Below are positions 1 through 24,235 of a stretch of DNA of 24,235 nt, piece by piece. Made by a program: the position numbers and the translations under genes. Source of the DNA: Utricularia gibba (taxonomy: Eukaryota > Plantae > Magnoliophyta); the NCBI GenBank assembly GCA_002189035.1, contig NEEC01000347.1, positions 1 through 24,235 of the forward strand. Reading direction: 5' to 3'. How positions within the stretch are numbered: position 1 is the stretch's first letter; each line of letters starts with the position of its first letter. Below the pieces are notes generated by a model that saw nothing but the letters and a program-made list of their open reading frames with translations, had not been told where the DNA came from and did not search any database.

Positions 1-2623
1 ATGCTTCCTGATGAATTTGGGAATCCACTGTGGTTTACTGCTGATGAGCTTGCAGAACTCAAAGGAACAACATTGCATCGAGCTACTGAGCTTCAGGTCA
101 TCTATTTTCTCTACAAAAATAATATCATATCCCTCATCTTTGAAGCTCTTCTTTCTGATATTTTCCTTCAAAATGAATTTCATTTTCTCCTACTGTAAGA
201 ATGCCCTCATATTTTTATGGAAAACAAAAATTGCCCCAAGGGATGTTTGTTGTGCTCACAGAAGGAAAATTTGAAGGCTCTATTCGATGATAAAGTGAAG
301 AATTTAGTTCAAAAGCTTTTGGTTCTTGATGGGGAACATGAAAGGTATACTTGGGCTCCTTAATGTTTTACGTTATGTATTCCTTTTGGTTTAGTTTAAA
401 TAGTTTCTTTGCATTCTGTTGTGTACTAAAACCGAAAAATTTTATTTTTCTGCATTCACTGTCATCTTGCAGAGATGTCCAATTTGAGGACTTCCTTTGG
501 TATGTAACACAACTCCTTGTGGTTTGTTCACGTTTAATATTTCTTGATGTTCTCTCTTGTTAACTGGTACACACAGGGCTAATTCCATATTTTGGACTCG
601 TGCTCTGAATATTCCTTTCCCTCGCTCACATGTGTTCCCACAAGTTCAACAAATGCATGACAGCTCAAGCGTCGAGCTCTCTGCTTTTGCATGTGGTTCA
701 TCTAAAAATATGCCAGACGGGGAAACTGTCGAAAGTAAGGCTGCAGTCATCCTATTTTCTCAAATGCATGTGGTACATCTGTCTTTAATCCATGTGGACT
801 AGTGTGGCTAATCAGCTGTTGAGATAAACCAAGGTGTACTGAGCTCCGTAGAAGATGAAGCTGTATATGTCGAGGCTCTTGTGCCAGGAATTGATTTCTG
901 CAATCATGGTAATATGATAATCATTCTATCAGTATGCTGTTTAAGCTGTCCTTATGTTGCACACACCAGAACCATAAGTTCTAATTCAACATGTTGTAGA
1001 TTGTCAAACTTCTCCATTTTGGCATGTGTTATATTCACAGAATTGGCTTATGTAGATTTGCAGCCTTCGGCAACATGGGAGGTAGATGTAACTGGGTCTA
1101 CCACTGGGGCTTGTTCTTCTATGTATCTTCTTTCTGGTAAGTTCTTGTACTACTTCTAGATAGTATCAGGTATTTTTCTTCAGTTTAAATGGCAAGCTAC
1201 TGATGAGAGATCAGACTGTAGCAGTTGAAGGCATTACTCCCGATGATAAGAAAGAGATATCCATTAGTTATGGCAACAAGGGAAATGAGGTACAACGGCC
1301 TCTTCAAATTATTCTGTGGCGAAGTCTTTCAATATAAAGGTGGTTAGGTATACCAAATTGGTTATTCAACAAGTGTAATGGAGTTTTTGAGGATGGGAGT
1401 CATCATTGGTATTTCGTTTAACTTCACCGTTTTATGTATCCTCTCGTATAAGCACCGTCCAATTAGGTATCCCAAATTGGTTAGTCTGAAAACTTTTAAC
1501 TGCTGAAACTAGCTGGCAGATAATCTTTTCCAAAACTTCCGCTATTGATTGCAACCTGGTGCAGGAGCTTCTCTACCTTTATGGATTCGTTATAGAGGAT
1601 AACCCTGATGACTATCTCATGGTGAGTAATTTTTTTCTCAGCTTGTCATTAGATAATTTTTTGTTTTTTAGGACGTTTCCATGAAACATCACAGATTCAT
1701 TATCCCATGGAAGCTCTAATGGATGCGCCCTTCTCGGAGGCCAAAATGCAGCTTCTTGAGGCACAGGTATTATTTCTATAGTTGCAAGGGTATTGCGCGA
1801 AGAGACTCTTACATGTCTTTTTAGCATCCATGTCGCCTCTTTCTCTACAGGAAGCTAATGCTAGGTGCCTATTGCCCAGAACTCTGCTGAAAAACGGTTT
1901 TCCCCTTGAATGTGGAGGAACCAACAACGATGGACAAGATCCCACAATCTTGTCTTACCACGATAAACTTGTTTTTCCTGAAGAATTCTTGTCTGCCTTG
2001 AGAACAATAGCCATGAAAGAAAGTGAGCTCTACCATGTTACTTCCATGCTTGACCAGGTAATTCTTCCAGTTCATTATTCCATGATATCTTCCTGCTAAA
2101 AATTTTCCTACATGTTTCTGAAGCTGGTGGAACGGAGAGGCGATCAGCTCTGTCTGAAGAGCAGGTGCGATCAGCTATCCAGGACGCTTGTGGAGATAGC
2201 AATGCTCTCCAACTTCTCGTTGATCTCCTTTCCATGAAGTAACTCGAAAGTTCCTTTGTTTTTTTTTTCCACAGCTGAACCTTGTTCTCCTGATCCTGTT
2301 CCCTCTGCTCTACCTCCACAGGCTGATGGAACTGGAAGAGGGCACGGGAACAGAAGCGAGAGATGCTGAGCTGCTTTCAGTGGAAAAGAAAAGGCAAGTC
2401 AAGTTATTCCGCCGCGCCGTACATACAGTCCAGGAACTGGATTATTGACTTCCATGGATTCTTGCTTTTCTGCTGCAGACTTGATGGAGAAGACGATGGC
2501 GGCCGAAACAGGTGGGCGTGTTTAGTGTACAGGCACGGGCAGAAGCAACTCACTCGTGCCTTCCTAAGGGAAGCAGAGCGCGGTCTAGAGCTGGCGTTAC
2601 TTCCGTCCCACATCGGAAAATAA
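1..2623 (+). CDS. SET-domain protein lysine methyltransferase, Rubisco-LSMT/SETD3-SETD6-like (Arabidopsis At1g01920-like); 5' end lies upstream of the window
   Basis: Exons read manually: 1-96, 262-344, 473-499, 577-734, 816-908, 1056-1136, 1222-1289, 1565-1621, 1695-1766, 1851-2057, 2124-2238, 2322-2393, 2479-2623. Motifs EDFLWANSIFWTRALNIP, VEALVPGIDFCNH, EISISYGNKGNEELLYLYGF, RNRWACLVYRHGQKQLTR. All introns are GT-AG except a GC-AG at 2394-2478. One G appears missing at ~2129 (restoring it gives LVGTERR...), probably a consensus error. Confidence 0.92.
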
Positions 2624-3062
2624 CCAGGGCCGGAAACGATGGGTCATTTTAGAAAAATTCTCATCTCATACGCAAAATAGTCATATAATATATTGACGTA
2701 AATTATTTGGAATTTACATGAATTACGTCAATATGAAACATTTGTTTCCGTTTCGGTTTCATACCTTGGCCGTGGGTGTAATGAGATAACACGAAATAAG
2801 ATTACATAAATTATATATGTAAATAATTAATAATTAAGTGAATTATCATATTTATCATGATATTATATGAATATAATGGTGATAGGGACTCTTGGGAATA
2901 ATATTATCATTTCAATATGTACATAATAAGATAATAAAATATAATTTTTCTTTTTACAGCGGGGCGTCTAAATTGTATAAAAGGAATACATCCCGTATAG
3001 TATAGAGTATTATAATTTAAATGTATTATACATTACATGCTCCTGTATTGTAATTTGTAGTT

Positions 3063-3343
3063 GGGACGGGAGAAAGAGCGATAAAGAGGTACAAGAAGGT
3101 CCTCCAAGGCGTCAAGTACAAATTCTTTTCAAATTTCTCATCAACAACATAATCCCTGTCATCACTTCTTTTCTACTAACCCTTCCACAAAACACAAACC
3201 TGAGTAGTTTCCTGTGCTCTGGATCTTCCTTACGTCCCTATTTGTATATTCAATTCTGCAAATTCTTGCAATCCCTTACTCGAGAAATCAACGCCCTTTT
3301 TTACGGTGCTGCTTCCGCGTCTGCTGCCTTTGCTCTCTTCGCG
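3063..3343 (+). pseudogene. Degraded 5' half of the small 4-TM family gene (left arm of fold-back)
   Basis: Encodes remnants FKFLINNIIPVITS, VLWIFLTSLFVYSILQILAI and FYGAASASAAFALFA, matching 13164-13707 and 17911-18430. It has indels and is truncated at TTCGCG (3343). Confidence 0.85.
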
Positions 3344-3753
3344 GCGGGGGCAGTGCCTCGATGTCAGAATCAGCTTCAGTTTCTCCGGCGGAGGAGATTC
3401 CAGTTATTCCAATTCGTTGCAACAATCAGAGGTATAGAGAGAGCAACAGCTGGAAAGAAAGAGAAACGCGTAGGCATGAAGAACGCGAAGAGGGCAAAGG
3501 GCAGCAGACGCGGAAGCAGCACCGTAAAAAAAGGATGCTGATTTCTCCCAAAATGATTGCAAGAATTGAATATACAAAAAGGGACGCCAGATCCAGCACA
3601 GGAGAACTACTCAGGTTCGTGCTTTGTGGAAGAAGGTCAGTAGAGAAAGAGTGGTGACCGGGATTACGTTGTTGATGAGAAATTTGAAAAGAATTTGTAC
3701 TTCACGCCTTGGAGGAGCTTCTTGTACCTCTCTATCGCTCTTTCTCCGGTCCC
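3063..3753. repeat. Long inverted repeat: arms 3063-3343 and ~3480-3753, ~135-nt loop
   Basis: Arms aligned by eye at roughly 85% identity. A perfect 35-bp stem starts at 3114-3148 (AAGTACAAATTCTTTTCAAATTTCTCATCAACAAC), and a ~30-bp perfect stem pairs 3299-3328 with 3499-3528. Confidence 0.9.
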
Positions 3754-3790
3754 TGATAGATAGCTGCTCCTTGTCGCCCTTCCTTCCCAT
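3344..3790 (-). pseudogene. Inverted, frameshifted copy of the small 4-TM gene with a different N-terminus (MGRKGDKEQLSIRDRRKSDREVQEAPPRREVQILFKFLINNVIPV...)
   Basis: The reverse complement matches the family through FMPTRFSF..ATNWNNWNLL..ETEADSDIEA. There is a candidate ATG at 3790-3788 and several indels. Confidence 0.85.
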
Positions 3791-3864
3791 CCCATGTTGG
3801 ATGGGGTAAATGATTGCAAGAATTTGCAGAATTGAGTACACAGCATTCTGTATAAAAAAGGGCC

Positions 3865-4035
3865 GCTGCTATGGTGTGATCGGAGCTGCGTTTCTTTTTA
3901 TCATGTATAAATTAACAGCCTTCCTTATACACTGAGTGAACGCGTCTTTGATGTATAATATTTTGTTCATTTTGTAATGTTTAATTTAAAAAATGTGGGC
4001 TTTGTGTACTATTTTTTTGGCAAAGAAAAGATAAT
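3865..4035 (+). repeat. 3' end and downstream flank of the 4-TM gene (remnant)
   Basis: GCTATGGTGTGATCGGAGCTG...TTATACACTGAGTGAACGCG...GATGTATAAT...TTTGTGTACTATTTTT aligns with 18418-18615. Confidence 0.8.
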
Positions 4036-4039
4036 TTTC

Positions 4040-4496
4040 GAATCATCGCACTCTTCTGTATCGGATGCTGAGGAGGATCCATCTCTGTCTCTGCCCCAGC
4101 CAACTTGTTCATCGCCGCTTCCGACGGCCAGACGAAACTGCTCCCTTACATCAGGAGCAACGATGCCGATCATCACACTTCACATTCACATCTATGGCCG
4201 TGAATACTACCTCCTGAGTGTTCTTCTTCGTGATCTACAGCCGTGCCATGGCAATGCGCCTCAGTTGCAATGGTTTCATACTAGAGGACTCTGAATCTTC
4301 TCTGCTGCTTGCACCACCGCCGCCTAACTGCAACTTATCTGCAACGCCTTCTGTCTTTTTATGGGCTGTTGATATATTTTCGTTCTCATCCACTGGATTC
4401 AAGTCAGCAGCTATTGATGTGCAGTCATAATTCTCTTCATCTTCTTCGAGTGTCCTTTGCATTGCCTTTAGTTGTTCCTGCTGCCTCACGAATAGC
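4040..4496 (-). pseudogene. Inverted duplicate of the FHA gene's last exon with ~440-bp internal deletion
   Basis: The reverse complement matches 8507-8835 (RQQEQLKAMQRTLEEDEENYDCTSIAA...) joined directly to 9277-9403, with the junction at 4173/4174. It also has small indels and begins mid-exon. Confidence 0.92.
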
Positions 4497-4661
4497 TATG
4501 TGACTAGAATGTGCTAAATTAATATACTTCCACAAACTACAATGGATTTGCACCTTTTTGTGGTACTGAATTGGTCAGTGAAGACACTTGGTTTGCCTTT
4601 TATTTTTTAAATGAGAAGATTCATTTTTTGAAGTTGAGTTGGATCTTGCACCATATGGCAG

Positions 4662-5055
4662 AATTCTGGCACTCTGTGCGAGTGGCCTATTATGATGGGA
4701 CTATATTCCATCCAAAAATTAAGGGCTTCATGATACAAGGTGGTGATCCCACTAACACTGGCAAGGGAGGAACAAGTATATATGGGGTAAAAAGTTCAGT
4801 GATGAGATAAAAGAATCTCTCAAGGCTAGTTTTTCTGTACTTTTTTGGTTTCATGAAAATCATACTATGCTAGTGATATGTTTCTTTTGAACAATCACTG
4901 ATGTTCTTCTACTTCATTGCGTATTACAGCACAATGCTCGAGGTATACTATCCATGGCTAACAGTGGCCCCAACACCAATGGAAGTCAGTTTTTCATAAC
5001 ACACGGCAAGGACTCTACACCATCTTCGGTAAAGTGATTCATGGATTTAAAGTTC
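4662..5055 (+). pseudogene. CYP18-1: Cyclophilin CYP18-1/PPIL3-type, internal exons only
   Basis: Exon 4662-4824 is ~[17 protein letters not shown](R>P)(N>K)[23 protein letters not shown]..., and exon 4930-5055 is [37 protein letters not shown]. Lesions are several frameshifts, a ~16-nt deletion (QPHLN), a GC donor at 4825, the catalytic Arg of FHR changed to Pro, and no 3' end. Confidence 0.92.
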
Positions 5056-5120
5056 AGTAAGGAACAGTGAACCGGTTTAATGACTGGCTTGTGAACCGGA
5101 GGACAAGCTATTCGATTTTT

Positions 5121-5186
5121 TGGGCTTTGAGTGGCTATATGTAAAAAAGCTCGTTTGTGGTAATTGGGCCTTACTACTGATGGGCT
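5121..5186 (+). promoter_or_regulatory. Three site II motifs (TGGGCY) upstream of the FHA gene
   Basis: TGGGCT 5121-5126, TGGGCC 5165-5170 and TGGGCT 5181-5186, ~190-250 nt upstream of ATG 5370. This is the typical TCP-bound proximal promoter cluster. Confidence 0.55.
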
Positions 5187-5369
5187 TGACGATCCACGTC
5201 AGTGAATAGTGAAAAGACAAGAAAATCCTCCACGCCCAGCTTCCTCGAGACGCTGGAACTGAGTGATACCGAAAAGCGCGGCCAACGGCACCTACATGCG
5301 GAGCCTATAGGTTTTATGAAATACGCGCCATTCCGGAATTGGAATCTAGTTGCAATACCTCCTGGCTCA

Positions 5370-8300
5370 ATGGCGAAGGTTAATGGAAGCCCGGCGTCAC
5401 AGGGGTCCTCTGGCGGGAGTCCGAACCCGGCGAGAGATCCTACTGCTCTCCCCCTTGCGAATTCGGCCAACGAACACTGTAAAGGCAACATCACCCCTGG
5501 GCCGGAAATTGGAGTCTCTGTGCCTCAGGAAACTGCCGCGGCATCGGAAGAGTTCATATCCTCTGTCGCTGCAATGGTAGCCGCTCAGCCGGTGCCGCCT
5601 TCGGATCTCAATGTTTGGGGCGTGCTCACAGCTATAACTGATAAGGCACGAAAGCGGAAACAGGTTTGTGAGTTTACCATTGGTTGTTTGTGAGTTTCAT
5701 TTCATTAGAATCTTGGATTTTGTGATTCACAAATGCTTCTTGCTTGGAGAAGCTTTCCTTCAGTAAACAGTACTGTTTTTTTTTTCTTTTTATTTCGGTA
5801 CCGATACATGACTTTTTATACAAGGGCGTTAATATGCTTCTGACATCGGATGAGCACTGCATTGGCCGGCTTGTGGATGATCCAAATTTCCGGATTATGT
5901 CACCTGCGGTTAGTGCTCGTCATTGCAAGATTACTAGAAAGCGAGTTACTACAAAAGATACAGAGGATCAATCTGGCTGCTGTTTTTCGGTATTCTTGAA
6001 GGATACGAGGTCAAAGATCCTTCATGCAGGTTGTGAATTATATTTTTTGTAATATACTGATGATTAATTGTTGTCTGCAGTACAAATGGTACGTATTGGA
6101 ACTGGGAAAAGCTGAGTAAAAGTGCCTCGGATGTAAAGCTGTGTCATGGAGACATTATCTCCATAGCATTTGCACCGCATCATGGTAAAGCCCATGCTTT
6201 TTAACTAAGAGTCTATATTAGTTCGATTTCAACTAAATAGCTCTGCAGCATAATGCACTAGAGTATTCTTAAATGAATCTTGCCTGTCCTGTTTTACAAA
6301 ACTTCATCAATTGCAGAGCTTGCATTTGCTTTTGTTTTTCGAGAAGTCAAGATGTCGTCAACCGTATCTCCTTGCAGGCTTTTAAAGCGAAAACCAGGTA
6401 CCCACATGTGTGTATCTTCTCTTTGGAATTGGTTGATGCGAGTTCTCGTAATCATGCATAAGGCAAGAACTAACTTTATAAGCGCATATTTCTCATTTTG
6501 TTTCAAGATGATTTTCCTGCTGAGAGCAAGAGACATAAGGGTCTCGGCATAGGCGCTTCTGATGGTCCGGTGTCTCTTGATGATTTTCGGAGCCTTCAAA
6601 GATCTAACACAGTAACTACTGCTTATACATGACTGTGACACTAGCATACCCCTTCGAAAATTTCATTCCTGTATATTCAAAATATTTGGTTGAAATCTTG
6701 CTGGATTCTCAACAAGTCATTCTATGTAGGATCTCCGGAAACTTCTGGAGGATAATGTTGCGACATTGAATCCCTACGAAAGGATAACCAAATAGCCAGT
6801 GAAAAGCATGAGATTGTATGTCTGCTTTTTCTTATGCACTTTTTTCTTTTACAGTTTCTAGACTATGAACTTGCCGTGAGTTTCATTTAAAAAACGAGAG
6901 TCGTTTTTCAACTATCTGGTTCTTGGACATTCACTTTTGTCTCATTCTATTTCCTTGTTTGTTTTCCTTTTGTAGGAAATGAAAAACTTGAAAGAATCAA
7001 CCTCAAAACTTTATGGATAAGCTATCTGAATTGACTCGAACATTGGAGGCACAAGATAAGGAGTTGATGGAGCTGAACAAAATCTCAGCTGACCAGAAGC
7101 ATGAAATAGACACCCTTAGTCAGCGGCTCGCTGCTTCTGTACAGTCATTTGTTGAAGCCAATGAAATAATGGAGTGGTACGTTGCTTGTTTAGAATTTCA
7201 GGTTGATATTGTCTTGCTTGGTCCTGTTTGTGTCTGATTTCATTAGTAGTACTTGTTCCAAGTCATTGTCAAGGTTCATGCGGAAGCCTGGATGAATTTT
7301 TCATATCCAGAATCACTTTCTTCAAAAGCATTATCATGAACTAATTTTTCGTCTTCAGAGGCTGGAATTATTTAGGATTCCTGATCTATGAATGTACACT
7401 TTTAAACATCTATCTCTTTTTCAGCCAAAAGAAGTCTATATCGCAACTCAAAGCACAATTAGATGAAGAACGTGATCTGAGAAGGGAGGAGCGAGAAAAG
7501 GCATCTGTGGATATGAAAATGGCACTACAGAAAGTCCAAGCGGAGGCTGAAGAGGAGCTAAAACGTAAGTCTGAGTGTGCACTGAAGCGAGAGAAGGAAC
7601 AACAAGATATCATACAGAAGCTTCAGGTTTTCTGGATTTCTCCATAAAATCATATGCGCTCGTTTTTCTCACAGATTCCTTGTTCTCATTTTTTTTAAAT
7701 TCAGGAATCCGAGAAAGAAAGGTGTCTATTGGTGGAAACTTTACGCTCAAAATTGGTATGAGATGATTTCCAATTTTAATTTCATCTGAACACGTTTCTT
7801 TGAATAATGCTCTCGGTACTAACCTTTTGTAGGAAGACACAAGAGAAAAACTGGTTAGCTCTGATAACAAAGTGCGGCATCTGGAGTCTCAGATTTCTCA
7901 GGAACGGGAAGCTAATGCTGTCAATAGAAAAGTATCTTGATTCTTTCTTCTTGCACCATATGTTTTTTACATTAAGATTTCTCGATATCCATTAGAACTT
8001 GTCTCTATGAACCCAGAAGCTTGAAGAACTTGAGCATGAGAGAACAAGACTGACTAAAAAACTTGAGAATGAAAAGGTACACTTTGCTGCTCGACATTTT
8101 ATAAAAGAGAGCTTAACATTGTTTTGATGTTGTGGTGCTTTAGATGTGCTTCAAACTATCTTCTTTCTAGAAATAATGGGTTGCAGATTTCGATCTGATT
8201 TTTTCTTGGTGCTGTAGCAGGCTGCTCGGGAAGAAGCTTGGGCTAAGGTGTCTGCTCTTGAACTCGAAATAACTGCTGCCATGCGTGATCTTGACTGTGA

Positions 8301-9417
8301 AAGACGCAGACTAAAAGCTGCCAAGGAAAGAATAATGCTGCGGTACGCATTGTGGGAAATACAAACCTCTTAAAGCTGATAGATAATTTCATACCATCTG
8401 CTTCCTTTGTTTTTAGTTGTAAATGCTTGAAATTCACTTCATGTCGACCCTGCTGCAGCGAAACTCAGCTTCGTGCTTTCTACTCAAGCACAGAGGAAAT
8501 ACAATTGCTATTCGTGAGGCAGCAGGAACAACTAAAGGCAATGCAAAGGACACTCGAAGAAGATGAAGAGAATTATGACTGCACATCAATAGCTGCTGAA
8601 TTGAATCCAGTGGATGAGAACGAAAATATATCAACAGCCCATAAAAAGACAGAAGGCGTTGCAGATAAGTTGCAGTTAGGCGGCGGTGGAGCAAGCAGCA
8701 GAGAAGATTCAGAGTCCTCAAGTGATGAAACCATTGCAACTGAGGCGCATAGCCATGATGCCACGGCTGTAGATCACGAAGAAGAAGACACTCAGGAGGT
8801 AGTATTCACGACCATAGATGTGAATATGAAGTGTGCTTTTGACGTTAACGCCGTTGGAACAGAGCTGATACCCGAGACGGAGGGTGTAGGCACAGCCAGG
8901 ATCCATGAAACTGAGCATGTCTCGGAGACGCAGAGCCAGGGACGTGGCATCGACACCACACAGTTGGAATGCAAGATGGATGTAGACAAACACCCGCCAC
9001 AGATGAGTGCCGTGTGAGTCATGGAGAAGCTAACCCTGAGGCGTCTGGAGCTCAGGATCTGAGAGAATGTGCTCATGGAACAGCAGACCTCTTGGCATCA
9101 GAAGTAGCCGGCAGCTGGGCCTGCAGCACTGCACCTTCAGCCCTTGGGGAAAACGAGTCTGGAGAAGCAAAGATCACGACGCGGGTGATCCCACTGCTTC
9201 CGAGAGTCGGAATGTTGCACCCTCCCATGTTAGAGCTTGTGCGCGAAGAAATCATGAGCGCCGGGCATTGAGCGAGATGATCGGCATCGTTGCTCCTGAT
9301 GTAAGGGAACAGTTTCGTCTGGCCGTCGAAAGCGGCTATGAACAAGTTGGCTCGGGCGGGGATGGATCCTTGTCTGCTTCCGATACAGAAGACTGCGATG
9401 ATTCCAATGAAGGATGA
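5370..9417 (+). CDS. SMAD/FHA-domain coiled-coil protein (Arabidopsis At2g45460-like)
   Basis: Exons: 5370-5663, 5825-6009, 6081-6184, 6317-6397, 6508-6611, 6730-6815, 6976-7176, 7425-7626, 7705-7755, 7833-7931, 8017-8076, 8221-8342, 8459-9417. Motifs VWGVLTAI, LLTSDEHCIGR, DTSTNGT, GLGIGASDGPVSLDDFRSLQRSN, AAREEAWAKVSALELE, ETQLRAFYSST, LLASEVAGSWACSTAPS, ALSEMIGIVAPD. Apparent homopolymer losses at ~6765, ~7005-7012 (2 nt), ~8990 and ~9163. An alternative in-frame ATG is at 5316. Confidence 0.9.
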
Positions 9418-9439
9418 TGGATGATCACGATATGAATCC

Positions 9440-9570
9440 CTTCTCTGGTTTCCCCACGACCACAATCACCACCCGTTTTAAACATTTCCCTTTTTTAACA
9501 ACCTTTTTTTCCCAAAATTATCTTTTCGTTTCCAACATTATTCCTCAAAAATAATACACAAAATTCCTCA
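9440..9570 (-). repeat. Inverted copy of the 4-TM/VAP27 intergenic flank element
   Basis: The reverse complement aligns with 10500-10625 and 18550-18680, and it is colinear with 12960-13075. It directly follows the FHA stop codon. Confidence 0.75.
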
Positions 9571-9817
9571 TTTCACCAGGCACCACCACATCCTCATCAA
9601 CTTCTCCGTCCCAGCTCAAACCTTCCCCGGGACAGTCCCCGCCACCATATTCTCCGATTCCACGACCTCCAAGATGGAGAAGCAGATTGAGATTTTCAAA
9701 TTTCTCACCAAATCCATATTCCCCGTCTCGACTTCTCTTCTCCCCACCCTTGTACACGACAAGACGAACCTGAACAGTGCTCCTGTGCTGTAGATCTTCC
9801 TCACGTCTCTCTTTGTG
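9567..9817 (+). pseudogene. 5' fragment of 4-TM exon 2
   Basis: It keeps the acceptor TTCACCAG, then HHHILINFSVPAQTFPGTVPATIFSDSTTSKMEKQIEIFKF.... A TGG>TAG stop lies at 9791-9793, it is truncated at 9817, and it has no exon 1. Confidence 0.88.
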
Positions 9818-9879
9818 GAAACGAAACAAATCTCTCTGTTCACTTCAGTTAGTTCAGTTTCTTGTGAAACGAAACGAAA

Positions 9880-10404
9880 ATGAAATCCCTCATTTCACCT
9901 CATCAACTTCTCCGTGCCAGGCCAGACCGTCCCGCGACAGTCTACGCCACCATCTTCCGATTCTACGAGCTCCAAGACGGAGAAGCTGGTGGAGATTTTC
10001 AAATTTCTCATCAAAAACATAATCCCCGTCACGACGTCTTTACTCTAAGCCTTCTACACGACAAGACGAACCTGAGTAGTGTTCCTGTGCTGTGGATCTT
10101 CCTCACGTCTCTCTTCGTGTATTCAACTCTACACATTCTCGCCATCATTTACCCTCACAGGAGAAACGGGTGCCTTTTTTACGGTGCTGCTTCCGCCTCT
10201 GCTGCCATTGCTCTCTTCGCGTTCCTCGCGTTCTTCATGCCTACGCGTTTCTCTTTCATTCCAGCTGCTGCTCTCTCTATTGCTGTGATTGTTGCAGCGA
10301 ATTGGGATAACTGGAATCTCCTCCGCCGCGACTCCACCGGAGAAACTGAAGCTGATTCCGACATCGAGGCGCCACCTCCGCCGCCAAGTCTACAGACGGT
10401 GTGA
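9880..10404 (+). pseudogene. 4-TM family copy A: rearranged, 174-aa open frame from an intron-derived ATG
   Basis: The C-terminal ~110 aa match the family (HDKTNLSSVPVLWIFLTSLFVY...ANWDNWNLLRRDS). A 13-nt deletion removes the splice acceptor, there are further 1-, 2- and 1-nt losses, and exon 1 is absent upstream. Confidence 0.7.
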
Positions 10405-10716
10405 TCGGAGGTGCTTGTCTTTTTATCATCAAGGTCTGTTTATACGTTCAGTGTTATATGATCAATTGTACCTATTGTAACGATTAACTACAAATTATGA
10501 ATGGAGTTTTTGTGTATTATTTTTGAGGAATAATGGTGGAAAAGAAAATATAATTTTGGAAAAAGATTGTTAAAGAAGGGCAATGTTTAAAAGGGGAGAT
10601 TCTGGTGGTTGGAAAACCAGATCTCCTCTTCCTGTTCTGTTATTTCTCTCGAATTGTGCGCCGGGATCCGCCACCGCTGCCGGAAAAGTCATTTTTTCGT
10701 CAATTTTCTGTCAGAA

Positions 10717-11902
10717 ATGAGTAACGGAGAGCTTCTTCAAATCGAACCGCTCGAGCTTCAATTTCCTTGTGATTTCTTTCTCTTGTTTTTTTCCTTTGCC
10801 GTGGGCTTCTTTTTTTTTTTTTTTTTTTTGAAGTTTTGATTGTCGATTTGGAAGGATTCTTGTTTCGTGTTCAGTTTCGATATCTGTCGATTTTACTCGG
10901 TTGTCTGCCTTCTGGGCTTTGAATTTTCTTCCACGCGTCTAATTTTTTTTTTATCCAATTCTTTTTCCTTGGTGCGTTGAAAGTCGAATTGAAGAAGCAG
11001 ATCTCGTGTTCCCTGCAATTGATCAACAAATCGGATAATTATGTTGCATTCAAGGTATATGCTGCTGCTTCCTTCCTCAAGTTACGATTTTCAGCGTATT
11101 ATCCCTACGGTCAGACATGAGAAAATGTAAAGGAAGAGGAATTTTGCAATGCATTGTGTAGTATCTCCGTTTGATGATGATTGATGAACACGTTCCAGGT
11201 GAAAACAACTAACCCCAAAAAGTATTGCGTGACACCGAATACGGGAGTCGTCATTCCTCACTCTACATGTGATGTTGCAGGTAATGGATTTTTATTTCAT
11301 CCTTCCGCTTTTGCCTAAGAGGAACGCAGGACTCGGGGTGTATTCCACTCCGCAGTGCTAGTAATTTATGGTTTTCTGATTCATAATTTATGCCCTTCAG
11401 TTACAATGCAAGCACAAAAGGAGGCTCCTCCAGACATGCAGTGCAAGGATAAATTCCTCCTCCAGAGTGTCGTAGCTAGCCCTGGATCAACAGTAAAGGA
11501 TATTACTGCAGAAATGGCGTGTGGCTTGTCAGTGACCCTGATAAGTTGATTAGAGATGCGGGTTGATGTCCAAAAAAAAATGTTCTTTGACAAATGTTTA
11601 TGTCTTTTATCAGTTCAACAAAGAGTCTGGAAATCATGTTGATGAGAACAAGTTGAGAGTTGTGTATGTTCTCCACCTCCAAGGCCACCTTCTCCAGTTT
11701 ATGAGGGAGTGGAGGAAGGCTCAGACAATGGGGCAGCCTATCAGTATTCTGATTCTAATGCTGTGAGTCCTGGGATCTTTTCCTATCAGTATTGTACAAT
11801 TTTTAAATGTCATCAGTTTTGCAATGCATCACAATCTTCCCATCTCTTTTATAATTGCAGATGTTTAAAGCATTGGGTGAACAGAAGGGGACTACAACTG
11901 AG
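10717..11902 (+). pseudogene. VAP27: VAP27 copy A, truncated and frameshifted
   Basis: Exons 10717-10768, 10984-11054, 11199-11280, 11401-11516, from 11614, and 11861-11902. Relative to copy C it has YCVRP>YCVTP, a GT>GC donor at 11517, a 2-nt non-homopolymer insertion (GTTCTCCA vs GTTCCA), a 21-nt deletion in exon 5, and no exons 7-8 (coiled coil, TM anchor). Confidence 0.92.
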
Positions 11903-12170
11903 GTTACATCTGATACTATGATAGTGTTATTTCGAAGTTGCCTTAAAATTGAAAAATCCTTTTCTACTGGGGTTATAAGGAAGATGTTTTTATGTTCTCA
12001 TTATCTTAGCGAAAGCAGGAAAATAAATCTTGAGTTAATTCTACACAAGATGTTAGTAGGGATTCTCTTGTCCTGGTGGACTTCATTATCAAATATAATC
12101 GATGTTTTATGAAGAGTGGTATTGCTTTCTTGAGATGCTTTGTGCTGCTAATATTTCAAGGGCTACGTTA

Positions 12171-12275
12171 CTTGACATCTCCCAAGTTTGTGTGGAGCGT
12201 CACCGCCTTGGGTGACCCAAATTGTTCGTGCAGCCAAAAACAGGATACATAATCAAGACTGAAAAATCGAAACAT
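12171..12275 (-). pseudogene. CYP18-1: 5' piece of CYP18-1/PPIL3-type cyclophilin
   Basis: After acceptor CCCAAG, 12206-12171 encodes AVTLHTNLGDVK (cf. the CYP18-1 N-terminus MSVTLHTNLGDIK), then breaks into VAP27 intron sequence. A candidate ATG micro-exon at 12275-12273 is inferred. Confidence 0.85.
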
Positions 12276-12399
12276 GCACCGACCTGTTCGACTGAACTCC
12301 CCACTCGCCGGAAAATAAAACTGGCATCCGTACCCACCGGACCTCGTCGAATTAACCTTGAAATAACAAGCTCCTGATTTGAAACGTTGAAAAGTAGTC

Positions 12400-12408
12400 A
12401 AACCCTAA
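12400..12408 (+). promoter_or_regulatory. Telo-box AAACCCTAA in the orphaned cyclophilin 5' region
   Basis: Exact AAACCCTAA ~130 nt upstream of the candidate CYP ATG on the minus strand. Confidence 0.5.
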
Positions 12409-12475
12409 ATTAAAATATCCAATGCACATTATTTATTTTTAAATAAATAACAAAAATTGCAACACCCAAAGTAAT

Positions 12476-12563
12476 GGGCATTGAGCGAGATGAACGAATA
12501 TCGTTGCTCCTGATGTAAGGGAACAGTTTCGTCTGGGCGTCGAAAGCGGCGATGAACAAGTTG
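12476..12563 (+). pseudogene. Second duplicate fragment of the FHA last exon (ALSEMIGIVAPDVREQF region)
   Basis: GGGCATTGAGCGAGATGA...TCGTTGCTCCTGATGTAAGGGAACAGTTTCGTCTGG.CGTCGAAAGCGGC.ATGAACAAGTTG matches 9263-9349. Confidence 0.9.
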
Positions 12564-12620
12564 CCTTTTCGTTCACAACATCATTCCTCAAAAATAATAC
12601 ACAAAAACTCCATTCATAAT

Positions 12621-12844
12621 TATCGGATTTGTTGATCAGTTGCAGGAAACACCAAGGAAAAAGAAGTTGATTAAAAAATTAGAAGGTAAACAACCAAATA
12701 AAGTTGGAAGAATTCTTCCAAATCGACAATCAAAACTTAGGAAAAAAAAACCCACGGCAAGGGATACAAAAATAAGAGGAGAAGGAAATTTCTAGGAAAG
12801 TGAAGCTGGAGCGGTTCGATCTGGAGGAGCCCTCCGTTACTCAT
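12621..12844 (-). pseudogene. VAP27: VAP27 copy B, inverted 5' fragment
   Basis: Exon 1 at 12844-12793 reads MSNGGLLQIEPLQLHFP with the donor mutated to GA. It is followed by a deleted intron 1 and a 32-nt piece of exon 2 (12652-12621, ~SCSLQLINKSD). Confidence 0.88.
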
Positions 12845-13163
12845 TTTGTGACTGTGAGAGATTCGTGGACAGAGAATTGACGAAAACAACGACTTTTCCG
12901 GCTGCGGTAGCGGATACCGTCTCGCAATTCGAGAGAAATAACGGAGAGGGAAGAAAAGAAAAGATCTGGTTTCCCCTACGGCCACAATCGCCCGTTTTAA
13001 ATATTGCCTTTTTTAAACAACCTTTTTTTTCCAAAATTATTCCTCAAAAAATAGTACACAAAAATTCCATTCATAATTTTTAATTAAACATTACAAAATG
13101 ATACAAAATATTATACATCAAACACGCGTTCACACAGTGTACAATGCTCTTAACAGTGTTGTT

Positions 13164-13837
13164 TTATATACGATAAAAAGAAAAGCAGCTTCGATCACAC
13201 ACCATCAGTAGCCTGCGCGGCGGTGGTGGTGCCACGATGTCGGGATTAGTTTCAGTTTCTCCGGCGGAGTCACGGCGGAGGAGATTCCAGTTATCCCAAT
13301 TCGCTACAACAATCAGAGCAATAGAGAGAGAAACTGCTGGAATGAAAGAGAAACGCGTAGGCATGAAAAACGCGAGGAACGCAAAGAGAGCAAAGGCAGC
13401 GGAGGCGGAAGCAGCAGCGTAAAAAAGGCGCCCGTTTCTCCTCTGAGGGTAAATGATGGCGAGAATGTGTAGAGTTGAATACACAAAGAGAGACGTCAGG
13501 AAGATCTGTTGCACACCGTTCAGGTTCGTCTTGTCGCGTACAAGTGTTAGGAGAAATATCGCGACGGGGATGATGGTTTTGGTGAGAAATTTAAAAATCT
13601 CCATCAGCTTCTCCGTCTTGGAGCTCGTAGTATCGGAGAAGATGGTGGCGTGGACTATCGCGGGGGAAGGTTCGGCCTGCACGGAGAAGTTGATGAAGAT
13701 GTGGTGCCTGGTGAAATGGGGGATGTCATTTTCGTTTCACACAGAAACTGAGCTAACTGTAAGTGATCAGAAACATACCTTGCCGCGAACGAGGGTTCCG
13801 CCGAGCCATAACCGCGTGCGTTCTGGAAAGCGGCCAT
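13164..13837 (-). CDS. Uncharacterised small 4-TM protein, copy B (intact, two exons, 200 aa)
   Basis: complement(join(13164..13707,13779..13837)). Exon 1 is MAAFQNARGYGSAEPSFAA, followed by a 71-nt GT-AG intron (GTATGT...TTCACCAG) and exon 2 R-HHIFINFSVQAEPSPAIVHATIF.... There are four hydrophobic segments. TATA lies ~40 nt upstream. An extra TG near 13200 reads through the family stop, adding 11 aa. Confidence 0.8.
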
Positions 13838-13871
13838 TGTCGGATGAGGATTGCTTCCTGGAGGGCGGGGG

Positions 13872-13880
13872 GATTTATAA
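13872..13880 (-). promoter_or_regulatory. TATA box of 4-TM copy B
   Basis: The minus strand reads CTTATAAATC ~40 nt 5' of ATG 13837; an equivalent TATA precedes copy C. Confidence 0.55.
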
Positions 13881-15295
13881 GGACCATTGAGGAAATTAGC
13901 CGATTTATTCAACCAGTGACGCATACGATCAACCTGTGACGCCTAATACCTTTCGATTTCACATCCACATTTTATTTCAACAAATAATGAAAAGTCTTTT
14001 TGGAGAAATCTTTTGTCTTATTAAACACCTTTTGATTTGACATCCTCATCTTTTTTCAATAAATAATGCATCCTCATCTTAGAACCTGTGAGAAAAAGCA
14101 TCATCTTAATCGTAGTAAACACTCTTTTTTTTTTTTTGGAGAAAAGTTAATACACCACTTAAACTATAATCTTCACTTATTTAAAGAGAGCGGCATTCAT
14201 ATGAGTTAAATAATTATTTATACTCAAATTTACCAATTAAAATTTTTTGTCTTTTTTTTTAAAAAAAATTGAAATCATCATTGCTTTCGTCATTAATTTA
14301 TTCAACATAAAAGAATAAATTTTAGGACTACTTTATACATAAAGTGAAGAATAAGTTAATGGTAAAAATACGGTCAAAATGTTAAAATAATAAATTCAAA
14401 TAGAAAGTTTACATTTTTGGAATGTACAAGAATTACGTCAATACACATAAAACCAATCATATGATTAATAATTGTATTTTTTGGAATTATTTAATTTTTA
14501 TAATAACTTAGGACCATATTTGTAGTTTTAATAAAAATAATAATAAAATAAAGATACTCACCGTGTTTGTACCTGTGGCTATGTTTTGCAACCATTTTCA
14601 TTCTCAAAATGAGAAATTACCAGTTTTGCAAAACAGACATGTTTTCATTTTTTAAAATGAAAATTTTTATAAAAAAATAAATGAAAAATGATACTCATTC
14701 TAACATGATCGTTTTTCTAATAATATCATTATTTCATTTTTTTATTTTTATAATTTGGTGAATTAAAATTTATTTTTTTTATGTAAATTCTTATTTTAAT
14801 ATTGATTTCTCATTTTGTAATACAACATATTTTCATTATGTAATCTTTTTTTAAAGTTACATAACAACAATTTATTTCATTTATCATTCTTATTTAGTTT
14901 ATACCTTATTGGTTTCCGTGCGGTCGTCCCCGACGGTGTACGAGACGTGGGACCCCTATCGCCCCAAGAAAAATTTCTGCACCTAACATCCATTAATGTT
15001 GTGACGGTGGATTGGAATCATGACATTTCACCAAAACTAAAAAAAGTGAATATTAATAAAAAATATATTATATTAAGTCTAGGATGTATTTGTTAAGATT
15101 TAGTTCAGGAACTTTTATTATTAGCTATTACAAACTATGTATTATCAAAATATCACTCAATCATAACATATGAATAAAATTATTTATTTTCAAATTGAAG
15201 AACATGGAGTGTTTTTTATATAAATAGAAATCACTCTAATACATCATTAAAATTTATTTCTTAAATTGAATGCAAACTTGAAAGAAGTTTATTCA

Positions 15296-15494
15296 AGGAT
15301 AGGATAGGATAGGATAAAATCAGCGTTCCAATGCGGGGCCCTTTCTTTTAGTGGACCCCAACCAACTCCTCCAACCGTTGGAGTCCAACGTGGAAACAAA
15401 ATGGCGAGGGCAAGTCACTGTTGATCATCGGGGCCCATAACTTCTCGAACTAATCAACGCCACTTAAGTGGATCCTTTCTTTTAGTGGACCCCA
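15296..15494. repeat. (AGGAT)4 followed by a 21-bp direct repeat pair and a 15-bp palindrome
   Basis: AGGAT x4 at 15296-15315; CCTTTCTTTTAGTGGACCCCA at 15340-15360 and 15474-15494; CTCCAAC-C-GTTGGAG at 15369-15383. Confidence 0.85.
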
Positions 15495-15750
15495 CGCAAC
15501 CCCTCCAAGTTATTAATGTAAAATAATACATAAGATTGTTTATTGACATCTAAATTCATGAAAAATAAATAATTAAATAAACATAATTTAATATTTTAAT
15601 AACATTATCTATTTACCAAAGCAAAATAGAGGAGTACATCTATTTAACCAATTTTTTATCCACGTCATCTATTTTGGTTTTCAAAATATAGAGCCGCGTG
15701 AGGCTACGCAGTCCGACGTCACTCCTGGTCATCTGGCCCCACAGTAGCAC

Positions 15751-15811
15751 CTTGGGAGCCGAACCAGGGTTCCGCCATGCCGTAGCCCCGTGCGTTCTGG
15801 AAGGCGGCCAT
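15751..15811 (-). pseudogene. Orphan exon 1 of the 4-TM family
   Basis: ATG GCC GCC TTC CAG AAC GCA CGG GGC TAC GGC ATG GCG GAA CCC TGG TTC GGC TCC CAA G|GT encodes MAAFQNARGYGMAEPWFGSQ, matching 13837-13779 and 17766-17824. No exon 2 follows. Confidence 0.85.
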
Positions 15812-17507
15812 TCGGCGGGAAGGGGTAACATAGTGGGCAAGGCGGCCCAATCATCTACGGATCTATCTTTTTGTCCAATTTCTCGGTATGGAATTGTAAG
15901 GTTTTATGGTGTTCTAAACAGTATTCGAATTCTGATATTGGGACAGATTGAACTCTTCTATTCAATTATCCTCGTGTTCCTATATCTCTTCTCCCCTTAC
16001 CTGCATCTGCATCTGTCAGCGCGGGCATTTATCAAATAGGATTATTTACACAATTTTACAAATAACACAAACCTATCATTTTACTTGGGATTATTTACAC
16101 AATTTTCATGTTTGAAATTGATTCTCGTTTTCACTTAATTGCACTCGTTCACATTCAATGAACAATCACACCCAATAACAATAAGGACATGGCACTGATA
16201 AAACTCAGTAATATAACATTCAGTAATATACTTCAAAAGTGGAACATCTCATAACACCCGATCAAACCTTACAATCCATTTAAAAATAAGAACAAATTGT
16301 TGCAATCTCTTAGAAACTGTAACACCCTTCAAAAACCACTTGAAATTCCAAAAAATGGACAATGAATTTGTTAAAAATAATAGTTATCACTTTTGTGAAT
16401 TAGATGCACAAGAATCGATGATATGTTGTATAAATAGTTTATAAATGCATCAAACATAAGTAATGATAATGCATGAATCGTAAAGAATGTTACACCACAT
16501 TCACTAGGATAAAAAGCAAACTTGTTAATGTTCCATTTCAGGTAAACATGTACAATAAACAATTGATTAAATTACCAAATAAAAAAAATTACAGAGTTGA
16601 AGTATGTTACTGAAGAGGAATTGGATGTAAGGAGATCAACACACAAAGTGTAACGTCTACCAGATTACGCATATTCATTAGTCAAGCAAATTGTTGCAGA
16701 TTTCTTTAATAGTAAAAGGTTTTCTTGTGAATATACACACGTTGATTAAGGAAGCATCCTGGATATCACCCAAAATGGAGTTCCCTTTAACGTATAAGTC
16801 AACGCAAAGTGAGAGTCGAAAAAATTGGACGCGATTTTAATAAAGGTTGAGGGTTGGTGCAGAGTGGACAACAAACATTAAAATTCGTAATGCATATTAT
16901 AAAGTTTCATGACATTCTCCTTATTTTAATGAATGATATCACGATATTGTAAACAAATTTGGGCCAATTTCCTATCATATTTAAAAAAGAATTGCATATT
17001 CGTGATTGTATATTGTTTGTGAATACCATAAGAAAAATTATACTATTATATTATATTATAAAATATCCATTAAATATAATGCTATTTTTGGGTTTAGCCA
17101 CGCCCAATCTACAATTATATCTCTCCCATAAAATTGATTGGGCCTCCTCTGTTTTTTAAATTTTTAATTCAAATTATGTAGAATATAGTCAGTTTTAAAA
17201 TTATATGAATAGAATTGATTTAAGATTGTAAAATTATTTTATAAGATAACATAAAATTATATTGATTTTAATAAAATAAAAGATATATTATAAAATTTAA
17301 TATATTAAATTATTGTATAATTTAATATTATAATATAAATGTATTTTTAGAATAGATAAAAATTGAATAATATAATTTTTAGAATTAATCTCTTATTTAA
17401 TCTTTAAAATAAAAATTCAATAAATTTAATAATTTCTAAAATTAATTATAAGATTTAAATTTCTAATTTTAGAATCTTAAGAAATTAAATATAGTTCCTT
17501 CAAAAAA

Positions 17508-17616
17508 TTTATAACACAAAACCGAACCATGGTTAGAAATATAATTTCAAAATTGAGTGCCTGGAACACGGTTTATAACACAAAACCGAACCATGGTTAG
17601 AAATATAATTTCAAAA
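17508..17616. repeat. Perfect 45-bp direct repeat (period 64 bp) upstream of 4-TM copy C
   Basis: TTTATAACACAAAACCGAACCATGGTTAGAAATATAATTTCAAAA at 17508-17552 and 17572-17616, plus a third partial AAAACCGAACCACGGTT to ~17630. Confidence 0.9.
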
Positions 17617-17728
17617 CCGAACCACGGTTTGGCTGCCTGTGTGGAAAAAGTGGGCCCTCTGTGTACAATTACCGAAATAGCCAAGAAATGATCAGCCTCC
17701 TGATCGTGATTCCTGAATCCCCCCCTCT

Positions 17729-17737
17729 TATATAAAT
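17729..17737 (+). promoter_or_regulatory. TATA box of 4-TM copy C
   Basis: TATATAAAT ~30 nt before ATG 17766, followed by a pyrimidine-rich stretch. A GTGGGCCC TCP-type site lies at ~17650. Confidence 0.55.
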
Positions 17738-17765
17738 ATCCTCCTCCCCTCTTACATAAACCGGA

Positions 17766-18430
17766 ATGGCTGCTTACCAGGACGCACGCGGCTAAGGCAC
17801 GGCGGAACCCTCGTTCGCGCCAAGGTATGAAACCGAAACAATTGTTCCTGTTCACTTACAGTTAGCTCAGTATCTTTGTGAAACGACAATGAAATTCTTC
17901 ATGTCACCAGGCACCACATCCTCATCAATTTCTCCGTGCCAGGCCAAACCTTCGCCGGGACAGTCCACGCCACCATCTTCTCCGATTCTACGACCTCCAT
18001 GACGGAGAAGCTGATTGAGATTTTCAAATTTCTCACCAAATCCATATTCCCCGTCGCGACTTCTCTTCTCCTCACCTTTCTACACGACAAGACGAACCTG
18101 AACAGTGTTCCTGTGCTGTGGATCTTCCTCACGTCTCTCTTTGTGTATTCAACTCTACACATTCTCACCATCATTTACCCCCACTGGAAAAAAGAGCGCC
18201 TTTTTTACGGAGCTGCTTCCGCCTCTGCTGCCTTTGCTCTCTTCGCGTTCCTCGCGTTCTTCATGCCTACGCGTTTCTCTTTCATTCCAGCTGTTGTTCT
18301 CTCTATTGCTCTGATTGTTGCAGTGAATTGGGATAACTGGAATCTCCTTCGCCGCGACTCCGCCGGAGAAACTGAAGCTAATTCCGACATCCAGGCACCG
18401 CCGCCGCCGCGCAGGCTACTGATGGTGTGA
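17766..18430 (+). CDS. Uncharacterised small 4-TM protein, copy C (exon 1 stop; in-frame restart at 17999, 143 aa)
   Basis: join(17766..17824,17911..18430) with an 86-nt GT-AG intron. TAA at codon 10 (17793-17795). The next ATG in the spliced mRNA is 17999, in frame, and precedes all four hydrophobic segments. Confidence 0.7.
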
Positions 18431-18773
18431 TCGGAGCTGTGGTTTTCTTTTTATCATAAATAAATTAACGACTGTTAACAGCCTTATACACTGAGAGTGA
18501 ACGCGTGTTTGATGTATAATATCTACCATTTCGCAATGTTTAACTACAAATTATGAATGGAGTTTTTGTGTATTATTTTTCAGGAATAATGTTGCAAAAG
18601 AAAATATAATTTTGGAAAAAGGTTGTTAAAAAAAAGCAATGTTTAAAAGGGGAGATTCTGGTGGTTGGAAAACCAGATCTCTTCTTCCTGTTCTGTTATT
18701 TCTCTCGAATTGTGCGCCGGGATCCGCCACCGCTGCCGGAAAAAGTCATTTTTTCGTCAATTTTCTGTCAGAA

Positions 18774-20697
18774 ATGAGTAACGGAGAGCTTCTCCAGATC
18801 GAACCGCTCGAGCTTCAATTTCCTTGTAATTTCTTTCCCTTGTTTTTTTATACCTCGCCGTGGGTTTTTTTTTTTTTTTTTTGAAGTTTTGATTGCCGAT
18901 TTGGAAGGATTCTTGTTTCGTGTTCATTTTCGATATCTGCCGATTTTATTCGGTTGTCTGCCTTCTGGGCTTTGAATTTTCTTCCACGCGTCTAATTTTT
19001 TTTTATCCAATTCTTTTTCCTTGGTGTGTTGAAAGTCGAATTGAAGAAGCAGATCTCGTGTTCCCTGCAATTGATCAACAAATCGGATAATTATGTTGCA
19101 TTCAAGGTATCATGCTGCTGCTTCCTTCCTCAATGTTATGATTTTCAGCGTATTATCCCTACGGTCAGACGTGAGATAATGTAAAGGAGGAATTTTGCGA
19201 TGACATTGTGTAGTATCTCCGTTTCATGATGATTTGATGAACCCGTTCCAGGTGAAAACAACTAACCCCAAAAAGTATTGCGTGAGACCGAATACGGGAG
19301 TCGTCATTCCTCACTCTACATGTGATGTTGTAGGTAATGGATTTTTATTTCATCCTTCCGCTTTCGCCTAAGAGGAACGGAGGACTCGCGGTGTATTCCG
19401 ATCCGCAGTGCTAGTAATTTATGGTTTTCTGATTCATAATTTATGCCCTTCAGTTACAATGCAAGCACAAAAGGAGGCTCCTCCAGACATGCAGTGCAAG
19501 GATAAATTTCTCCTCCAGAGTGTCGTAGCTAGCCCTGGATCAACAGTAAAGGATATTACTGCAGAAATGGTGTGTGGCTTGTCAGTGACCTTGATAAGTT
19601 GATTAGAGTTGCGGGTTGATGTTAAAAAAAAAAATGTTCTTTGACCAGTGTTTACATCTTTTATCAGTTCAACAAAGAGTCTGGAAACCATGTTGATGAG
19701 AACAAGTTGAGAGTTGTGTATGTTCCACCTCCAAGGCCACCTTCTCCAGTTTATGAGGGAGTGGAGGAAGGCTCCTCACCGCGTGACTCTGTGTCGGACA
19801 ATGGGGCAGCCTATCAATATTCTGATTCTAATGCTGTGAGTCGTGGGATCTTTTATTTGTTTGAATGGATTGTACAATTCTTAAATGTCATCAGTTTTGT
19901 AATGCATCACAATCTTCCCATCTCTTTTATTATTGCAGATGTTTAAAGCATTGGGTGAACAGAAGGAAACCACAACTGAGGTTAAGTCTGATACTATGAT
20001 AGTGTTATTTCGAAGTTGCCTTAAAATTGAAAAATCCTTTTCTTCTGGTACTATAAAGAAGATGTTTTTATGTTCTCATTATCTAAGCGAAAGCAGGAAA
20101 ATAAACCTTGAATTAATTCTATAGAAAAACACAAGATGTTAGCTAGAGATTCTCTTGCATCTCATGCAACCTGGTGGACTTCATTATCAAATATAATCGA
20201 TGTTTTATGAAGAGTTGTATTGCTTTCTTGAGATGCTTTGTGCTGCTAATATTTCAAGGGCCACATTACTTGATTCAAAGACTGGGTAATGCGCTAAGCA
20301 CTATGTAGAGGGAGACATAGAAAGAGTCAAGTTGGATGATAATTTCTCCTATTTTTCTGGTGAACGCTGAAGGGTCTTTTCCTCATCATTGTGTCGTTTC
20401 TCCCCCAAATTGCAGGGTCAGTCCTTGGTTTCCAACCTGACAGAGGAGAAGAGATCTGCTCTCCAGCTTAATCAGAAGCTCGAGCGGGAATTGGTAAGCA
20501 TTTCAGGATCATCCCAACAGCTTCTGAAATCTCAGTTTTCCCCATCCTCTTGTTCAATAACTTACCACACGGGGCATCATACCCCGCAGGAGGTGCTGAG
20601 GCGTCAAACCCGGAAAAGCAACGGCATTCCAGTCATCTATCTTGTGGTGGCCGCCCTGGCGGGTGTTTTGTTGGGGTACATCCTCAAGAGAGTGTGA
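18774..20697 (+). CDS. VAP27: Vesicle-associated protein VAP27 (MSP domain, coiled coil, C-terminal TM), intact, 238 aa
   Basis: Exons 18774-18825, 19036-19106, 19252-19333, 19454-19569, 19668-19835, 19939-19980, 20416-20493, 20590-20697 sum to 717 nt with consistent phases. Motifs FKVKTTNPKKYCVRPN, MQCKDKFLLQ, KLRVVYVPPPRPPSP and GVLLGYILKRV. Confidence 0.96.
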
Positions 20698-21026
20698 GTG
20701 GTTTGAGACAGAAGTTAGAGCTATTTTTCCCGCAGAAGACTGATCAAGTTTTTAGCCGTCTGTTTTGTGGTAGAAAGCATTGAGCGTCGTGCTTTGATTC
20801 TGCGGCGTGGTGATGATGCTATCCATTGCTGCTTCATTCATTATTAGTACCGTCTGCTGCTTGTTACTCTCCCCACCTGCCTTTGAAATTAACTTATTTT
20901 GGAGTTTAATTATCCACTAATCATGCAAGTTTTTCTCGGGTACTCCTAATAATAATAAGAGATTGTTTGATAATAGTATACATTCGGAGTAATATTTTTA
21001 TACTAAAATATCAAACATACTCTAAG

Positions 21027-21050
21027 AATAATGATAATAATAATAATAAT
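21027..21050. repeat. (AAT)n microsatellite in the AT-rich intergenic spacer
   Basis: AATAATGATAATAATAATAATAAT, with similar short tracts near 21113-21130 and 21200-21215. Confidence 0.7.
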
Positions 21051-21344
21051 AGGAAATTTGTAATTTACTACAATTCTACAAATCATTTTGTAAGAATTTC
21101 TTTATTTATTGTAATGATAATAATAATAATGACACAAAGATGCAAAACCACACCGTGGATCCATTCGGGTTCAAGTATCCGACTGAAAGCAAAAAGTATT
21201 TATTATTATTATTATTTTGAATGACTATCATTTCGATCTGGTGACACCTCATCGGTTGTGGCTTCCGAGGAGCGAATCTGGCCGGTTGGGATGCTTTGGA
21301 CCGGCGTCTGGAATTCCGTTTTCCAGATTTGAGTCGTCGTTCCG

Positions 21345-23441
21345 ATGGTGGAATACGCGTCAGTTCCCTTTTCGTTCAAGTCCTGCTGTTGCTGCCGCTA
21401 CCTGCACTCTCTGATTCTCGCCACAGGCCCCGGGGCTTACTGAAATTTACGGTTGCTACGCGGAATTTTCAAAGATACAGGGTCCGATTGGCGGTAGATG
21501 TTGGTGGCGACCAAGGGTATTTTGGAATTTTCAGGAAGGATTTGGTGACGCAACGCCGGCTGCGAGTGTCAGCCGTGGAGGCCAGGCAACCCGAATGGAT
21601 CGGCAATGGTGAAAAGGTAATAATTTTTGTATACTCGTGTTTGTATACGTGAACATCTGTTGCTCTTCATGATTTTTAAGGCTGTAGCTGCGTAAGTATG
21701 CAGATGGAAAAAGAAAACAAAATTGAATTCGAATGAAAATGTGGGATATGTAATTGCCTTTTGAAATCGCCATGGTTAAATAAAGGGAACATTCTATGTG
21801 CATCTTCCAGCTGCAAGCTTTACTTTAACATGGATATTAGGAAATGTGTACAGATGTCCAGTGAAGGTGCCTTGGAATCAAGTCACAGACTGAAAACGAG
21901 CGGATTACAGAAAAGGGTTGTTTTTGGTCTGGGAATCGGTTTATCTGCAGCAGGAGTAGTGCTCGCGGGTGGATGGGTATACACTATTACACTTGCTGCG
22001 GCAGTTTTTGTTGGAGCCAGGGAGTATTTTGAGTTAGTCAGGAGTCGTGGAATTTCAGCTGGAATGGCTCCTCCCCCTCGATTCGTATCAAGAGCTTGTT
22101 CTGTTATCTGTTGTGTGATGCCTATTCTTACTCTGTAAGAGCTTTTTCTTTGTCTATTATTTAGGCCCCTCATGAAGCAAGAACCTTTCTGCTATCATAA
22201 TATATTAATTTTCGTTATTTGCTGAATTTGATTCCCTACCCTGTCAGATACTATGGGAATATTGACATCTCAGTCACATTTGCGGCCTTTTTCGTTGCTG
22301 TGGCTCTGATCTTGCAACGAGGAAGTCCACGTTTTGCTCAGCTTAGCAGTACGATGTTTGGATTATTTTATTGTGGATTTCTTCCTTGTTTCTGGTTAAG
22401 CTAAGGTGTGGTTTGGCAGCCCCAGGTCTGAACACAAGTAAGATTAGTTCAGTTTCGTGTTCTTTGTGGAACTCGTTGTACTCTACTTCATCAGTATGTG
22501 TGTAATGTGAATTCATTTTTTACAATGAAAACTTTCGTTTTCCCATTTCTTTTTCCTAGTTATTTGGCCGACATTAGGATCAATAGTGATGAGAAAACGT
22601 CTTGACCAGCAAGTATGGCACATTGTTTTAAATCCACGCATGTACTTGTTATAGGATCAGCAGCTTCTTGGCCCATTCTTCTTGGAGGGCCAACTCTGTG
22701 GACTGTTGGTCTTGTGGCCACCTTGGTCTCAATTTCCAGTGTTATAGCAGCTGATACATTTGCTTTCTTTGGTGGAAAGGTATCCATTTCTCGCCAATCC
22801 TAAACATTTCTGCTACAGGCCCGACCCTTGATGTATGCACAATGTGTTACAGGTCTTTGGTCGAACTCCACTCACTACAGTCAGTCCAAAAAAGACATGG
22901 GAAGGGGTTCTCTTTGGATTAGGTGGTTGCATAGCAACTTCAGTGTTCCTAAGCAGGATCTTTGGCTGGCCTGCATCTTCTCTTAGGTTCTTTCTTCACC
23001 CTTTGTTTTCTTACAGTCATTCTCTTTCCGTTTTGTTTTCATACCCAGTGGCATTGTGTGTAAGCTGTTCTCTATCCAATTTATCTCAGTTCTGTTGCGC
23101 TTGGGTTTCTGATCTTCCTCGGCTCCCTATTTGGCGATCTTACCGAGTCCATGATCAAGCGTGATGCTGGTGTCAAAGATTCAGGTTCACTTATACCTGG
23201 ACATGGTTAGGCCACTCGATCTTGTTTTGATGCATCTGTTCTTCTCATGGCATCAGCTACTACAGCCTGCATACATCTTCCAAGTTTGACTACATGGAGC
23301 TATGAATTCCCTTCATCTCTAATCCTATAATTGTTATTGGTTCATTCAGGTGGTGTTCTTGACAGGACAGATAGCTACATCTTTACAGGAGCACTGGCTT
23401 ATGCATTCGTTAAAACATTCTTACCCCTCTTTGGAGTTTGA
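21345..23441 (+). CDS. CDS4/5: Plastid-type phosphatidate cytidylyltransferase / CDP-diacylglycerol synthase (CDS4/CDS5-like)
   Basis: Exons 21345-21616, 21854-22134, 22248-22437, 22655-22779, 22853-22986, 23090-23205, 23350-23441. Motifs [69 protein letters not shown]. Apparent single-base losses at ~21401 (C) and ~22394 (G; FWVKLRCG). Confidence 0.95.
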
Positions 23442-24048
23442 TAAACAAATGCTGCCGGATTCCGGTGTGGCCAGGCGACATCCCTACGACCATGACAACT
23501 TACAACGAGGTAACTATGTGCTCTGTGATGGTGATTTTGCCGTTGACACAACTCACATTATTGGTGCCTGAAAAAGGCGTAGTTCTCCTTAGAATTTTGG
23601 GCCAGGGAAACTTAATCCTCCAAGTTCCTTGCATACTCCTCGACCATAAATAGCAAGAGGATGGATTATGTGCTGCAGTTGCTACTTCTTTGATTGAATA
23701 AACATATAGAACTGCGCATTCGTAGATTCATCTCTGTTCTTGAGACACGTACATATGTGTAGGAATGCATGCATGAGACATGCAGAACAGCTATGAGATG
23801 TAGCAGGAAAATCAGATGAAAGAAGCAACTAGTGAAATTCATAAGCTTTCTGAGTTCCTTGTTTCAAAGATAGAACAGCAGCAGAAGCATCATGTCTTGT
23901 TTGTTCTGTTTTGTTTTTTTTTGTCCAACAGCCTTGCAGAAGAATTCAAAAGCATCAAAATTAGTAGTCATACGATGGAACTGATACGCAAATCTAAGCG
24001 AATAACTAGGGATAGTGAGTGCAACAGTCAGTAAGTGATAAATGGAGT

Positions 24049-24235
24049 TCAGCCTCTCCAAGCTGAAGCTGAAATCAGCTCCTTGCGTTGCCAGCAGAGA
24101 ACAAGAGAAGACTGTCTCTTCTCCACTTGAAATCCTCCAACAGAGGCCCTTTTGATAATACATTCTGCCTGCGCATCTGCGAAGTGGCTGAAGGTTACAG
24201 GGGAGAAACCAGCTGACAAAAACATGGACCTCCAG
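24049..24235 (-). CDS. HAM: GRAS transcription factor, HAM/SCL6-SCL22-SCL27 clade, C-terminal SAW motif (partial)
   Basis: The frame from 24234 reads WRSMFLSAGFSPVTFSHFADAQAECIIKRASVGGFQVEKRQSSLVLCWQRKELISASAWRG*, with the stop at 24051-24049. It is absent from the supplied ORF track because its ATG lies outside the window. Confidence 0.93.
   Translation of the reverse strand, partial: WRSMFLSAGFSPVTFSHFADAQAECIIKRASVGGFQVEKRQSSLVLCWQRKELISASAWRG

Follow-up and report, generated by a model that had tools for sequence, protein, structure and literature searches.

A possible young orphan gene for a predicted four-pass membrane protein and its apparently decaying copies in Utricularia gibba

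A repeated two-exon open reading frame (ORF) on the Utricularia gibba contig NEEC01000347.1 (assembly GCA_002189035.1), analyzed here over a window of 24,235 nucleotides that is the whole stretch of DNA studied, is a possible young orphan gene and not a proven gene family. Copies of the ORF with their lesions, the absence of any relative and transcription of the second exon were observed. The account that we favour, with roughly an even chance of being right, is that of a young, taxonomically restricted two-exon orphan gene or proto-gene, the copies of which have been made passively and are mostly in decay. Local segmental duplications, inversions and fold-backs would have copied the ORF together with a VAP gene and pieces of an FHA gene. 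Decay has overtaken the majority of these copies: copy A and the cluster at 3063-4013 are reduced to debris, copy C is transcribed but burdened with a nonsense codon in exon 1, and copy B alone retains the full 200-codon frame.

The copies were mapped by blastn of the copy B unit against the window, which gave matches at 3126-3343 (+), 3690-3337 (-), 9563-9817 (+), 9835-10427 (+), 13900-13050 (-), 15812-15760 (-) and 17765-18577 (+), together with three short scraps. All seven pieces of repeated sequence listed in the earlier note are real and lie in both orientations as it had described, but its list missed the three scraps (Table 1). Fragment F1 runs from upstream of the first hydrophobic segment to the third, and fragment F2 from the same region to the PPP tail; the two are the arms of a fold-back that reaches 3063 and 3753 through its own inverted repeat. 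The 3063-4013 cluster is scrambled debris, and among all copies and pieces only copy B is complete.

Table 1. Copies and pieces of the two-exon ORF and the associated VAP sequences, with positions in the window
Feature	Positions	Strand	Remarks
Fragment F1	3063..3343	+	Divergent copy, ~72% identity; left arm of fold-back
Fragment F2	3344..3790	-	Divergent copy, many non-triplet indels; right arm of fold-back
Scrap, second hydrophobic segment	3804..3842	-	Found by blastn; absent from earlier list
Scrap, stop codon and 3' flank	3874..4013	+	Found by blastn; absent from earlier list
Copy A unit 1	9563..9817	+	3' end of intron and 5' half of exon 2; TAG at 9791-9793; ends at 9817
Copy A unit 2	9835..10427	+	Intron remnant and exon 2; acceptor and 13 nt deleted
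VAP (MSP-domain) pseudogene	10609..12175	+	Frameshifted, truncated; duplicated along with copy A
Scrap of 3' flank, 29 nt	12593..12621	-	Inside transcribed chimeric VAP-like remnant; missed by earlier list
Copy B exon 2	13164..13707	-	Four hydrophobic segments and acidic/Pro tail
Copy B intron	13708..13778	-	71 nt, GT-AG, GTATG...ACCAG
Copy B exon 1	13779..13837	-	59 nt, ATG at 13837; encodes MAAFQNARGYGSAEPSFAA plus 2 nt
Solo exon 1	15751..15812	-	MAAFQNARGYGMAEPWFG..; GT after exon 1, without exon 2 downstream
Copy C exon 1	17766..17824	+	In-frame TAA at 17793-17795
Copy C intron	17825..17910	+	86 nt, GT..AG
Copy C exon 2	17911..18430	+	Open 172-codon frame, stops at ancestral stop; transcribed
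VAP gene	18639..20700	+	Apparently intact, directly 3' of copy C; ATG near 18774

The gene model proposed for copy B was confirmed at the sequence level, including the lengths of its first exon and intron, a phase 2 junction and a predicted product of 200 amino acids. The full frame requires splicing because an in-frame TGA lies within the intron, approximately 31 nt 5' of the acceptor. Hydropathy analysis (Kyte-Doolittle, four windows at >=1.6) placed hydrophobic segments at residues ~57-76, 87-106, 114-133 and 139-157, and the tail reads NWDNWNLLRRDS..ETE..PPPP, so that the previously described arrangement of four hydrophobic segments followed by an acidic and Pro-rich tail is borne out. Derived features of copy B are a -1/+1 shift that is compensated within 15 nt (AEPS versus GQTF in copy C), the loss of 6 nt from loop 1 and an insertion of 2 nt, owing to which the frame bypasses the ancestral stop and continues for 11 further residues. 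An AlphaFold prediction, which the earlier note had proposed as a check, was run with a three-row alignment; it placed helices at the hydrophobic windows with low confidence (pLDDT 46). If the ORF is translated, it would yield a membrane protein with four passes, and the positive-inside rule would place the RRxxR loop that joins segments 2 and 3 on the cytosolic side, together with both termini, including the acidic and Pro-rich tail. The splicing, translation, topology and any function of the ORF are inferred.

Copy C shares the layout of copy B, and both retain the GT-AG consensus and the same splice phase; the claim that both copies splice in frame overlooks codon 10 of copy C, which is TAA where copy B has TAT. 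An internal ATG (..STTSMTEKL..) precedes the first hydrophobic segment in exon 2 of copy C, and it was considered that the true start may be an internal ATG of this kind, which would rescue the copy; the positions of such codons are unlike in B and C, and copy A has none. Copy A (9563-10427) contains a 303-bp internal tandem duplication and lacks exon 1. In its second unit, deletions of 1, 2 and 1 nt disrupt the reading frame as far as the first hydrophobic segment; from the second segment onward to the tail the frame is kept. Unit 1 is a pseudogene piece and unit 2 a pseudogene. A TATA box had also been described before exon 1. TATAAAT-type motifs do occur upstream of the ATGs of both B and C, and because they lie just ~37-42 nt before them almost no 5' leader would remain; however, no significant similarity links the sequences that precede B, C and the solo exon 1, with local alignment scores within the shuffled range, and a promoter shared by the three was rejected on these scores.

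Transcription was assessed with RNA contigs from four runs (X8, X9, X2 and X1) over positions 13000-18600. Contigs at 100% identity cover exon 2 of copy C (17930-18384) in runs X8, X9 and X2, and run X1 contains a B-like contig of 364 nt that is 97% identical as well as two C-like contigs of 56 and 232 nt. Expression of the ORF, one of the outcomes on which the earlier note had staked its reading, is thus found for exon 2, at least, in both copy C and copy B, as would be expected of a transcribed orphan gene. The depth is low (4-6). Across the 3.9-kb spacer the depth is zero, with the single exception of a 51-nt repeat match in X1 (14139-14189), so that the signal represents RNA and not DNA carry-over. 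The RNA check on the two introns gave a negative outcome, since no contig from the four runs crosses a predicted exon junction of B or C within 13000-18600. One RNA contig of X1 stops at 13709, at the very edge of the copy B acceptor, which is no more than suggestive.

Exon-sized Pfam matches confirmed the conserved housekeeping neighbours, namely cyclophilin, an FHA-domain gene, an MSP/VAP gene and a CDP-diacylglycerol synthase gene. The gene order is FHA gene, four-segment ORF, VAP and CDP-diacylglycerol synthase, with the ORF directly 5' of the VAP27-type gene. The larger duplicated block includes VAP (9584-12175 versus 17912-20273, 88-99%; inverted at 12730-13838), and FHA gene fragments in inverted orientation adjoin the ORF-bearing blocks. 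Because the copies sit in larger blocks that also carry VAP, their number is a by-product of local rearrangement, and with one full frame only the description of the locus as a gene family under rapid birth-and-death was not sustained. The arrangement resembles the mosaics of local segmental duplication, inversion and fold-back of compact plant genomes, with direct and inverted blocks of 0.1-2.6 kb at 72-99% identity, junctions within genes, and truncated VAP and four-segment pseudogenes among inverted FHA fragments. Nothing here is unusual for such mosaics, and they form the ordinary part of the finding. In the blocks of A and C, the ORF has diverged more than the neighbouring VAP DNA, and change within the ORF is fast in the N-terminal half.

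Selection on the ORF appears to be weak or undetectable. The dN/dS ratio is 0.58 between B and C, and by branch 0.59 (B), 0.84 (C) and 1.2 (A), none significantly below 1; a ratio near 1 across copies, which had been named in advance as grounds for abandoning the gene, is nearly reached. The exons of B and C are 85-92% identical and the intron is 86% identical, the exons being no better kept than the intron and 3' flank. In a simulation, open frames survived neutral substitution with P ~0.36, by which open frames were rejected as proof of selection. Since selection seems to be weak or absent, we infer that no more than one or two copies are functional, and that the 'family' is probably not evolving adaptively.

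The chief alternative, possible if somewhat unlikely, is that the ORF is either a pyrimidine-rich stretch left open by chance or a dead gene whose origin has been lost, no copy of which makes a working protein; its low-level RNA would perhaps be an upstream or read-through product of the VAP promoter region. The near-neutral ratios, the roughly equal conservation of exon and intron, and frames that could remain open by chance all agree with such a relic, as do the low RNA depth, the lack of relatives and a low atlas recognition score. So does the fate of the two transcribed copies: C, which adjoins the intact VAP gene, stops at codon 10, and B has a terminal frameshift. However, the ratio is lowest on the B branch and highest on that of pseudogene A, the order expected if B were constrained, and the B-like allele in X1 keeps its frame over 120 codons with five synonymous and four non-synonymous differences. 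The compensation of the shift in B and the retained splice sites and phase in B and C also speak against a relic, and in X1 the coding tail of copy C has no listed differences compared with five in the 3' UTR. If B and/or C is translated, the locus would offer a clean, datable case of a membrane protein newly acquired by a compact plant genome, useful for the study of orphan gene birth and loss; its decayed copies would act as built-in neutral controls, and the fold-back might develop into a regulator. If not, it would serve as a caution that a frame of 170-200 codons with tidy splice sites can persist without selection in young duplicates, and that a 'family' can arise simply from local rearrangement. 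Either way, knowledge of the nearby housekeeping genes is unchanged.

As the earlier note had stated, the ORF falls into no known Pfam family: the best matches of the ORFs reached 10.7-12.4 bits (E 0.13-0.49) against cut-offs of 27-37, and the other frames and antisense ORFs gave no domain. A word-indexed search of 5.8 billion proteins returned no relative, and an exhaustive phmmer search of 1.84 billion representatives returned two matches, both of them repeat or low-complexity artefacts, and no plant protein. Scores in a language-model atlas (0.85 and 0.69) were below the useful range. A protein-pattern scan and an exact 32-nt core pattern were both empty over metagenome contigs, exact-product look-ups with two contig-sized ORF pieces gave no match, and Rfam gave none over the window. 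Over annotated and predicted proteins, the ORF thus appears to have no relative outside a narrow lineage, an 'orphan' status that rests on annotated proteomes only.

Further readings assign the locus a more specific role. That B and C specify a new four-pass protein, confined to this lineage and with a real cellular or defence role, possibly executor-like, and that the fold-back is its own small-RNA regulator in a self-contained module, we hold to be unlikely. Quite improbable, too, is a silencing function in itself, in which the fold-back at 3063-3790, perhaps with the head-to-head pair of B and C, gives hairpin RNA and small RNAs that regulate the remaining copies. If transcribed, this inverted duplication is predicted to fold into a near-perfect long hairpin (3050-3770; -436 kcal/mol, z = -33), and as a fold-back of ~700 nt made of two inverted ORF copies it resembles inverted-duplication proto-MIRNA loci; unlike in such loci, its arms have diverged by ~28% from the intact copies, and an identity of just ~72% to B and C is poor for siRNA targeting. 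Fold-backs are, moreover, a common passive product of rearrangement.

A working lineage-specific four-pass family, whether of executor or cell-death type or with some other link to defence, in which selection drives turnover and fast change, is very improbable. The earlier note had drawn an analogy to executor proteins, and in architecture it stands: at 200 aa the product is short, its four hydrophobic windows predict several membrane helices and its tail contains acidic residues, and the group-2 executor R proteins (XA10, XA23, Bs4C-R and XA27) are likewise short and multi-pass, with some acidic C-terminal residues and no relatives outside close species (PMC4542534). The fast change in the N-terminal half would also suit such a family. 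In sequence the analogy fails, since no similarity to anything was found and phmmer gave no plant protein, the membership of XA10/XA23, Bs4C-R and XA27 in the searched library being assumed. Executors have 113-164 residues, and the tail of the ORF product, ..RRDSAGETETNPDIVAPPPP.., has scattered acidic residues and no run of five as in the ED motif of XA10/XA23 (PMC4542534). Low-level transcripts in four ordinary RNA runs, in the absence of any known TAL effector, argue against the strict silence of the executor type; for the intact copy B, dN/dS is not above 1, and block rearrangements that carry other genes explain the copy number. Capture and spread of a gene fragment by a transposon (Pack-MULE, Helitron or similar) has the slightest chance of the readings considered and was rejected: many fragments in both orientations are mixed with those of other genes, and the stretch of homology begins only a few bases from the ATG in 3/3 exon-1 copies, but, in a test that the earlier note had set for itself and that it withstood, no terminal inverted repeats flank the clusters, searches of all frames gave neither a parent gene nor a domain, and the copies retain the intron and continuity with VAP DNA.

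Known systems close to this locus include taxonomically restricted and de novo membrane ORFs that arise from pyrimidine/T-rich DNA. Plant lineage-specific genes provide a comparison set for the ORF (PMC10020141), and a pyrimidine-rich sense strand is the type of substrate that yields membrane-spanning de novo ORFs (PMC7005711). Like orphan and de novo ORFs, this one is short, with few exons, low expression, weak constraint and no detectable relatives, and its hydrophobic segments likewise come from a pyrimidine-rich sense strand (60% C+T). In contrast to typical proto-genes it is longer, with 200 codons and four hydrophobic segments, and a de novo origin is a candidate explanation only.

The reading frame examined here (the 4-TM ORF) has two predicted exons for a protein of ~200 aa with four hydrophobic segments, and fragments of it are repeated across a window of compact, plant-type DNA. 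Its neighbours are marked by exon-sized Pfam matches, with the scores of the FHA, MSP and cytidylyltransferase fragments lying slightly below the gathering cut-offs. A blastn search of the window with the copy-B unit, together with repeat tables, recovered all seven pieces of the ORF named in the earlier note and yielded three scraps absent from its list. The earlier observation holds up and is largely accurate, but it read too much into the status of the copies.

Genes, copies and scraps of the 4-TM ORF in the window
Feature	Position	Strand	Remark
Cyclophilin	4571-4807		Exon-sized Pfam match
FHA-domain gene	about 5200-9465		Exon-sized Pfam match
MSP/VAP genes			Exon-sized Pfam matches
CDP-diacylglycerol synthase gene	21761 onward		Exon-sized Pfam match
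Fold-back/debris cluster	3063-4013		Two divergent, indel-riddled copies in fold-back plus two scraps
Extra scrap	3804-3842	-	blastn/repeat tables
Extra scrap	3874-4013	+	blastn/repeat tables
Copy A	9563-10427	+	Two units
VAP copy of A block	10609-12175		Truncated
Extra scrap	12593-12621	-	blastn/repeat tables
Copy B	13164-13837	-	
Solo exon-1 copy	15751-15812	-	Nothing behind it
Copy C	17766-18430	+	
VAP copy of C block	18639-20700		Looks intact from sequence

The gene model proposed earlier for copy B matches the sequence, with an ATG at 13837 on the minus strand, a 59-nt exon 1, a predicted 71-nt intron (GTATG...ACCAG) and a phase 2 junction, after which the open frame ends at TAA 13164 to give a product of 200 residues. 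Hydropathy analysis places four segments at ~57-76, 87-106, 114-133 and 139-157, with a loop of RRxxR between the second and third and a tail of NWDNWNLLRRDS..ETE..PPPP; from the positive-inside rule, both termini would be cytosolic. Helices are predicted, at low confidence, in the AlphaFold model of the product (pLDDT 46). Copy B is itself altered relative to A and C: four residues differ through a compensated -1/+1 shift, 6 nt are deleted in the first loop, and a 2-nt insertion just ahead of the ancestral TGA adds 11 residues. Copy C shares this layout, with a predicted 86-nt intron, but its exon 1 (ATG GCT GCT TAC CAG GAC GCA CGC GGC TAA) carries a stop at 17793-17795, where copy B has TAT; this key detail had been missed. 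Copy A is without exon 1 and consists of two units spaced by 303 bp, both beginning within the intron; the first contains a TAG at 9791-9793 and breaks off at 9817, and the second lacks the acceptor together with 13 nt and contains three small frameshifting deletions.

Transcription was assessed over 13000-18600 using unstranded contigs from four RNA runs, three from one study (X8, X9 and X2) and one from another (X1). Copy C exon 2 (17930-18384) is covered by 100% identical contigs in X8, X9 and X2 at a word depth of about 4-6; X1 has contigs of 56 and 232 nt on copy C, the longer of which extends 133 nt beyond the stop. Copy B is represented by a 99-nt exact piece in X2 and by a 97%-identical 364-nt X1 contig over 13346-13709, in which ten letters differ and two 1-nt gaps occur. 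Across the AT-rich 3.9 kb that separates B from C, depth is zero in all four runs except for one 51-nt repeat match; the signal therefore derives from RNA and not from contaminating DNA. No contig in these runs covers exon 1 or crosses a predicted junction over this interval, and the end of the X1 contig at 13709, the exact fork point of spliced and unspliced forms in an assembly graph, is suggestive only. The spacer match (14139-14189) belongs to a 644-nt X1 contig of word depth 108, the remainder of which is unrelated sequence; its source is probably either a dispersed repeat or an abundant transcript that has a short element in common with the spacer.

Constraint on the 4-TM ORF is weak at best. 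Copies B and C differ with a dS of 0.19, a dN of 0.11 and a dN/dS of 0.58, the differences at the successive codon positions numbering 17, 19 and 24, and both frames stay open in 36% of neutral-substitution simulations. When changes were polarized by the majority among A, B and C, dN/dS was 0.59 on the B branch (synonymous changes 12, non-synonymous 21), 0.84 on the C branch (six and 15) and 1.2 on the A branch (five and 18); this order is consistent with B being the most constrained, with no branch significantly different from 1. A clear contrast between exon and intron identity is absent from the B-C comparison (exon 1 88%, intron 86%, pre-TM1 85%, TM1 86%, TM2-TM4 90%, tail 92%, 3' flank 78-88%), and when the A and C blocks are compared, divergence is greater in the ORF (88-94% identity) than in the adjoining VAP DNA (90-99%). 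Some hints of constraint come from X1, in which the B-like allele keeps its frame across 120 codons with five synonymous and four non-synonymous changes and has the shifted stretch in an uncompensated-looking ancestral form, and from the comparison of X1 with copy C, in which five differences are listed in the 3' UTR and none in the coding tail. With moderate confidence, the locus is read as an orphan gene or proto-gene of recent origin next to VAP, the copies of which arose passively and are for the most part dead. The main rival, a relic that is transcribed but has no function, is considered possible, if clearly less probable.

No relatives were found: Pfam returned only noise for the ORF, a word-indexed search against 5.8 billion proteins had no scoring match for its product, an exhaustive phmmer search of 1.84 billion representatives gave two matches, both repetitive artefacts, and metagenome scans with a peptide pattern and the exact core DNA were empty. 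A language-model atlas scored copies B (0.85) and C (0.69) against an unnamed plant cluster, under the level of meaningful recognition. The plant searches covered annotated or predicted proteins, and annotation evidently misses the gene in any genome that carries it, so 'orphan' here means without an annotated relative. Membrane-spanning ORFs can emerge from T-rich DNA (PMC7005711), and the pyrimidine-rich sense strand of the 4-TM ORF agrees with such a route. An executor-like function is a minor possibility; the architectural analogy drawn earlier fails on both sequence and the acidic motif (features from PMC4542534).

The copies had been described as a gene family under birth and death, but the process is not specific to the 4-TM gene. 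Neighbouring DNA always accompanies them: 9584-12175 and 17912-20273 form a direct repeat of 88-99% identity that takes in most of the VAP gene, the copy in the A block being frameshifted after ..RVVYV, with a 23-nt gap and without the C-terminal membrane-anchor exons. Past copy B, the minus strand holds an inverted VAP exon 1 (12985-12737), VAP exon-2-like sequence and an antisense FHA-gene scrap, and 4088-4499, beside 4-TM debris, consists of inverted fragments of the 3' part of the FHA gene (compared with 8504-8723 and 9271-9362). These fragments are up to 98% identical to their parent, which indicates very recent rearrangement. The 'family' thus arose as a side effect of segmental duplications, inversions and fold-backs within this region. 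Transposon capture is a minor possibility; terminal inverted repeats supporting a transposon vehicle are absent. A hairpin-based self-silencing module is likewise a minor possibility. If transcribed, the fold-back at 3050-3770 would give a very long, nearly unbroken hairpin (-436 kcal/mol, z = -33). Downstream of copy B, RNA contigs from X2, X8 and X9, 376-769 nt long, match 12546-12651 (minus strand, towards 12985) exactly. This chimeric stretch joins VAP exon-2-like sequence (12651-12622), a 46-nt scrap of 4-TM 3' flank and an antisense FHA fragment (12575-12546), so that transcription of this rearranged and truncated copy of VAP yields a fusion RNA.

Exon 1 does, as stated earlier, follow a TATA box, with TATAAAT at 13879-13873, 42 nt ahead of the copy B ATG, and TATATAAATA at 17729-17738, 37 nt ahead of that of copy C, but this does not support a conserved promoter: no significant similarity was found among the sequences preceding B, C and the solo exon, and a start site ~30 nt downstream of these motifs would leave almost no leader. 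Detectable homology among the three exon-1 copies (13838, 15812 and 17765) begins within a few bases 5' of the ATG, with ..CCGA-AATGG.. shared, reflecting either an oddly coincident breakpoint or very fast divergence of promoter DNA. A 60-nt AT-rich repeat of 72% identity (2674-2733 and 14384-14443), lying in two AT-rich stretches that flank ORF clusters, may be the remnant of a small mobile element.

Follow-up and report, generated by a model that had tools for sequence, protein, structure and literature searches.

In a window of 24,235 nucleotides from Utricularia gibba (the whole of contig NEEC01000347.1), we have analyzed an inverted repeat at 3063-3753 and confirm that it is real. With a probability of roughly 0.62, we regard this fold-back as a genuine but degenerate rearrangement scar in a dead gene copy that is decaying neutrally. 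The locus is best read as the broken fourth copy (D) of a family of small ORFs with four hydrophobic stretches (the 4-TM family), of which three further copies (A, B and C) lie in the same window. It can be folded into a long RNA hairpin and resembles its relatives closely enough to raise the question of small-RNA production, yet the evidence on function leans towards a neutral relic. The parts of D and its relatives are as follows.

3063-3343, + strand: left arm (segment P), a sense 5' fragment with helices 1-2 and the start of helix 3, carrying frameshifts
3114-3148, pairing with 3668-3702: 35-nt perfect stem, from the arm alignment
3297-3326, pairing with 3502-3531: 30-nt perfect stem, from the arm alignment; 32 nt if the gap is placed otherwise
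3337-3343: arm-switch junction, CTTCGCG common to the end of P and the end of inverted Q, from the overlapping blastn ends (3343 sense, 3337 antisense) and the family alignment
3344-3483, - strand: hairpin loop (segment Q), antisense rest of helix 3, helix 4 and C-terminal tail
3484-3753, - strand: right arm, antisense copy of P with a premature stop and several indels
3754-3864: filler of 111 nt separating the right arm from the retained 3' end
3803-3842, - strand: inverted helix-2 scrap of 37-40 nt, a third D-type copy inside the filler
3865-4042, + strand: segment R, last codons, stop and 3' UTR of D, aligning to C 18415-18617 and B 13212-13046
4037-4499, - strand: inverted duplicate of the 3' exon of an FHA-domain gene, directly after R, matching 8504-9407 in reverse
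9561-9817: partial 5' copy A', preceding copy A
9880-10404, + strand: copy A, with helix 1 shifted out of frame by a 1-nt deletion; possible target
13164-13682, - strand: copy B, open ORF; possible target
17936-18430, + strand: copy C, open ORF; possible target

An earlier, sequence-only reading of this DNA had described inverted arms of ~280 bp and ~85% identity at these positions, and its description holds. In a local gapped alignment of 3063-3343 (281 nt) with the reverse complement of 3484-3753 (270 nt), 243 of 288 columns match (84%), with 20 mismatches, 11 indel events and 8.7% indel columns, and blastn aligns arm to arm with an E of 5e-81. The repeat search returned an ungapped outer block (3063-3181 with 3635-3753) of 91% identity, and the inner pairs are collinear and joined by the gapped alignment. 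Both perfect stems, announced as 35 and ~30 bp, were recovered by alignment, and the second differs from copies A, C and B by the 1, 2 and 3 nt that had been counted. The pairing had been said to extend over the coding region of TM1-TM3; the arms take in helices 1 and 2 together with the first part of helix 3. RNA folding of 3063-3753, which the same reading had proposed as a check, predicts one long hairpin from either strand (-431 kcal/mol and z -38 for the + strand, -444 kcal/mol and z -51 for the - strand), spanning 691 nt with a stem of ~280 bp. Both strands fold about equally well, so G:U pairs favour neither of them. Inverted arms, high complementarity and a long stem-loop, the marks of an endogenous long inverted repeat, are thus all found at 3063-3753. 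The match and indel values of the arms lie within the LIRBase limits (80% match, 10% indel), and their lengths fall short of the LIRBase arm filter of at least 400 nt, which is a catalogue filter and no biological requirement.

The segments of D can be followed through the family alignment. The left arm spans columns 55-352, and blastn aligns it in sense orientation with A 9996-10221 (81%) and C 18021-18247 (78%). In the opposite orientation, blastn pairs 3337-3690 with A 9996-10388 and C 18021-18414. The whole of 3337-3753 is a nearly complete antisense copy that extends from a point shortly ahead of the stop codon to the 5' column where P begins, and the outer ends of both arms lie in the same alignment column. 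The 140-nt loop is therefore no mere spacer: it consists of the 3' half of this gene copy in antisense, a segment that copy D has in inverted orientation only and that is about 88-91% identical to A, B and C. The arm switch had been placed on a CGCG microhomology at 3340-3343, and it does fall there; these 4 nt are certain, and the stretch common to both sides today gives an upper bound of 7 nt.

At the other end of the inverted part, Q stops at the equivalent of C 18414 and R starts at that of C 18415, without loss or overlap. This conservative break indicates that D was formerly a contiguous P-Q-R gene on the + strand. Within the filler, the inverted helix-2 scrap reached an alignment score of 54 against a shuffle maximum of 27, and it was also seen by the repeat search and by blastn. 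It retains a 9-nt piece that has since gone from the right arm, together with a motif that has since been altered in the left arm. As the scrap keeps these ancestral D states, it is likely to have been copied from D around the time of the rearrangement. For the remaining filler, the alignment search detected no source for 3754-3802, and for 3843-3864 it gave 11 nt of marginal, inverted similarity to the sequence where helix 3 begins.

Judged by their reading frames, neither arm would be able to encode the protein. Frameshifting gaps occur in both arms, the sense copy is without Q, the ORF at 3611-3841(-) terminates after helix 1, and D is spanned by no ORF. Family homology is thus combined with a disrupted frame, as in a pseudogene. 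Beside either arm, homology to the 5' or promoter sequence of the family did not exceed that of shuffled controls in blastn and alignment. Across columns 55-519 of the family alignment, D is also a mosaic, its 3' half being 88-94% identical to A, B and C, equal to their mutual similarity, and its 5' half 58-77%. Since this pattern is present in both arms, the mosaic is older than the fold-back, and it may go back to an older gene conversion or to a chimera with another subfamily. We advise annotating 3063-4042 as a rearranged pseudogene with hairpin potential, neither as a gene nor as a MIRNA.

The inverted FHA-exon duplicate beside D places the locus inside a larger inverted segmental duplication. 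When its two parts are compared with their counterparts (4174-4499 versus 8504-8835 and 4037-4174 versus 9276-9407), K is 0.02 in one part and 0.09 in the adjacent part, and this uneven age suggests that the duplicate has a composite origin or underwent gene conversion; the left copy lacks about 440 nt (8836-9275). Just past the end of the FHA gene lies a 120-nt inverted fragment of the 4-TM/VAP-like spacer (9444-9563, - strand, matching 10508-10621 and 18564-18677). It mirrors the tail-to-tail layout at D and is probably all that is left of a 4-TM copy in convergent orientation. The window further contains a cyclophilin gene split by strand, with a Pro_isomerase exon at 4571-4810 (+, Pfam E 1.7e-8) and an N-terminal 'VTLHTNLGDVK' piece at ~12168-12215 (-), ~7.5 kb away.

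The way in which the two arms have diverged supports the neutral reading. Between the arms, K is 0.080, and indels occur at 0.55 per substitution and 4.2 per 100 nt. For the non-coding spacer, the comparison between A and C gives a K of 0.071, with 0.52 indels per substitution and 3.5 per 100 nt, and the family ORFs show 0.10 indels per substitution. Because K and the indel ratio of the arms match those of the local non-coding spacer, the arms behave as unconstrained DNA, in the manner of a pseudogene. Chance can account for the lengths of the two perfect runs (35 and 30 bp): with 31 breaks among 243 matches, the probability of a longest run of at least 35 is 0.32 and that of a second run of at least 30 is 0.12. 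No sign of hairpin maintenance was found in the arm divergence, the run lengths, the similarity to the paralogues or the strand folding. Given the neutral decay of both arms, the capacity to form a ~280-bp hairpin most likely arose as a by-product and was not selected for.

One feature departs from a simple neutral model, as the changes that could be polarised since arm formation number 6 in the left arm versus 21 in the right; misalignment may account for part of this imbalance. At a plant-typical neutral rate, assumed from Arabidopsis estimates, a K of 0.08 corresponds to a few million years, which we infer to be the age of the fold-back. The near-identity of the second stem to the paralogues could have been ascribed to recent gene conversion from A, B or C. 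Conversion since arm formation is unsupported, as a derived G is common to both arms and absent from A, B and C; conversion preceding the formation of the fold-back is possible.

An MSP-domain (VAP-like) gene, or its first exon, lies downstream of each of A, B and C. The frames of B and C are open, with in-frame indels only, and pairwise dN/dS among the three copies is 0.5-0.76. As 'targets', they would be weakly constrained and partly decaying genes. Searches with the family, for which the references were single-exon ORFs only, returned nothing: Pfam gave sub-threshold noise and nothing at or near gathering score for the ORFs of the family and the fold-back, a word-based protein search with copy C as query gave 0 hits, profile HMMER with A+B+C had 0 hits at E <= 0.001 among 1.84 billion representatives, and exact look-up of nine ORF variants of the family and the fold-back found none in the protein collection. 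By these searches, the 4-TM family is an orphan, a plant-specific family of small membrane proteins.

Several smaller traits of the family may be recorded here. Copy C has an in-frame TAA in its short 5' ORF (blemishes were noted over 17766-17830, 10030-10050 and 13164-13200), copy B has lost the family stop codon and reads on for 11 codons, and the start codon of the membrane ORF differs in position among A', B and C. A solo 5' piece of the family at 15760-15813 (-), 85-87% identical to the upstream regions of B and C, has a short ORF beginning MAAFQNARGYG with no membrane ORF behind it, and lies inside an AT-rich stretch (14000-17500, GC 23-35%). This stretch is bordered by short tandem-like repeats of a 'aaaaccgaaccatggttagaaatataatttcaaaa'-type unit at 17500-17625, just upstream of the 5' region of C. 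About 290 nt to the left of the fold-back, 2750-2770 (-) stands alone in matching C 17819-17839 perfectly over 21 nt (E 1e-5, from a search of small size). The matched stretch is the final part of the short 5' ORF of the family with the gtatg that follows; it may be another templated micro-fragment, or chance.

Among the alternatives to a neutral relic, an active hairpin-RNA locus survives best, and we hold it to be somewhat unlikely. Pol II would here cross both arms, and Dicer-like enzymes would cut the hairpin into 21-24-nt siRNAs. In the model reportedly set out by Allen et al. 2004, MIRNA genes are born by inverted duplication of their target genes. As that model implies, the arm-gene homology at D reaches beyond a small-RNA site (blastn identity of the arms with A, B and C is 72-81% across ~220 nt) and the founders are still present. 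The hairpin is predicted to be stable from either strand, and stem 21-mers with 0-2 mismatches to A, B and C are present in both arms; for A, those with at most 2 mismatches number 58 in the left arm and 39 in the right. A + strand gene ends near 2621, ~440 nt upstream of the fold-back, and together with the sense 3' UTR retained downstream it could provide read-through transcription and termination. Were such read-through to cross the locus, Dicer-like cutting of the stem would yield siRNAs, some of them matching A, B and C.

The literature lends this route some plausibility. When long inverted repeats are transcribed, DCL2, DCL3 and DCL4 turn them into siRNAs of 21-24 nt with no need of RDRs, and MIR genes are suspected to start out from such repeats (PMC10827316). 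Gene-derived inverted duplications are documented as a source of siRNAs or young MIRNAs (10.1101/2024.07.25.605110, PMC10827316, PMC8728187). Hairpins with mismatches are still diced and active in plants (PMC9263138), so that an arm identity of 84% is compatible with activity. On the other hand, a long inverted repeat need not be transcribed, according to the LIRBase authors, who in rice MH63 counted 159 candidate hpRNA-producing loci and compared 6325 long inverted repeats with transposons (PMC8728187); only a few percent of the rice long inverted repeats qualified as candidates (PMC8728187). In Arabidopsis halleri, an origin of new miRNA genes from coding genes was judged rare (10.1101/2024.07.25.605110).

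The locus itself also speaks against activity. The flanks of the arms carry no promoter homology, the divergence looks neutral, no duplex is preserved beyond chance, and the would-be targets are weakly constrained, with A partly broken. Moreover, the best target matches lie in the loop, where 50 of 120 21-mers have at most 1 mismatch to A. The left arm reaches this with 32 of 261 and the right arm with 17 of 250. This highest similarity reflects the conservation of the 3' half across the family and not a focus on the stem. The neutral-looking divergence is compatible with a young, weakly selected siRNA source. Stronger versions fare worse. That siRNAs from the hairpin lower the mRNA or methylate the DNA of A, B and C, with a measurable effect on the family, is improbable. 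The same low standing applies to a young hairpin-siRNA gene, born by intragenic template switching, transcribed by read-through, ended by its own 3' UTR terminator and damping its three neighbouring paralogues. Of the labels proposed by the sequence-only reading, 'candidate hairpin-RNA' is a fair one, whereas 'proto-MIRNA regulator of its own family' claims more than the data bear out.

Returning to the neutral relic, we propose that D originally lay as P-Q-R on the + strand, tail to tail with the duplicated piece of the FHA-gene exon, and that one complex event could have left it in the order P, inverted (Q+P), filler and R, the short filler including an inverted scrap of 40 nt. A first template switch would have led replication away from the sense strand where helix 3 begins and onto the opposite strand at the Q/R boundary, and a second switch back would have passed through a brief templated insertion, the helix-2 scrap. 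Afterwards, both arms would have decayed at the local neutral rate. The suggestion that the arm switch fits template switching has gained from this analysis, since the microhomology at 3337-3343 is now accompanied by a templated scrap at the other junction; junction microhomology and a short templated insertion are both expected of this mechanism. D seems to display every applicable hallmark of a neutrally decaying rearranged pseudogene generated by template switching. The mechanism of origin and the absence of function are what we infer from the present-day letters.

A relic formed in two steps, by a partial 5' tandem duplication followed by a simple inversion of P+Q, is rather unlikely. The locus of copy A, where A' (9561-9817) precedes the longer copy, shows that partial 5' tandem copies arise in this family, and the conservative Q/R break is as it would be in a plain inversion. 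However, two events with a shared breakpoint would be required, and the scrap, the filler at 3754-3864 and the microhomology at the switch would stay unexplained. Such a path explains less than serial template switching does.

Very little speaks for an assembly or chimeric-read artefact, with no fold-back in the genome. Long-read fold-back chimeras do generate palindromes, yet they would give near-identical head-to-head arms, and 20 substitutions and 11 indels separate the arms seen here. The loop consists of gene sequence that has diverged, and the far junction contains a filler and a third diverged scrap. The earlier judgement that arm divergence makes an artefact unlikely is thus borne out by the diverged arms and the gene-derived loop. 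A transposon origin (MITE or Pack-type) was considered and rejected: the arms are gene-derived, and by eye neither terminal repeats nor a target-site duplication are seen at 3063 / 3753.

Least probable of all is a true MIRNA or late proto-MIRNA from which DCL1 would excise one miRNA/miRNA* duplex, for instance from the 30- or 35-bp stem, because its sole support is the inverted-duplication origin with the perfect stems, whereas these stems are within chance length, the foldback of 691 nt with its ~280-bp stem far exceeds the ~300 nt or less that the plant MIRNA annotation criteria of Axtell and Meyers are said to allow, and no described MIR family is represented, Rfam 15 giving no match at gathering threshold in the whole window nor at E <= 1 in 2800-4100. 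Structurally, D agrees with an endogenous inverted repeat and with the inverted-duplication model, and it differs from a MIRNA in length and family.

The present value of the locus is mainly descriptive. It offers a nucleotide-level record of how a birth-and-death cluster makes self-complementary pseudogenes via template switching, and it illustrates that fold-backs of this type can decay neutrally over millions of years. If the hairpin were active, D would be a clean natural case of the inverted-duplication route to regulatory small RNAs, with the founders adjacent and the breakpoints readable. If D were a live siRNA gene, it would represent an intermediate caught in the act between a rearranged pseudogene and a MIRNA, in a lineage-specific family and a compact genome.

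Compared with known systems, D is closest in its formation to the complex rearrangements attributed to replication template switching (FoSTeS/MMBIR). As in those, the switch has a microhomology of 4-7 nt, the second junction has a templated insertion from the same gene, and the outcome is a duplicated and inverted segment, here with a conservative Q/R break; the difference is that the mechanism at D would be deduced from a single sequence of today, when a few million years have passed since the event. Like the pseudogenes of birth-and-death clusters, D is truncated, frameshifted, promoterless and neutral, and sits amid partial copies and segmental duplications. Most pseudogenes, in contrast, are without the self-complementary layout that gives D its potential for activity at the RNA level.

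Gene-derived young MIRNA loci, of which MIR161 and MIR163 of Arabidopsis are examples, share with D that their arms are an inverted coding segment of a family with members nearby and that the similarity to the founder reaches well beyond a 21-nt site. D is unlike them in that its hairpin of 691 nt is far longer, there is no sign of one preserved duplex and no promoter is carried along, and its properties are read here from DNA alone. Aha-miR217 of A. halleri consists of a short direct and a longer (263-bp) inverted piece of an exon (10.1101/2024.07.25.605110), and the same combination of a short direct plus a longer inverted piece is found at D.

Loci producing endoIR-siRNAs, such as IR71 of Arabidopsis, Mu killer of maize and the germin-like-protein (GLP) repeat of rice (PMC10827316, PMC8728187), have two imperfect inverted arms around a loop, as D has. 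For the rice GLP repeat, targeting of paralogues in trans has been proposed, and D has the same potential; both of its arms derive as fragments from a single dead gene copy, whereas in rice two adjacent genes make up the repeat (PMC8728187). By its layout, D would work like a gene-derived endogenous inverted repeat, and it may be one.
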